A DNA stretch of 64,000 nucleotides. Source: an uncultured Chloroflexia bacterium (GTDB lineage Bacteria; Chloroflexota; Anaerolineae; Anaerolineales; UBA11858). The notes below the pieces were generated by a model. The model searched no databases and was not told where the DNA came from. It saw nothing but the letters and a program-made list of their open reading frames with translations. The stretch lies in assembly GCA_963712165.1 (NCBI GenBank), contig CAVQGY010000003.1:434684-498683 (forward strand). The letters run 5' to 3'. Position 1 is the stretch's first letter; each line of letters begins with the position of its first letter. Position numbers and translations under genes: made by a program. This document shows, one piece after another, positions 1 to 64,000 of the stretch.

Positions 1-2
1 AG

Positions 3-1643
3 GGTTTCGCCAATGGAGTTGGATTTGCGATTGCAGAAGCTCATCTGAGCGCGATTTATAACCGGCCGGATTTTCCTGTTATTGATCATTTCACCTACGG
101 TATCGTCACGGATGGAGATCTGATGGAAGGTGTGACAGCCGAAGCTGCCTCTCTGGCAGGACACCTCCAGTTAGGCAAACTGATCTATCTCTATGATGAT
201 AATAGGATTTCGATTGATGGATCCACGGAGATCACTTTCACAGAAGATCGGGCAAAAAGGTTCGAGGCTTATAACTGGCAGGTCCTGCAGGTTGCAGATG
301 GCAATGAGATCGCTGCTGTCGCCCGGGCGATCGAGGAAGCCAAAACGGATCAGAGACCATCCTTGATCATCTGCCGGACACATATCGGTTATGGGCTGCC
401 AACCAAGCAGGATACAGCAGCTGCCCACGGATCTCCCCCGGGCGATGAGGAATTAGCCGCTGCTAAAAGGAACCTGAACTGGCCAGTAGAGCCCCGTTTT
501 TATATCCCGGAAGAAGTAAAAGGCATCTTCAAGCAGGCGCTAGTAGCTGGCCAGGAGAGAGAAAGCAACTGGCAAATATTGCTGGAGGAATATAAAAAGG
601 CCTATCCCGACCTGGCTGCAGAGTTAAAACGAAGATTGGCAGGCGACCTGCCCAAGAATTGGGATGTGCCCCAGTTCCCGACAGATGAGAAAGGAATGGC
701 AACACGAGGGGCATCAGGAAAAGTTCTTAACAAGCTAGCTGAACAGATCCCTGAGCTGGTGGGGGGATCTGCGGATCTAGCCCCTTCAAATAATACCTGG
801 CTGGAGGGAGAATTGGATTTCCAGCCTGGTCAATATCAGGGAAGGAACTTCCATTTTGGTGTCCGCGAACATGGAATGGGCGCCATTGTGAACGGCATGG
901 CCATTCACGGTGGGTTGATCCCTTATGGGGCGACCTTTCTGGTTTTTTCAGATTATATGCGTCCTGCTTTGCGTATCTCAGCTTTATCCCATATTCCAAG
1001 TATATGGGTCTTCACCCATGACAGCATTGGAGTAGGCGAGGATGGCCCAACCCATCAACCTGTGGAACACCTGGCTGCATTAAGGGCAATTCCTCAATTG
1101 ACCGTGCTTCGCCCGGCAGATGCCAACGAGACCGCTCAAGCCTGGGCTTATGCGATCGCTCACCGGACTGGACCGACCGCACTTGCCCTTTCACGCCAGT
1201 CCCTGCCGGTAATCGACCGAAACCGTTACCGGGGTGCCGAAGGGCTCCACAAAGGGGCGTATGTGCTGGGTGATCTGGGCGGAGACAAGCCGGAGTTGAT
1301 TTTGATGGCCACTGGTTCTGAGGTAGATCTGATCATCAAGGCAGGGGAAAAATTGGCTGAGCAGGGTGTTGTTCTGCGGTTGGTTTCATTCCCCAGCTGG
1401 GAATTATTCCGCCAGCAAGGCGAGGATTATCGTAAAAGCGTCTTCCCGGAAGGGCTCACTAAACGTCTGGCTGTGGAAGCGGGTATTTCCCAGGGTTGGT
1501 TGGAATGGGTGGGACCTGAGGGTAAGATCCTTGCTGTAGATACTTATGGCGCATCCGCACCAGCCAGCACCATTTTTACTAATTATGGCCTGACTGTGGA
1601 AGATATTATCGAACAGGCTCAAGAACTCTTAAGGAGGAAATAA
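3..1643 (+). CDS. tkt: Transketolase (5' end lies upstream of the window; 546 aa present)
   Basis: Frame is open from the window edge (GFANGVGFAIAEAHL...). Motifs GDLMEGV, FGVREHGMGAIVNG and THDSIGVGEDGPTHQPVEHLAALRAIP are typical of transketolase. Followed by rpiB and tal. Confidence 0.95.
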   Translation, partial: GFANGVGFAIAEAHLSAIYNRPDFPVIDHFTYGIVTDGDLMEGVTAEAASLAGHLQLGKLIYLYDDNRISIDGSTEITFTEDRAKRFEAYNWQVLQVADGNEIAAVARAIEEAKTDQRPSLIICRTHIGYGLPTKQDTAAAHGSPPGDEELAAAKRNLNWPVEPRFYIPEEVKGIFKQALVAGQERESNWQILLEEYKKAYPDLAAELKRRLAGDLPKNWDVPQFPTDEKGMATRGASGKVLNKLAEQIPELVGGSADLAPSNNTWLEGELDFQPGQYQGRNFHFGVREHGMGAIVNGMAIHGGLIPYGATFLVFSDYMRPALRISALSHIPSIWVFTHDSIGVGEDGPTHQPVEHLAALRAIPQLTVLRPADANETAQAWAYAIAHRTGPTALALSRQSLPVIDRNRYRGAEGLHKGAYVLGDLGGDKPELILMATGSEVDLIIKAGEKLAEQGVVLRLVSFPSWELFRQQGEDYRKSVFPEGLTKRLAVEAGISQGWLEWVGPEGKILAVDTYGASAPASTIFTNYGLTVEDIIEQAQELLRRK

Positions 1644-1644
1644 A

Positions 1645-2103
1645 ATGCGTATAGCCATAGGGGCAGATCACGGGGGGTTTGTCCTCAAAGAAAACCTCCT
1701 GGAGTACCTGAAAGCTAAGGGTGTGGAAATTCTTGATCTAGGGACGGATTCTCTCGAACCTGTGGATTATCCGGATATTGCTGTACGTGTTGGAAAATCT
1801 ATCCAGGATGGAAACGCTGATCGGGGCATTTTGATCTGCGGATCCGGCGTGGGTGTAAACATCGCGGCAAATAAAATGAAGGGAATTTATGCAGGAATCT
1901 GCCATGACGCATATAGTGCCAGGCAGGGTGTCGAACATGATGGCATGAATGTGATTTGCCTGGGAGGTAGAGTGATCGGTGACGAGTTGGGGCGAGTATT
2001 GGTGGATCATTTTCTAGAAGCTGAGTTCCTAGGTAATTTTCCCAACGGAGAGAGATTTGCCAGAAGAGCCGGGAAAGTCAAAACAATCGAAAATCAAGGA
2101 TGA
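1645..2103 (+). CDS. rpiB: Ribose-5-phosphate isomerase B (RpiB/LacA/LacB family)
   Basis: 152 aa. MRIAIGADHGGFVLKE... and ILICGSGVGVNIAANK match the RpiB family. Starts 1 nt after the tkt stop. Confidence 0.9.
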   Translation: MRIAIGADHGGFVLKENLLEYLKAKGVEILDLGTDSLEPVDYPDIAVRVGKSIQDGNADRGILICGSGVGVNIAANKMKGIYAGICHDAYSARQGVEHDGMNVICLGGRVIGDELGRVLVDHFLEAEFLGNFPNGERFARRAGKVKTIENQG

Positions 2104-2107
2104 TGGG

Positions 2108-3241
2108 ATGAAAGATATTATCAAACAGATCAACCAGGCTGGACAATCTCTTTGGTATGACAATATCGAAAGGAAATTGCTCCGGGATGGTACCTTGGCG
2201 GGAATGGTCGAAAGGGGAGAGATCCGGGGAATCACCTCAAATCCGAGTATCTTCAACAAGGCTATCAGTCAATCTACTGAATATGATCAGGATATAAGAG
2301 CCTTATCTTCCCAGGGTTTGTCCCGAGTGCAGACCTATGAAAGACTGGCTATCCAAGATATCCAAGACGCAGCTGATCTGTTTAGCCCGCTATATGAGAT
2401 GAGTTCTGGGGGTGATGGATATGTCAGCCTGGAGGTCGATCCATATCTGGCCAATCAAGCCGATGAGACAATTGCCGAGGCGATCAAACTCTGGAAACTG
2501 GTAGACCGCCCCAACCTGATGGTCAAAATCCCAGCAACCCTGGAATGTTTGCCAGCAATTTCTGAGGTTATCTCAGAAGGGATCAACGTCAACGTGACTC
2601 TGATATTTGGCCTGGAGCGCTATCAAAAAGTGATAGATGCTTATCTAAAAGGATTAGAGGATCGGATAGCCAAAGGTCATCCACTGGAAAGGATCGCCTC
2701 TGTAGCTTCTTTTTTCATATCTCGGATTGATACCAATGTTGATCAAAGATTGGAACTTCTGCTGGAAAGCACATCACCCGCAGAAAGTGGGGAAATCCAG
2801 CGACTGCGTGGAAAAGCTGCCCTTGCCAGCGGAAGATTAGCCTATGAGCTCTTCCAAATGAACTTTTCTGAAGCCGCATCTAGATTTGGACAATTGGCTG
2901 TCCAGGGTGCCAGGCCCCAACGGGCCTTGTGGGCATCCACAAGTACGAAAAATCCAGTCTATCCCGATACCTATTATGTCGATGGGCTGGTAGGCCCAGG
3001 CACGGTAAACACTGTGCCTCCCAAAACTCTCCAGGCGTTTTTCGATCATGGAGAGGCAGACCTTACTCTTACTAAAGACCTGGAAGCCTCTCGGGAGATA
3101 TTCAGGGAGCTAGCCCATCGGGGGATCCATATGGACCAGGTTGCGGCAGAGTTGGAAAGGGAAGGTGTGCAGGCATTCGCGGATGCTTATACATCACTGC
3201 TGGACTCTCTTGAGAAGCGGATGGAAGATTTCCGGGAGTAA
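2108..3241 (+). CDS. tal: Transaldolase
   Basis: The ORF-track start 2057 overlaps rpiB. ATG at 2108 (MKDIIKQINQAGQSLWYDN) matches transaldolase N-termini. Motifs GITSNPSIF and NLMVKIPAT present. Confidence 0.9.
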   Translation: MKDIIKQINQAGQSLWYDNIERKLLRDGTLAGMVERGEIRGITSNPSIFNKAISQSTEYDQDIRALSSQGLSRVQTYERLAIQDIQDAADLFSPLYEMSSGGDGYVSLEVDPYLANQADETIAEAIKLWKLVDRPNLMVKIPATLECLPAISEVISEGINVNVTLIFGLERYQKVIDAYLKGLEDRIAKGHPLERIASVASFFISRIDTNVDQRLELLLESTSPAESGEIQRLRGKAALASGRLAYELFQMNFSEAASRFGQLAVQGARPQRALWASTSTKNPVYPDTYYVDGLVGPGTVNTVPPKTLQAFFDHGEADLTLTKDLEASREIFRELAHRGIHMDQVAAELEREGVQAFADAYTSLLDSLEKRMEDFRE

Positions 3242-3268
3242 TAATATCCAATTTAATCTAGAGTTGAT

Positions 3269-3940
3269 GTGCCTGGATGGATCGAGATTGATATGGAACT
3301 AGATCAAAGGACAAAATCCTTATCAGAGAACAGCTATGCGTGGCGAATACTGGAGAAAATGATTTCGCCGGATCCTTTTCTGCGGGACAATGGTCTCGAG
3401 GATTTGTATTCGCTGGGTGATTTCCAGGACCATCCTTTGATCATCTATATACTGGTAACACGGATTTTGGATCCTGACCTCGAAATCCGGCTTCATGCTA
3501 TTCAGATACTTGGAAAAATACTGGGAGGCAACTCACCAGGCGAGGGACTCCCTGAGAATTCCTTCAGGACTTTAACAGAGTTCACCTCTCAGATGGATAA
3601 GGGGGGATTGATAAAATTACTGGAAATTGCCTCTGCCTATATTGCTGCTGAAGAAGCCATCAAAACTATCCTGAAACTGTGCTCCTTTGCAGGAAAAGGT
3701 TTAGGTGGTATAGTGAACGACCGGAGGCTTCCAGTTGAGATCCGTCAGCAGGCAATTCATTTCTCTGGTGAGGTTGGATTTTTAAACACAGATACAGCGA
3801 TCCGTAATCTAATCCAACGAATTGAGAAATATCGGGCTAAATCTGGATCGAATACAACACGGAAGAAATATCTTGATGAGGAGGCCCTTTATCCTTTTGC
3901 GGTGGCTGCTCTTGCTAAGCTGGGTGGATCTATTGATTGA
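3269..3940 (+). CDS. Hypothetical protein with HEAT/armadillo-like helical repeats
   Basis: 223-aa ORF with GTG start (alternative ATG at 3293). Repeated helical motifs DPDLEIRLHAIQILGKI and LPVEIRQQAIHFSGEVG. No catalytic motif recognised. Confidence 0.5.
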   Translation: MPGWIEIDMELDQRTKSLSENSYAWRILEKMISPDPFLRDNGLEDLYSLGDFQDHPLIIYILVTRILDPDLEIRLHAIQILGKILGGNSPGEGLPENSFRTLTEFTSQMDKGGLIKLLEIASAYIAAEEAIKTILKLCSFAGKGLGGIVNDRRLPVEIRQQAIHFSGEVGFLNTDTAIRNLIQRIEKYRAKSGSNTTRKKYLDEEALYPFAVAALAKLGGSID

Positions 3941-3952
3941 ACAGGTAGATGT

Positions 3953-4576
3953 ATGACTAGAAAAGTCCTTTTATTATCCTCATTTATCACTCTGCTTTTG
4001 GCCCTGGTATTATTCCTGTCTAAAACTGGTTCTGCTTTGGCGTCTGGTTCTTTTCAACAGCCAACCGTGTCCATTCCAACGGTTACAGGTACAGCTACAG
4101 GCCCAATTGCGATTGTTTACTCGGATCCAGAGGATCAGATCAATGTGCGCTCTGGACCGGATGTGTTTTATCCGAAAGTGGGTGTGCTGATCAACCGCCA
4201 GGTAGTACCGGCACTAGCGAAGACTGAAGGCGACTTGTGGGTAAAAATTGTCTACCCGGGGGTCCCAGAAGGAGTCGCCTGGGTCTACGCCCCTTATGTC
4301 CGGGTGACCGGTGAGCTGCCCATTGTGCCGAAACCTCCCACACCAACACCAGCAATAACAGCCACTATTGACCCGACATTGGCATCTCAGTTCATATCTG
4401 AGATCCCGCCAACTCGGAAACCAACCTTCACACCTGCAGCTCCCTTGATCGTGCCCACCTTCTTGCCGGCAACGGCAATCAGTGGAGCAGCTGGTTTACC
4501 GAGCGGCTTCATTATCCTTGGATTATCCTCAGTAGGTCTGTTTGGGTTGCTGGTATCTTTCCTGCGGCGTTCCTAG
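3953..4576 (+). CDS. Membrane-anchored bacterial SH3-domain protein
   Basis: N-terminal signal/anchor (LLLSSFITLLLALVLFL), an SH3b-like core (INVRSGPDVFYPKVGVL...LWVKIVYPG...AWVYAPYV), a Pro/Thr-rich linker and a C-terminal TM helix. Confidence 0.6.
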   Translation: MTRKVLLLSSFITLLLALVLFLSKTGSALASGSFQQPTVSIPTVTGTATGPIAIVYSDPEDQINVRSGPDVFYPKVGVLINRQVVPALAKTEGDLWVKIVYPGVPEGVAWVYAPYVRVTGELPIVPKPPTPTPAITATIDPTLASQFISEIPPTRKPTFTPAAPLIVPTFLPATAISGAAGLPSGFIILGLSSVGLFGLLVSFLRRS

Positions 4577-4600
4577 GGAAAGTCACTATTAAAAGAAAAA

Positions 4601-4630
4601 AGACCAGGCTCATTACCTGGTCTTTTTTTT
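4601..4630. terminator. Bidirectional intrinsic terminator between convergent genes
   Basis: AGACCAGG-ctcatta-CCTGGTCT hairpin, preceded by an A-run and followed by T8. Confidence 0.65.
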
Positions 4631-4642
4631 CCGGTGAGTTCA

Positions 4643-4996
4643 TTATCCGCACCCGGTTGAAGGATCACACCCGGCGCAACCTGATAATTCGTTATTCTTG
4701 GTAAGTGGTTCTATTTGGAATCCCTTTCGTCCGTTTTCTTCAACGAACTTGATATTTGCTTTTCCTAAATAGGCAAGGGTTTGGGCATCAACGATGACCT
4801 GTACGCCATGGCTGGAATAAACTTGGTCACTATCACTGACCTTGTCATCCAGGGACAAGCCGTACTGTGGGCCCCCTCAACCAACCCCGGCGATAAATAT
4901 TCGCAGGGATTGTGAGACCATATTTTGTTCTTTGAGCAGGGTTTTAACTGCGATTGCTGCTTCAGGAGTCAGGTTGACTGCTTGGGTGTTTTCCAT
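4643..4996 (-). CDS. HesB/IscA-like A-type Fe-S carrier with one in-frame TGA (candidate selenocysteine at codon 40); 117 aa
   Basis: The ORF track gives only the 71-aa tail (4643..4858). The same frame is open back to ATG at 4996 apart from TGA at 4877..4879. The joined product MENTQAVNLTPEAAIAVKTLLKEQNMVSQSLRIFIAGVG-[TGA]-GGPQYGLSLDD...SGCAGCDPSTGCG aligns along its length with IscA/HesB, and the TGA falls at the first ligand Cys (GCSG of IscA). Confidence 0.65.
4841..4859 (-). promoter_or_regulatory. Candidate bacterial SECIS hairpin downstream of the in-frame UGA
   Basis: Perfect 6-bp stem CUUGUC/GACAAG with 7-nt loop CCUGGAU. The stem starts 17 nt after the UGA, so the apical loop is about 23 nt from it. 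Confidence 0.45.
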
Positions 4997-5238
4997 GGGT
5001 TTCCTGTGATCTGAGTGAACGTATAAATTTCCTGCATTTTAGCAGGATTTGAGGAAGTGTCAACGCCAAACGGAGGGATTGATATATTTCTTAGACAAAA
5101 AAGAGATGAAACTCACCTATTTGAATAGCATCCGGGAGTTAATAAGCTATTAGAAATCCGAGACCGACTGTTTAGTGATAGCGTGGGTGTTATAATCCTG
5201 CCAGAAAATGTACAAACCAAGATACCGGAGATAATCAT

Positions 5239-6099
5239 TTGGAAAAACGTATTCTATCAGTTCTGGCCCATCCTGATGACGAGTCATTTGGTATGGGGGG
5301 AACACTGGCAAAGTATGCTAGTGAAGGGGCGAAGGTACACTTGATATGTGCAACCCGGGGTGAAGCCGGGGAAGTCGATCCAGAATGCTTGGATGGTTAT
5401 GATTCGATCGCAGACCTTCGAGTAGCGGAATTGAACTGTGCTGTTAAGGTATTGGGTATTGATAAAGTACACTTGCTGCCTTATAGAGATTCTGGAATGA
5501 CTGGCAGCCAAAACAACCAAAATCCCCAGGCGCTGATCAATGCTCCTTTAGAGAAGGTTGCCGGAGAAATAGCAGCCTACATCAGGATGTTCAAACCCCA
5601 AGTAGTATTAACATTCGATCCTGCGGGAGGATACCGCCATCCGGACCATATCTTCATCCACCGGGCAACGACAATGGCGTTCAGCCTTGCTGGGGAGCCG
5701 GATTTAATTAGCGATTTGCCCCCCTATCAACCTGCCAGGCTATTCTACAATACTATCTCGCGCCATTTTATCCGCTTTAATGTCCGTTTATTGAAATTTC
5801 TTGGCAGGGATCCCAGTAAATATGGCAAGAACGAGGATATTGACTTGACTTTACTTGCTGCCGATGATTTTCCAGCTCATGTCCGGATCGATTATGGGCC
5901 GTATGCTCAAAAGAAAATGATTGCCTCTGAATGCCATGCCAGCCAAGGAGGCCGGGGATTAACACGACGGCCGATGCGCCTGCTCGCCTGGCTGTTAGGA
6001 GGTAGATCCAGGGATCAATTTATGCAAGCTTTCCCACCTCCAGCAGAGAATAAATCGAGGGTAAAAAGAGATTTGTTCGCTGGAGTAGCTGACACATGA
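5239..6099 (+). CDS. PIG-L/LmbE-family N-acetylglucosaminyl deacetylase (MshB/BshB-like)
   Basis: LSVLAHPDDESFGMGGTLAKY (the AHPDDE zinc-site motif) and HPDHIFIHRAT. TTG start. TGtTATAAT extended -10-like element about 45 nt upstream. Confidence 0.8.
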   Translation: MEKRILSVLAHPDDESFGMGGTLAKYASEGAKVHLICATRGEAGEVDPECLDGYDSIADLRVAELNCAVKVLGIDKVHLLPYRDSGMTGSQNNQNPQALINAPLEKVAGEIAAYIRMFKPQVVLTFDPAGGYRHPDHIFIHRATTMAFSLAGEPDLISDLPPYQPARLFYNTISRHFIRFNVRLLKFLGRDPSKYGKNEDIDLTLLAADDFPAHVRIDYGPYAQKKMIASECHASQGGRGLTRRPMRLLAWLLGGRSRDQFMQAFPPPAENKSRVKRDLFAGVADT

Positions 6100-6120
6100 C
6101 TGAGTATGTACGAAGTATAG

Positions 6121-6154
6121 AAAAACCCTCCTATTTTTATCAAGGAGGGTTTTT
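6121..6154. terminator. Bidirectional intrinsic terminator
   Basis: AACCCTCC-loop-GGAGGGTT hairpin flanked by A5 and T5, between convergent genes. Confidence 0.6.
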
Positions 6155-6206
6155 GCTTGGTTGAACAAAACTATCGATAGAAGCAGTGTGTGTGGGTAGG
6201 TCTGGG

Positions 6207-6857
6207 TTAAGGTGTAGGTGTGGGAGCAGGGACCACAATCTCAACCCAAAAGGAACCGCTGGTGCTGTTCTCTATCCCGAAAATGACATCTGATGGGTCG
6301 CGAAGCTGCCAATTACCCCGGTATGTCCCCGGAGTACTTGGAGCAGTGAGGTTCACCGAGACCTGGACGGTACCCCCCGTGTTGACGATGCCACTCGTGA
6401 TCTGGACCGAACTTGGGGCCCCCAATGAATCTCCACCAAAGAAGATGATGTCATAACCACTTGTCCAGGGACAGGAACCAATGTTCTTCAAACTCCAGGT
6501 TTTGACAAATGTTTCTCCGGGATCAAACTTAGTACCGTCAGGAACTGTGATATCTGCAATGAATCTTGCCAGGTTGCAGGGAATTGGGGTTTTTGTGGGA
6601 GTGGCAGTATTGGGGATTATAGTATTGGTTGGCAGAGGTGTCCCTGCTGGTTCGGAATGGGGGGTGTCTGTACTCTGGGGTGGAAGTTGAATTGTAGGTT
6701 GGGAGGTGTTTTCCGCTCTGGAAGCAACAGTTTCTGCAACAGAGGTGTTGATCAAAGCAGTCTGTTCAGCTGAAGAAGATGTTGGCCTGGGCATGTTGCA
6801 GGCAGCCAGTAAGAGGATCAGAAAGCTGGGCACTAGGGCGAAAACTATCTTTTTCAT
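6207..6857 (-). CDS. Secreted lipoprotein with C-terminal NBR1-like Ig-fold domain
   Basis: Start moved to MKKIVFALVPSFLILLLAAC (lipobox LLAAC). Ser/Thr/Pro-rich linker. C-terminal KTWSLKNIGSCPWTSGYDIIFFGGD...GTYRGNWQLRDPSDVIFG resembles the N_BRCA1_IG/NBR1 domain. Confidence 0.6.
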   Translation of the reverse strand: MKKIVFALVPSFLILLLAACNMPRPTSSSAEQTALINTSVAETVASRAENTSQPTIQLPPQSTDTPHSEPAGTPLPTNTIIPNTATPTKTPIPCNLARFIADITVPDGTKFDPGETFVKTWSLKNIGSCPWTSGYDIIFFGGDSLGAPSSVQITSGIVNTGGTVQVSVNLTAPSTPGTYRGNWQLRDPSDVIFGIENSTSGSFWVEIVVPAPTPTP

Positions 6858-6977
6858 GATGGTCCTCACGATTGGATCATTTATTTGAATTGGGAAATGT
6901 TCTAGGTGAATATTATCCTTTTTTGTTGAGGATTGCAACTTGATCATCTGGCTCTAGAAGGATGGTAGCCCCATACC

Positions 6978-7622
6978 TCATGCACTCCTTTCCTTGACAA
7001 GATAAATGCCTGGAATACTGATCAGGGTTGTGATGCCTTTAATGATCATATTGCTGAAGAAGATCGAGATCACTACCGGCGGGGCCATAATTCCCCAGAA
7101 GGCTAGAAAACTGAACAGGAAACTGTCGACCGGAATGCTGAGTGCGTTGCTGAATAAGACCCGGGCCCAATGGTAGCGATGAGTGATTTTTTCCACCCAG
7201 ATCCTGTATGCTTCTGTATCGATCAATTCGGCGATCACTTCGGCCACGATTGAAGCCAGAACTATCCTCCAAACCGGGGAGAGTAAAGTACCAAACGCTG
7301 TCTGAGGACCTACAGCCAGATCTGGTGGAAGTAGAGTGACAAATTTAAAGAATAGGGCCATGAATAGGTTTACGGCGGCCGCAGCTACAATCAGCATCCG
7401 GGCGATTTTTATGCCAGCCACTTTATGAACCATATCACGCAACGTGAATGTGAGGGGGTATATAAAAGTACCCGCGTCGATGGAAAATCCTGCCAGGTAG
7501 ACGATCTGTAAACTGGCGATATCCGAAAGCATTTGGGCAGCTACATAGAATACAGCAACCAGGATGGCTGATGGCAGAAGCTCATTCGGACTGGAACCTT
7601 TGGATAGAGATTGGTCTTCCAT
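6978..7622 (-). CDS. yhhQ: Queuosine-precursor transporter family protein (YhhQ/VUT, DUF165)
   Basis: Polytopic membrane protein with family-like segments YPLTFTLRDMVHK and PVDSFLFSFLAFWG. ATG at 7622 has GGAAGGA 9 nt upstream; the ORF-track start 7685 would overlap hutH. Confidence 0.7.
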   Translation of the reverse strand: MEDQSLSKGSSPNELLPSAILVAVFYVAAQMLSDIASLQIVYLAGFSIDAGTFIYPLTFTLRDMVHKVAGIKIARMLIVAAAAVNLFMALFFKFVTLLPPDLAVGPQTAFGTLLSPVWRIVLASIVAEVIAELIDTEAYRIWVEKITHRYHWARVLFSNALSIPVDSFLFSFLAFWGIMAPPVVISIFFSNMIIKGITTLISIPGIYLVKERSA

Positions 7623-7644
7623 GGCTATTTTTCCTTCCAGGTCT

Positions 7645-9219
7645 CTATTTACCTTCCCGCGGATCTGCGGTGTTGATAGCTTCATTCACAGCGGTGACAA
7701 GTTGGCCATTTTCAATGAGAGTCCGTACTCGGTCGATTTCTGGTCCCCAGAGGGTATCTCCAGGCTGGTATGGTACATGATCACGGATGATCCTATAGGC
7801 AGCCGCACTACCTTTGCCTGGACTCAGGTCCGGATGGGCGCGAAGGCGCAGATCCAGTGCCCGTGCTGCAGTGTAAAGCTCGATGGCAAGTACCTGGCGA
7901 GTATTTTTAACAACCTGCAAGGCGTGCCTTGATGCTGTCATAGCATTGGCATTATGGTCTTCCTGGGATCCAGAGGTTGGAAGTGAGTAGATCGAATCTG
8001 GACCGGCCAGGGATCTATTCTCAAGGACCAGGGAGGCAGCTGTATATTGGGGCATCATCATTCCGGAATTCAAACCAGCAGCCTGATCATTATCAACCAG
8101 CATAGGCGGAAGGTCTCCGTTTAATCGTCCGTCCGTTAATCGATAGGTCCTTCTCTCAGAGATGCCCGCAATTTCTGAGAGGGCTATTGCAATAAAATCC
8201 ATGACCATGCCCACCGGTTCACCATGAAAATTGCCCCCTGAGATCGCCTCTTCATCTGAAAATACCAAAGGATTATCTGTGGCAGCGTTGATCTCCCGGA
8301 GAATGACGGATTCCGAAAAATCCAGGGTCTCGTAAACGGGTCCATGTACTTGGGGGCTGCAGCGGAGTGAATACGCATCCTGGATGCGGTCGGTGGAATC
8401 GAGCAGTGTGCTGCCATGTGTTATAGCCAGAATCCTTTTTGCGAACCCGATCTGACCTGGGTGTTGACGTGATTCATGAATGCGGGGATCAAAAGCACTC
8501 GAGATCCCCTGAAGGCTTTCCAGACTCAAACTGAGGGCGATCTCTGCGACCTTGAGCAGATTCCTTGTTTCGGCGCATACCAGGGATGCGATTGCAGCCG
8601 AGAATGTCGCACCATTATTGAGGGCTAAACCTTCTTTTTCTTTCAGAATGATCCTGGGAATGCCCGCCAAAGCCATGGCTTGTTTCCCGGAGTAGATATT
8701 TCCTTGATAACTAGCAAAACCTGAGTGCTCTTCAAGGTCTTGTGGATCTGTGGATAGGACCAGGCCTAGATGAGATAAGGGAGCAAGGTCCCCCGAAGAC
8801 CCTAAAGAACCCTGGGAGGGAATGATGGGATGAACTCCCTTGTTCAGCATCTCCAGGAGGGTGTTGATCAGGTCCGGACGAACGCCAGAGTAACCCTTGG
8901 CCAATGTATTTGCCCTGATCAGGATAGCGGCCCGAACCACTTCCTGGGGAAGATCCTCCCCCGTGCCCACAGAGTGGCTGAGAATTAAATTTCGGTTCAA
9001 TTTCTGGATCTCTTGGGTGGATATCTTCTTATCCGCAAAGATCCCAAATCCTGTATTGATACCGTAAACCGGCTTACCGCGTTTGATGATCTTTTCGACC
9101 CATTTCCTTGATTGGGCAATTTGCTGAACAGATCTTTCAGAGAGAGCTACTTCCTCTTTCTCAAATACAACACGCTGGATTTCTTCTAAGCTCAGTGAAT
9201 GTCCGTCAATTTCGATCAT
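7645..9219 (-). CDS. hutH: Histidine ammonia-lyase (MIO-dependent aromatic amino acid lyase family)
   Basis: VYGINTGFG, LILSHSVG (the Ser-His selectivity pair of HALs) and GSLGSSGDLAPLSHL (MIO loop, SSG instead of ASG). Start set at MIEIDGHSLSLEEI (524 aa), matching HAL N-termini. Confidence 0.9.
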   Translation of the reverse strand: MIEIDGHSLSLEEIQRVVFEKEEVALSERSVQQIAQSRKWVEKIIKRGKPVYGINTGFGIFADKKISTQEIQKLNRNLILSHSVGTGEDLPQEVVRAAILIRANTLAKGYSGVRPDLINTLLEMLNKGVHPIIPSQGSLGSSGDLAPLSHLGLVLSTDPQDLEEHSGFASYQGNIYSGKQAMALAGIPRIILKEKEGLALNNGATFSAAIASLVCAETRNLLKVAEIALSLSLESLQGISSAFDPRIHESRQHPGQIGFAKRILAITHGSTLLDSTDRIQDAYSLRCSPQVHGPVYETLDFSESVILREINAATDNPLVFSDEEAISGGNFHGEPVGMVMDFIAIALSEIAGISERRTYRLTDGRLNGDLPPMLVDNDQAAGLNSGMMMPQYTAASLVLENRSLAGPDSIYSLPTSGSQEDHNANAMTASRHALQVVKNTRQVLAIELYTAARALDLRLRAHPDLSPGKGSAAAYRIIRDHVPYQPGDTLWGPEIDRVRTLIENGQLVTAVNEAINTADPREGK

Positions 9220-9271
9220 ATAAGGTCCCCATGAATACTCCCCCTTTAGAAGGTAGTTATCATAAAACAGA

Positions 9272-10060
9272 TCACCATGGCATGGATGGTTCCTTGCAGG
9301 GCATATCTTCCCGATCAATATTTTTATACATGGTGACATTATCGAAAGGCTCATTCATTATATTGTCGTGAATAGCCCAGGAGCGCAGACGGACATGTCC
9401 AGCTGCGCGCGGATCGCGGAAAGGAGTACTCCCGTTCAGGAGGGGTAGGAAATCGCCGCCAGGAGAGAATCCTTCATTGATCCGCTTGATGAACCTTTTT
9501 CCCTTCTGATAATGAAAATGGTAATGCTCAAAGATAACTGCCACATGATAAAAGAGGGGTTCAACAAAAAAAAGGTCATGCCCCATGCAGCTCACGAATT
9601 CTTCGAACTGCCGCAAAGATTCCTTAAATAGGCGGGGGCCTCGATAGATTTGGCCAGGTGCCAGGCCGGCCTGGAGTGCCTTGAATTCTTCCTCCAGATT
9701 ACGCTGATTGGTTCCGAAACTGGTTTTTGATCCATCGGGCATACGGTCGACATTGAATCGAGGAGCTTGAACATCGTTCATGCCGTAAAGGAGAATATGG
9801 ATCTGGCCGTGGATGGTGTCTGTGATGTGGCCAAAGATGATCGGGTCTGAAGCTTCAGCTTGATGATAGAGGGCGAGTTCTGCATCTGATGTTCCGGGAT
9901 CGCACTTGAGATGGAACAGATCGTTGTTATGCTGATCACGAAGTTCGGGGGAAATATTGAATAAATCAAGCAATCCAGGTGGGATGATCTTGCTATAGGC
10001 TTCCCTCTTCTGATCAGCAGGCAGTTCGTTAATTGCAGCTATGGTTGAAGGAAGGCTCAT
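9272..10060 (-). CDS. Hypothetical cytoplasmic protein, 262 aa, no domain recognised
   Basis: Long ORF, same strand and tightly spaced between smpB and hutH. His-rich segment FEHYHFHYQKG. No TM segment or signal peptide. Confidence 0.6.
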   Translation of the reverse strand: MSLPSTIAAINELPADQKREAYSKIIPPGLLDLFNISPELRDQHNNDLFHLKCDPGTSDAELALYHQAEASDPIIFGHITDTIHGQIHILLYGMNDVQAPRFNVDRMPDGSKTSFGTNQRNLEEEFKALQAGLAPGQIYRGPRLFKESLRQFEEFVSCMGHDLFFVEPLFYHVAVIFEHYHFHYQKGKRFIKRINEGFSPGGDFLPLLNGSTPFRDPRAAGHVRLRSWAIHDNIMNEPFDNVTMYKNIDREDMPCKEPSMPW

Positions 10061-10085
10061 ATTTTGTCCAGTTGGGGAGGATAGC

Positions 10086-10550
10086 CTAGAATCCGATCCT
10101 TCTTAACTCTCTCTCTGTTTGTCTCTGGGTATCCCGTTCGGCAATATCCTTTCTTTTATCGTGCAGTTTTTTGCCTTTTGCGACCGCGATCTCAATCTTG
10201 GCTTTTCCGCCCGAGAGGAAAACCCGCAGGGGCACAACGGTATTGCCTTTAATGCGGACTTTGTCCCATATTTCGAGAATCTCTTTTTTATGCAGAAGTA
10301 ATTTCCTTCTGCGCTGGGGGTTGTGGTTCAGGGAGCTGGCCTGTTCATAGGGATGGATGTATGAATCCACCAACCAGGCTTCCTCACCATCCACGTGCAC
10401 ATAAGCCTGATCAATACTGACTTGATGGTTGCGTATAGATTTGATTTCGGAACCCAGGAGGACTATGCCGGCTTCGTACGTATCCAGGATCTGGAAGTTA
10501 AAGAAAGCCTTTTTATTCTTGGCGATCGTCTTTCCACTCATGCGACCCAT
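10086..10550 (-). CDS. smpB: SsrA-binding protein SmpB
   Basis: KTIAKNKKAFFNFQILDTYEAGIVLLGSEIKSIR... and the basic C-terminal tail are typical of SmpB. Confidence 0.95.
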   Translation of the reverse strand: MGRMSGKTIAKNKKAFFNFQILDTYEAGIVLLGSEIKSIRNHQVSIDQAYVHVDGEEAWLVDSYIHPYEQASSLNHNPQRRRKLLLHKKEILEIWDKVRIKGNTVVPLRVFLSGGKAKIEIAVAKGKKLHDKRKDIAERDTQRQTERELRRIGF

Positions 10551-10580
10551 TTTAACACAGAATGGGAAACAGCCTCGATT

Positions 10581-11648
10581 CTACTTGATCACTATCCGGG
10601 TCCCAAACCCATGGCTGGACTTGTTGCAGTGATCTTTATATGGCGGATCATAGGGGGGGGTTGTCCAGCAGAAGAACCATTTTGCGTCTTGATTCCTGAG
10701 ATTGACACAACCGTGGCTCATTTGATTGCCAAAATTATTGTGCCAATATGTGCCGTGAAAAGCTACTCCTGTTTCGTAGATGAAAAAGCCTGTCCAGGGA
10801 ACGCCGGGCAGCGTGTAGCTGCCCGGTGCCCCGGTTGCAACTACTCCGCCCATATGTTTTGAGGGATATTTCGAAGTCAAATAAAAGACCCCTCGAGGAG
10901 TAGCGGTGGCATATGGATCACTTGTATCAACTTCCCTGTAACCCAAGCCAGTGGAAGCTGTCGTGTGATAAACAAGTTTGTTATCCTCATAGGCGGACAT
11001 AGTCTGGTCTTCGAGCGATACGCGAATGTGTTTCTTTTCAGGCGGCACATGAATGCTGGTAGGCAGGTATTCCACATCCTGGACCAATCTTAAATGATCT
11101 CTCCGCACATAGTATTTCAGAGTATCGGACAGTTCTGAAGTAAGCTCGTACCAGGGAGTTCCATCTGGACCGGGTTTTATCCCTGAAATCCAGTGGGTGG
11201 TTTCGTAGTAAAGGCGATATTTGAACCTCCATCCCATAGACGGGCTGGAGGAATAGGCATCTGTGAATGGGACAGTCACTTCAGCCAAATTCCCGCACTG
11301 GGCGATTTTTTCAACAGGATGGTTCAGCCGATAACGTGTAGGCTGGACGTAAACTCCTGGTAAGTAACCTCCCCAGACCCGATACCATTGATCTGGCGAA
11401 CCTTCCTCTCTGGGAATTTTCAATTCGTAATAAAGATGGAGAAGTTCGTCAAAAGCAGTCTCACGGACGACTTCACTATCCAGATCTGGTTCTTTATAGA
11501 TTGAGATCACTTTATCGTCAGCTGCGATCCGGCCAACGACTCCCCTGGTTTTCTTTAAGCCTAAAACAGGGGACCAGGATTTGAATCCAGTCCCCAGTAG
11601 GGTAAACAAGGATAGTCTAAGAAAGTCCTTACGGGAAAACGAATGCAA
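10581..11648 (-). CDS. L,D-transpeptidase (YkuD domain) with large N-terminal domain
   Basis: C-terminal HGTYWHNNFGNQMSHGCVNLRNQDAKWFF (YkuD catalytic His/Cys). Start proposed at TTG 11648 (GGAGG 5 nt upstream), giving a Tat-like signal MHSFSRKDFLRLSLFTLLGTG. The ORF-track start 11822 would overlap the divergent radical-SAM gene. Confidence 0.75.
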   Translation of the reverse strand: MHSFSRKDFLRLSLFTLLGTGFKSWSPVLGLKKTRGVVGRIAADDKVISIYKEPDLDSEVVRETAFDELLHLYYELKIPREEGSPDQWYRVWGGYLPGVYVQPTRYRLNHPVEKIAQCGNLAEVTVPFTDAYSSSPSMGWRFKYRLYYETTHWISGIKPGPDGTPWYELTSELSDTLKYYVRRDHLRLVQDVEYLPTSIHVPPEKKHIRVSLEDQTMSAYEDNKLVYHTTASTGLGYREVDTSDPYATATPRGVFYLTSKYPSKHMGGVVATGAPGSYTLPGVPWTGFFIYETGVAFHGTYWHNNFGNQMSHGCVNLRNQDAKWFFCWTTPPYDPPYKDHCNKSSHGFGTRIVIK

Positions 11649-11770
11649 GTACACCTCCCATACAGATTCTATCCAAGAGTTCCTGGAATAGCAAGCAGGC
11701 TGTTTCTTGGCGGAAAATATCTTCGAATAGTTATTCTTGTATAGTAATATTCGATAGAGGAGGTTGCTGA

Positions 11771-12676
11771 ATGGAATGGCCAGCCTATAAAGACCTGATG
11801 CGAAAAGGGATATTGAAGGCAAAAGCTGAGGAGATCAACCAGAAACTCGCAGCATGTGGCCTTTGTCCCCGGGATTGCCAGGTCAACAGGTTTAAGGGTG
11901 AAATTGGCAGCTGCGGGGTGGGGGAACAAGCCTGGGTGAGCAGCTATGGTCCCCATCATGGTGAGGAAAAACCACTGCGAGGCCGGCATGGATCGGGGAC
12001 GATCTTTTTCAGTGGATGTAATTTAGATTGTGTCTACTGCCAGAACGCAGATATCAGCCAACAGCTTTCCGGCCGGCCGTACACTCCGCGTGAGTTGAGT
12101 TCAATGATGTTGGAATTACAGGCTATGGGTTGTCATAATATCAATCTGGTATCTCCCACTCACGTCGTGGGCCAGATAGCCCTAGCTGTTGCGTTGGCAG
12201 TGGAGGAAGGCCTATCTTTGCCTATTGTTTATAATACTGGCGGGTACGACAGGGTGGAAACCCTTTCCTTGCTGGATGGCATCATTGATATCTACATGCC
12301 TGATATGAAGTACAGCCAATCAGAGACCGGGGAATGTTATTCTGGTATTCCAAATTACGCGGAAATAAACCAAATAGCTGTGCTTGAAATGCACCGGCAA
12401 GTGGGGGATCTTGTCTTGGACTCATCAGGGATTGCCCGAACCGGGTTATTGATCCGACATTTGGTGCTTCCAGGGGATCTGGCTGGTTCGTCAACGGTCC
12501 TGCGTTTTATTGCAGAAAAGATATCCAAAAACACCTACTTGAATATCATGGATCAATACCACCCGGCTTATCAAGCCCAGTTATATCCAGCGCTGGATCG
12601 ACGAGTTTCCAGCAGGGAATTCCGGGCTGTGATAGAGGAAGCAAATCAATGGGGGCTCTCAAGATTGGACCTGTGA
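11771..12676 (+). CDS. Radical SAM protein (PflX / COG1313-like activating-enzyme family)
   Basis: CNLDCVYCQN is a CxxxCxxC cluster motif. N-terminal extra Cys motif CGLCPRDCQVNR. GAGGAGG lies 7 nt upstream of the ATG. Confidence 0.8.
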   Translation: MEWPAYKDLMRKGILKAKAEEINQKLAACGLCPRDCQVNRFKGEIGSCGVGEQAWVSSYGPHHGEEKPLRGRHGSGTIFFSGCNLDCVYCQNADISQQLSGRPYTPRELSSMMLELQAMGCHNINLVSPTHVVGQIALAVALAVEEGLSLPIVYNTGGYDRVETLSLLDGIIDIYMPDMKYSQSETGECYSGIPNYAEINQIAVLEMHRQVGDLVLDSSGIARTGLLIRHLVLPGDLAGSSTVLRFIAEKISKNTYLNIMDQYHPAYQAQLYPALDRRVSSREFRAVIEEANQWGLSRLDL

Positions 12677-12850
12677 ATCTAATCAACTTCATTCAGGAAA
12701 TAGAGTTGGATAACAACCCAGATTCAGGGGATTTCAGTGGAGGACGAACCTGGAGCCAGATGTTATAATACGACCAATTCAAGCAATTTGATTTATCGCC
12801 TTTATTATTTCAGAAATCAGATAGTTGCCCCCCTATTTTGGAGGAGTTCT

Positions 12851-13600
12851 ATGTCAGGACATTCAAAGTGGTCGACCATTAAGCATAAGAAGGCCCAGAC
12901 TGATGCCCGTCGTGGCGCGGTTTATACGAAACTTGCCAAGGAAATCCAAATAGCAGCCAGAGAAGGTGGCGGGGATCCTAGCGTGAATATTGGTCTGCGG
13001 ATGGCAATCGATCGCGCCAAGTCCTCAAATATGCCTAACTCGAATATCGAGCGGGCCATCAAGAGGGGCACAGGGGAAGACAAAGACGCTGCGGTGATGG
13101 AGAAGATCTATTATGAGGGTTATGCTCCCCATGGCGTAGCGGTTATTCTAAACTGCATCACAGATAACCGGAATCGAACGGTGGCGGATATCCGCCATCT
13201 GCTTACCAAACATGGCGGAAGCATGGGGCAGGAGGGCTCAGTTTCCTGGCAGTTCACCCGAAAATCCTTTTTTAACATTCCCTCTGATCAGGCCACATTT
13301 GATGATCTATTTGATATAGCTGCAGAGGCAGGCGCAGATGATGTGCTGGAAGAAACCGATTATTTCGAGATCGTGGGCCCTGTCTCAGCTTTTAAGAATG
13401 TTTTCGATAAGTTGAAGGGATCAGCGATCACCCCAAATGATTCCGGCCTACGCATGGATCCCAAACAGGAGGTCGAACTTAACCTGGAACAGACTGTTCA
13501 GGTGATGAAGCTGATCGATATGCTGGAAGAACTGGATGATGTTCAGGAAGTCTTCTCAAATCTGAAGATCACAGATGAAGCATTGGAAGGTATGGCATAG
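12851..13600 (+). CDS. yebC: YebC/PmpR-family transcriptional regulator
   Basis: MSGHSKWSTIKHKK N-terminus at ATG 12851, with GGAGGAG upstream. The ORF-track extension from 12737 is not supported. Confidence 0.95.
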   Translation: MSGHSKWSTIKHKKAQTDARRGAVYTKLAKEIQIAAREGGGDPSVNIGLRMAIDRAKSSNMPNSNIERAIKRGTGEDKDAAVMEKIYYEGYAPHGVAVILNCITDNRNRTVADIRHLLTKHGGSMGQEGSVSWQFTRKSFFNIPSDQATFDDLFDIAAEAGADDVLEETDYFEIVGPVSAFKNVFDKLKGSAITPNDSGLRMDPKQEVELNLEQTVQVMKLIDMLEELDDVQEVFSNLKITDEALEGMA

Positions 13601-13604
13601 GTGA

Positions 13605-14105
13605 ATGGCTGATCTGAGGACAGTCATCGGGATTGATCCCGGCACCGCGATCACCGGGTACGGAATCATCCGAGAGGAATCTTCCGGAGATCTTGTGTGG
13701 GTGGCCCATGGAGCCATAACCACACCAAGCGATTGGGAGGAACCCCAGCGTTTACTCTATTTATATCGAACCTTGCTTGGCATCATCCAGGATGAAAAGC
13801 CAGATTGTTGTGCGGTGGAGCAGCTGTTCTTCCAGAAAAACGTTAAAACTGCACTTAAAGTAGGCCAGGGGCGAGGAGCCGCGATGATCGCCGCAGCGGA
13901 AGCCGGCCTATCGATTGGAGAATACACACCCTTGGCAATCAAGCAAGCTGTTGTGGGTTATGGAAATGCAGACAAGAATCAGGTTCAACAGATGGTCAAG
14001 ATACTGCTCAATCTGGATGAAATTCCCTATCCTGATGACGCGGCGGACGCCCTGGCTGTTGGGATCTGCCACTTGCATTCAACAAGGAGGGCCCAAAGCA
14101 GATAG
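13605..14105 (+). CDS. ruvC: Holliday junction resolvase RuvC
   Basis: VIGIDPGTAITGYGII... and the C-terminal DAADALAVGICH motif. Confidence 0.95.
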   Translation: MADLRTVIGIDPGTAITGYGIIREESSGDLVWVAHGAITTPSDWEEPQRLLYLYRTLLGIIQDEKPDCCAVEQLFFQKNVKTALKVGQGRGAAMIAAAEAGLSIGEYTPLAIKQAVVGYGNADKNQVQQMVKILLNLDEIPYPDDAADALAVGICHLHSTRRAQSR

Positions 14106-15374
14106 ATGATGATCAATTCGGAACTATATCTTCGATTCGGTGCAGCTATCTTGATAGGTATCTTGATCGGCTTGCAGAGAGAACATGCCTACGGGGCCAG
14201 GGCTAAAAGCGGATTATTTGCAGGTGCCCGGACTTATGCGTTAATGGCGCTCTTTGGAGCTTCTGGAGCGCTGCTGGCAGATATCTTGATGAATCCCTGG
14301 GTGTTTATCGCTGTATTCGCAATTCTGGGAATCATGGTTGGTGTGGCTTATTTCATAACTGCGTCGGAGCGAGATGAGATTGGGCTCACATCCGAGGTTG
14401 CAGCAATATTGACCATCCTTATAGGAGGTATTTGTTATTACCAGTCGATCGAGGTTGCAGTAGCCCTGGGAGTGGTGACCACCGTACTCCTGGCAGTCAA
14501 GTGGGAATTGAAAAAGCTGATCACGATCATTACCAGGGAAGACATTTTCGCAACCCTGCAGTTTGCGGTGATCACGGCAATTGTCTTGCCCGTGCTTCCC
14601 AATAAAACCTTTGGTCCTCCGCCAATAGACGTTCTGAACCCTTACCAGGTCTGGGAAATGGTTGTTTTCATCTCAGGTATCAATTTCCTGGGTTATATCC
14701 TGATCAAGATCGTTGGTCCGAGAAGAGGGCTGGGGATAAGTGGAATTCTGGGGGGGTTAGCCTCCAGCACGGCGACAACGATGAGTTTTTCCCAGCGGAG
14801 CAAAACGCAGGCAGGGTTGGATAAACCTTTTGCTGTCGCGATTATCACAGGCTGGGTGATCATGTTCGTCCGGATCATTGTAGAAGTAGCGGTTGTAAAT
14901 CACGAATTGCTGCCCCTGGTTTGGCCAGCAATGGTTAGTATGGGAGGAGCAGGGCTGTTATACGCGGTATACCTGTATTTCTCTCAGTCTGCAATGGATG
15001 AAGAAGAGCTGCAGATATCCAATCCTTTTGAGTTAGGACCAGCGATCAAGTTCGGCTTGATCTACGCCTTGGTTCTCTTAATAACCAAAGCTGCTGAGCT
15101 GTATATCGGTGAAAGGGGTATTTACCTGACAAGTTTTCTGGCAGGGCTGGCAGATGTGGATGCCATTACCCTTTCAATCTCGGATCTGACCAGATCTGGC
15201 GGATCAATATCATTGTTGACCGGGAAAACCGGTATAGTCCTGGCCGCGATCTCGAACACAGCTTCCAAAGGAGTCCTGGTCTTCCTGCTTGGTTCCCGGA
15301 AATTGAGGATCCGAGTGCTGCCTGCGATCCTGCTGATCTTGCTGATCGGCCTGGGATTTATTTTTTTGAGGTGA
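14106..15374 (+). CDS. MgtC/SapB-family N-terminal domain plus DUF4010 polytopic membrane protein
   Basis: LRFGAAILIGILIGLQRE N-terminus of MgtC type, about 10 or more TM helices. ATG abuts the ruvC stop. Confidence 0.75.
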   Translation: MMINSELYLRFGAAILIGILIGLQREHAYGARAKSGLFAGARTYALMALFGASGALLADILMNPWVFIAVFAILGIMVGVAYFITASERDEIGLTSEVAAILTILIGGICYYQSIEVAVALGVVTTVLLAVKWELKKLITIITREDIFATLQFAVITAIVLPVLPNKTFGPPPIDVLNPYQVWEMVVFISGINFLGYILIKIVGPRRGLGISGILGGLASSTATTMSFSQRSKTQAGLDKPFAVAIITGWVIMFVRIIVEVAVVNHELLPLVWPAMVSMGGAGLLYAVYLYFSQSAMDEEELQISNPFELGPAIKFGLIYALVLLITKAAELYIGERGIYLTSFLAGLADVDAITLSISDLTRSGGSISLLTGKTGIVLAAISNTASKGVLVFLLGSRKLRIRVLPAILLILLIGLGFIFLR

Positions 15375-15384
15375 GGTTCTGACA

Positions 15385-15960
15385 ATGATTGCCAGCATTC
15401 AGGGAAATGTCATTCGGTTTGGAGCGGATTATATTGTAGTGGAAACCGGAGGGATTGGTTACCAGGTTTTTGTGCCGAGCCAGATATTTGATGGACTCCG
15501 GGTGGGAGAAAAAATATCGCTGTTAACCCAGCTGATCGTTCGAGAGGATTCCTTGACCTTGTTCGGTTTCCGTGATCTAGAGGAGCTAGGGCTGTTCCAG
15601 GAACTGATCCGGGTGAATGGGGTTGGTCCACGATTAGCCCTGGAAACCCTTGCTACACACTCCCCGGATGTCATAAAAAGAGCCGTGCTCAACAAACAGG
15701 AAGAGATCTTTGCCCAGGTAGCCGGGATTGGTAAGAAGACTGCCCAAAAGATCATCCTTTCACTCGAGGACAGGATCTCATTTGAGGATGGTTTGTTGTT
15801 TACTCCTGAAACTGCGGGCATCAACGGGGAGGTTCAGGAAGCCTTGATCAGCCTTGGATACACTGTCCTTGAAGCTCAGGCAGCCCTGCAAACCATACCT
15901 GAAGATGCTCCCCTCGACCTGGAAGTACGGTTGACCTTTGCCTTGAGATATTTCAGCTGA
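15385..15960 (+). CDS. ruvA: Holliday junction branch-migration complex subunit RuvA
   Basis: MIASIQGNVIRFGADYIVVETGGIGYQVFVP and the HhH region LIRVNGVGPRLALE. Confidence 0.95.
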   Translation: MIASIQGNVIRFGADYIVVETGGIGYQVFVPSQIFDGLRVGEKISLLTQLIVREDSLTLFGFRDLEELGLFQELIRVNGVGPRLALETLATHSPDVIKRAVLNKQEEIFAQVAGIGKKTAQKIILSLEDRISFEDGLLFTPETAGINGEVQEALISLGYTVLEAQAALQTIPEDAPLDLEVRLTFALRYFS

Positions 15961-16088
15961 CAAGGTTTGCTAGACAATCTGTCAACTATCAGTTATCATC
16001 TATTCGGTTAGGACAGGCAGTAATCTAATGCCTGAATCAAGATCTAATGAGCAGCGATTTTAAGGTTTTTTAGCGGCTTTAAGCGCTC

Positions 16089-17759
16089 ATGATTAACAAT
16101 CACAGCGGAGGAATCGTGTCTGAATCCATTAATCAAATTACTGCGGAATTCAAAAAATTTATTGATGATTTTCAGCCAACTGCGGGCGTGCAAAGTATGG
16201 GCAGTGTTATGGAGGCTGGTGATGGTATCGCCCTGGTCAACGGGCTATCAGATGTCCAGGCCCAGGAACTGGTCCAATTTGAAAACGGAGTCTTTGGAAC
16301 GGCTTTTAACCTGGAGAAGGATACGGTAGGCGTGATCATCATGGGGGAATATGATCACATCATCGAGGGCATGGAAGTCCGTTCAACGAACCGAATTACA
16401 TCAGTGCCCGTTGGTGATGGCCTGATCGGTCGAGTGATCAATGCCATAGGCCAGCCCATTGATGGCAAAGGCGCCATCCGCAGCAGCGGATTTCGCCCGA
16501 TTGAGGTAATAGCGCCAGGTGTTATTGAGCGCAAAGATGTCGATCAGCCGCTTCAGACGGGTATCAAAGCCATCGACTCCATGATCCCGATCGGCCGGGG
16601 ACAGCGAGAATTGATCATCGGCGACCGTCAGACTGGGAAGACTGCCATTGCGATGGACACGATCATAAACCAGAAAGGGAAAGATGTTATCTGTATCTAT
16701 GTGGCGATCGGACAGAAAAAGGCAGGTATTGCCAGGACTGTAGCAATACTTGAGGAATTCGGGGCCATGGAGCATACTATTGTGATCTCTGCATCTGCTG
16801 AAGAACCCAGCGCGCTCCAGTACATCGCTCCCTACGCAGGCTGTGCGATCGGTGAAGAATTCATGGAGAACGGTCAGGACGCCTTGATTGTCTATGACGA
16901 CCTTTCCAAACACGCCTGGTCATACCGCGAACTATCCCTGCTGCTCCGGCGCCCTCCAGGGCGAGAAGCATATCCGGGAGACTTGTTTTATCTGCATTCC
17001 CGCTTGCTGGAAAGAGCAGCAAGAATGGCCGATCACTTCGTGATCGTTGATGAGAAATTTTCCGACGACATGGCGGATGGATCCGACTCCCTCGATGGGA
17101 AGATCTACACCGGTCCCGTTGCCCATGATGATGCCAAGAAAGGCCTTCAAAAATTGGGCAAGGGAAAGATTGTCAAGGTCCGTGGATCAGGCGGATCGTT
17201 AACAGCACTGCCCATAATTGAGACCTTGTTGGGGGACGTCTCAGCCTATGTCCCCACAAATGTGATATCGATCACAGATGGGCAGATCTATCTAGAAAAT
17301 GACCTCTTCTATTCCGGTATCCGGCCTGCTATCAACGCCGGTATCTCTGTCTCACGAGTTGGAGGTGACGCTCAGATCAAGGCCATGAAACAGGTGGCAG
17401 GTCAGCTCCGCCTGGATATGGCTGCATTCCGTGAATTGGCGGCTTTCGCTCAATTTGGATCGGATCTTGATAAGGCAACCCAGGCGCGGCTGGATAGAGG
17501 ACGCCGTCTGAGAGAAGTGCTCAAACAGCCTCAATTCTCACCAGTGCCGATTGCTAACCAGATCGTAGTTATCTATGCTGCCACAAAAGGATTTGCAGAT
17601 CAGGTCAGCCTAACAGATATGATCAATTGGGAGGAATCCCTGATTCAGTACGTCGAGAGCAGCCACCCCGATCTGCTTCAAGCCATTCTGGAAGAAAAAC
17701 AGATCACCCCTGAAATTGAGGAGAGGTTGAAGTCTGCTCTGGGTGACTTTTCTTTTTAG
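16089..17759 (+). CDS. atpA: F1 ATP synthase alpha subunit (with extended variable loop)
   Basis: P-loop GDRQTGKT and [35 protein letters not shown]. 556 aa versus about 505 typical. GTG at 16116 is a possible alternative start. Confidence 0.95.
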
Positions 17760-17787
17760 GGGTAGACAAGGAACTGATAGATAATCC

Positions 17788-18672
17788 ATGGCTAATGCAA
17801 GAGAAGTTAAACAAAGGATCAAAAGCGTCAAGAACATATCCCAGGTAACCCGGGCGCTTCAGGCCGTAAGTGCGAGCAAAGTACGCAAGGCAATCGATCA
17901 GCTTGAGGATACCAGGCCCTATTCGGTCAAAGCTTGGCAGGTCCTGCAGCATATTGCAGAACAACCGGACAGGGGTACCCTTCACCCGCTTTTGGAAAAA
18001 CATGCCCAGGTGGATCGAATCCTTGCCATTGTAGTCAGCGGAGATAGGGGATTGGCAGGCGCCTATAATTCCAATATTATTCGCGCGGCGGAAGATTGGG
18101 CTACCAAGATCGAGGGTTCTGTAAAATATATAACCATCGGTAAGCGAGGAAGAGACCAGCTTCTACGCCGGGGGCGGGATATACTGGCAGAATTCAGCAA
18201 CCTTCCACCTCAACCTTCTTACGTGGATATTTCTCCCATAGGTTATCTGGCAATTGATCAATTCCTTGATGATGAAGTGGATGAGGTGTATCTGATTTAC
18301 ACCCAATTCGTAAACCGCATGGTCCACAGGCCGATAGTAAAGAAACTTCTTCCGCTGGAAACCGATTTTGGGGGCCGTGTGAAAGAGTTTGAGGGAGAAG
18401 AACGACTGATAGGTGGATATATATTTGAGCCTGATCAACGCTCCCTGCTTGAGGCGATCTTGCCTCGTTTTACTGTTCTCCAGGTATTCCATGCCATTAT
18501 TGAATCCGTAGCCAGCGAACATTCGGCCAGGATGGTTGCTATGAAAAACGCAACGGATAACGCAACGGATCTGGCTGATGCGCTGCAGCTGGAATACAAC
18601 AAAGCCCGCCAACAGGCAATCACCAATGAGATGCTTGACATTGCCGGCGGCGCAGAAGCGATCTCTAAATAG
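17788..18672 (+). CDS. atpG: F1 ATP synthase gamma subunit
   Basis: MANAREVKQRIKSVKNISQVTRALQAVSASKVRKA N-terminus and C-terminal ITNEMLDIAGGAEA. Confidence 0.95.
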   Translation: MANAREVKQRIKSVKNISQVTRALQAVSASKVRKAIDQLEDTRPYSVKAWQVLQHIAEQPDRGTLHPLLEKHAQVDRILAIVVSGDRGLAGAYNSNIIRAAEDWATKIEGSVKYITIGKRGRDQLLRRGRDILAEFSNLPPQPSYVDISPIGYLAIDQFLDDEVDEVYLIYTQFVNRMVHRPIVKKLLPLETDFGGRVKEFEGEERLIGGYIFEPDQRSLLEAILPRFTVLQVFHAIIESVASEHSARMVAMKNATDNATDLADALQLEYNKARQQAITNEMLDIAGGAEAISK

Positions 18673-18714
18673 GATCGTTGAACTGATAGGTAAATAGATT
18701 GAACGTGAAAATGA

Positions 18715-20121
<1,407 letters not shown>

Positions 20122-20138
20122 AATTAGGAGCAGGTATT

Positions 20139-20588
20139 ATGCCTATCCGTTGTGAAATTGTCTCCCAGGATCGATTGGTTTATGAAGGCGATGCTGATAT
20201 CGTTATCGTACCTGGCGCCCTGGGCGAAATGGGAATCTTGCCCGGTCATGCTCCCCTGCTATCGGCTTTGGATATGGGCGTGATCCGGGTAAAAGCGGAT
20301 CAAAAGGAAGAAGTCTTTACCGTTACAGGTGGTTTTATTGAAGTGCAGCCGGATATTGTCACAATTATGGCAGACGCGGCTGAAAATGTAGCAGAAATCG
20401 ATGTGGATAGAGCTCAGCAGGCGATGGAGAGAGCTCAAAGGTTGCTGGAAGAATACAGCGAGGATGATACAGAAAATTACATCCGTATTCAGGCAGCTCT
20501 CCGCCGATCCAATTTGCGACTGAAAACTGTGGACCACTACCGCAGAAGAGGACAGCGTTCCAGGCCACCTGGAATGGGATCGACCTGA
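20139..20588 (+). CDS. atpC: F1 ATP synthase epsilon subunit
   Basis: N-terminal beta-sandwich pattern (CEIVSQDRLVYEGDADIVIVPGALGEMGILPGHAPLLSAL) and C-terminal helical hairpin. Confidence 0.9.
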   Translation: MPIRCEIVSQDRLVYEGDADIVIVPGALGEMGILPGHAPLLSALDMGVIRVKADQKEEVFTVTGGFIEVQPDIVTIMADAAENVAEIDVDRAQQAMERAQRLLEEYSEDDTENYIRIQAALRRSNLRLKTVDHYRRRGQRSRPPGMGST

Positions 20589-20598
20589 CAGGCAATCT

Positions 20599-21609
20599 AT
20601 GGCATTATTCTCACAGGATTTTGGGATAGACTTAGGCACCTATTACACCATGATCGCAGAAGAAGGGGTCCTTCTCGATCGTGCGCCGACTGTAGCGGCT
20701 ATTGCCATAGATGAACAAAAAATCGTTGAGTTTGGCCAGGCTGCCAAAGATATGTATGGTCGAGTGCCAGACTCCCTTGAAATAGCGCACCCCCTTCAGC
20801 ATGGCGTGATCGCGGATTTTGAAGTGACCATGAAACTGCTGGAGCGGATGATAAAAAAAGTAACTGGTCCAATCAGGTTATTTCATCCCCGGATCATGGT
20901 TACCGTACCCTACGGGGTGACCAGCGTTGAAAGCAGGGCTGTCCAAGAAGCAGTCCTGGAAGCTGGCGCTCGTGAGGTCTTCTTGATTCCTCAACCCCTG
21001 GCAGCTGCGATAGGAATCGATCTGCCTATCAATACACCCACCGGTAATATGATCTTGAATATGGGTGGCGGCGCTACACAAGCAGCGGTCTTGGCGATGT
21101 TTGGAGTCGTTTCCGCTGGCACGCTGCGCAAGGGAGGAGCAGATTTTGATGATGCCATCGCGACTTATGTCCGTCGTAAATATGGCTTGGTCATTGCACA
21201 GCCAACAGCGGAGCGTATTAAACTGGAAATCGGCGCAGCTGTGCCAATGGACAGCAAAGCGGGGATCGAGGTCCAGGGCCAGGATCAAGTAACTGGCCTG
21301 CCGCAGCCGCTGACTCTGACAACTGATGAAGTGGTCGAAGCGCTTCAACCTCCTCTCAAGGAGATAGTGGAGATGACCAGGCGAGTCCTTGAAAAAACTC
21401 CCCCCGAACTCGTATCAGATATTATTGATAGGGGAATTGCCCTCTGCGGGGGATCCGCTCTTCTGCCCGGGATGGAAAAATTCCTCACCAAGGAGCTTGG
21501 CGTTCCGACTTATCTGGTGGATAATCCGACCACTTGTGTTGTGGAAGGAGCTTCCCGAGCCTTTGCACCCGCAATCTTCCCAAAGATCAGGCGCAGTCTT
21601 TATTCTTAA
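20599..21609 (+). CDS. mreB: Actin-like rod-shape protein MreB
   Basis: FSQDFGIDLGTYYTMI, HPLQHGVIADFEVT, and ALCGGSALLPGMEKFLTKELGVP. Starts 10 nt after atpC. Confidence 0.85.
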   Translation: MALFSQDFGIDLGTYYTMIAEEGVLLDRAPTVAAIAIDEQKIVEFGQAAKDMYGRVPDSLEIAHPLQHGVIADFEVTMKLLERMIKKVTGPIRLFHPRIMVTVPYGVTSVESRAVQEAVLEAGAREVFLIPQPLAAAIGIDLPINTPTGNMILNMGGGATQAAVLAMFGVVSAGTLRKGGADFDDAIATYVRRKYGLVIAQPTAERIKLEIGAAVPMDSKAGIEVQGQDQVTGLPQPLTLTTDEVVEALQPPLKEIVEMTRRVLEKTPPELVSDIIDRGIALCGGSALLPGMEKFLTKELGVPTYLVDNPTTCVVEGASRAFAPAIFPKIRRSLYS

Positions 21610-21622
21610 TCCAGAGCAAGAT

Positions 21623-21658
21623 CTAAAAAAAAACCGCATGCCTGATAGGATGCGGTTT
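21623..21658. terminator. Intrinsic terminator between convergent mreB and rex (strong on minus strand)
   Basis: AAACCGCAT-10 nt loop-ATGCGGTTT. On the minus strand the hairpin is followed by a T-run of 11 (8 unpaired); on the plus strand by TTT only. Confidence 0.7.
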
Positions 21659-21678
21659 CCTTGTTATTAAAGGAAGGG

Positions 21679-22296
21679 CTACTTCAGAAAATAGCTTAAT
21701 TTTTGAAGATGGACTGAGGGATCGATGTGTTCGATCTGTACGCCATCAGGTGTTTTGATATAAATGGGTGCATAATTCAGAATTGCGGTTATTCCAACCT
21801 CGACCAGGTCATCAATCACGTGTTGGGCATCTTCTGCTGGAATCGCGAGGACTGCGATCTGGATATTATTCTCAGCCACAAAATCGCACATTTCCAGAAT
21901 GTTTTTGACAACAAGGTTCCCTATTGTCTTGCCGATTTTTTCCGGATCCTTGTCAAAGATAGCGGATACTTTAAAACCCCGATTTGAGAAACCTTTATAA
22001 CGGGCCAGTCCGCTACCCAGGTCTCCCGCACCAATTACGATCATGTCCCAGATGACATCTGTGTTGAGGATCTGGTTCAATTCATTAACCAAAAAATCAA
22101 TTTCATAACCTTTGCCCCGTTTTCCCAGCTCGCCAAAGTGCGAGAGATCCTTTCTGATCTGAGCGGCTGAGATATCCAGCAATTTACCCAGTTCTCGTGA
22201 GGAAGCATAGGTAAAGCCTTCTTTTTGGAGACGATTTAAGGCTCGGAGGTAAAGGGGCAGTCTACCAATAATGATGCGGGGAATTTGTCTTGTCAT
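21679..22296 (-). CDS. rex: Redox-sensing transcriptional repressor Rex
   Basis: MTRQIPRIIIGRLPLYLRAL...ISAAQIRKDLSHFGELGKRGKGY winged helix plus Rossmann IVIGAGDLG. Start moved from 22392 to ATG 22296. Confidence 0.9.
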   Translation of the reverse strand: MTRQIPRIIIGRLPLYLRALNRLQKEGFTYASSRELGKLLDISAAQIRKDLSHFGELGKRGKGYEIDFLVNELNQILNTDVIWDMIVIGAGDLGSGLARYKGFSNRGFKVSAIFDKDPEKIGKTIGNLVVKNILEMCDFVAENNIQIAVLAIPAEDAQHVIDDLVEVGITAILNYAPIYIKTPDGVQIEHIDPSVHLQKLSYFLK

Positions 22297-22516
22297 TTGG
22301 ATTCCAATAAAAGCATATTTAACGGTTAAGATATCTATGAGTTTTATGATAAGTTTTCCAATTTTACCATAACATAGCCTGATTAGTGCCAATGGTATAA
22401 TAGCCTGAAACTCACTGCGATTGATAGTCGCTGATTACCCTTGGTTATACTGAGAAAACGATCTGCATATATATCTAAAGGGGTATGCGGGTACGCTTTC
22501 TTGAGATTGGATTCTT

Positions 22517-23794
22517 ATGTATTTTGACGAAGTGATAATTGAAGTCTCCGGAGGAAAAGGTGGCGATGGCGTGATCCAATTCCGCCGCGAAAAATATGTT
22601 CCACGAGGTGGACCAGATGGTGGAGACGGCGGCCATGGTGGAAATATTGTCTTGGTAGTGGATCAGCATCATAATACGCTATCTGATCTCAGGCATCAGA
22701 AGTATTTCAAAGCTGCCGATGGTTCTAGGGGGAAAAACAAGAACCAAACCGGTGCGTCAGGTGATGACCTGATCATCAAGGTTCCCCAGGGCACGATGGT
22801 CTTTGATCAAAACACGGGATTGATCTTGGGCGATCTGGTTGATGTAGACCAGCGATTGGTTGTCTGCAAAGGCGGACGAGGTGGAAGGGGAAACGCACGG
22901 TTTAAGACATCTACGAACAAAACTCCCCGATTGGCAGAAAAGGGGGAGCCGCCGGAAGAACGGAGCATACGACTTGAATTGAAGCTGATAGCCGATGTCG
23001 GGATCATTGGTGTTCCGAATGCTGGAAAATCCACCTTGCTTTCTGTGATAAGCAATGCAAAACCGAAGATCGCGCCCTATCCTTTCACTACTCTGCAACC
23101 CAATTTAGGTGTCGTTGAATTGGAGCATGATTTGCAGATGGTTATGGCAGATATACCCGGTTTGATTGAAGGTGCTCACCGCGGAGAAGGCCTGGGCCAT
23201 GATTTCCTGAGGCATATTCAGCGAACTCGTGTTTTAATTCATCTTCTGGATGGCACTGCGCAGGACCCGTTCCTTGATTTGGCTCAAATCAATTCCGAAC
23301 TTGCTTTATTTGATCCAACTCTGAGTAAAAAACCCCAACTAGTAGTCTTGAATAAGATGGATTTACCTGAGGTAAGGGCTAAATGGCCAGACCTCGAGAA
23401 AAAGCTGCGCCAGAAAGGGTATAAGGATATCCACTCAATCTCAGCAATTACCAGGGATGGGATCACACCCATTCTATATCGGGCGGCTCAGCTGTTGGCG
23501 GAAACTCCGGAGTACGACTATAGTCCAGAGTTGGCAGAGAACGAAATGCCAGTATACACGCTTGAGAGCGATCCGCAAGATTTTCTGATCTTAAAAACAG
23601 ACAGGGGATGGCGGATATCTGGAAAAGGACTTGAACGGGCCGCGGCCATGACATATTGGGAGCATTTTCAATCTATCCGGCGCTTCCAGAAAATACTGGA
23701 GGTTATGGGTGTGGATCAGGCTCTGCGGGAAGCTGGTGTAGAACCGGGGGATATTGTCATGATCGGCGAGCACGAATTGGAATGGGAAGAATGA
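22517..23794 (+). CDS. obg: GTPase Obg/CgtA
   Basis: MYFDEVIIEVSGGKGGDG glycine-rich Obg fold, G1 GVPNAGKST, DIPGLIEGA and NKMD. Confidence 0.95.
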   Translation: MYFDEVIIEVSGGKGGDGVIQFRREKYVPRGGPDGGDGGHGGNIVLVVDQHHNTLSDLRHQKYFKAADGSRGKNKNQTGASGDDLIIKVPQGTMVFDQNTGLILGDLVDVDQRLVVCKGGRGGRGNARFKTSTNKTPRLAEKGEPPEERSIRLELKLIADVGIIGVPNAGKSTLLSVISNAKPKIAPYPFTTLQPNLGVVELEHDLQMVMADIPGLIEGAHRGEGLGHDFLRHIQRTRVLIHLLDGTAQDPFLDLAQINSELALFDPTLSKKPQLVVLNKMDLPEVRAKWPDLEKKLRQKGYKDIHSISAITRDGITPILYRAAQLLAETPEYDYSPELAENEMPVYTLESDPQDFLILKTDRGWRISGKGLERAAAMTYWEHFQSIRRFQKILEVMGVDQALREAGVEPGDIVMIGEHELEWEE

Positions 23795-24399
23795 GTGAAC
23801 ACCAGAAAATGGGCTATATTGGTGGCACTTTCGACCCACCACATCTTGGCCATGAAATGCTGGCCAGGGAGGCTTTCTGCCAGCTCGGCCTGGATGCCGT
23901 GATGTGGCTGATCACACCAGACCCTCCTCATAAAACCGATCAAACGATCACTCCTCTGAAATACCGGCTGGACATGCTCAGACTGGTCACTGACAGGTAT
24001 GAGGAATTCCAAATCTCCAAGGTTGATCTGGACCGCTCACCACCTTATTATGCGGCGGATACAGTTGAGCTAATTAAGAATGAGCAGCCTGCAGTGGATC
24101 TGGTGTATATCATCGGCGAGGATTCCCTGGAGGATCTACCTGATTGGCATCAGCCAGGACGATTTTTAGCAGCTGTTGACCAGCTAGCTGTGGCTCCCAG
24201 ACCTGGGAGCAGCGCAAATCTGTTGAGCTTGGACAAGCAATTACCCGGGTTGAAAGAGAAGACTGTCTACCTGAAGGATATATTGGTGGAGATATCATCC
24301 AGTTTGATACGTTCAAGAATTAAAGCAGGGATAGGGCACAATCACTTTTTGATCCCGGAAGTTTCTGCTTATATAAAAGAGAAACAGTTATACCGGTAG
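23791..24399 (+). CDS. nadD: Nicotinate-nucleotide adenylyltransferase NadD
   Basis: MSEHQKMGYIGGTFDPPHLGH, containing the (T/H)xGH motif. ATGA overlap with the obg stop. The ORF-track upstream extension is rejected. Confidence 0.9.
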   Translation: MSEHQKMGYIGGTFDPPHLGHEMLAREAFCQLGLDAVMWLITPDPPHKTDQTITPLKYRLDMLRLVTDRYEEFQISKVDLDRSPPYYAADTVELIKNEQPAVDLVYIIGEDSLEDLPDWHQPGRFLAAVDQLAVAPRPGSSANLLSLDKQLPGLKEKTVYLKDILVEISSSLIRSRIKAGIGHNHFLIPEVSAYIKEKQLYR

Positions 24400-24440
24400 A
24401 AAAAGCCTAGATAAGAGTTATGTGGATTGGAGTGCTTATC

Positions 24441-25286
24441 ATGGAGTACAAAACAATACTTTCGCCAGAAACCCTCCATTCGAATCTTGATAATCCTCAT
24501 TGGGCAGTTATGGATTGCCGCTTTTATTTACAAGAGCCCGACCGGGGGCATCGGGAATATATGGAATCTCATATCCCGGGGGCAATCTACGTTCACCTGG
24601 ATAAGGACCTCTCGGGAGAGATCATCCCTGGAAAAACAGGACGACATCCCTTGCCCGATAGCCAGGTCTTCGCGGAACGACTATCCGATTGGGGAATTGA
24701 TAATCTGACCCAGGTAATCGCCTATGATAATAAGGGCGGAGCAATGGCGGCAAGATTATGGTGGATGCTGCGTTGGCTGGGACATGAAAGGGCAGCTGTA
24801 TTAAATGGAGATTGGGAAGCTTGGTGCAGTAAGGATTACCCCCTAGAAAGCGGAAAGGTAACCCGGGAAAAAAAGGAATTCAAGGCAGTAGAGCATCCTG
24901 AATTGATTGCGGATGTTGAGCTGGTTGATCAGTTCCGGGATGATGACAACTTCCTTCTGCTGGACGCTCGTTCTCCAGACAGGTTCTGGGGTCTAGCAGA
25001 ACCTATTGATAAGAGGGCGGGACATATTCCGGGAGCAGTCTCCGCTCCCTATGAAAACAACCTTACCCAGGATGGTTATTTCTTAAGCGCGGCTGACCTG
25101 AAAGTGAGATTTGATAATCTCCTTGAGGGGGTTCCTCCTTCACAGGTGGTTGTATATTGTGGATCCGGGGTAACTTCAAATCATAATATCCTAGCAATGG
25201 TGGAAGCAGGTTTTGAGATGCCTTTACTTTACCCTGGCTCCTGGAGTGAATGGATCACGGATCCTGCCCGACCCATCGCCCCATAG
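24441..25286 (+). CDS. Tandem-rhodanese sulfurtransferase (3-mercaptopyruvate/thiosulfate type)
   Basis: Two rhodanese domains. Active-site loop VVYCGSGVTSNH (CGSGVT type). GGAG lies 8 nt upstream of ATG 24441. Confidence 0.85.
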   Translation: MEYKTILSPETLHSNLDNPHWAVMDCRFYLQEPDRGHREYMESHIPGAIYVHLDKDLSGEIIPGKTGRHPLPDSQVFAERLSDWGIDNLTQVIAYDNKGGAMAARLWWMLRWLGHERAAVLNGDWEAWCSKDYPLESGKVTREKKEFKAVEHPELIADVELVDQFRDDDNFLLLDARSPDRFWGLAEPIDKRAGHIPGAVSAPYENNLTQDGYFLSAADLKVRFDNLLEGVPPSQVVVYCGSGVTSNHNILAMVEAGFEMPLLYPGSWSEWITDPARPIAP

Positions 25287-25307
25287 TTCACATAAGGTGA
25301 TCAGCAA

Positions 25308-26090
25308 ATGAAATATAAAATCGCACTTGCTCAAATCGAACTGGAATTGGGAAACGCGGACGGGAATTACTTTAAGGCTAGAAAGGCAGTGGCTGAGGCA
25401 GCACGAGAAGGAGCGGATATTGTGCTTCTTCCAGAATTATGGGCCAGTGGATACGATCTTATTAATGCCCGCAAATATGCCAGCTCGCGCAGGGAGGGAT
25501 GGTTTGCCAGGATGGGTGAGTTGGCAGAAGAAAATAAGCTAGCCCTGGGCGGATCCATGATCGAAGAACAGGGAGATGATTTCTATAATACCTTTGTTCT
25601 TCTGGACAGGACCGGGAAAGAGCTTGGTTTTTATCGAAAGGCTCATTTATTCGATCTGATCAGAGAAAAAGAATATTTCAAAGCCGGTAATCAGTTGGCT
25701 GTTATTGATTCTCCCTGGGGCAAGATCGGTTTAGCTCTCTGTTATGATCTGAGATTTCCTGAGTTGTTCCGAGCTTACGCGCTTGCGGGAGTTGAAACGA
25801 TCCTATTGGTTGCTGAGTGGCCTCAGCGCAGGATTGGGCACTGGGATATACTGCTGAAGGCCAGGGCAATTGAAAACCAGTGTTTTATTGCTGCGGTCAA
25901 TAAAGTGGGCACCAGCAAAGGGGAACAACTAGGGGGGAACAGCACCGTGATCAGTCCTATGGGAGAAGTGTTAACCCAGGGAGGGGCAACTCCTGGGGTT
26001 TATGTGGCAGATATCGATTCAGAATATTCTGCCAAGATCCGGAGCTGGATGCCTGTCCTCAGCGACAGGAATGAGGACCTGTATGGCTGA
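25308..26090 (+). CDS. Carbon-nitrogen hydrolase family protein (nitrilase/omega-amidase-like)
   Basis: Catalytic E-K-C triad contexts LLPELW, YRKAHLF and LALCYDLRFPE. Confidence 0.85.
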   Translation: MKYKIALAQIELELGNADGNYFKARKAVAEAAREGADIVLLPELWASGYDLINARKYASSRREGWFARMGELAEENKLALGGSMIEEQGDDFYNTFVLLDRTGKELGFYRKAHLFDLIREKEYFKAGNQLAVIDSPWGKIGLALCYDLRFPELFRAYALAGVETILLVAEWPQRRIGHWDILLKARAIENQCFIAAVNKVGTSKGEQLGGNSTVISPMGEVLTQGGATPGVYVADIDSEYSAKIRSWMPVLSDRNEDLYG

Positions 26091-26343
26091 TTAGAGGGAT
26101 CTGGTCCAAGGAAAAATACCATCAATAAATAAAGATGGTTGCCAATCAGACATGGGCCAGGTACTTCTCTAATGTTGGATCAATGCGGATCATCGAAGCC
26201 AGATAGATTAGTGTATAATGGCTCGCGGTGTCATATGTTGGAAACCAACTAGATGGAATGATATCAGGAGAATAAGCCTGGTTGTTTATTGATAATTGAC
26301 CAGGTTTGAAGAATAATCCAAAGTCACAATTCGGGAAGTGTAT

Positions 26344-28452
26344 ATGCTTGAAGCTTTTTTTGATCCAAAATCAGTTGCAGTTGTGGGAGCATCAACATCA
26401 CCAGATAAACTGGGTTACGCAGTTCTGGAAAACCTTGTGACTGGAGGTTATGTGGATGTTGGCAAGATCTATCCCATTAATCCCAAGGCAAATGAGATCT
26501 TGGGCCAAAAAGCCTATCCATCGGTCAAGGATGTTCCAGGCGAGATCGATATGGCAGTGATCGTAATTCCCTATGATTACGTGCCTGCGGTGCTTGAAGA
26601 ATGCGGGTTGAAGAAGATCCCGGCAGTTGTCATTATCAGTGCCGGTTTCAGGGAAGCTGGAATGGAAGGTTTGAACAGAGAACTAGAGTTGGTTGAGATT
26701 GCTACTAAGTACAATATTCGCCTGATCGGCCCCAATTGTCTCGGAATAATCGATACTTTCACTCCTGTGAATGCATCCTTTTCTGCGGGCACGCCACCTA
26801 AGGGCCCCATGGCTTTTATGTCACAGTCGGGAGCCTTAGGAACCGCCATTCTGGATTGGGCCCAAGCGGGACGCCTGGGTCTGGCAAAATTTGTCAGCCT
26901 TGGCAACAAAGCAGATGTTAGTGAAATCGATTTGCTTCAGGCTTGGGCTGATGATCCAGATACCAATGTGATCCTGATGTACACTGAAGGTTTGCCTAAT
27001 GGGGAAGAATTCATCAAAGTAGCCAGGGAAGTGACCCAATTAAAACCGGTGGTTGCCATTAAATCAGGTGTGACCAAATCAGGATCACGGGCAGTATCCT
27101 CCCACACAGGTTCTCTGGCTGGATCGGAGCAAGCTTATCAAGCTGCATTCCATCAGGCAGGCGTTCTCAGAGCGACCGATATGGCCAGTATGTTTGATAT
27201 GGCCCTTGCCCTAGGTTATCAACCCCTGTTAAAGAATGACCGCATAACCATTATCACAAATGCAGGCGGACCCGGTATTCTGGCCACAGACGCCTTGGAA
27301 CGAAGTGGGATGAGTCTGGCGAGAATGGAGGTTAGCAGCATTCTGGAGCTTGAGCGGTATTTGCCTGACGCTGCCTCTGCTGCCAATCCTGTAGATGTCC
27401 TGGGAGATGCCAAAGCTGACCGCTATAAGTTTGCGCTGGATGTGGTGGCCAAAGACCCCAATGTGGACGGGATCATGGTTGTGCTTACACCTCAGGCAAT
27501 GACAGAGATTGAGGATACTGCCAAGGCGATTGGTGAAGTGTCCAAAAAGATCGATAAACCAATCCTGGCCTGCTTCATGGGAGAAGCTAAAGTTGAAAAG
27601 GGCATCCAGGTTCTTCGTGGATATGAAGTGCCGAATTATTCTTTCCCAGAACGGGCATCACTCGCCTTCAGCGCCATGTCCCAGTACCGGGCGGTCACTG
27701 AAAGGGAAGATCCAATATTTGAGCGCTTCAAAGTAGATAACAGGATCATCAAGCAGGTGATCGACGGCGCGAAGAAAGATGGGCGATACGCGATAGGTGA
27801 TGCTGAAGCTTGGGATATCCTGAAAGCTTATGGATTGAGTATTCCGCGGTCAATATTGGCTAAAACCTCTGCAGAAGCTGTAAAGATCGCCGGGGAGATG
27901 GGATACCCGGTAGTAATGAAAATTGCATCTCCCGATATTCTGCACAAAACAGATGTAGGGGGAGTAAAAGTTGGTTTGGAATCAGCAGGAGATGTGCGAG
28001 ATGCATTTGATTTGATGCTGTTCAGAACCGAAAGGTATTTGCCCGAAGCGGAGATCTGGGGCTGCCAGGTGCAGGAAATGGCTCCTCCTGGTGGCCTCGA
28101 GGTACTGATAGGTATGAATAGAGATCCACAATTCGGTCCCCTGGTGACATTCGGCTTGGGGGGGATTTATGTAGAAGCCCTCAAGGATGTAACTTTTCGG
28201 GTGGCCCCCTTCACCCGCTTGGATGCCGAGGCTATGTTAAGTGAAATCCGTTCCAAGGCTTTGTTGGATGGCGTCCGGGGCAATCCTCCGGTTGACAAGG
28301 AGGCCGTGGTAAATACCCTATTGCGCGTGGGACAGCTGGTTCAGGATTTCCCAGAAATCGCAGAACTGGATATTAACCCTCTGATCGTATATCCTGAAGG
28401 GCAGGGAGCTCTGGCAATTGATATGCGGTTGGTTTTAGAAAGTGGAAGATAA
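26344..28452 (+). CDS. ADP-forming acetyl/acyl-CoA synthetase (fused CoA-binding, ligase-CoA and ATP-grasp domains)
   Basis: FFDPKSVAVVGAS CoA-binding N-terminus, SQSGALG, and the C-terminal ATP-grasp segment YPVVMKIASPDILHKTDVGGV. Confidence 0.9.
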   Translation: MLEAFFDPKSVAVVGASTSPDKLGYAVLENLVTGGYVDVGKIYPINPKANEILGQKAYPSVKDVPGEIDMAVIVIPYDYVPAVLEECGLKKIPAVVIISAGFREAGMEGLNRELELVEIATKYNIRLIGPNCLGIIDTFTPVNASFSAGTPPKGPMAFMSQSGALGTAILDWAQAGRLGLAKFVSLGNKADVSEIDLLQAWADDPDTNVILMYTEGLPNGEEFIKVAREVTQLKPVVAIKSGVTKSGSRAVSSHTGSLAGSEQAYQAAFHQAGVLRATDMASMFDMALALGYQPLLKNDRITIITNAGGPGILATDALERSGMSLARMEVSSILELERYLPDAASAANPVDVLGDAKADRYKFALDVVAKDPNVDGIMVVLTPQAMTEIEDTAKAIGEVSKKIDKPILACFMGEAKVEKGIQVLRGYEVPNYSFPERASLAFSAMSQYRAVTEREDPIFERFKVDNRIIKQVIDGAKKDGRYAIGDAEAWDILKAYGLSIPRSILAKTSAEAVKIAGEMGYPVVMKIASPDILHKTDVGGVKVGLESAGDVRDAFDLMLFRTERYLPEAEIWGCQVQEMAPPGGLEVLIGMNRDPQFGPLVTFGLGGIYVEALKDVTFRVAPFTRLDAEAMLSEIRSKALLDGVRGNPPVDKEAVVNTLLRVGQLVQDFPEIAELDINPLIVYPEGQGALAIDMRLVLESGR

Positions 28453-28462
28453 GGAGAAGAAG

Positions 28463-29530
28463 ATGAAATCATTATATATCACCTCCGTTGAGAAATATTC
28501 TGGGAAAACCGCCCTTTGCCTTGCCCTGGGAAAGATCTATCAGGAACGTGGACTCAATGTAGGTTATCTGAAACCTTTCAGTTTACGGCCCTGGCGAATT
28601 GGCGACAAGATCGCCGATGAAGATGCCGCTTTTGTGATCGATATCCTGGGGATCAATGCCAAACCCTGGGAGATGGCACCCGTTGTGGCGACTCCTGAAA
28701 TGCTGAGAGAATATATGACCAGCGAGAAGCAGATCGATTATATGCCCAAGGTTCTGGAAGCGGCAAAGTCCCTAGAGGAAAGAAGGGATTTGCTGCTCCT
28801 GGAAGGAGGAGGAAGTCTTAGGGAGGGGTATGTGATGAATCTCGCAACTCCTGACGTGGCCAAGGAATTGGGCAGTACTATTATTGTGGTTGTTAAATAC
28901 TGTGAGGATGTCTGCCTGCTTGATGATGTACTGGCAGCAAAGTTCCGTTTGCCTAATGCCCTTTCTGGCGTTGTGATCAACCGTGTACCTAAGCACGCTA
29001 TGAGTTTCGTCAATGATCTGGTTGTTCCCTTCCTTGAAAAACAGGGAGTTCCTATTCTGGGAGTGCTCCCGGATGATGAGGCACTGGCGGCGCTATCTCT
29101 GGGAGAGATCGTCGAGGTGCTCAATGCTGAGGTATTGACATCCTGCTTCGATGAGGAAGCCCTGGTGGAAGCCTTGATGGTAGGTGCGATGACCGAGGAT
29201 TCTGCCTTAAGAAGGTTCCGTAAACAGCCCAACAAGGCTGTCATCACTGGCGGCGACAGAACCGATATTCAGCTGGCGGCGATGGAAACCTCCACGACTT
29301 GCTTGATCCTGACTGGCAATTTACATCCCAGTAATCTGATCATCAAACAAGCAGAGAATATGTGTGTGCCCATCCTTCTGGTTCCAGGAAACACCATGGA
29401 AACTGTTGAGGCTCTGGACCGGATATTCGGAAAGACCAGATTGGGTCAAAAAGAAAAATTGGATAAATTCATGGGCTATGTGAGAGAGAATATTGATCTG
29501 AAGCGCCTGGATAAAGCCCTGGAAGATTAA
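28463..29530 (+). CDS. Stand-alone phosphotransacetylase N-terminal-type protein (BioD-like AAA_26 + DRTGG domains; no PTA catalytic domain)
   Basis: MKSLYITSVEKYSGKTALCLALG and AVITGGDRTDIQLAA...LILTGNLHP. AAGGAG lies 6 nt upstream of ATG 28463. Confidence 0.8.
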   Translation: MKSLYITSVEKYSGKTALCLALGKIYQERGLNVGYLKPFSLRPWRIGDKIADEDAAFVIDILGINAKPWEMAPVVATPEMLREYMTSEKQIDYMPKVLEAAKSLEERRDLLLLEGGGSLREGYVMNLATPDVAKELGSTIIVVVKYCEDVCLLDDVLAAKFRLPNALSGVVINRVPKHAMSFVNDLVVPFLEKQGVPILGVLPDDEALAALSLGEIVEVLNAEVLTSCFDEEALVEALMVGAMTEDSALRRFRKQPNKAVITGGDRTDIQLAAMETSTTCLILTGNLHPSNLIIKQAENMCVPILLVPGNTMETVEALDRIFGKTRLGQKEKLDKFMGYVRENIDLKRLDKALED

Positions 29531-29550
29531 AAACCCTCGCATAATAGATA

Positions 29551-29581
29551 AGACCTGGCTCAAATGAGCCAGGTCTTTTTG
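29551..29581 (+). terminator. Intrinsic terminator after the DRTGG gene
   Basis: AGACCTGGCTC-aaat-GAGCCAGGTCT followed by TTTTT. Confidence 0.7.
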
Positions 29582-29605
29582 GTAATCTTCGTGGTTAGTA
29601 AAACC

Positions 29606-31018
29606 TCAGGGATGGAACAAAACGTCTGCTGGCATGCCAGGTTTCAGGATGCCAGATGTGTTTTTGACGATCAACTTGACGGCATAGACCGTATTCTGGC
29701 GTTCTTCCTGGGTTTGCACATTCCTGGGAGTATATTCTGCTTGATCAGAAATATGGATAACCTCCGCTTCAAAGGTTTTATCCGGATAGGAATCTATGCT
29801 GAGTTCCGCCTGATCAGCAAGAGAGATCTGCCCATACCTGTTTTCTGGAAGATAGACAGTAACCGTCAAATTGTTAAGATCGCCAATTATCAGAGCGGTA
29901 AAGCCAGCGCCGATCATCTCTCCTGGTTCAATCGCCTTCGCCAAAACTACTCCAGAGATTGGAGACGAGATCAAGGTTTTGCCGAGCTGGAGATCGGTCA
30001 GCTCCATGGCCGCCTCCGCTTGCTTGACAGCTGCATCGGCGCTGATCAGACCGTTTTCAGCCTGAATGATCTGGGCCTGGGCCTGATCCAAACCGGATTC
30101 AGCCTGGTTCAATAGCGCTTTTGCCAGTAGAACATCAAAGGAATAATCTCCACTGGATTGGCGGGCCCAATAATCCCGGGCCAGGTCGTAACGTTCCTTG
30201 GAGACAGAGACTCTGGCCCGGGCCACCAGGATCTCTTCGTACTGGGCATCTAACAGGATCTGGTCATACTCACCTTGAGCGTCCTCAAGTGCTGCTTCAG
30301 CTGCATTGAATATCCTATCGAGCTCTTCCCTGATCTCCTGCCGGCCCCAGTAGCTGGTCTGTCTATCCCGAAGGGCAGAGGCAACCTGGAATACTGCCTG
30401 GGCATAGGCAAGGCGCTCTTCGGCTTCCAGAAAATCCTCTCCGCCAATCTCTTCAGCGAATTTCTGGAAGGACGTTAGCTCTTCCTGATAATCAATCCAG
30501 GCATGATCCACCAGAGTTCTGGCAGCCCCGATTTCTTCATTTTGCTGAAAATACCAGGCGGGCAATTCGATCTGGCTGGGAGAGACCCCAATCCAATCAG
30601 CTACCCGATTTTCACCTTCCAGAACATGAACCTGAGCCAGAACCTGTTCATACTGGATCTCAGCCGCATTTAGATTCGCTTCCGCACTGGCGTGAAAGGC
30701 GTTGGCGGAGAGCAGGGCAGCATTGGCGCTTTCCAGCATCGCTAATGCCGCGCGATATTGGGCGGTTGCCTGAGCTTTCTGGGTTAACAAGAGATCATCT
30801 TCCAGGCTTATCAATAGGTCCCCGGCTAAAACGCTGGAACCTTCTTCTACATGGATTTCTTTGATACGGCCAGATAGTTCCGGAGAGATGTTGATTTGTT
30901 TGGCCTCGATCACTCCAGAGGCCTGGATCGGCTCCAGGCTCTGGTCAGTGAGCAGAGAATCGCAGCCTGCTGAGAGCAGGAGAATGAATATAAGGGAAGG
31001 TAGGGTCCTAGTTTTCAT
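29606..31018 (-). CDS. HlyD-family periplasmic adaptor lipoprotein with long coiled-coil hairpin
   Basis: Lipobox LLLSAGC, lipoyl-like ISPELSGRIKEIHVEEGSSVLAGDLL, and C-terminal SSPISGVVL...GMPADVLF. Confidence 0.85.
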   Translation of the reverse strand: MKTRTLPSLIFILLLSAGCDSLLTDQSLEPIQASGVIEAKQINISPELSGRIKEIHVEEGSSVLAGDLLISLEDDLLLTQKAQATAQYRAALAMLESANAALLSANAFHASAEANLNAAEIQYEQVLAQVHVLEGENRVADWIGVSPSQIELPAWYFQQNEEIGAARTLVDHAWIDYQEELTSFQKFAEEIGGEDFLEAEERLAYAQAVFQVASALRDRQTSYWGRQEIREELDRIFNAAEAALEDAQGEYDQILLDAQYEEILVARARVSVSKERYDLARDYWARQSSGDYSFDVLLAKALLNQAESGLDQAQAQIIQAENGLISADAAVKQAEAAMELTDLQLGKTLISSPISGVVLAKAIEPGEMIGAGFTALIIGDLNNLTVTVYLPENRYGQISLADQAELSIDSYPDKTFEAEVIHISDQAEYTPRNVQTQEERQNTVYAVKLIVKNTSGILKPGMPADVLFHP

Positions 31019-31976
31019 GATTTCCTCCGTATTCGCGGCTTTTCATACATGAAATGAATACATCTTCAAGTGATGGGTCGGTCTCGGTTATCGAGTTCAG
31101 GTTGATCCCGGCCCCCGTGGCCAATGATCGTAATTCCTGTTTGTGAAAGTCAGGGCGGGGAGTAAAGATATGAACGATGGATCCGTAGAGTTCCGCAGTT
31201 AGATCTTGCAGACTGGATTCTTTTCTGTTTGCTGCCAGGAGCTTTAGCAGCTCTTCGGGTTGGGGTGTCTCGACTTCCAGAACAGAGTGCTGCATGAAGT
31301 CTTTCTTAATACTTGTCGGAGTTCCCTGGGCGATGATATTTCCATGTTGAATAAATGCCAGACGATGGCAGTGTTCGGCTTCATCCATATAATGGGTGGT
31401 GATAAAGATCGTGACTCCTTCCGCGACCAGTCGATACAGGAGGTCCCAGAACGCCCGGCGGGAAATGGGATCAACTCCAGCTGTAGGTTCATCCAGGAAG
31501 ATCACTTCTGGTTGGTGCAGGATAGCCGCACTGAGAGCCAGACGCTGCCTCCATCCCCCTGATAGGTCACTGGTTCTAGTTTGTTCATGACCCTCTAAAC
31601 CGGAAAGAGCTATCGCGTCCCGTATCTTTTCTGGGGTGATGCCAGGTCCTATCCCATAGGCCCGGCTGTAGAAATCGAGGTTCTGGCGAACCGATAAATC
31701 ATTATAAAGTGAAAAGTGCTGGGACATATAACCGATCCGGGGGAGAACTTCTTGGATCTGGCTCGGGATTGGTGAACCCAGGACTTCAACCGTGCCGCTC
31801 GATGGTGCCAGCAAACCCAGCATCATCCTGATAGTTGTAGTTTTCCCAGAACCATTTGGTCCCAAAAAACCGAAGATCTCGCCTTGTTGAATTTGGAGGC
31901 TGACTTCTTCAACAGCTGTGAAGTTTCCGAAATTCTTGGAGAGCTGATTAGTTTGTATGGTTATTTGAGTGGCCAT
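31008..31976 (-). CDS. ABC transporter ATP-binding protein (ABC-2/DrrA type)
   Basis: Walker A GPNGSGKTT, signature LSGGWRQRL, Walker B IFLDEPT. Confidence 0.9.
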   Translation of the reverse strand: MATQITIQTNQLSKNFGNFTAVEEVSLQIQQGEIFGFLGPNGSGKTTTIRMMLGLLAPSSGTVEVLGSPIPSQIQEVLPRIGYMSQHFSLYNDLSVRQNLDFYSRAYGIGPGITPEKIRDAIALSGLEGHEQTRTSDLSGGWRQRLALSAAILHQPEVIFLDEPTAGVDPISRRAFWDLLYRLVAEGVTIFITTHYMDEAEHCHRLAFIQHGNIIAQGTPTSIKKDFMQHSVLEVETPQPEELLKLLAANRKESSLQDLTAELYGSIVHIFTPRPDFHKQELRSLATGAGINLNSITETDPSLEDVFISCMKSREYGGNHEN

Positions 31977-31982
31977 GATTTC

Positions 31983-33107
31983 CTAATCTAATGCCTTGCG
32001 GATATAACGCAGGGAGAAAAATCCGATAATGGTTCCGAGAGCTATTAACCACAGCACATTGGGCAGTATATCAGCCATACTGGAACCTTTGAGGATGATC
32101 CCCCTCAATATTTCCAGCCAATGATGGGCAGGAATGAAATTTGCCAGGAACTGTATGATCCGGGGCATGGATTCCACTGGAGCGGCATATCCTGTAAACA
32201 TGAAGTCGATCATACCAACCATCAGCACCAATAAAAAGGATTGGTGTTGGCTCCGGGAAAAAACGGATATTGCCATACCTTTCCCTAACTCAACCAAGGT
32301 GTAGATAAAGGCGAGTGAGAACATCAGGGGGATTGATCCCCGGACAGGAACATGGAATGCAAAATGGACGACACCAAGCATAAGAGTAAAATCAAACAAG
32401 CCAATCAGGATCACAGGAATGGATTTTCCTATGATGATCTCTAATGATGTGAACGGCATGACCAGGAGCTGTTCTAGCGTTCCAAATTCACGCTCTCGCG
32501 AAAAGGTCAGAGCAGCAAATATCAAGATCGTGAATTCCAGCATCAAAGCCAATTCTGCAGGGGTAGTGAAATAAGCCTCGTTGAGGGATTCGTTAAACCA
32601 GACCCGCAGGCTGAAGTCAAAACCCTCAAATCGATCCCCGTTCGCCCCCAGCCTTTCGATGGTTATCTTTTGGCCAAGATCCCAGACGACCCCCTCGATG
32701 GCTCTCTGCGCTTCCCTGGCGGGTATGCTTTCTGCGCCATTGAGGATGACCTGCAAGATCGGTTGACCAGCACTCGAACTCAATTCCCCTGCGAATCCCC
32801 GAGGAATGATCACTGCGGCATTGAGATTTCCCCGGTCCATCTGGTCTTTAATCTCATTGAATGACCTGGCGGGTTCAACAAGTTCAAATGTACCTGTGTT
32901 TTCGATAGAGATCACCAGGTTCCTGCTTGCGGGAGTCCTATCCATGTCCCAGACCATCAAGGGCAGGTTCGAGATAGGGCGAGAAGTGGCCCATCCGATC
33001 ATCAGTAATTCCAGGGCGCCGCCAAATAACATGAAAGCAGGCAGCCACCAATCATTTTTCAGATGGAGGAATTCTTTGTTTACGAGGGCAATTATTCTTC
33101 TGATCAT
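31983..33107 (-). CDS. ABC-2 type transporter permease
   Basis: N-terminal TM helix, large periplasmic loop, then 5 C-terminal TM helices. Paralog of the next gene. Confidence 0.85.
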   Translation of the reverse strand: MIRRIIALVNKEFLHLKNDWWLPAFMLFGGALELLMIGWATSRPISNLPLMVWDMDRTPASRNLVISIENTGTFELVEPARSFNEIKDQMDRGNLNAAVIIPRGFAGELSSSAGQPILQVILNGAESIPAREAQRAIEGVVWDLGQKITIERLGANGDRFEGFDFSLRVWFNESLNEAYFTTPAELALMLEFTILIFAALTFSREREFGTLEQLLVMPFTSLEIIIGKSIPVILIGLFDFTLMLGVVHFAFHVPVRGSIPLMFSLAFIYTLVELGKGMAISVFSRSQHQSFLLVLMVGMIDFMFTGYAAPVESMPRIIQFLANFIPAHHWLEILRGIILKGSSMADILPNVLWLIALGTIIGFFSLRYIRKALD

Positions 33108-33118
33108 TGTATTGGGGA

Positions 33119-34252
33119 CTAGGCAAGCTTCTTTTTAAAGAATAATGCGGCTGTACCAGTGAATACCAGGCCCAGGAAGACCAGCATGATCGCATATGGC
33201 CAAAGCACATCAAGGCCGATACCAGTCAGGAATACACCCCGGGTGATGATCGCGTACTGCGTTCCAGGCAGGAAGAGAGATTCCATCCGTGCCAGCTCAG
33301 GCAGTGAGGCGATCGGAAAGAAAATTCCAGTTAAAAAGAAGCCTGGAAACATGACGACCAGGAAGGAAAGGGCCAGAGCAGCAGATTGAGAGCGCATAAA
33401 AACCCCGATGACCATTCCCATGCTAAGTTCAGCGAAAAGAAATAGCACTGATAAAAACAGGAATACCAGGAAACTGCCATGGAATGGAACATCAAACCAA
33501 GCCATAGCGAAAAGAGGGATCACCAGGACATTCAGGAGGCCTGCTAATATATAGGGGATGATCTTGCCCAGCAGTAATTCGATCCGTTTTATCGGGGTGG
33601 CCAAGAGCTGCTCCATCGTCCTGTGTTCGTGTTCCCGGGCCAGGGTTAGAGCCACAGAGAAAGCGGGAAAGCCCAGAACAACAGATAGAAGCCCTGGAAC
33701 TAAATCAACCTGGGGGACAAGGCTGGGGTTATACCAGGCCCGGATCCGCAGGTCTATTGGTTGGAAGGAATCCACTGTCAGACCTGAAGCCTGTAGCTGG
33801 CTGGATAGGATCTGATGAGAGAATGTTTCAGCTCTCCAGCCAATATGGTCGACAGCAAATCCACCTGTTTCAGGTTCTGTTCCGTCGATCAAAACCTGGA
33901 CAGATAACCCTCTCAGGGATAGTAGGTCTGAGCTGAATCCAGGATCGATGATCAAGGCAGCTTTGATCTTCCCTCTGATCAGAAGCTGTTCAATCTCCTC
34001 GAAGGATGATGCGCTCGTATGAAGGTCAAGATCATCGCCGGCTGTGATCTGCTGGATGAACTGCCTGGAAAGCGGACTTTGATCATAATCAAGGATAGCG
34101 ATAGGCACATGCTCAATATCAACTGCCAATGCGTAAGTCATCAACAGAAGCACAAGGGTGGGTGTGACCAATACGAGGATGAACGTTCCCCGGTCTCGAA
34201 GAATATGCTGGATTTCCTTGCGGATCACTGCCCAGAGATGACGAATAGACAT
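33119..34252 (-). CDS. ABC-2 type transporter permease
   Basis: Same architecture as 31983..33107 (YbhS/YbhR-like). Confidence 0.85.
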   Translation of the reverse strand: MSIRHLWAVIRKEIQHILRDRGTFILVLVTPTLVLLLMTYALAVDIEHVPIAILDYDQSPLSRQFIQQITAGDDLDLHTSASSFEEIEQLLIRGKIKAALIIDPGFSSDLLSLRGLSVQVLIDGTEPETGGFAVDHIGWRAETFSHQILSSQLQASGLTVDSFQPIDLRIRAWYNPSLVPQVDLVPGLLSVVLGFPAFSVALTLAREHEHRTMEQLLATPIKRIELLLGKIIPYILAGLLNVLVIPLFAMAWFDVPFHGSFLVFLFLSVLFLFAELSMGMVIGVFMRSQSAALALSFLVVMFPGFFLTGIFFPIASLPELARMESLFLPGTQYAIITRGVFLTGIGLDVLWPYAIMLVFLGLVFTGTAALFFKKKLA

Positions 34253-34254
34253 GG

Positions 34255-35193
34255 TTACTTATCCTGATCCATTTTACGAATAAAGGAAATAAAGGCTTCC
34301 TCCATGCGGGGAGTGATCTTTCGCATCTCGGAGATTCCAATATTGTCCTTCCTAAGAGCATCTTCGATGACTGCTGATCTGAGAGAAACGGAATCGATCA
34401 AAACGTGAAGTGCTTCTCCGTAACTTTGAACTTCCTGCACACCCGGGAGCGGAAGGATCAGGTTCCGGGCTGTAAGCCAATCATCCGTGACGATTTTCAA
34501 CACCTCTACACCTAATTGATTTCGAATGGCTGCTGGAGAATCGCATTGAACGATCCTGCCATCATATATCAACGCGACCCTGGAACAGCGATCAGCCTCA
34601 TCCATATAGGGCGTGCTAACTACAATGGTTGTACCCTGGACATGAAGGTCATTGAGGATATTCCAGAATTCCCTTCTGGAGACTGGGTCAACACCTGTGG
34701 TGGGCTCATCCAGTAGAAGGATTGGAGGACGGTGGAGCAATGTGCAAGCGAGGGCCAGCTTCTTTTTCATACCTCCTGAAAGATTTGCCGCTCGCCTGTT
34801 CGTAAACTCTGTCAACTGGGCGAACTCTAATAAGCCCGGTACTCGTTCTTTCTGCAGAGATGCAGGGACATTGTACAGCTCGCCAAAAAACTGCAGGTTC
34901 TCGAGAACGGAAAGTTTGCCATAGAGGCTGAATTCCTGAGCCATATACCCGATCCGGGGTTTGACGCTTTCTGGATTCTTTAACAGGTCACAACCAGCCA
35001 CCTGTACACTCCCTCCAGAAATGCCAATTAATCCAGCCAGTGTCCTTATAAGGGTTGTTTTTCCTGCTCCGTCAGGGCCAACCAGCCCAAACAACTCGCC
35101 CTGCTTGATTTCAAGATCCACATGATCAAGGGCATTTTTTTCTTTAAATCTTCTAGTAAGGCCAGCAGTCTGGATATATGTGTTTGCGGGCAT
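34255..35193 (-). CDS. ABC transporter ATP-binding protein (ABC-2/DrrA type)
   Basis: Walker A GPDGAGKTT, signature LSGGMKKKL, Walker B LLLDEPT. Confidence 0.9.
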   Translation of the reverse strand: MPANTYIQTAGLTRRFKEKNALDHVDLEIKQGELFGLVGPDGAGKTTLIRTLAGLIGISGGSVQVAGCDLLKNPESVKPRIGYMAQEFSLYGKLSVLENLQFFGELYNVPASLQKERVPGLLEFAQLTEFTNRRAANLSGGMKKKLALACTLLHRPPILLLDEPTTGVDPVSRREFWNILNDLHVQGTTIVVSTPYMDEADRCSRVALIYDGRIVQCDSPAAIRNQLGVEVLKIVTDDWLTARNLILPLPGVQEVQSYGEALHVLIDSVSLRSAVIEDALRKDNIGISEMRKITPRMEEAFISFIRKMDQDK

Positions 35194-35281
35194 TGGGGTT
35201 AGGTCGCCTAAGCTGTGAAGAAGTAGGACCTGGCACTTTTCTATAAAGTCGACATAAAAAACTCTATCTCAAAAATGATCA

Positions 35282-35563
35282 CTAATTAGCTTTCCTGATG
35301 ATCCATAATACGATCAAGGCGGCCGCGGGAGGCTCGAATATCACACCCAGCCAGCGAATCGTATCTCCAAAGCCCATCGCGGGGATCAAGAACCAATCCA
35401 CGAATCCCATGATGATGGTCGATAAGATCGAGACTATATAGTCTCCGGATACACCTATAGGACGGTTTTCCTTCCAGATCAATCCCGCCAGGGTAGCGAT
35501 AATGACCCCTACGACGATCATTGCAGCGACTAATATCATGATCTCAAAAAATATTGACATCAT
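35282..35563 (-). CDS. Small 3-TM membrane protein (GlsB/YeaQ/YmgE-like)
   Basis: 93 aa with three hydrophobic helices. ATGA overlap with the upstream gene. Confidence 0.5.
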   Translation of the reverse strand: MMSIFFEIMILVAAMIVVGVIIATLAGLIWKENRPIGVSGDYIVSILSTIIMGFVDWFLIPAMGFGDTIRWLGVIFEPPAAALIVLWIIRKAN

Positions 35564-36081
35564 TCCTCCTCTGGTGCAGCTTTATTAGGTAATGGTTCGG
35601 TTAATTTAAATTGGATCACAGGAATTTGCCGACCAAAATCAAGGATCCCTTCGGGAGTGAAATCTATCTCATACCCCATGATCTTGGAAAGGGCTTTTAA
35701 GCTGCCTGGATTCTTGCCAGCATAAATAAGAAGGACTTTTCCCCCTTCAGAGCTCTCAAGCTGTCGAGCTTTTGCTGGAGATCTTATATTTCCGACTTGA
35801 ATTTCAACGGCACTATGCTGAAGGATATTTTGATACCAATCAGAATGGGTTCCAAAACCAGAGACCACAAAATATGAGGATTCCTCAGGTTGTCTATGAA
35901 TGATCTCCAGAACAGCAAACCGATCAATCCCGGAAATTCTTCCCTTATGGCGGAGCAATAAAAACCTGTTTCCTAGAATCCATCCCAGACGGACCCGGAA
36001 AAGGTAGATTGGCAATCTCCAGGGTATGGCTTTTAATCCGCGGGGAGGTGAGGGGAATTGCACCAGGTTTCCTTTATTCAT
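35560..36081 (-). CDS. Nitroreductase-family deazaflavin(F420H2)-dependent oxidoreductase-like protein (DUF385/Ddn family)
   Basis: Family-typical layout LFRVRLGWILGNRFLLLRHKGRISG...VVSGFGTHSDWYQNI. 8-nt overlap with the tetR stop. Confidence 0.7.
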   Translation of the reverse strand: MNKGNLVQFPSPPRGLKAIPWRLPIYLFRVRLGWILGNRFLLLRHKGRISGIDRFAVLEIIHRQPEESSYFVVSGFGTHSDWYQNILQHSAVEIQVGNIRSPAKARQLESSEGGKVLLIYAGKNPGSLKALSKIMGYEIDFTPEGILDFGRQIPVIQFKLTEPLPNKAAPEEE

Positions 36082-36676
36082 GGCAGCACAAACCCCGCAG
36101 CAGAATCTGGGTGTTATTCATTATATGCTTTTTGATTTCAATCCCGTCCGGATCATAGATCCAGAGCATCAGAGTGCCTTCTATGATTGCCCCCATGGCT
36201 ATCGCAGCGTCCCGGGCGGAACTCACTTTAAACTCCCCGGATTCTATGCCCTGCTGGAAAAGGATTTCAAGTAATTCCATATTCCTACTGTAGAAGGAAG
36301 AGATGAATTTCTTGATTGACTCTCGGCGAAAAGCCAACACCAGGAATTCATAGATGAGCGGCATCCATTTGAGCATGTGTTGAATGTCATCAGCTCCTTT
36401 TTCCGCGTAGATCAACAGCCTTTCACCGGAGCTGCGATCATCTTCAAGCAGGGATCTAAGATCCCGGAGTTCTGGCTCAAACACCTTCTCAAGAAGACCG
36501 AGGATGATGGCGTCTTTGCTTTCAAAATACCAATATAAAGCTCCTTTGCTTAAGCCTGATGCCACAGCGATATCCGACATGCGTGTTTTATGGAAACCGC
36601 GTTCAGAAAATATATCCCTGGCGGCCTCCAGGATTTGCGCCTTCCGTTTCTCGGAGACATCAGCTCTGGGTGACAT
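36074..36676 (-). CDS. TetR/AcrR-family transcriptional regulator
   Basis: N-terminal HTH: KRKAQILEAARDIFSERGFHKTRMSDIAVASGLSKGALYWYFESKD. Confidence 0.9.
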   Translation of the reverse strand: MSPRADVSEKRKAQILEAARDIFSERGFHKTRMSDIAVASGLSKGALYWYFESKDAIILGLLEKVFEPELRDLRSLLEDDRSSGERLLIYAEKGADDIQHMLKWMPLIYEFLVLAFRRESIKKFISSFYSRNMELLEILFQQGIESGEFKVSSARDAAIAMGAIIEGTLMLWIYDPDGIEIKKHIMNNTQILLRGLCCHE

Positions 36677-36768
36677 GATTTCCTCTGTGTTTTATACTGA
36701 CCGTCCGGTCAGTTTTAGTATAGAGGATAGTATAGGTGATGTCAATAGATGGTGAGGTTGGTGGGGAT

Positions 36769-39669
36769 CTAACTGGTTGGGTAGGCGGTTTGGTTCCGGC
36801 CAGATTGTTTGGCCCGGTACATATATTGATCAGCGGCATTGACCAGATCTGATAAGGTATCCATCTCTTCATTCAGCTCTACAACCCCCAGGCTGAGTGT
36901 GATATTCACCTGGTGAGCGTTGAGCTCGAAGAATTGGCCGGCAACCGTTATGCGGATCCGCTCTGCAACGTGAAAAGCGATTGGCAGGGGGGTTTCTGGA
37001 AGGATGATCAAAAATTCCTCACCACCGATCCTGGAAAAGATATCTATCTTGCGGATAACACTCTGACAACAGGCGACAACTTCTCTCAGGACTTCATCTC
37101 CAGCATCGTGGCCGTAGGTGTCATTGATATCTTTGAATTTATCAAGATCGAAAAAGATTGCAGATAAGGAACTATTGAACCGTTTAGCCCTGTCGATCTC
37201 ATATTGCCCCCAGCGTTCCAGTCCCCGGCGGTTGAAGACGTTCGTGAGGGGATCCGTAATTGCCAGGTCCTGGATCTCCTTGTGGAGCCTTGCGTGCTCC
37301 AGGGCGATAGAAGCCTGGCTGGCAAACGCGGTTAACAGTTCCTCGTGTTCCTTGTTATAGAAATGCTTTTGTTTGTTATTCAGGGACAAGAAGCCGATTA
37401 CCTGAGCACCAGCAAGGATAGGCGCACCCGCCCAGGACATGACATCTTCGGTGCTCTCTGTCTTGATCCAGTCTTGATCGAGATTGGTGTCAGGGATGAT
37501 CAGCGGTTTTTTGGACTGGGTCATTTTTTCAAAGGTGGTGAACCGGGAGAAATCAAATTTATCGATCGACAAATCCCTTCCTTCATCGACCTGATCCTGA
37601 TAGCCATGCTGGCGAACGGTCCTGGCAACACCTTCCTCGACCAAGATCAAGTTGGCTGAGTCATAATCGATTGCAGTGGCGATCTGGTCAAGGATTTGAT
37701 CGAGAACTACTTCGATATCCAGGGAAGATTGGATAGCCTGTCCCGTATGCTGAAGGGCTTGGGCAAGTTTCCTTTGTTTCTTCTCTGCTTCGAAAGTCCT
37801 GGCATTATTGATGGCAATGGCTGCCTGGTTGCTAAGCAGATCCAGAACTTGAAGGAGGTTATCATCTAACTCACCAGGGTTGATGAAACTGACGTTCATG
37901 ATGCCAATCACATTGCGATGGAATATCAATGGCAGGCTTGCCAGGGCACCTGTTTTCCAGCTGTCCGGCAGGTTTTTCTCAAATTGAATATCAGGTATGA
38001 GGATCCGCTCCCCCTGCTGGGCAGTTTTATAGAAAATCGAGTTTTCATCGAGAGGAAATACTGGATCAGGCTGGATACCTTCTTTATAGATCACCGCCCC
38101 GAAATCCAGTGTTTTTCCATCATAAAGGAAGATCTGGGCATCCCGGGCTGATACCAGGTTCAGGACCTGATCCAAAATGCTTTCAAGAACACTTTTAAGT
38201 TCTAGATTATCAGAAACCATCAAATTGGCTTTTCTGAGAGAATCCGCGATAATCCTCTGTTCCCGTTCAGCTTGCAGGAATTGCATACTAATGATTGCAG
38301 ATGCCGCTTGATCGGCCAGAAGACGCAGGATGGTCTTCTCATCCTTGCTAAATGACCTTACATCTGGATACCAGATATTGAGTATGCCGATCACCTCCGC
38401 TGCTGCTTTCAAGGCAAAGGAGATCAGAGCTTCTTTTTGCCCTGGTGATTCTTGCTGGATGTCTTTAAATGCAGTCACATCAGAGATGAAGTAATCCTGG
38501 GCGGTTTGCGCGACTTGAAGGGAGATCTCTTCCTCTCCTGGATGGGAAAAGGGAAGGGTTTGCTGGCTATTCTTGCCAAGTGAGATATAAAAACGCAGAT
38601 TTTGATCATGGTAGAGATAGATATTGGCATCATATGCCGGCGTAAGTTCGAAGATTTGAGATAAAACACTTTGCAGACCGGATTCAAGATGATCGCTGGA
38701 TGATATGTCCAAGCTGGTTTTTTGGAGGGAATCCAGTTCTCTGGCCCTTAAGATCAAATTTTCTTCAATGCGTTTCTTGTAAATGATGGCACCGAGGGTC
38801 TGGGCAATACTTCTGAATGTATTCAGCTCAGTTTTATCCCAGGATGTTTCTCGCTGGAAGGTCTCAAAGCCGATGAAACCCCACAGGGAATTATTGGCAA
38901 AGACAGGAAAAACGGCAAAATTCCCTTCTTCACGCAGATAGAAATATTCCCTGATCGGCTCTGCAAGCTCTTCCAATCTTCCAGTGCTTGGTATATCATC
39001 CCGGGCGGATTTGATCCAGTCAGTCAATTCTATGGGCAGAAGGGGGCTTTCCTCAGCTGGATAATTGGTTTGGATATCCATCCAGTAATGATATTTCTTC
39101 CCGGTGAAACCAACCCGGTTGTTCTCTGTGATCTGAAGCAGGAAGAGATGCTCAATATCAGCAGCAGTAGCGACTTTTTTGAGGAGCTCGGGGATCTTAT
39201 CAATCCAGTCTCGGGCTGTGATCATGTCGGTAGTCAACCGATTTGTAGCTTCCAGGGCTTCTGAAAGCCGGATCAGTTTTTGGTTGTTTTCCGTGAGTGC
39301 CAGGAACTCTGATTGAGATCTATGCTGAAGATCCCTTAAGTGACCAACGAACATGCCCGTGATGGCCAAAAGCGCAAAACCTATCAATTCCTGGAAGAGC
39401 GTGCCGCTGATCGTAGTCGTTGTATCGGGATTGGCGAGATGGAAAAGGATGTGAATGCTGACACTGAGCGCTGCTGACCCAGCGCCAAAAATCATCCCCA
39501 GGGACCAGGCGGTTACCAGGACCGGTAAGGCTCCTAGAGCCAATAAGGCCCAGTCACTTTCCTGGCTGGAGAAGAAGATGATTCCCCCCAGGTAGATCAT
39601 CCAACTCAGGAAGATCATAACCCATTCAGCCGGATCAAGGGATTGCGCGCTTTTTTGAAACCTTTTCAT
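36769..39669 (-). CDS. Membrane-anchored multi-GAF diguanylate cyclase (GGDEF)
   Basis: About 5 N-terminal TM helices and several GAF-like repeats. C-terminal GGDEF domain has active site GGEEF and an RxxD I-site (RKIDIFSRIGGEEF). Confidence 0.85.
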   Translation of the reverse strand: MKRFQKSAQSLDPAEWVMIFLSWMIYLGGIIFFSSQESDWALLALGALPVLVTAWSLGMIFGAGSAALSVSIHILFHLANPDTTTTISGTLFQELIGFALLAITGMFVGHLRDLQHRSQSEFLALTENNQKLIRLSEALEATNRLTTDMITARDWIDKIPELLKKVATAADIEHLFLLQITENNRVGFTGKKYHYWMDIQTNYPAEESPLLPIELTDWIKSARDDIPSTGRLEELAEPIREYFYLREEGNFAVFPVFANNSLWGFIGFETFQRETSWDKTELNTFRSIAQTLGAIIYKKRIEENLILRARELDSLQKTSLDISSSDHLESGLQSVLSQIFELTPAYDANIYLYHDQNLRFYISLGKNSQQTLPFSHPGEEEISLQVAQTAQDYFISDVTAFKDIQQESPGQKEALISFALKAAAEVIGILNIWYPDVRSFSKDEKTILRLLADQAASAIISMQFLQAEREQRIIADSLRKANLMVSDNLELKSVLESILDQVLNLVSARDAQIFLYDGKTLDFGAVIYKEGIQPDPVFPLDENSIFYKTAQQGERILIPDIQFEKNLPDSWKTGALASLPLIFHRNVIGIMNVSFINPGELDDNLLQVLDLLSNQAAIAINNARTFEAEKKQRKLAQALQHTGQAIQSSLDIEVVLDQILDQIATAIDYDSANLILVEEGVARTVRQHGYQDQVDEGRDLSIDKFDFSRFTTFEKMTQSKKPLIIPDTNLDQDWIKTESTEDVMSWAGAPILAGAQVIGFLSLNNKQKHFYNKEHEELLTAFASQASIALEHARLHKEIQDLAITDPLTNVFNRRGLERWGQYEIDRAKRFNSSLSAIFFDLDKFKDINDTYGHDAGDEVLREVVACCQSVIRKIDIFSRIGGEEFLIILPETPLPIAFHVAERIRITVAGQFFELNAHQVNITLSLGVVELNEEMDTLSDLVNAADQYMYRAKQSGRNQTAYPTS

Positions 39670-39709
39670 AATACCTTGCCAGCTTGAATGATATCGCTGG
39701 ACATATCTT

Positions 39710-41419
39710 CTACTGAAAACGAATGAAGAGCCAAAGCAAGGAGATTGTTACTGTGATCACCACTGCCGGCAATCCTTTTTTCAGGAAATAAGCGTAGGTA
39801 ATTCTATACCCGGCGCGTTCTGAGATACCAGCGGTGATCATATTGGCGGATGCTCCAATCAGGGAACCATTACCACCCATGGCAGCCCCAATGGATAGAC
39901 AGTAAAATAGCACTTTAGAGTCTGCTCCCGGGATGATCACTGTCAAGTATCCGATCACGGGCAACATGGCTGCGGTGAAAGGGATATTGGCGATGATCAT
40001 TGATAATATGGCGCTGAACCAGGTAAGCACGACCATGGCCAAGACCAGGTTTTCCCCAATCAGGTTGCCGATCTGGGTGGCGATAAGGCTGATCAGGCCT
40101 ACTTCCTGGATCGCTCCCACAACGATAAAAAGGGACATGAAAAATACCAATGTTGTCCAGTCCACCGCGCCAATCATCTCTTCGATATTAGGCCGAATCC
40201 AGATCAATAAGGCTGCCGAACCTATTAGGGCAGTCACCGCCGGTAAAAGGTGGATCTTTTCTCCGAAGATGAATAAAGCCAGCATGCCTGCGCCTATCCA
40301 GCCGGCCTTGGTCAGATTGCCTGGATTGGTGATCTTTCCTCTTTCCTCAAGCTTATCCAGCAATAATGGCGAACCGGTTTTTTCACCTTCCAGTTCCTTC
40401 CTGTAGGTGAACCAACTGTAAATGATCAGTCCGATGAATGCCAGCAGCACTCCGGGAGTAAGATTTATCAGGAATTCATTGAAGGTGATCTTCCCAAAAG
40501 ATCCGATCAGGATATTTGTGGGGGTTCCAATCAGGGTACTCACTCCAATTACATTCGAAGCGAACACTTCGGGTATTAATAGGACCAGGGGTGAGATATT
40601 TAACGCCAGGGCGATCTGAACAGTGATGGGCGTCATTAACAACATTGTGGTGACGTTGTCCAGGAAGGCTGAGGCAACACCGGTGATCAGCATCAGCACC
40701 GGTAGAAGGATCCACATTTTGCCCCCAGAGACCCGATAGGAATGATAAGCCAGCCAATGGAAAATCCCTGTGTCCTCCACAACCGCGATGATCATCATCA
40801 TTCCCATGATCAGGAAGATAACATTCCAATCTATATAGGTAATAGCTTGAGCGAATGAAAAGATATGCAGCCCAGGAAGGAGCGGGGCTCCTAGATAACT
40901 AACCCCCAGTAAGAGACTGGCCCCAGCAAATGCAGCCAGGGTATTGTGCAGAAAACCCGACGCAATCAGAACCAGCAGGACAATAAAGATAGCAGCTGAT
41001 ACCCAGAATGCCAGCGTGATCTCCCTGTCCATGACTATTGTGGGCAGTGTCAAGGAATTACCGTTATGCAAAGTGGTGAGTGATTCGCCTTGAAGGGGCA
41101 TTCCTACATTTTTAAAATGAGATCTTTGAAAACGTACTTCCAGGTCATTCTCTATGGGATAGATAATGGGCAGGGCATAACTTCCATCCGTCTGAGATAA
41201 AGTAGAAGTCAGTGGATCTAGTGATCCAATCTTAAATAAACCTACTTCCACGTTTTTGATTGATTGGAATTGAGAGTCTTCTAACCGGCCATAAATATAC
41301 AGTCCTGGCTCATCGTCCTGGGCGTCTGCTACCTGGTTCCAGGATAAAAACAAGGCGATAGCAACAAGTATGATGATCAAGGAATTGTTGAGTCTAGCTT
41401 TCACCAGCTGGTCCTTCAA
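39710..41419 (-). CDS. ArsB/NhaD/SLC13-superfamily anion permease with N-terminal carboxypeptidase-regulatory-like domain
   Basis: Signal/anchor, then a beta-rich segment (VEVGLFKIGSLDPLTSTLSQTDGSYALP), then about 11 TM helices with DNVTTMLLMTP- and ANIPFTAAMLP-type hairpin motifs. Confidence 0.7.
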   Translation of the reverse strand: MKDQLVKARLNNSLIIILVAIALFLSWNQVADAQDDEPGLYIYGRLEDSQFQSIKNVEVGLFKIGSLDPLTSTLSQTDGSYALPIIYPIENDLEVRFQRSHFKNVGMPLQGESLTTLHNGNSLTLPTIVMDREITLAFWVSAAIFIVLLVLIASGFLHNTLAAFAGASLLLGVSYLGAPLLPGLHIFSFAQAITYIDWNVIFLIMGMMMIIAVVEDTGIFHWLAYHSYRVSGGKMWILLPVLMLITGVASAFLDNVTTMLLMTPITVQIALALNISPLVLLIPEVFASNVIGVSTLIGTPTNILIGSFGKITFNEFLINLTPGVLLAFIGLIIYSWFTYRKELEGEKTGSPLLLDKLEERGKITNPGNLTKAGWIGAGMLALFIFGEKIHLLPAVTALIGSAALLIWIRPNIEEMIGAVDWTTLVFFMSLFIVVGAIQEVGLISLIATQIGNLIGENLVLAMVVLTWFSAILSMIIANIPFTAAMLPVIGYLTVIIPGADSKVLFYCLSIGAAMGGNGSLIGASANMITAGISERAGYRITYAYFLKKGLPAVVITVTISLLWLFIRFQ

Positions 41420-41496
41420 TATGGGGCATGAAACTTACCCCTCGGCGTATATATTCCGGTATGTGCTGTACCAGAATTGGGTTTCCGGAACGAAAA

Positions 41497-41931
41497 TCAA
41501 TCCGGTGTATAGATCACCCTGGCATGGCAGGTTGATTCTATCCGTTCTGCAAAAGCGTGCAGTCTTTCGAGGTTGAGCAGGTTGTCTTCCCCGTCTTCCT
41601 GTGGGCGGCCTAAAATCACATATATGGGTTTGAGTTCCTCGCAGCAAGAGATAATCTCATCCACCACCGTACCTTTCCGGATAATGATATCTGCTTCAAC
41701 GCCCTCTTGATGTGCCTGCTCCTGGGCGCCCAGCAAAATGAACTCTCCCATCTCTTCTAATTCTTTTGAAATATGGTCGGTTTTACTGCTGATGGTATGA
41801 GTTAGAAAGTCCAGATTGACTACGTAGAGAAAATATATGGTCTCTTCGGTTTCACTCGCTAGCTGAATGGAGGCAGCAATCGTGGGTTGGCTTGATGGCC
41901 CACCACGAATTGCGCATAGTATACCTGACAT
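41497..41931 (-). CDS. Universal stress protein (UspA family)
   Basis: 144 aa, ILCAIRGGPSS...IYVILGRP pattern of the Usp alpha/beta fold. Confidence 0.65.
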   Translation of the reverse strand: MSGILCAIRGGPSSQPTIAASIQLASETEETIYFLYVVNLDFLTHTISSKTDHISKELEEMGEFILLGAQEQAHQEGVEADIIIRKGTVVDEIISCCEELKPIYVILGRPQEDGEDNLLNLERLHAFAERIESTCHARVIYTPD

Positions 41932-42038
41932 TCTCTTCTCCTTACTGGTCCAGCGAAACCTGGCCTGGGAAGTTATTATCCTAACATTATACTCATTTGT
42001 TGAGGCCGTGGAAGCAGATTACGAGAGTCTTCATTCTA

Positions 42039-42866
42039 TTAATCAGGGGTCGGGGTAGGCGTGATGGAATCCAGGAGGGTCGGTGAAGGCGTCTCTTGAA
42101 GATCCTGAGTGTCAAATCCAAGCAAGGCCAATTGCCAGGCTAGTTCTACTTTCCCGCTAGCTAACGCTGGCTGATCGGGTAGATCCGCAATGGCGCCTTC
42201 AATAGCACTTGCCATTTCCAGGGCTTGAAGACGCTGCCAGCTGTTGAGATTCACATCCAGGCTGGTCAAGACCTGCTGAGCAGCAATCAGTTGATCTTCC
42301 GCATAACCATAGTTTGCGTGGAGCAGATATTGGTTAGCCTTCGAGAGCAGGGCGATTATCTTGCCCAGTTCATTCTCATACCCATCCTGAAAATACCCCA
42401 TTTGAGCAGTAGCCAGGGCAGAAATGTGATTTTCGTTCGCCAATTGATTGGCGGTTAGTGTCGCTAGCTGACCCGGGACATGGGTTAGGCTGAAGGAATT
42501 GACCGTTTCGAGGGCTGACTGTACTTCAGCGATTTTCCGATCGGCTGCTTCGAAGGCAGACTCCAGATCCTGATTGTTTATGACCTGATTTTCCCGCAGT
42601 TCCCCTGTTAGAAAAGCAAGTTGATCTTCTAGTGCGTTTTGGGTTGCCGCCAGTTCTTGGATCAGGTCCTGATTATTATCAACTGGCTCAAACAGTCTTT
42701 GTTCCAAATAGGGCACCCATCCAACAGCGGAGAAATAGACCACTGCTCCGATAACTCCCCCCACTAAGGTAACGATAAGGATTCTCAGGGCAACCCTCAG
42801 AATGGAGTTTGAGGACAGGTTCGCTTTTTCTTTTTTTTGAGCATCGGGTACTTTCTCTGGATCCAT
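42039..42866 (-). CDS. Hypothetical single-pass membrane protein with coiled-coil ectodomain
   Basis: Start moved to MDPEKV (GAGGA 5 nt upstream), because the rpmI terminator lies inside the ORF-track extension. TM helix ILIVTLVGGVIGAVVYFSAVGWV. Pro/Thr tail. Confidence 0.55.
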   Translation of the reverse strand: MDPEKVPDAQKKEKANLSSNSILRVALRILIVTLVGGVIGAVVYFSAVGWVPYLEQRLFEPVDNNQDLIQELAATQNALEDQLAFLTGELRENQVINNQDLESAFEAADRKIAEVQSALETVNSFSLTHVPGQLATLTANQLANENHISALATAQMGYFQDGYENELGKIIALLSKANQYLLHANYGYAEDQLIAAQQVLTSLDVNLNSWQRLQALEMASAIEGAIADLPDQPALASGKVELAWQLALLGFDTQDLQETPSPTLLDSITPTPTPD

Positions 42867-42911
42867 GTTTTCCTCGGGGGGATTTTGTCCCTGCTGGCTG
42901 GAATGACCTAT

Positions 42912-42944
42912 AAAAAAAAGCCGTTCCACAGGGGTGAAACGGCT
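42912..42944 (-). terminator. Intrinsic terminator after rpmI
   Basis: On the minus strand AGCCGTT-TCACCCCTGTGG-AACGGCT is followed by T8. Confidence 0.75.
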
Positions 42945-42962
42945 ACGTTCAGGTTTGAGAGT

Positions 42963-43175
42963 CTATCGATCTAAACCAGGCGCAAGTCTCTTAATTCTTT
43001 TTTTCAAACCGCTTGCCTCGACCTCATGCATTTTTTTCATGTCATTGATTGATCGGCTGGATTTCCTGCGCCGCAGGTGTCCATGATGTCCCTTGGTGCG
43101 GAGGATTTTTCCACTTCCGGTTTTCCGGAACCGTTTGGCAGTGGATTGATGTGTTTTTATACTTTTTTTACCCAT
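42963..43175 (-). CDS. rpmI: 50S ribosomal protein L35
   Basis: MGKKSIKTHQSTAKRFRKTGSGKILRTKGHHGHLRRRKS is a typical L35. Confidence 0.9.
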   Translation of the reverse strand: MGKKSIKTHQSTAKRFRKTGSGKILRTKGHHGHLRRRKSSRSINDMKKMHEVEASGLKKRIKRLAPGLDR

Positions 43176-43221
43176 ATGATCCTTTCTCCTGGTAGGAACG
43201 ACCTACCATTTATTTATTAGC

Positions 43222-43752
43222 TTACTTCTTCTTCGACCCCTTTTCTGGGGGTTTCACTTTGCGGAGGATCTTATTGATCTCCTTGTTTGCTTCCGGTACA
43301 CCGATCTCCCGGGTAGCTGACCATTCAGAGGCTATTTTTTTCTTGATTGATGTATGTGTCCGCTGCTCTGTAGTATTCAGCTTGCCTGCGGCCTGCTTGG
43401 CATGTAAATCCCTCAGCAGCGTACAAAAACCTACTAAATCTCCCTGCGCCACCACTTCATCAATTCGTTTTTTCCGATCAGTGTGTTTGCTGGCCATTTC
43501 CTCCGCAGGGGATTCAAGGACAGCAATGGCTTTCTGGAGATTACTCTCACTGACTACGGGCCGAATACGCTCTGGGTCTAGTTTATCTGTAGGTATCCAA
43601 TAGACACCATTGCGAGATTGTACCCTGAAATATTCTTGGATTTCTTCACCAAGGGTTTTTTTCTCTTTTCCTTCTATCTGTCCCACGCCATACTGAAAGT
43701 GGGAAACCCAATCTCCTTTCTTAAATGACCTAGGTTTTTCAGACATTCGCAA
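43222..43752 (-). CDS. carD: CarD/CdnL-family RNA-polymerase-binding transcription factor
   Basis: N-terminal Tudor-like FKKGDWVSHFQYGVGQIEGKEKKTLGEEIQEYFRV plus a helical C-terminal domain. Confidence 0.8.
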   Translation of the reverse strand: MRMSEKPRSFKKGDWVSHFQYGVGQIEGKEKKTLGEEIQEYFRVQSRNGVYWIPTDKLDPERIRPVVSESNLQKAIAVLESPAEEMASKHTDRKKRIDEVVAQGDLVGFCTLLRDLHAKQAAGKLNTTEQRTHTSIKKKIASEWSATREIGVPEANKEINKILRKVKPPEKGSKKK

Positions 43753-43811
43753 CTCCAGTTGCAGCCGCGTGCTTTAGAACACTTACCAGCCAGCTATTCT
43801 ATCATAACTGG

Positions 43812-45050
<1,239 letters not shown>

Positions 45051-45140
45051 ATAGGTTTTTGAAACGATCGATAAGTTAGTTGAAAGTACCAGTCACGCGA
45101 AGCAATAACTCAGAACCCAGCAAAAAGGTAAACGAATAGC

Positions 45141-45404
45141 TTATTCTTCCTTCTTTTCTTCTTCTTTGGGAGCAGGCTGTCCTTTTTTGTGCCGGTAAAC
45201 TATCCGGCCCCGGGTAAGATCGTAGGTTGACATTTCAACTGTAACGCGATCTCCCAGGAGGACACGAATATAATACTTGCGCATTTTTCCCGCGAGATAG
45301 GTAAGTATCTCGTGTCCGTTGTCCAGTTCAACGATGAACTGGGTTCCTGGAAGTGCCTTGACAATCGTGCCTTCCATTCTCACTTTGTCATCTTTTTTTG
45401 TCAT
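45141..45404 (-). CDS. infA: Translation initiation factor IF-1 (with short acidic/lysine C-terminal extension)
   Basis: [71 protein letters not shown]. Confidence 0.95.
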
Positions 45405-45488
45405 GAAACCTCTTGATGTCAATTGTGGCAGACGGGGCAGAGGATCTGCCCCGTGCTGGATAACCCGGTGCCGGATCGTTCGTCTTCT

Positions 45489-45716
45489 CTAGTATGTCCG
45501 AATACCTTGCTTCTTCTGTCGTCGTTTATTTGCCAGACGCCGTTTGCGCCGGCGAATCGCTTTTTTGCGCTGGATGCGGCTTAGTTCACTTTTGGAAACA
45601 AACCATCTCTTGCGCCGGACAGTGCTTAAAACACCGCTCCGAGAGACTTTTTTCCGGAAGCGCTTCATCATTTGCTTCTGCGATTCATTAGGTCGGAGTT
45701 CTACTCGTACAGCCAA
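45489..45716 (-). CDS. rpsU: 30S ribosomal protein S21
   Basis: TTG start. MAVRVELRPNESQKQMMKRFRKKVSRSGVLSTVRRKRWF is a typical S21. Confidence 0.9.
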   Translation of the reverse strand: MAVRVELRPNESQKQMMKRFRKKVSRSGVLSTVRRKRWFVSKSELSRIQRKKAIRRRKRRLANKRRQKKQGIRTY

Positions 45717-45927
45717 GACTTCTCACATCCTTTCTTTTCGGCCATCACGCAGAAAGGGCGAGCCTTCTTTTCTCACCCTTTTGTGTTTTGCAGCCTTGAA
45801 TTCGATCTTTTTGCATCTCTGCAAAATCGCACGGGAAATTCCGCGCTTGCCTATCTCCCCACAAGTATACCTCTAAAAACTTACAATGCAATATAAATGA
45901 ATACGAAAGAATTACAAAGTGCTTACA

Positions 45928-45956
45928 TTGACCCCTCGAAATGGGTATGCTAGAAT
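45928..45956 (+). promoter_or_regulatory. Sigma-70-type promoter (TTGACC-17 nt-TAGAAT) only 6 nt from the ATG at 45963
   Basis: -35 at 45928..45933, 17-nt spacer, -10 at 45951..45956. No Shine-Dalgarno sequence between the -10 and the ATG. Confidence 0.55.
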
Positions 45957-45962
45957 GCGAAT

Positions 45963-47471
45963 ATGGAAAATCAGGCAGATTTTAAGGATTTTGATCCAGA
46001 AAGACCGAATCAGGGATACCCGCAAGGGCGAGATCAATCCGGGTGGCGTGATTTTGGGGAGCAATCAGGTCAACAGATACAAGATTCGGTCAGGATATTT
46101 GATCAGTTATTGGTACCAGCCCGACTGCTGGCTGCTGCTGTCCAGGGAAACCTGCAAGCTCTGTCAGGTAATTTGCTTACCTGGAACCAGGATGTTCTCA
46201 GTCGGTTCCTTTCCGATGCCAGAGATGATCTAGATCAGATGGCTAGATTTCTCGAGTTGGGTTTGGTTTACTCGAAAGCGATCACAGAAAGTGCATCTTA
46301 TAATTTGCCGGTTCCGCTGTTCGATCTGATTCATGAAATTATCTCTGAGTTAGGGATCACATCGGTAAACACCAGCGAGGTCCAATCGGATGATGGTGAA
46401 CCATTGCAGGTTAATATTGACCGGGCGATGGTCAAGATCGCTTTAGCATCTCTTTTAAGGGAAGTAGCTAATAGAAATACCCCTGGCCAACAATCTGCAT
46501 TGAAGATTTCCAAGCGAGAAGATTTCGTGGTGCTGCAGATCTCAAATCCCAGAATACTTCCATTGCCTGGCTTAGCCCCTGTAGAAGATGGTGAAGCTAC
46601 GATTGAAAATAACCTTGAACTCTATTTGGCTCGGAAGATCCTGACTGCTCAGGGAGGGAATTTAGTCCTGGATCAACGAACGGAAGATGAGGGAGGAGGA
46701 TTGAAAATTGAAGTTTCCCTTCCCACTGTGAAACCTCCCCGGGGGCAGCCGAATCGAAAAGAAAGGGGGCTGCTGGTAAAAAAAGGCTCTGGAAGGATTC
46801 TGCTGGCAGAAAATCAGCCCGAATACCAACTACGTATTCGAGAAGCTCTTACAGAGCTGGGATATAGGGTCGATCTGGCCGTGGATGGCAATACTGCCCT
46901 GGATATGGTCCAGGCAGGACAGCCGAAATTGGTTATTCTGGCCAGAAATCTACCTGGAATGGACGGGCTATTGGTCACGCAGGGAGCGCGCCGCTGGTCT
47001 AAAGTACCGATCATCATGATCAGCATCCGCCATAGTCCGGAAGACCTTCTCAATGCATACAGGATGGGAGTGGATGATTATTTGCATAAACCATTTATGA
47101 TCGAGGAGTTACTCGCAAAAGTCCAAGTATTCTTATCCAGAGCGGAGGAAGCGGGAAATTCGATCGTGTCTGAGATATACCAGGAAGGCTCGATCCGTAT
47201 CGATCAGGGAACCCGGCAAGTTTGGGTGAGGGGAAATCTCGTTCAACTCACACCCATTGAGTATAATCTGCTGGTTTATTTATCTCGTCAAGGCCGGCAG
47301 ATCATACCTTACGAACAACTCCTGGAACATGTCTGGGAAGGACCGGAAAAAGGGACTCGCCAGGGGCTTTTTGTCCATGTCCGGCGTTTACGAGAAAAGA
47401 TCGAGGTAGAACCAAAGAATCCGCAGATCCTGAGTAATAAATGGGGTGTGGGTTATGTGTTCAACCCCTGA
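45963..47471 (+). CDS. Atypical OmpR-family regulator: degenerate histidine-kinase-like domain + pseudo-receiver + winged-helix DNA-binding domain
   Basis: C-terminal LTPIEYNLLVYL...LSNKWGVGYVF (Trans_reg_C). The receiver has EN for the acidic pair and Ala at the phospho-acceptor position (LVILARNLPGMDG). The N-terminal HATPase-like region lacks the H-box His and G-boxes. Confidence 0.8.
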   Translation: MENQADFKDFDPERPNQGYPQGRDQSGWRDFGEQSGQQIQDSVRIFDQLLVPARLLAAAVQGNLQALSGNLLTWNQDVLSRFLSDARDDLDQMARFLELGLVYSKAITESASYNLPVPLFDLIHEIISELGITSVNTSEVQSDDGEPLQVNIDRAMVKIALASLLREVANRNTPGQQSALKISKREDFVVLQISNPRILPLPGLAPVEDGEATIENNLELYLARKILTAQGGNLVLDQRTEDEGGGLKIEVSLPTVKPPRGQPNRKERGLLVKKGSGRILLAENQPEYQLRIREALTELGYRVDLAVDGNTALDMVQAGQPKLVILARNLPGMDGLLVTQGARRWSKVPIIMISIRHSPEDLLNAYRMGVDDYLHKPFMIEELLAKVQVFLSRAEEAGNSIVSEIYQEGSIRIDQGTRQVWVRGNLVQLTPIEYNLLVYLSRQGRQIIPYEQLLEHVWEGPEKGTRQGLFVHVRRLREKIEVEPKNPQILSNKWGVGYVFNP

Positions 47472-47485
47472 TACAACCCCGTTAA

Positions 47486-47514
47486 TTGACAAACGAATAG
47501 AAATTTGTCATAAT
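47486..47514 (+). promoter_or_regulatory. Sigma-70-type promoter upstream of rpsA (TTGACA-17 nt-CATAAT)
   Basis: -35 at 47486..47491 and -10 at 47509..47514. Predicts a 5' UTR of about 120 nt. Confidence 0.6.
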
Positions 47515-47640
47515 CTGACTGCAATTGTGTTACCTGCTCTGAACAGTGCCAATAATTAGGCAAATATCTTACTAAGGCAATAGTGGATAGGAATCGTTCT
47601 GCAGTAGCAAGTATTTGTCCTGTAAGAACGAGAGCTAGAT

Positions 47641-49032
47641 ATGGATATGGAAAAACAGCCCCCAGAACAGGAAAATCCCCAAGATGCTGAAGAAAAAACC
47701 AGCGGACAACCAGGTTGGTTTCACGATTTTGTAGATCATTATGATGTTGACAAACCTCAGCAAGGGGAAATGTTAAAGGGTAAGATCCTGGACATCCAGG
47801 AAGGATCCATTTTGCTGGATGTTGGGTTGAAAAGGGACGCGATCATCCCCAAACAGGATCTGGATAGAGTTGATCCAGAATACCTGAGTGGATTAACAGT
47901 CGGTGATGAGATAGTGGTTGGTGTTATGCGAACACCCTTGGGAGATGATGACTTGCTGGTATCTCTGCAACAGGGTTTGACTCAAAAAACATGGGCTAAA
48001 GCAGAAGAACTTGCAGAGAGCAGCCAGGTTATAGAATTGAAAATCGTTGATCAGAACCGTGGTGGATTGTTAGTAGCCTTTGATAATTTACAGGCTTTTG
48101 TGCCGAATTCTCATATCCCTGCCATTCGCAGGGGAACCAGCACTCAGAAGGCAGGGGAGATAAAAGCCGGCCTGATCGGGAAAGAACTTCCGTTAAAGGT
48201 GATTGAGGTGAATTCAAAAGAACGCAAACTTGTTTTTTCAGCCCGGGTTGCCCAGCGTGAACAGCGATTGAAAAGATTGGAGGAGATCCAGGTAGGGCAG
48301 GTGATAAACTCCCGGGTAGCCAATGTAGTGGACTTTGGCTTATTCGTAGATCTCGAGGGAGTGGATGGCTTAATCCATAAATCAGAAATCGATTGGGGAA
48401 GGGTGACACATCCAGGTAAATTATTCAAGGTTGGTGATGAAATTGAAGTAAAAGTCGTCAGCGTTGATATTGAGAATGAACGTATCAGTCTGAGCAGAAA
48501 AGCCCTGCTGCCCAATCCCTGGGAGAAGCTTGTAGGTGGATTCAAAGCAGGAGATCTCGTCCAGGGAGTGGTGGTCTCGGTGCTCGAGTTCGGCGCATTT
48601 GTAGAAATCGCAGAAGGCCTGCATGGATTAGTGCACGTCTCTGAAATAGGATATTCAAATACTGGGGATCATCAAGCAGTTCTTAAGAAAGGAGACCCAG
48701 TCCTCGTCAAAATCATGGGAATTGATACAGGTAGGGAGCGAGTATCTCTGAGCATGAGACGAGTCCCGGTCTCTGACCAGATGGAATGGATCATGAATCT
48801 TGAAGATGTTTCCGATGCATCGCTCCAGGAAAGCAATACTGGAGAAGAGTTGATTGAGGATAATGATCAAGGAGTTCGCGAAGAGACCAAAACAAAGGCT
48901 GACCAAGATAAAAGCATACCGGACGAAGTACAAGAATTGGGCGCGTCAGGAAAGGTATTGGATGGAGAATCACGTTCCGAGGGGGAGACCGAGGAACTGA
49001 CCGCAGGAGTAGAGACTGAAACCGAAGACTAA
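47641..49032 (+). CDS. rpsA: 30S ribosomal protein S1 (four S1 domains, acidic N- and C-terminal extensions)
   Basis: Repeated S1 OB-fold motifs (GEMLKGKILDIQEGSILLDVG, GQVINSRVANVVDFGLFVDLEG, GDLVQGVVVSVLEFGAFVEI). Confidence 0.9.
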   Translation: MDMEKQPPEQENPQDAEEKTSGQPGWFHDFVDHYDVDKPQQGEMLKGKILDIQEGSILLDVGLKRDAIIPKQDLDRVDPEYLSGLTVGDEIVVGVMRTPLGDDDLLVSLQQGLTQKTWAKAEELAESSQVIELKIVDQNRGGLLVAFDNLQAFVPNSHIPAIRRGTSTQKAGEIKAGLIGKELPLKVIEVNSKERKLVFSARVAQREQRLKRLEEIQVGQVINSRVANVVDFGLFVDLEGVDGLIHKSEIDWGRVTHPGKLFKVGDEIEVKVVSVDIENERISLSRKALLPNPWEKLVGGFKAGDLVQGVVVSVLEFGAFVEIAEGLHGLVHVSEIGYSNTGDHQAVLKKGDPVLVKIMGIDTGRERVSLSMRRVPVSDQMEWIMNLEDVSDASLQESNTGEELIEDNDQGVREETKTKADQDKSIPDEVQELGASGKVLDGESRSEGETEELTAGVETETED

Positions 49033-49066
49033 GCTCAACCCCAGATCAATAATGAACTGGCTGAAG

Positions 49067-49285
49067 TTAATACACGTCAGCCAGATGGTTTAAAGGCAGG
49101 TCAGCAGGGTATTCCGGACGCCTGGAAGATCTACTTGTGTATTGTTCGAAAGCTTCAGCACAATCGCAGACCTCTCCCTTCAAGCATCTTTCACAACAAT
49201 AGTTCCGCTGGTCCTTAACACTCGGTTTCCAGTAAATTTCTACACCACATCCATCACACCAGAGCGTATCATGATAACGTACCAT
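49067..49285 (-). CDS. Small cysteine-rich putative metal-binding protein (72 aa)
   Basis: GGAGGTG lies 4 nt upstream of the ATG. Seven Cys arranged as WCDGCG...YCCERCLKGEVCDC. Confidence 0.6.
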   Translation of the reverse strand: MVRYHDTLWCDGCGVEIYWKPSVKDQRNYCCERCLKGEVCDCAEAFEQYTSRSSRRPEYPADLPLNHLADVY

Positions 49286-49434
49286 TTGACACCTCCATCT
49301 ATGGGATTGGCCAGGGGTTATTCGGTTATTGGACTTATGCGATGTGATCCCCGACGTTCAAGGAGGGCGCCGTTGATCAGCGGGCACCATATATTAACTA
49401 TATCAAATTGGCCGGGATACTTCAAGCCAGCAAG

Positions 49435-52314
49435 CTAAATATTGAGCCAGCGGCTGGCTGTAGAGGGCAAATCCTTCAAAAATCCCGTCTGAATAGTACA
49501 TCTGGGAAGCGAGCTTAGAAATAGGTCCCCGTAGGTTTTGCTTATTAATCTTTTATCGAAGATCGCCACAACACCCAGGTCCTGTTTGGTCCGGATCAAT
49601 CGCCCAAAACCCTGCCTAAAACTGAGGATCGCTTCAGGAAGCATATAGTTTTGGAAAGAATCCGGGTAGGTTTCTGCCCGGGCAGAAACGATGGGATCCG
49701 AAGGAACCTGAAAGGGTAATTTTGCGATTACGAGAACTGAGAGATCTGGCCCTGGTATATCTATGCCTTCCCAGAATGCTCTCGTGCCCAATAATACTGC
49801 CTGTTCAGCCATACGAAAACTGTTCAGCAATGTGTGGGGTGAGGGTCCGCTGCCTTGTTCATAGACGATAATGCCCTCCTGGGCAAGAGGGCCGGTGATC
49901 GCTCGAGCAGTGCTCTGGAGCTGACCGTAGGACGTGAACAGAACCAGTGTTCTGCCTCCCGTTGCCTTGCAGAGAGAGATCAAACCCTTATTAAGGTATT
50001 GCTGATGGCCTTGAAGATCACCTGGTTCTGGAATATCTTCAACCAGATAAAGCAGTGCCGCGTTTTGATAATCGAATGGAGAGCCCAGGGACAGGGTTTC
50101 TGCGTCGTGGGCCTGGAGTCGATTCTGGATGAAATCGAAATTACCCGCAACAGTTAGTGTTGCGGAAGTCATGATCACCGCTCTTTTTTCAAACCAGATG
50201 TGGCTTTCCATCAATGCCCCGATATGGAGCGGCGCGGCCTGGATGGCGACTGCCGGGAATTGGGGATGGGATTCGATCCAATAGATCATATTTGGGTCCG
50301 GCTCAAAGACCAGGTTATCAATATTCTCGTACATCTCATAGAGTTCCCTGGATGCCTCCCTGAGGTCATTTAAAATGGCCTCGTACTTGGGTTGGCCATC
50401 ACGATCTCTGCCCAGGAGGTCATTGATAGATTCCCACAGTTTTTGGATGTCTTCAAGCAGCCCGTAAAGTGACTGCCTGGCTTGATCCCAGCTAGCCTCA
50501 AGCTCATCCCAGTCTGATCCTGAACGGAGGATCCCCCCAAAACTTTCCGGGGAGTTAGGAGATTGAAAACGGAGCTGGATCGTATACTTGCTATTCCTTT
50601 TTGCTGCCAGGGACCGGTCCAGAAATCCTTGCAGGATCTGGAAGACCTCCTCCATTCGGCTCTTGACCTTAAAGGACCGCGATACCATGGATTGGATCAG
50701 CTGGTTCAAGGACCCACTATCGGAGGGCGTCAGATTATCCTTCCCGAGGGACAGAACCCAGCTTAGGATGCCGTTATTTTCATCACCGAGGGTATTCAAA
50801 GACCTGCGAAGCAGGGATTGTGAAGTGTAAAAACTTAAAGCGTTAGTGGTTGCGCTTTCCAAATGATGTGCTTCATCGATCACCAGGGTGTCATATTCGG
50901 GTAGAACCCTGTTACCGGTGGCAACATCTGCCAGCAATAAGGCATGATTGACCACAATAATATGTGAGGAATGAGCTCGTTGACGCGCCTGATAAAATGG
51001 ACACCTGCCTCCGGTCCTTTTCAAGCATCCTTCCGTTGAGCAGTCTTCATGATCTGCGGATATCCTGTTCCAGACTCTTCTCTCATTTTGACCGTTGAGA
51101 TTGATCTCACCTCGATCACCGCTGAGGCTGGATTCCAACCAGACCAGGATCTTGCCAATCACCCTCATTTCATCGACATTTTTAGGTTTGCTTTTTCTGA
51201 GAGTTTCCAGGTGGTGGGGGCAGAGATAATTCGATCGGCCTTTCAAAACCGCTGCCTTGCAGTCAAGTTCTAAAGTATTTAGTAATAAGGGGATGTCCTT
51301 GCTTATCAGTTGGTCCTGAAGGTTGATGGTATTGGTTGAGATCACAACCCTGTGCTGGTTGATGGAAGACCAGATCGCGGCAGGGATCAAATACGCCAGT
51401 GATTTCCCAATCCCAGTGCCGGCTTCGATCAGGTAATGTCTGCCTTCGGATATGGCCCTGGTAGCAGCACGGAGCATCTCGAGTTGTTCTGAGCGGTTTT
51501 CGTAATCCGGGAAGGATTTATGAAACGGCCCGCCAGGCTCCAGGACAGCGGAAACTTCTTCGAGATCAAGTCCTTGAACCTTTTCTTTAGGCTCCAGTGG
51601 GTCAAATTCGGTGGGAGGTGGCTGTGAAAGGATAGGATTTTGATATTGTTCAATGTCCAAATCCTTCTGCCCTTTTTTCCGCTCCTCTAGGGCCCATTGG
51701 AATGGTATAAAACCTTTCCATTTCAAGTCTTCAGAAAGGCGCACGATTTCTGCCAGTGTGCTGAGTGGAAGTTGGGTGATCTTCTCGTACATGATCTTGA
51801 AAATGGCCAGCGTTACCGCGGCATCATCCAGGGCGCGATGTGTGGCGCGTTTTGGCACCCCCAGTACCTGTCCCAGGGCACGTAGATTATAGCGGCCTTC
51901 TCCCGGGAGTATCACAGATGCCATTTCGTAGGTATCCAGGGATGGATTATCCTCAAAAGCCCCTTGTTGATTGAGAAAGGAAAGATCGAAACCCACATTA
52001 TGGCCAACGATAGGTAGATCTTCTATCCTGAGGGAAGTGCCAGCCTGGCCAAGTTCCTTGTGAAGGAAATTGGTCAGCTTTTTGATTGCATCATCAATTG
52101 GCAGAGCTTTATCGGATTGAACCATTTCCCGGGTAATGCCAGTAAGCTCGGTGATGAAGCGAGGAATCGGTATGCCCGGGTTTACGAGCTGTGAATACTC
52201 CGCCTGTTTCCCCTTATCTGTGTGAAGCACTGCCCCGATTTCAATGATCCTGTCAGATTTTGGGTCAAGGCCGGTGGTTTCAAGGTCCAGCACTAAGAGA
52301 GTCTTATCAATCAT
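49435..52314 (-). CDS. dinG: DinG-family ATP-dependent helicase fused to N-terminal DnaQ-like 3'-5' exonuclease
   Basis: Exo I LVLDLETTGLDP and Exo III HRALDDA. Helicase motif I EAGTGIGKS, DEAH box VIDEAHHL, and Cys residues for the Fe-S domain. Confidence 0.9.
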   Translation of the reverse strand: MIDKTLLVLDLETTGLDPKSDRIIEIGAVLHTDKGKQAEYSQLVNPGIPIPRFITELTGITREMVQSDKALPIDDAIKKLTNFLHKELGQAGTSLRIEDLPIVGHNVGFDLSFLNQQGAFEDNPSLDTYEMASVILPGEGRYNLRALGQVLGVPKRATHRALDDAAVTLAIFKIMYEKITQLPLSTLAEIVRLSEDLKWKGFIPFQWALEERKKGQKDLDIEQYQNPILSQPPPTEFDPLEPKEKVQGLDLEEVSAVLEPGGPFHKSFPDYENRSEQLEMLRAATRAISEGRHYLIEAGTGIGKSLAYLIPAAIWSSINQHRVVISTNTINLQDQLISKDIPLLLNTLELDCKAAVLKGRSNYLCPHHLETLRKSKPKNVDEMRVIGKILVWLESSLSGDRGEINLNGQNERRVWNRISADHEDCSTEGCLKRTGGRCPFYQARQRAHSSHIIVVNHALLLADVATGNRVLPEYDTLVIDEAHHLESATTNALSFYTSQSLLRRSLNTLGDENNGILSWVLSLGKDNLTPSDSGSLNQLIQSMVSRSFKVKSRMEEVFQILQGFLDRSLAAKRNSKYTIQLRFQSPNSPESFGGILRSGSDWDELEASWDQARQSLYGLLEDIQKLWESINDLLGRDRDGQPKYEAILNDLREASRELYEMYENIDNLVFEPDPNMIYWIESHPQFPAVAIQAAPLHIGALMESHIWFEKRAVIMTSATLTVAGNFDFIQNRLQAHDAETLSLGSPFDYQNAALLYLVEDIPEPGDLQGHQQYLNKGLISLCKATGGRTLVLFTSYGQLQSTARAITGPLAQEGIIVYEQGSGPSPHTLLNSFRMAEQAVLLGTRAFWEGIDIPGPDLSVLVIAKLPFQVPSDPIVSARAETYPDSFQNYMLPEAILSFRQGFGRLIRTKQDLGVVAIFDKRLISKTYGDLFLSSLPRCTIQTGFLKDLPSTASRWLNI

Positions 52315-52390
52315 AAAGTTACCTTTGGCAGAGCTTTATTAAGTCCTGCAGGATGAAAAAGCGAGTATTCAGAAAACGAATTGACCGGCG

Positions 52391-53752
52391 TCAGGATTGC
52401 CCGAAAGCCTGTAAGATCCTCGCGATATGTTTTGCGCCTTTAAGATAGAGATCGATCCGGATGTTTTCATCCGGGGCATGAGCGTTTCCACCAGGGTGGC
52501 CGATTCCCGTAGTGACCACTGGAAGTTTCAAAGTATGGACGAAAGCATAACTGGGACCAGAACCGCCAACCATCGGGACCAGCTGCATTTTTTCTCCAAA
52601 TGCGCCTTCCGATACATTGACTACGAGTTCTACAAAAGGATCATCTGGGTTTGTACGGGCGGCAGGTCCCCCTCCCAGATATTCAATATGGATGTCTGGA
52701 TAGCCCTCATGGTCCAGGTGTTCACGCAGCTGTTTAAGGACCTGGGATGGAGTTTGGCCAAGGGCAAGGCGAAAATCGACTTTAGCGGATGCCCTGGCGG
52801 GCAGGACCGTTTTTGACCCCGGGCCCTGGTAGCCAGATGTGAGTCCACAAATTGTGCAGGTAGGTTCATATACTGCAGCAACCCTTAAAGCTGTTTCATC
52901 CGGGAAGTCCTTTAAGAAATCCTTTATTCCATACCTGTCCTTGTATTCCTGGCTCACAGGGGGAAGGGCTGCAAGCAGATCGATTTCCCTAGCTGAGGGG
53001 TGGATGATTGGGTCGTAAAAACCAGGTAGGCGGATCTGCTCATCCTGGTCCTTTAATGTGTTCAAAGCCCAGACCAATCGCCAAGCGGCGTTGGGAAAAA
53101 TCGAGCCACCTAGCCCGGAGTGAACATCCATATCTGCGGTATCCACAGATAGTTCAACATAACAAATACCGCGCAGGCCAAGGTACTGCATGGGTGTATC
53201 GCGGTGATCAACTCCTCCAAACTCCCAGATGCAGGCATCTGCCTGGAGCAGCTCCTGGTGAGACTCCACGAAATCTGGCAGGTGAACGCTTCCGATCTCT
53301 TCTTCACCCTCGATGATAAATTTGATATTACATGGCAGCTCACCAAGCTCATAGAGCAGAGAGTCTAGTGCAAATAGCCTGCTAACGATGTGGCCTTTAT
53401 CGTCACTGATCCCCCGTCCAAACAGTTTGCCATCACGTTCTTCTGGTTGAAAAGGAGGTGAAGTCCAAAGCTCTAGAGGTTCTGCCGGCTGGACATCATA
53501 ATGATTGTAGATCAGGATGGTTTTATCGTTGGTCCCAGCTCTCTCCCCGAACACGACCGGATGGCCGCCTGTTTCCAGGATCCGTGCTGTAAACCCCCGT
53601 TTTTTAAGCATGGCCTCTACCATCAGGGCGGTCTCTCTCATTCCCAGGTTTTGAGCGGCGACACTGGGCTGGGCACAAAGCTCTTTTAATTCTTCAAGGC
53701 TGTTGGACAGGTTCTGTTCCAAGTAACGATCAATGGCGGAAAAGTCAAACAT
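52391..53752 (-). CDS. M20-family metallopeptidase/dipeptidase
   Basis: YNHYDVQPAEPLELWTSPPF, GRGISDDKG and FIIEGEEEIGS metal-ligand contexts. Confidence 0.85.
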   Translation of the reverse strand: MFDFSAIDRYLEQNLSNSLEELKELCAQPSVAAQNLGMRETALMVEAMLKKRGFTARILETGGHPVVFGERAGTNDKTILIYNHYDVQPAEPLELWTSPPFQPEERDGKLFGRGISDDKGHIVSRLFALDSLLYELGELPCNIKFIIEGEEEIGSVHLPDFVESHQELLQADACIWEFGGVDHRDTPMQYLGLRGICYVELSVDTADMDVHSGLGGSIFPNAAWRLVWALNTLKDQDEQIRLPGFYDPIIHPSAREIDLLAALPPVSQEYKDRYGIKDFLKDFPDETALRVAAVYEPTCTICGLTSGYQGPGSKTVLPARASAKVDFRLALGQTPSQVLKQLREHLDHEGYPDIHIEYLGGGPAARTNPDDPFVELVVNVSEGAFGEKMQLVPMVGGSGPSYAFVHTLKLPVVTTGIGHPGGNAHAPDENIRIDLYLKGAKHIARILQAFGQS

Positions 53753-53755
53753 AGA

Positions 53756-54385
53756 TTACTCCTGGAGCATAGATTCTATCCTGGCGACAATCAGATCAAG
53801 AGCTACGCGGTTGTAGCCGCCTTCAGGAATGATCACACTGGCATATCGCTTGGATGGCTCTACGAACTCCAGGTGCATGGGTCGGACCGTATCAAGATAT
53901 TGTTCAATCACATTCTCAGTTGTTCGGCCCCGTTCTTCGATATCCCTGCGCAAACGGCGGATGAAGCGGATATCCGCATCAGTGTCAACATAGATCTTGA
54001 GATCAAATAGCTTCCTTAATTCTGGCTCAGCAAAGAGCAATATGCCCTCAACGATCAAGATCTGCTGAGGCTCGACCAGGGTTGTTTCTGATGTTCTGGT
54101 GTGGGTTTTGAAATCGTAGTGGGGAAGCTCGATCGAATTCCCCGCTTTGAGTTGATTAATATGCTCGATCAAAAGCTCCGTTTCCAGTGATGAGGGGTGA
54201 TCGAAATTCACCCTGGCCCGTTCCTCTTGAGATAGATGGTGCAGTTCAAGGTAGTACGCATCGTGAGGGAGGAAGGCAATCTTTTCAGGACCGACCGTTT
54301 CCAGGATATAGTCTGCAATCGTAGTCTTTCCGGAGCCCGTTCCTCCGGCAATACCAATTACTAGAGAAGTGATATGTTTGGTCAT
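53756..54385 (-). CDS. udk: Uridine kinase
   Basis: MTKHITSLVIGIAGGTGSGKTT P-loop and a DHPSSLE-type motif. Start moved from 54448. Confidence 0.9.
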   Translation of the reverse strand: MTKHITSLVIGIAGGTGSGKTTIADYILETVGPEKIAFLPHDAYYLELHHLSQEERARVNFDHPSSLETELLIEHINQLKAGNSIELPHYDFKTHTRTSETTLVEPQQILIVEGILLFAEPELRKLFDLKIYVDTDADIRFIRRLRRDIEERGRTTENVIEQYLDTVRPMHLEFVEPSKRYASVIIPEGGYNRVALDLIVARIESMLQE

Positions 54386-54541
54386 GGTGATCGTATTATA
54401 CTTGAACGCTGCTAGGTTCAGTTTAGCAATTGAGCTGTAAGGAATCAATCCCCTGATCAGGTTTCTTCAAAGGCGATCTATGAAACAATAATCAGATTTG
54501 AACGTATATTTGATAGGATTCATTTAAGGAGAGATAAAAAA

Positions 54542-54853
54542 ATGAAGAAGAACCTGCTAATGCTTGTGTTGATCGTGATTCCTTTGCTGCTAGCAGCATG
54601 CACTGCTGGCCCCAATGAACTCAGAAATACACCCGATGAAGATGGAGAGGTGGCTGGTTTTTGGAAGGGAATCTGGCATGGGATGATTTCCCCGATCACA
54701 TTCATCTTGTCTTTATTCTCCAAGAATATTTATGTATTCGAGGTCCATAATAATGGTGGTTGGTACACCTTTGGATTTCTGCTAGGTGCTTCAGCGACCT
54801 TTGGAGGTTCTGGCGGCGGTGCAGCCTGCCGGGGAAGAAGAAAGGATAAATAA
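54542..54853 (+). CDS. Small hypothetical lipoprotein/membrane protein
   Basis: Lipobox LLLAAC, two further hydrophobic segments and a Gly-rich tail. AAGGAGAG lies 8 nt upstream of the ATG. Confidence 0.55.
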   Translation: MKKNLLMLVLIVIPLLLAACTAGPNELRNTPDEDGEVAGFWKGIWHGMISPITFILSLFSKNIYVFEVHNNGGWYTFGFLLGASATFGGSGGGAACRGRRKDK

Positions 54854-54866
54854 GCCTGGATAAAGC

Positions 54867-55727
54867 TCAGTTTTCTACCCGAAGGGGCGCCTCCGGCGGC
54901 TCTTCGGCCTTTTCTCCCAGAATCTGGCTCTTTTGGTATGCAGCCCAGACAGCTTTGGATAGGATCGTGCGCATACCGCCTTTTTCCAACTGGTAGATGG
55001 CTTCCGCGCTTGTTCCGCCAGGGGATGTGACCATATTGCGCAATTCAGCTAAGTGCAGCTCGGATTGCTGGGCAAATTCTACGGATCCCTTGAGCGTCTC
55101 CAGAACGATCAGGCGGGCATCACGGCGAGAAAAACCCAGGTGGACCGCGGCATCGATCAGGGCTTCAGCCAGTAAAAAAACATAAGTCGGTCCGGTACCG
55201 CTTACGGCGGTTGCCATATTGAGGGCGTCTTCCTTCTCCATGTAGAGCTGTTTGCCCATCGCCTCCAGGATCGTTTTGGCTTCTTCCCGCTGGGTTTCAG
55301 TCACCGCGACCGAATCTGTCCAGACGGTCATCCCCGCACTGATCTGGGCAGGTGTGTTGGGCATGGACCGGATAACTGATTTGTGAGAGAGGCCTTTTTG
55401 GATGGTAGAGATTGGCATCCCCGCAACGATTGAAAATACCAGGCTTCCGGCTGGTATTTTTCCTTTCAGGTCCGAGAACACATCCGGCAAGACCTGGGGT
55501 TTAACTGCCAGGATCACGATATCCGCACCCACCACGGCCTGCTGGTTTTCTCCAGTGACCTTTACTCCGTATTTGGTCCTTACTAAATCTCTCTGTTCCG
55601 GATAGGGGTCCGCGGCAGTGATCTGCTCAGGTGAAACTTCATTCTTTCGAAGCAAGGCACCGATCATTGCGCCTGCCATATTTCCGCTGCCTATCAAAGC
55701 GATTTGTTTGTTTTCCAGATGTTTCAT
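54867..55727 (-). CDS. proC: Pyrroline-5-carboxylate reductase
   Basis: IALIGSGNMAGAMI Rossmann motif and C-terminal SPGGTSAEAI. AGGAGGAAAGC precedes ATG 55727. Confidence 0.9.
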   Translation of the reverse strand: MKHLENKQIALIGSGNMAGAMIGALLRKNEVSPEQITAADPYPEQRDLVRTKYGVKVTGENQQAVVGADIVILAVKPQVLPDVFSDLKGKIPAGSLVFSIVAGMPISTIQKGLSHKSVIRSMPNTPAQISAGMTVWTDSVAVTETQREEAKTILEAMGKQLYMEKEDALNMATAVSGTGPTYVFLLAEALIDAAVHLGFSRRDARLIVLETLKGSVEFAQQSELHLAELRNMVTSPGGTSAEAIYQLEKGGMRTILSKAVWAAYQKSQILGEKAEEPPEAPLRVEN

Positions 55728-55811
55728 GCTTTCCTCCTGCCGTCGTTTCCTGCTTATTGAGTTACCTGCCTGCAATGCTGGAATTGTACCATTCTGGGTT
55801 GTGTGCCTGAT

Positions 55812-56609
55812 TTACCTGTCAGGCCTGTTTTGTTCCTGGTTCATATAATTCTGATCGGCTAAATAAGCCAAAAGGCGTGACGAGATTTCCTGCTGACTGG
55901 AGCGGGTATATTTGACACGTGTATAGAGTTGGGCCAGGTTCTCAATGGAGTTGGCTTCTGCCTGGTTTTTGAGCCAGGAGGATTTCATATATCGCTCCCA
56001 ACCCTTGATCTCTCTCTCTGAATAGATCGACTTTATTTCCTGGTCGGTATAGTCATGATAGGTTTCCTTATGAACGAGTCCCCGGGTAGGCAGTCGATCC
56101 CGAAGATCAGGGTTTTCATCCGGATAACCCAGTGAATAGCCAACCACAGGAACGACGTTCTCTGGAAGCTCTAGTATCTCACCAATAAGGTCAGCGTTGG
56201 CGAAAGTACTTCCCAGGTAGCAGAGGCCAAGGCCCCGCGACTCTGCGGCCAGCGCGACGGTTTGCGAGACAAGGATCGCGTCCATTGCAGCAACCATAAA
56301 GCTAAAAAAGTTATCGAAACCATCAGGTGCGTTGCTGAGGTCTAGCCACAACCGCATACGGTGAAAATCAGCACAGAAGGTCATCAGAACCGGCGCTTCG
56401 ACTACCATGGACTGTTCTAGGTGAGGTTTGAGGAGCTTCGCGCGAAGGTCCGCATCCTGGGTGGTGATGATCGAATAGGCTTGCATATTCCCGGAAGATG
56501 GGCTTCGAATTCCGGCTTCAAGGATTTCTTCCAGCAGCGCTTCCGGGATCGGATCTGGTTTATATTTCCGGATCGAGCGATGTTGATGGATTTGTTCAAT
56601 GACTGGCAT
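55812..56609 (-). CDS. Nitroreductase-family (FMN) oxidoreductase with C-terminal extension
   Basis: MPVIEQIHQHRSIRKYKPDPIP N-terminus typical of the family. GGAGGAAAGTAC precedes ATG 56609. Confidence 0.8.
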   Translation of the reverse strand: MPVIEQIHQHRSIRKYKPDPIPEALLEEILEAGIRSPSSGNMQAYSIITTQDADLRAKLLKPHLEQSMVVEAPVLMTFCADFHRMRLWLDLSNAPDGFDNFFSFMVAAMDAILVSQTVALAAESRGLGLCYLGSTFANADLIGEILELPENVVPVVGYSLGYPDENPDLRDRLPTRGLVHKETYHDYTDQEIKSIYSEREIKGWERYMKSSWLKNQAEANSIENLAQLYTRVKYTRSSQQEISSRLLAYLADQNYMNQEQNRPDR

Positions 56610-56815
56610 GTACTTTCCTCCAGGATGATCTTCCTTAATAAAAATCAGTATACGATATTTAGACTGGTTGTGTTCTCCAATTCTGAAGCGAAAAAAAATA
56701 GGGTTCAAGGTGTTTGGCCTTAAGCAAACCCCATTCCATTTGACATTGGTTAGAGGATAGGACGTTGATTAGAATATTGAAACCCTGGAGAGTATAGTGC
56801 CTGAATTGCCCGGGA

Positions 56816-57658
56816 CTAGTTTTCTTCGTAGAAATTCTCTCCGTAAACAGCAGGGACCCACTTTTGGCTGGTGATGGGAGGGCGCTTGTAGCCAGGGTCA
56901 ACTTGAGTGGGAGGTAGTTCAACTGGCTCGGGGGAGAGATCCTCGTAATCTATCAAGCCGAGTAGGTGTGTGATGCAATTCAACCTGGCGTGGCGTTTTA
57001 TCGTGGCGTCGACCACATACCAGGGCGCTTTATCCGAATCTGTATACATGAACATGGCATCCTTCGCCCGGGAATACTCTACCCATTTTGTGCGTGATTC
57101 CATATCCATAGGAGAGAGTTTCCAGCGGCGTGAGGGGTCCGTATTTCGGGTCCGGAATCGCTTTTCCTGTTCTTCGGCACTTACCGAGAACCAATATTTG
57201 ATAAGTATGATTCCAGAGCGGATCAACATGCGTTCAAACTCCGGACAGGTGCGTAAAAACTCGCGGTATTCATCATCAGTACAGAAACCCATCACACGCT
57301 CCACACCTGCGCGGTTGTACCAGCTGCGATCGAATAGAACCATTTCTCCGGCGGAAGGTAGGTGGGGGATATAGCGCTGAAAATACCACTGCTGCTTTTC
57401 CCTGTCCGATGGGGTTCCCAGTGCAACAACGCGAACAATGCGGGGATTAAGGCGCTGAGTGATCCTTTTTATCACGCCACCTTTGCCAGCGGCATCCCGG
57501 CCTTCAAAGATCACACAAACCTTCAAGCCTTTTTCCTTGATCCAGTACTGGAGTTTCACCAATTCCTCTTGGAGGTGGGCCAGTTCCCGATTATAGTGGG
57601 AAGCCTTTAGCCTGCCTGAGGCGCTATATTCAAGGGTGACTTGATCTTCTGACATCAC
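56816..57658 (-). CDS. ppk2: Polyphosphate kinase 2 family protein
   Basis: VIFEGRDAAGKGG Walker A, and WYFQRYIPHLPSAGEMVLFDRSWYNRAGVERVMGF. Confidence 0.9.
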   Translation of the reverse strand: MMSEDQVTLEYSASGRLKASHYNRELAHLQEELVKLQYWIKEKGLKVCVIFEGRDAAGKGGVIKRITQRLNPRIVRVVALGTPSDREKQQWYFQRYIPHLPSAGEMVLFDRSWYNRAGVERVMGFCTDDEYREFLRTCPEFERMLIRSGIILIKYWFSVSAEEQEKRFRTRNTDPSRRWKLSPMDMESRTKWVEYSRAKDAMFMYTDSDKAPWYVVDATIKRHARLNCITHLLGLIDYEDLSPEPVELPPTQVDPGYKRPPITSQKWVPAVYGENFYEEN

Positions 57659-57705
57659 CTGCTCCTTTGATCCGGAATTATCGCTGTGAAATGTCCGTTC
57701 TCATT

Positions 57706-57734
57706 ACTATATCCAAATCGAATTTTTCCGTCAA
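57706..57734 (-). promoter_or_regulatory. Sigma-70-type promoter for ppk2 (TTGACG-17 nt-TATAGT on minus strand)
   Basis: -35 at 57729..57734 and -10 at 57706..57711, read on the minus strand. Confidence 0.55.
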
Positions 57735-57797
57735 CTGTTTTGGTTAGGTTTACACGGGAATTGGAGGCTTAGTTGAGAAAATCATCTAAATAAAGAG

Positions 57798-57869
57798 AGC
57801 CACCGATGGGAGTCGAACCCATAACCTATCGCTTACGAAGCGATTGCTCTACCCTTGAGCTACGGTGGC
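57798..57869 (-). tRNA. tRNA-Thr (anticodon CGU), 72 nt, no encoded CCA
   Basis: Manual cloverleaf: acceptor GCCACCG/CGGTGGC, D arm GCTC-AAGGGTA-GAGC, anticodon arm ATCGC-TTCGTAA-GCGAT, T arm ATGGG-TTCGACT-CCCAT. TGGTATAAT extended -10 on the minus strand at 57896..57904. Confidence 0.9.
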
Positions 57870-57974
57870 GGAAAAGCTGTTGGTTGACGGGTGGAATTAT
57901 ACCAGCTATCATACGGGAGTGACAGGTGGCTGATGCCTGGTCCAGCACTATTTCACTATCTTAAGGAGTACGAT

Positions 57975-59225
57975 TTGCGCATAGCTGTTCTATCCTATCA
58001 CACCTGTCCTTTGGCCACGCTGGGGGGAAAAGATGCCGGCGGGATGAATGTTTACGTTCGTGATCTGGCTTTATTTCTTGGTCGGGAAGGCGTTCAATTG
58101 GATGTATTCACTCGATCCCAGGATGAGCACGTTCCGCATGTTCTGCATGACCTCGGGTATGGAAACCGAGTGGCGCATATACCTGCCGGACCTGAATACC
58201 CCTTGCCGAAGGAACAATTGATAGAACATATTCAGGAGTTCGTGGACAGGATCCAGGCTTTTTCCAAAACCAAGGATCTGAAATACGATCTGATACACAG
58301 TCATTACTGGATGTCAGGATTGGCAGCAGAAAAGCTCTCTGCAATCTGGAACGTACCAGTGATCCAGATGTTCCATACTTTAGGGAAATTGAAACAGGCG
58401 GTTGCCCAGAATGCTGAAGAGGCAGAAGGTGATTACCGGATAAAAGGAGAGTCCCGGGTCATCGAGAATGTTGATGTGATTATCGCGTCGACTTCCACGG
58501 AGAAAGAGCAGCTAGTAACCCTTTATGAGGCTCCGGCTCAAAAGATCGAAATCATCCCACCGGGTGTGGACTTAAGTCATTTCTATCCAATACCGCCCGA
58601 TGAAGCCAAGGAATTTGTAGGAGTTCCCCTGGAAAAAAAGATGCTCCTGTTTGTGGGCCGGATCGAGCCGCTGAAGGGCATCAAAACCCTGTTGCGGGCA
58701 ATCGGGATCCTGCGAGCGAACGGAGAATCCGAAGATGACCTGTGCCTGGCTGTAATTGGTGGTGAGTTGGAGGATGAGAATGGTGAAGAAACAGAAGAAG
58801 TCAAGCTGCTCATGAAGCTTCGGGATGAGTACGGGCTGCAGGATATGGTCACTTTCCTTGGGAAACAAAACCAGGATTCACTGCCATATTACTATTCAGC
58901 AGCAGAGATGGTTATCATGCCCTCTCATTATGAATCCTTTGGAATGGTGGCATTGGAATCTATGGCTTGCGGCACTCCGGTGATCGCTTCCATGGTTGGC
59001 GGTCTTATCCATCTCGTTGAAGATGGCGTAACGGGATACCATGTCCCGGTTGAAGACCCCCGGGCCCTCAGTTCGAGAATTGCGAGTTTGATAAAGGATA
59101 AAGCGCTGAGATATCGGATGGGCCATGATGCTTTTGCGTTCGCCAAGAACTATAACTGGGAGAATATTTCGACCCGAATGATCCAGCTTTATTCAGCAAC
59201 CATCGATGGCAGTTTTCCCCCCTGA
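57975..59225 (+). CDS. GT4-family glycosyltransferase (MshA / sucrose-phosphate-synthase-like)
   Basis: RIAVLSYHTCPLATLGGKDAGGMNVYVRDLA N-terminus and the C-terminal EX7E region (PSHYESFGMVALESMACGTP). TTG 57975 has AAGGAG 6 nt upstream; the ORF-track start 57891 overlaps the tRNA promoter. Confidence 0.8.
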   Translation: MRIAVLSYHTCPLATLGGKDAGGMNVYVRDLALFLGREGVQLDVFTRSQDEHVPHVLHDLGYGNRVAHIPAGPEYPLPKEQLIEHIQEFVDRIQAFSKTKDLKYDLIHSHYWMSGLAAEKLSAIWNVPVIQMFHTLGKLKQAVAQNAEEAEGDYRIKGESRVIENVDVIIASTSTEKEQLVTLYEAPAQKIEIIPPGVDLSHFYPIPPDEAKEFVGVPLEKKMLLFVGRIEPLKGIKTLLRAIGILRANGESEDDLCLAVIGGELEDENGEETEEVKLLMKLRDEYGLQDMVTFLGKQNQDSLPYYYSAAEMVIMPSHYESFGMVALESMACGTPVIASMVGGLIHLVEDGVTGYHVPVEDPRALSSRIASLIKDKALRYRMGHDAFAFAKNYNWENISTRMIQLYSATIDGSFPP

Positions 59226-59234
59226 GCTAACCTA

Positions 59235-59885
59235 TTATTCCTGGTCTGGTACCAAACCATATCGAATTGCCAGGATAGCAGCTTGCGTCCTGTCCGCGAC
59301 CCCAAGTTTTTTAAGCAGCACACTGGTATAGTTCCTGACTGTACCTTCTGCCAAAAATAATTTTTCTGAGATCTCTGTATTCGATAATCCCTGGGAGAGT
59401 AAGGTTAAGATATCCCTTTCACGCTCCGTGAAGGTGTAATGAGTTGGCGGTTGTGATCTGCCAAAATTTTCAGCATATTCGGAGAGCAGTTTTCCTGCTA
59501 CCTGGGGATCTATGAAGGATTTCCCCTGCAGTGTGCCTTTGATGGACTTGATCAAATCACCAGGTGGTGTGTCTTTTAATAAATAACCCGCCGCACCGCT
59601 GCGAATTGCGTCAAAGATCCATTCATCATCATCGTAGGTGGTCAATATCAGGACATAGATGTCCGGGTAGGAGCTGGTGATCTTGCAGGTTGCCTGAACG
59701 CCGTTCATTTCAGGCATCTTAAGATCCATCAGTACCAGGTCAGGATGAGTATCAGGGATCAAATCCAGGGCCTGGGCACCATCATATGCGATACCGACTA
59801 CTTCAAGGTCGGGATCAGCATTGATGATGGTTTGCAGGCCTTCGCAAACGATCTTCTGGTCATCACAGATCAAGATTCTGTACAT
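59235..59885 (-). CDS. NarL/LuxR-family response regulator
   Basis: Receiver with DLVLMDLKMPEMNG and a C-terminal LuxR HTH (LSNTEISEKLFLAEGTVRNYTSVLLKKLG). Confidence 0.9.
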   Translation of the reverse strand: MYRILICDDQKIVCEGLQTIINADPDLEVVGIAYDGAQALDLIPDTHPDLVLMDLKMPEMNGVQATCKITSSYPDIYVLILTTYDDDEWIFDAIRSGAAGYLLKDTPPGDLIKSIKGTLQGKSFIDPQVAGKLLSEYAENFGRSQPPTHYTFTERERDILTLLSQGLSNTEISEKLFLAEGTVRNYTSVLLKKLGVADRTQAAILAIRYGLVPDQE

Positions 59886-61134
59886 GATTTAACTCCGTTA
59901 GAATACTTATTTTTGTGCCGGATCCAGGTTGGCTGTTTATTTCAAATCTGCAGCCGCATTCTGCAGCCCGTTCCTTCATCCCTCGGATCCCAAGTGTATC
60001 GAGAGATGTATGCTGATCCGGTTCAAATCCCACACCATCATCTTCAATGATCATGGCGTAAAGGTTCTTTTCCAGATAAAGGCTGAGACTGACACGATTC
60101 GCATCAGCATGCTTGATGATGTTTTCGAGAGATTCCTGAGCAATTCGGTAATAGACCTGTTCGATTTGGATAGAAGATTCCGGTATGATCTCGGGCAGAT
60201 GAAGATCAAGAACGAACCCTCCTCGCGATGCCGCTTGAACAGAGAGGTTTTCGAGAGCCAATTTAAGCCCTAAGTCTTCCACCTGCCTCACGCGCAGATC
60301 TTTAAGCGCCCTCCTTGTATCAGTCAGCCCGGTCCTGGTCTTTTCCAGGGCGTGGTCCAGGCGTTCTATAATCTCCTGGTGTCCTTCTCCTAGCAGGATC
60401 TTAATCGCTTCCAGGTTCACCGTAAGCCCGGACAGGGTATGCGCAAGGGTATCATGCAGGTCACGGGCCAGGCGATTGCGTTCCCGGCTTGTTGCTAATT
60501 GCTCAAGGGTTATTGCATATTCACTCAGTTTTAAATTGGCAGATAGCAGTTTGCTTTCCTGCTGGCGCTGGGTATTGATCAACCGGGTAACGATATGGCC
60601 AATCATCCCGAAGGCAAAAGCCCGGATCAAGGGAAGACCGAGGATGGGAAGGGTTTCAAAATTGACCATTTCCAGGCGAGAGAACAAGATCACTAACTCA
60701 ATGATCGATGTTAGAAAAGTGAAGGCTAACACATACCTGAAGTGGTACTGCCAGGCGATGATGACCAGGGGAACAATCAGGATTGGGAACAGGAGCCAGG
60801 AGCGCAAGATGGTGATCTGGGCGGTTTCCTGGGGGCTGGCCAAATAGACCAGATTGCTGAAGAGGGGGACGACAGTTGCAGAAATCAATGCCAGTGGAAG
60901 ATAGTAGTGTCCCAGCTTTTGTTCCAGCCAGGACCAGGACAGATAAACGAATAACACGCCATTGATCGCCAGGTTCACGTAGGACTGGATTTGGGAGGGA
61001 TTGACTATCTGACCGGTTTGGAGGGCAGTGAAAAGTGACAGGGCCGCAAAATATGCCATTGCGATCCCTGTGAAATACCGGAAGGTCTGGATAACCTCAG
61101 TCCTTTTTTTGCGTGGGGGCATACGGTTCATCAT
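59863..61134 (-). CDS. Membrane sensor histidine kinase (HisKA_3 / NarX-DesK type)
   Basis: About 5 TM helices, H-box LARDLHDTLAHTLSG, and HATPase DDGVGF...GIRGMKERA. 23-nt overlap with the response regulator gene. Confidence 0.9.
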   Translation of the reverse strand: MMNRMPPRKKRTEVIQTFRYFTGIAMAYFAALSLFTALQTGQIVNPSQIQSYVNLAINGVLFVYLSWSWLEQKLGHYYLPLALISATVVPLFSNLVYLASPQETAQITILRSWLLFPILIVPLVIIAWQYHFRYVLAFTFLTSIIELVILFSRLEMVNFETLPILGLPLIRAFAFGMIGHIVTRLINTQRQQESKLLSANLKLSEYAITLEQLATSRERNRLARDLHDTLAHTLSGLTVNLEAIKILLGEGHQEIIERLDHALEKTRTGLTDTRRALKDLRVRQVEDLGLKLALENLSVQAASRGGFVLDLHLPEIIPESSIQIEQVYYRIAQESLENIIKHADANRVSLSLYLEKNLYAMIIEDDGVGFEPDQHTSLDTLGIRGMKERAAECGCRFEINSQPGSGTKISILTELNHVQNLDL

Positions 61135-61224
61135 AACATAATGGGGGCCTGGAGGCTTCCGAATAGTGATTAAAACTGAGCTAATGTGATTCCTGTCATA
61201 ATGCCCAATCTATTTGCCTGAGGT

Positions 61225-62481
61225 CTATCCGACCTCCGAGGTTGAACTTGCCGCATTTCCAGCCGCCCAACCCGTTGAGAAAGCTGCTTGAAGGTTAAAC
61301 CCTCCAGTGTTGGCATCCACATCAAGGATCTCGCCTGCAAAATAGAGTCCCCTGATCAATTTCGATTCCATGGTTCGCGGATCAACTTCTTTGGTATTAA
61401 CGCCACCCGCAGTGATGATGGCGTTTTCAAAACCTTTATGTCCGGTCACATTAAATTTGAATCCACCTTTCAACCAGGCCAGGAGGGTTTTCCTTTCTGC
61501 AGCAGTGATCTGGCTGTTCTTTTTATCCCAGGGAATTCCGGTCTGCTCTACACAAACTGGAATGATCCTTTTTGGAAGTAAGCCGGCTAATAAAGAGGAG
61601 AATTGTTTTACCCCCAGGAGTTGGAGATCGCGCTGAAGCCGGGTATCAAGTGTCTGGTGAGAGAGGGCGGGTTTGAGGTCAATGATGATCTCCACAACTT
61701 TTCCTTCCCCAAGGGCAACGACAATTTCTCTGCTCAGAGTCAGGATCACTGGTCCGGAGAGGCCAAAATGAGTGAACATCAACTCTCCGAAGAGCTGATT
61801 GGTAGGTATCTGATTGATGTAAACGATTGCGAGAATGTTGCTTAAACTCAATCCCTGGAGGTCCTGAGGCACTTTACCGGAAGTGATCAGAGGGACGAGG
61901 GATGGCCGCAACGGCTGGATGGTGTGTCCTGCCAGCCGGGCAAATGCCAGCCCATCACCAGTTGATCCTGTACCGGGATAGGCTTTGCCGCCCGTGGCAA
62001 GGACCACTTTTTGTGAGGAGAATTTCCCCCTGGAAGTGAGAACCCCCTTCACCTGGTTATCATCGATCAACATTTCTTCCAACCGGGTTTCTGTAAGCAA
62101 CTCTACGCCTGAATCCTTGCACCAGGAAAGAAGGGCATCGATCACATCCCTCGCGTTTTCACTAGCCGGAAAGATCCTACCTCCGCGCTGTTCAACTGTC
62201 GGAACACCCAATTCCCTGAAGAACCCCCGCAGCTCCTGATTATAAAACTGGTAAAAGACACCTTTGAGGAACAATCCTTCTTTATTGAACTGCTCCAGGG
62301 CTTCCTCGATCGGAGCAGAATTCGAGAGATTGCAGCGATGTTTTCCGGTCAGGAGCAGTTTTCTGCCGGGTCGGTCCATCTTTTCGATCAGCAAGGTCCG
62401 GCACCCTTTCTGGGCTGCCTGACCGGCTGCCATCAATCCTGCTGGTCCACCACCAACCACGATTAGATCATAAACATTCAT
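61225..62481 (-). CDS. HI0933/BaiN-like NAD(P)/FAD-dependent oxidoreductase
   Basis: MNVYDLIVVGGGPAGLMAAG dinucleotide fold and C-terminal GLYFAGEILDVDANTGGFNLQAAFSTG. Confidence 0.85.
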   Translation of the reverse strand: MNVYDLIVVGGGPAGLMAAGQAAQKGCRTLLIEKMDRPGRKLLLTGKHRCNLSNSAPIEEALEQFNKEGLFLKGVFYQFYNQELRGFFRELGVPTVEQRGGRIFPASENARDVIDALLSWCKDSGVELLTETRLEEMLIDDNQVKGVLTSRGKFSSQKVVLATGGKAYPGTGSTGDGLAFARLAGHTIQPLRPSLVPLITSGKVPQDLQGLSLSNILAIVYINQIPTNQLFGELMFTHFGLSGPVILTLSREIVVALGEGKVVEIIIDLKPALSHQTLDTRLQRDLQLLGVKQFSSLLAGLLPKRIIPVCVEQTGIPWDKKNSQITAAERKTLLAWLKGGFKFNVTGHKGFENAIITAGGVNTKEVDPRTMESKLIRGLYFAGEILDVDANTGGFNLQAAFSTGWAAGNAASSTSEVG

Positions 62482-62566
62482 AAAGTTGTTTCTCAGTCTG
62501 ATGAATGTGCATTGCTTGAAGTGTATCATCATCCCGGATCCAGATCGTGATTGTATATTTCATTAT

Positions 62567-62595
62567 TTGACAAATGGGAATAAGTTAATTAGAAT
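62567..62595 (+). promoter_or_regulatory. Sigma-70-type promoter for the riboswitch-btuF transcript (TTGACA-17 nt-TAGAAT)
   Basis: -35 at 62567..62572 and -10 at 62590..62595. Confidence 0.65.
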
Positions 62596-62636
62596 TAGCT
62601 CGTTGTATATGTTCGGCAATTTAACAATTGAAAATA

Positions 62637-62756
62637 GCATTGGTGCCAGTACTCCTTCAGGGGAGGGCTTGATGGCGAAGTCTGTGAGAATCAGACGCTG
62701 ACCCGCAACTGTGATTCGAGTGTAAGAACCCGATAAGCCAGGTCGACCGCCAATGC
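62637..62756 (+). ncRNA. Cobalamin (B12) riboswitch aptamer
   Basis: P1 GCAUUGG (62637..62643) pairs with CCAAUGC (62750..62756). Conserved core GCUGACCCGCAACUGUGA and B12-box-like AAGCCAGGUCGACCGCC. Lies upstream of a BtuF-like gene. Confidence 0.8.
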
Positions 62757-62827
62757 TGACCGTTCATTGATCTCTCGAGGTAAGGAGGTGTGAACCTGGA
62801 TTATTTAACCAGAATCCCATTTGCTTT

Positions 62828-62851
62828 CCCTGTCTGAGACAGGGATTTTTT
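62828..62851 (+). terminator. Intrinsic terminator (riboswitch expression platform)
   Basis: CCCTGTC-tga-GACAGGG followed by ATTTTTT, 33 nt before the btuF-like ATG. Confidence 0.75.
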
Positions 62852-62884
62852 GTTAAACAGATTAGTCGATACTATTGAGGAAAG

Positions 62885-63817
62885 ATGAAAGATAAAATTG
62901 GATTGATACTATGGATTCTGCTGATCCTGTCTGCAGTTCTAACTGCCTGTGCTCCAATATCACCTGAAGCTCCAGAGAAAGAAGCCATTCTACTGGTAGA
63001 TGGGTTAGGATTTGAGGTAGTTCTGGAAAAACCAGCCCAGCGGATCATTTCCATCTCACCGAACCTGACGGAAATTCTCTTCGGGATTGGTGCTGGCGAC
63101 CGCTTGATTGGCCGAGATTCGAATTCCATGTATCCTGAAGCAGCCCAGCAGGCAGTTGACCTGGGCGGCATGTGGGATGGAATTCCCGCGGAAGCTATCC
63201 TGGCCATGGAACCAGACCTGATCCTGGCAGGAGAAATTTACTCTGCAGAAGCTATAACAGAACTTCGGAACCTGGGGCTGAACGTATATTGGCAGGCCAA
63301 TCCGGATGATTTTGAAGGGCTTTATCAGAATATGCGCGACATCGCTGCTCTTGTTGGTACTGAAGATAAGGCAGAAGTGTTGATAGGATCATTGATGGAC
63401 CGAGTTGCAGCCTTGGATGAGAAGCTGGATGCTGTTGAAGTAACACCACTGGTATTCTATGAGCTGGATGCTTCCGAACCGGCTAATCCCTGGACAGCTG
63501 GCGCCGGGACGTTCATCTCATATGTCATCAATAGAGCCAAGGGTATTAACCTGGGTGACAGCCTGGAAGGCGAATGGGTCCAGATCAGCACAGAAGAGCT
63601 GGTGGCACAGAATCCAGATGTGATCCTTCTGTCAGATGCCCTTTATGGCGTCACCGCAGAAAGCCTTGCAGGGCGAGCTGGATGGAGTGAGATCAAAGCA
63701 GTTAACGAAGGTGAAATCTATCCCTTTGATCCATTCATACTTAGTGTTCCGGGACCACGCCTTGTCGATGGATTTGAGATCCTGGCTGCGATCCTTCACC
63801 CGGAGATAGTTGACTGA
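62885..63817 (+). CDS. ABC transporter periplasmic binding lipoprotein, BtuF/FhuD type (likely cobalamin)
   Basis: Lipobox VLTAC and ISISPNLTEILFGIGAGDRLIGRDS...EPDLILAGE (PF01497 pattern). Riboswitch directly upstream. Confidence 0.85.
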   Translation: MKDKIGLILWILLILSAVLTACAPISPEAPEKEAILLVDGLGFEVVLEKPAQRIISISPNLTEILFGIGAGDRLIGRDSNSMYPEAAQQAVDLGGMWDGIPAEAILAMEPDLILAGEIYSAEAITELRNLGLNVYWQANPDDFEGLYQNMRDIAALVGTEDKAEVLIGSLMDRVAALDEKLDAVEVTPLVFYELDASEPANPWTAGAGTFISYVINRAKGINLGDSLEGEWVQISTEELVAQNPDVILLSDALYGVTAESLAGRAGWSEIKAVNEGEIYPFDPFILSVPGPRLVDGFEILAAILHPEIVD

Positions 63818-63823
63818 ATCTTG

Positions 63824-64000
63824 ATGACCCGAAAACCTTTTTTGACCGTATCTCTTCTGCTTGGAGCTGCATTAGTGCTGAGCATTGCCCTGGGGGCTAT
63901 TACCATCCCTCCGGGCAGTGCCTTGCAGATCCTGGTGGGTAAACTTCCAGGAGTTGATCTCTCCCAGGATTGGCCTGGTTATTATGAGACCATTCTTTGG
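63824..64000 (+). CDS. FecCD/BtuC-family ABC permease (3'-truncated by window end)
   Basis: MTRKPFLTVSLLLGAALVLSIALGAITIPPGSALQIL is the typical FecCD N-terminus. The frame is open to the window edge. Confidence 0.8.
   Translation, partial: MTRKPFLTVSLLLGAALVLSIALGAITIPPGSALQILVGKLPGVDLSQDWPGYYETILW

What the first reader, a model, noticed from the sequence alone, without database searches (positions are those of the whole stretch)
4643..4996. ORF-caller-missed HesB/IscA-like gene with in-frame UGA at the ligand-Cys position: candidate selenoprotein with SECIS-like hairpin
The ORF track reports only a 71-aa fragment (4643..4858, TTG start). On the minus strand the same frame stays open back to an ATG at 4996, apart from a single TGA at 4877..4879. 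The joined 117-aa product resembles A-type Fe-S carriers from end to end. It has the N-terminal helix, then LRIFIAGVG-[TGA]-GGPQYG, then a C-terminal Cys pair SGCAGC. By my manual alignment to E. coli IscA (LRLGVRTSGCSGMAY), the TGA falls on the first of the three cluster-ligand cysteines. A perfect 6-bp hairpin CUUGUC-CCUGGAU-GACAAG (4841..4859) starts 17 nt after the UGA. That puts a G-containing apical loop about 23 nt downstream, the geometry expected for a bacterial SECIS. HesB-like proteins are a known but rare prokaryotic selenoprotein family. A missed Sec codon therefore seems more likely than a pseudogene, and it would imply that this genome carries Sec machinery.
Basis: partly seen in the sequence, partly recalled or inferred. 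Interest (0 to 1): 0.7.

Follow-up and report, generated by a model that had tools for sequence, protein, structure and literature searches.

The report
Missed selenoprotein: Sec-containing IscA/HesB gene

Summary
On the minus strand, 4996..4643 is one 117-codon frame broken only by TGA at 4879..4877. It is an A-type Fe-S carrier (PF01521 and TIGR00049 above cut-off), and the TGA aligns with the first ligand Cys of solved IscA-type structures. All 53 orthologous loci found (19 species-level genomes, 34 metagenome contigs; 42-83% aa identity) carry TGA at this codon with intact frames. dN/dS upstream of the TGA is 0.13, as downstream. Cys appears only in relatives at 46% identity or less, including a partly syntenic one. 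TGA ends 19 of 51 long ORFs in the window, so the genome is not recoded. The motif U-G-G-P fits the published UxGP signature of HesB-like selenoproteins. A promoter and a terminator frame the full ORF.

It is perfect only in the window and one close relative, shows no covariation, is broken in divergent members, lacks the loop G and is weak (-4.5 kcal/mol). A longer stem-loop (4864..4802) does covary and sits in a zone of suppressed synonymous change. Its apical loop is 39-42 nt from the UGA, just outside the consensus range.

Sec machinery was not found in the window, and the rest of the genome could not be searched. Verdict: a new member of a known selenoprotein kind.

The parts
5036..5063 (-). 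Sigma-70-type promoter: TTGACA, 16-nt spacer, TAAAAT, with a TG extended -10
   Evidence: The consensus scan matches 11 of 12 positions and is the only promoter-like site in 4400..5400. It lies about 40 nt upstream of the ATG at 4996, so it serves the full-length ORF and not the 71-aa fragment. This is a consensus match only; function is inferred.
5001..5005 (-). Shine-Dalgarno-like AGGAA, 4 nt upstream of the start codon
   Evidence: Read directly from the sequence. Inferred, not tested.
4643..4996 (-). Full-length coding sequence of 117 codons plus TAA stop: a Sec-containing A-type Fe-S carrier (IscA/HesB-like)
   Evidence: for the frame. PF01521 and TIGR00049 score above their cut-offs. The protein is homologous to solved IscA/SufA structures at E = 4e-15. 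It is conserved end to end in 53 loci. dN/dS is 0.13 for codons 2-39 and 0.09 for codons 41-117.
4877..4879 (-). In-frame TGA (codon 40), inferred to encode selenocysteine at the position of the first cluster-ligand Cys, in the motif G-U-G-G-P
   Evidence: It aligns with the Cys of GGCSG in 2apn, 1nwb and 1r94. TGA is present in 53 of 53 orthologs. The positional ortholog L020 and more distant relatives have Cys. The motif fits the UxGP signature (PMC13188914, Table 1).
4802..4864 (-). Extended imperfect stem-loop starting 12 nt after the UGA; the best candidate for the SECIS element
   Evidence: RNAalifold predicted it on 19 sequences. On 44 distinct sequences, together with the 3' hairpin, it is 95.6% paired and 6 pairs show changes on both sides; 0 of 500 shuffles reach those values. 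The window's copy folds at -20.3 kcal/mol. It lies inside the zone of suppressed synonymous change. That it binds SelB is inferred.
4825..4841 (-). Apical hairpin of the stem-loop, GGUCA-GUGAUAG-UGACC in the window (consensus GGUC-A-GC-GAYA-GC-GACC)
   Evidence: It is present in 40 of 44 sequences, always with a G in the first two loop positions. Compensatory changes occur in sequences that were not used to predict the structure: GC to CG and GC to AU (two sequences each) and CG to UA (one). The loop starts 39-42 nt after the UGA, against a consensus range of 16-37 nt.
4841..4859 (-).
   Evidence: It is physically present. Its energy is -4.5 kcal/mol and it has no G in the first two loop positions. 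Pair 34:50 forms in 2 of 44 sequences, no pair shows a compensatory change, and it does not exceed shuffles. Its bases form part of the 5' arm of the extended stem-loop.
4783..4799 (-). Second conserved hairpin, consensus G-GUCAUC-GUN-GAUGAC-C (codons 66-72); the window's copy has one mismatch
   Evidence: It is 99% paired across 44 sequences, with one compensatory AU to GC change, and is present in all 44. Its synonymous sites are almost invariant. Its role is unknown.
4649..4678 (-). C-terminal cysteine cluster C107-A-G-C110-D-P-S-T-G-C116, the presumed partner ligands
   Evidence: It aligns with the C-terminal CGC...C motif of Aquifex IscA, 1nwb. C107 and C116 are invariant and C110 is nearly invariant in the clade.
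4596..4628 (-). Intrinsic terminator: 14-bp stem followed by a T run, 15 nt after the stop codon
   Evidence: The only weak Rfam matches in this stretch are to terminator hairpins of small RNAs.

Best explanation
The gene at 4996..4643 (minus strand) encodes a 117-residue selenoprotein of the A-type iron-sulfur carrier superfamily (IscA/SufA/ErpA/HesB). Codon 40 (UGA) is read as selenocysteine and not as a stop. The most likely mechanism is the standard bacterial one. SelB, carrying GTP and Sec-tRNA(Sec), is recruited by an RNA structure in the coding sequence just 3' of the UGA. The best candidate for that structure is the extended stem-loop at 4864..4802 with its apical hairpin at 4841..4825. 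Sec then takes the place of the first of the three cluster-ligand cysteines (motif G-U-G-G-P), and the C-terminal C107/C110/C116 cluster supplies the other ligands. The gene is a single-gene transcription unit with its own promoter and terminator.

Shown here: the frame; family membership; the position of the TGA in the ligand-Cys column; conservation of the TGA; purifying selection on both halves; ordinary use of TGA as a stop elsewhere in the window; and an RNA structure specific to the Sec-encoding clade.

Inferred: that the inserted residue is Sec; that the stem-loop binds SelB; and that the protein handles iron or Fe-S clusters.
For: (1) Codon 40 aligns with the ligand Cys of GGCSG in solved A-type carriers. 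PF01521 and TIGR00049 score above their cut-offs.
(2) All 19 orthologs from species-level genomes and all 34 from metagenome contigs have TGA at this codon with an intact frame on both sides. Fifteen 'full-length' database proteins show W at this position, and for the one checked the DNA reads TGA.
(3) dN/dS is 0.127 for codons 2-39 and 0.113 for codons 73-117, with dS above 1. The part upstream of the TGA is therefore translated and under constraint.
(4) There is a Sec/Cys pair. L020 (46% identity, GGGCSGYQCG) has the same convergent SH3-protein neighbour at the same offset. All relatives at 40% identity or less have Cys.
(5) TGA ends 19 of the 51 ORFs of 150 aa or more in the window.
(6) U-G-G-P fits the UxGP motif of HesB-like selenoproteins (PMC13188914). 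That family has been verified by 75Se labelling in Methanococcus maripaludis (PMC11097638).
(7) Synonymous divergence over codons 38-72 is 0.24, against 0.46-0.47 elsewhere (p = 1.4e-6). The stem-loop covaries. The 78 nt after the UGA have a mean fold z-score of -2.5 in 44 Sec sequences, against -0.22 in 62 Cys homologs.
(8) Anaerolineales single-cell genomes encode a Sec-specific elongation factor and Sec-containing formate dehydrogenases (PMC4959059).
(9) A promoter at 5063..5036 and a terminator at 4628..4596 frame the whole ORF.
Against: No tRNA-Sec, SelA, SelB or SelD was found in the window or in about 1.4 Mb of ortholog flanks. That is only a small part of each genome, and the rest of the source genome could not be searched.

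The candidate SECIS has its apical loop 39-42 nt from the UGA, outside the 16-37 nt range that holds for most bacterial SECIS elements.

The window's own 78-nt segment has a fold z-score of only -1.2, and two divergent members score -0.4 and -0.9.

The protein scores below the curated cut-offs of both selenium-associated HesB families: NF038090, 56 against 85; TIGR01911, 50.6 against 66.35.

The covariation statistics come from related sequences, and the structure was first derived from a subset of them.

There is no protein-level evidence.
Confidence: 0.85

Rival explanations
1. The UGA is read through with a standard amino acid and not with Sec, for example Trp or Cys from a near-cognate or suppressor tRNA. 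The conserved downstream RNA structure would then act as a read-through stimulator.
For: Sec machinery has not been shown in this genome. The conserved hairpin lies outside the consensus SECIS spacing. Rfam recognises nothing in the stretch.
Against: The UGA sits exactly on a metal-ligand Cys and within the UxGP motif that marks HesB-like selenoproteins (PMC13188914). Trp at a cluster-ligand position would make no functional sense, and a Cys codon would be the simpler solution, as in L020. The Sec trait is documented in Anaerolineales (PMC4959059). Every row of a published table of prokaryotic selenoprotein families that was read here gives a Sec-containing motif, most often paired with a Cys.
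Confidence: 0.07
2. Translation stops at the UGA. The functional products are a 39-residue peptide and/or a 71-residue C-terminal protein started internally at codon 47 (ATG in most orthologs, TTG here), which is how databases annotate the gene.
For: Gene callers report the 71-aa ORF in about 45 database entries, some of them named IscA. Codon 47 is ATG in most orthologs.
Against: The two pieces stay in the same frame, with no insertion or deletion, in 53 of 53 loci. Codons 41-46 (GGPQYG) would be untranslated under this model, yet they fall in the most constrained part of the gene, with dN/dS 0.057 over codons 41-72. The domain needs both halves: the PF01521 match covers residues 7-94. The promoter and the Shine-Dalgarno sequence precede codon 1, not codon 47. 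Position 47 is simply a hydrophobic position in the family.
Confidence: 0.04
3. The gene is a pseudogene, or the TGA is a sequencing or assembly error for TGT/TGC.
For: Read on its own, one window with one internal stop allows this. Two relatives do look damaged: L045 has an extra TAA, and L119 has a 120-nt deletion.
Against: The same TGA occurs in 53 independent assemblies from many samples, with dS above 1 and dN/dS near 0.1 on both sides.
Confidence: 0.01
4. The lineage uses a genetic code in which UGA is a sense codon throughout the genome (table 4 or 25), as the W-containing database entries would suggest.
For: Fifteen database proteins were translated with W at this position.
Against: TGA ends 19 of the 51 long ORFs in the window, including conserved housekeeping genes such as the ATP synthase beta subunit and RpoD. 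No other convincing coding frame in the window is interrupted by UGA. The W calls come from contigs of about 0.5-1.3 kb.
Confidence: 0.01

Closest known systems
HesB-like selenoprotein family (TIGR01911 HesB_rel_seleno; motif UxGP; Zhang and Gladyshev lineage of papers: PMC1088965, PMC1794560, PMC13188914)
   Same: It is a small HesB/IscA-domain protein with a single Sec at the position of the conserved first Cys. The motif U-G-G-P fits UxGP. Cys-containing homologs exist. The gene is missed or truncated by standard annotation.
   Different: It scores 50.6 bits against the curated cut-off of 66.35, and none of the 13 clade members scanned reaches the cut-off. The TIGR01911 model (92 positions) ends at residue 96 of this protein, before the C-terminal Cys cluster that this protein keeps. 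The hosts are Anaerolineales, whereas the members named in the passages of PMC1794560 read here are mostly Deltaproteobacteria and Clostridia.
NF038090 IscA_HesB_Se (NCBIfam subfamily of IscA/HesB proteins; the name indicates a selenium association)
   Same: The match runs end to end (residues 7-108 on model positions 2-100 of 101), and the domain is the same.
   Different: It scores 56 bits against a cut-off of 85, so it is not a member by the curated criterion.
Canonical A-type Fe-S carriers IscA/SufA/ErpA (TIGR00049; PDB 2apn, 1nwb, 1r94, 2d2a)
   Same: This is the best-scoring family and the score is above its cut-off (71 against 58.8 bits). The proteins have the same length and domain. 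The three-ligand layout is conserved: the first ligand in the GGxSG-type loop, and a C-terminal Cys cluster that resembles the CGCGSSFSCG of Aquifex IscA.
   Different: The first ligand is encoded by UGA instead of a Cys codon. The local motif is U-G-G-P-Q-Y instead of C-S-G-[FM]-x-Y. The C-terminal spacing is C-x-x-C instead of C-G-C.
Bacterial SECIS consensus model (bSECISearch; E. coli fdhF type)
   Same: It is a stem-loop within the coding sequence immediately 3' of the UGA. [quoted passage not shown]
   Different: The loop is 39-42 nt from the UGA, where the consensus range is 16-37 nt. A second conserved hairpin follows about 84 nt downstream. No conserved hairpin inside the canonical distance window has the loop G.

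Membership tests
A-type Fe-S carrier / Fe-S_biosyn domain (PF01521, TIGR00049) | Score above the curated cut-off of the family model | tested here: met
   PF01521 scores 42.8 against 26.3; TIGR00049 scores 71 against 58.8, with TGA read as C. All 13 clade members match both families.
A-type Fe-S carrier / Fe-S_biosyn domain (PF01521, TIGR00049) | Three conserved ligand positions: one in the GGCSG-type loop and two in the C-terminal Cys motif | tested here: met
   Codon 40 aligns with the loop Cys, and C107/C110(/C116) align with the C-terminal CGC...C of 1nwb and 2apn. These positions are invariant or nearly so in the clade. The first position is UGA and not a Cys codon.
A-type Fe-S carrier / Fe-S_biosyn domain (PF01521, TIGR00049) | Binds iron or an Fe-S cluster and transfers it to apo-proteins | not testable with these tools
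   This needs biochemistry.
HesB-like selenoprotein (TIGR01911) | Score above the curated cut-off of TIGR01911 | tested here: not met
   It scores 50.6 against 66.35 bits. The best E-value among the 13 clade members is 1e-14.
HesB-like selenoprotein (TIGR01911) | Sec (in-frame UGA) in a UxGP motif at the conserved Cys of the HesB domain | tested here: met
   The motif is U40-G-G-P43, or U-A-G-P in L041 and L046. The motif definition is from PMC13188914, Table 1.
IscA_HesB_Se (NF038090) | Score above the curated cut-off | tested here: not met
   It scores 56 against 85 bits. The best E-value among the clade members is 2.2e-16.
Bacterial selenoprotein gene (general criteria used in the field) | The in-frame TGA pairs with Cys in homologs (a Sec/Cys pair) | tested here: met
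   L020 and L073-L088 have Cys in that column. L020 shares the downstream neighbour.
Bacterial selenoprotein gene (general criteria used in the field) | TGA-containing homologs occur in other organisms, with coding conservation on both sides | tested here: met
   53 of 53 orthologous loci have the TGA. dN/dS is 0.13 upstream and 0.09 downstream.
Bacterial selenoprotein gene (general criteria used in the field) | A SECIS element that satisfies the bSECIS consensus: loop of 3-9 nt, stem of 4-16 bp, G in the first two loop positions, 16-37 nt from the UGA, MFE of -7.5 kcal/mol or lower | tested here: inconclusive
The conserved, covarying stem-loop meets the loop, stem, G and energy rules, but its spacing is 39-42 nt. 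The literature notes that some genuine elements fall outside the model.
Bacterial selenoprotein gene (general criteria used in the field) | The same genome encodes tRNA-Sec, SelA, SelB and SelD | not testable with these tools
   None was found in the 64-kb window or in about 1.4 Mb of flanks. Support exists only at the level of the order (PMC4959059).
Bacterial selenoprotein gene (general criteria used in the field) | Selenium is incorporated into the protein | not testable with these tools
   This needs 75Se labelling or mass spectrometry.

The most novel reading that the evidence does not exclude
The Anaerolineales clade is an independent Cys-to-Sec conversion within the canonical three-ligand A-type carriers, and not a member of the two curated selenium-associated HesB families. 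It would then be a carrier in which selenium directly ligates iron or an Fe-S cluster. Its recoding element would belong to a distinct class of bacterial SECIS: a long stem-loop with the apical loop about 40 nt from the UGA, followed by a second conserved hairpin about 84 nt downstream.
Probability: 0.3. Interest if true: 0.5.

Novelty: new member of a known kind. Interest (0 to 1): 0.38.

Why it matters
Practically, about 60 public database entries for this gene are wrong. They are either truncated to 71 residues or translated with Trp at the Sec position. The curated NCBIfam selenoprotein models do not capture the clade. A model built from these sequences would correct the annotation across a widespread group of sediment and soil Anaerolineales.

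Biologically, it adds a well-populated clade in which Sec replaces a metal-ligand Cys of an Fe-S carrier whose other ligands are kept. That makes it a good system for asking what selenium does in the still-uncharacterised HesB-like selenoproteins. A natural Cys ortholog with the same downstream neighbour (L020) is available for comparison.

The conserved RNA structure, whose loop lies just outside the consensus spacing, is a useful test case for bacterial SECIS models.

Tried and rejected
I rejected it on conservation, covariation, the loop-G rule and energy.

(2) Single-sequence folding of 71 nt and 121 nt around the UGA.

(3) Rfam, at gathering thresholds on the whole window and at E up to 10 on 4600..5100. 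No SECIS family was found, only look-alikes of the terminator.

(4) tRNA-Sec with ARAGORN on the window, on 20 loci and then on all 119 sequences held. None was found.

(5) tblastn with E. coli SelD and SelA sequences recalled from memory, against all sequences held. There were no hits. The probes were unverified, so I followed up with Pfam and NCBIfam scans of 29 ORFs in the window. No Sec-related family appeared.

(6) A scan of the window for other frames interrupted by UGA. The hesB gene was the only convincing case.

(7) A column-wise negative control on Cys homologs. My pattern selected homologs that are one residue shorter, so the columns were out of register. I discarded those counts and replaced them with an alignment-free z-score comparison plus a gapless count on L020.

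(8) A look-up of the window's own 71-aa fragment in the contig index. It is not on record.

(9) A protein-database search for SelA, SelB or SelD of the same MAGs. I considered it and did not run it. With only an E. coli query, Anaerolineales hits would be unlikely to rank high enough to be listed, so the cost was not justified.

(10) Structure prediction. I did not run it, because sequence homology to solved A-type carriers (E = 4e-15) already settles the fold.
Full report
OBSERVATION. On the minus strand, the frame that starts at ATG 4996..4994 runs to TAA 4645..4643. It has one internal stop, TGA at 4879..4877, which is codon 40. The mechanical ORF list splits it into a 39-aa piece (4877..4996) and a 71-aa piece (4643..4858, TTG start) in the same frame.

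WHAT THE PROTEIN IS. With codon 40 read as Cys, the 117-residue product scores 42.8 bits on Pfam PF01521 (Fe-S_biosyn; cut-off 26.3) and 71 bits on TIGR00049 (cut-off 58.8). It matches solved A-type carriers: H. influenzae HI1723 (2apn, E = 4e-15), Aquifex IscA (1nwb), E. coli IscA (1r94) and SufA (2d2a). In each alignment printed (2apn, 1nwb, 1r94), codon 40 falls on the Cys of the GGCSG loop, which is the first cluster ligand. The C-terminal GCAGCDPSTGCG aligns with the CGC...C motif.

IS THE TGA REAL AND MAINTAINED? A scan of one genome per species found 19 orthologous loci (L001-L019, 42-79% identity). Nearly all are labelled Anaerolineales or Chloroflexia MAGs. Every one has TGA at the same codon and an open frame on both sides. 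A metagenome scan added 34 more (L039-L072, 55-82% identity), again all with TGA. The protein database holds about 45 entries of 69-73 residues, which are the truncated call. It also holds 15 'full-length' entries with W at position 40. For the one I checked (P0009, from an NCBI assembly), the DNA reads TGA.

Nei-Gojobori dN/dS is 0.127 for codons 2-39, 0.057 for codons 41-72 and 0.113 for codons 73-117. dS is above 1 outside the middle region. The segment upstream of the TGA is therefore translated in this frame and is under the same purifying selection as the rest of the gene. Cys appears only in more distant relatives. L020 (46% identity, GGGCSGYQCG) has the same convergent SH3-domain neighbour at the same offset, so it is probably a positional ortholog. 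Homologs at 40% identity or less from other phyla all have Cys. This is the classic Sec/Cys pair signature used to identify selenoproteins (PMC13188914).

ALTERNATIVES EXCLUDED. A pseudogene or a sequencing error is excluded by 53 independent assemblies. A genome-wide reassignment of UGA is excluded because TGA ends 19 of the 51 ORFs of 150 aa or more in the window, among them the ATP synthase beta subunit and RpoD. No other convincing coding frame in the window is interrupted by UGA. A split gene, with termination at the UGA and internal initiation at codon 47, is unlikely for several reasons. The two parts never shift frame relative to each other. Codons 41-46 lie in the most constrained part of the gene although that model leaves them untranslated. 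The domain spans both parts. And the promoter (TTGACA, 16 nt, TG-n-TAAAAT; 5063..5036; 11 of 12 matches) and the AGGAA Shine-Dalgarno sequence precede codon 1, while a strong terminator (4628..4596) follows the final stop.

THE RNA ELEMENT. The published bacterial SECIS model requires a 3-9 nt apical loop on a 4-16 bp stem, a G in the first two loop positions, 16-37 nt between the UGA and the loop, and an MFE of -7.5 kcal/mol or lower (PMC13188914, Fig. 2A). [quoted passage not shown] It is absent from the MFE folds of the surrounding 71 nt and 121 nt. Across 44 distinct orthologous sequences, its second pair forms in 2 of 44 (most orthologs have AUG where the window has UUG). No pair shows a compensatory change, it does not exceed shuffled controls, and it is broken in the three divergent Sec-containing members.

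An exhaustive scan of all hairpins found no conserved hairpin within the 16-37 nt window that has the loop G: 0 of 36-40 sequences.

RNAalifold on the first 19 sequences instead predicted an extended imperfect stem-loop that begins 12 nt after the UGA (window 4864..4802). I scored it on all 44 sequences together with a second hairpin (4799..4783). The result was 95.6% of cells paired and 6 pairs with changes on both sides, against an expected 2.3 +/- 1.0, with 0 of 500 shuffles reaching the observed value. Slid controls paired only 24-46%.

The most telling changes are in the apical hairpin (4841..4825; consensus GGUC-A-GC-GAYA-GC-GACC). They come from sequences that were not used to predict the structure. 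In L069 and L019, Val53 GUC becomes Ile AUC/AUU together with a synonymous change of Asp57 from GAC to GAU (G-C to A-U). In L069 and L071, the closing G-C becomes C-G. This hairpin occurs in 40 of 44 sequences, always with a G in the first two loop positions, but its loop starts 39-42 nt from the UGA.

Two independent signals agree with an RNA constraint. First, pairwise synonymous divergence over codons 38-72 is 0.24, against 0.46-0.47 in the rest of the gene (Mann-Whitney p = 1.4e-6). Four-fold sites such as V38, G39 and V67 are invariant there. Second, the 78 nt after the UGA fold better than dinucleotide shuffles in the Sec clade (mean z = -2.5; 80% below -2). The same region in 62 Cys homologs does not (mean z = -0.22; none below -2), and L020 scores +0.3.

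Several caveats apply. The Sec sequences are related to one another. The structure was derived from a subset of them. The window's own z-score is only -1.2. And the spacing is 2-5 nt outside the range that fits 'most' bacterial SECIS elements, although the reviews state that some real elements fall outside the model. My conclusion is that a conserved RNA structure specific to the Sec clade exists and is the best SECIS candidate.

SEC MACHINERY. None is present in the window. There is no tRNA-Sec, and Pfam or NCBIfam scans of 29 ORFs found no SelA, SelB or SelD. None is present in the roughly 1.4 Mb of ortholog flanks either. This is only a small sample of each genome. At the level of the order, Anaerolineales single-cell genomes encode Sec-specific elongation factors and Sec-containing formate dehydrogenases, and Anaerolinea thermophila encodes SelB (PMC4959059). 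Chloroflexi were already listed among selenoprotein-containing phyla in 2006 (PMC1794560).

COMPARISON WITH WHAT IS KNOWN. HesB-like proteins are an established prokaryotic selenoprotein family. There were 11 members among the 285 bacterial selenoproteins counted in 2006, and those named in the passages read were mostly from Deltaproteobacteria and Clostridia. The family is defined by TIGR01911 and the motif UxGP. It has been verified by 75Se labelling in Methanococcus maripaludis, and its function is still unknown.

The window protein has U-G-G-P, so it shares the motif and the Sec position. It nevertheless scores below the curated cut-offs of TIGR01911 (50.6 against 66.35) and of NF038090 IscA_HesB_Se (56 against 85). 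The same holds for all 13 clade members I scanned. Their best matches are the generic TIGR00049 and ErpA models. The protein also keeps the C-terminal Cys cluster, which lies beyond the end of the TIGR01911 model. It works like a HesB-like selenoprotein and belongs to the same superfamily. By the curated criteria, however, it is not a member of either selenium-associated subfamily. Whether the Cys-to-Sec change was independent cannot be decided without a phylogeny that includes those families.

CONTEXT. The locus is syntenic across the clade: transketolase, RpiB, transaldolase, a HEAT-like protein and an SH3-domain membrane protein on one side; PIG-L deacetylase, an NBR1-type Ig-like protein, a Vut_1 transporter and an aromatic amino acid lyase on the other. 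The hesB gene lies on the opposite strand from both of its immediate neighbours and stands alone. The context therefore gives no functional clue.

VERDICT. This is a genuine selenoprotein gene that annotation missed, with confidence about 0.85. It is a new, well-populated Anaerolineales clade of a known kind. The recoding element is probably a longer stem-loop with slightly unusual spacing. Interest is moderate: the finding is useful for annotation and as a model for Sec as a metal ligand, but it would not surprise a specialist.

Noticed in passing
L119:2634-2909 (JGI contig Ga0452204_290155): A close relative of the window's gene, in the same syntenic setting, carries an in-frame 120-nt deletion of codons 25-64. 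That removes the UGA and the whole extended stem-loop and leaves a 91-aa ORF (P0019). It could be a natural loss variant or an assembly artefact.
   Followed up: partly
window 4783..4799 (-); alignment A3 columns 93-109: A second hairpin, G-GUCAUC-GUN-GAUGAC-C (codons 66-72), about 84 nt after the UGA, is present in 44 of 44 orthologs. Its synonymous sites are almost invariant, and one sequence (L005) has a compensatory AU to GC change. It lies too far from the UGA to be a canonical SECIS, and its role is unexplained. The window's copy has one mismatch.
   Followed up: partly
window 4880..4885 (-), codons 38-39: The two codons just 5' of the UGA (GUU GGU) are almost invariant at their four-fold sites, whereas Gly37 one codon upstream varies freely. 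This suggests a constraint on the codon context of the UGA, or pairing of GUUGA with the downstream CAGU (the small helix predicted).
   Followed up: no
L045:357-707: One metagenomic ortholog has an extra in-frame TAA at codon 48 (TCA to TAA) in addition to the TGA. This is probably a sequencing error or a decaying copy.
   Followed up: no
L001 (CAXMRF010000045.1): This contig is labelled 'uncultured Nitrosomonadaceae bacterium', yet it carries the hesB-Sec gene in full synteny with the Anaerolineales loci, with neighbours 46-83% identical. It is probably a mis-binned contig.
   Followed up: partly
L002:8901-9854, and the equivalent position in L003, L008, L013, L015, L017, L047 and L062: A subset of orthologous loci carries about 1 kb of extra DNA between hesB and the PIG-L deacetylase gene. 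In L002 this is a 317-aa ORF, which I did not annotate.
   Followed up: no
window 62624..62768 (+): A cobalamin riboswitch (RF00174; 50.7 bits against a gathering score of 31.5) lies just upstream of a 310-aa ORF at 62885..63817. From its sequence the ORF looks like a periplasmic substrate-binding protein.
   Followed up: no
window 55812..56708 (-) and 52391..53752 (-): An ORF resembling a nitroreductase or BluB, and an M20 peptidase, show weak sub-threshold similarity to families linked with cobalamin or selenium metabolism (BluB at 52 bits; the YgeY 'selenium metabolism-linked hydrolase' at 55 bits against a cut-off of 321). These scores are far below the cut-offs and are not evidence of a link to selenium.
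   Followed up: no
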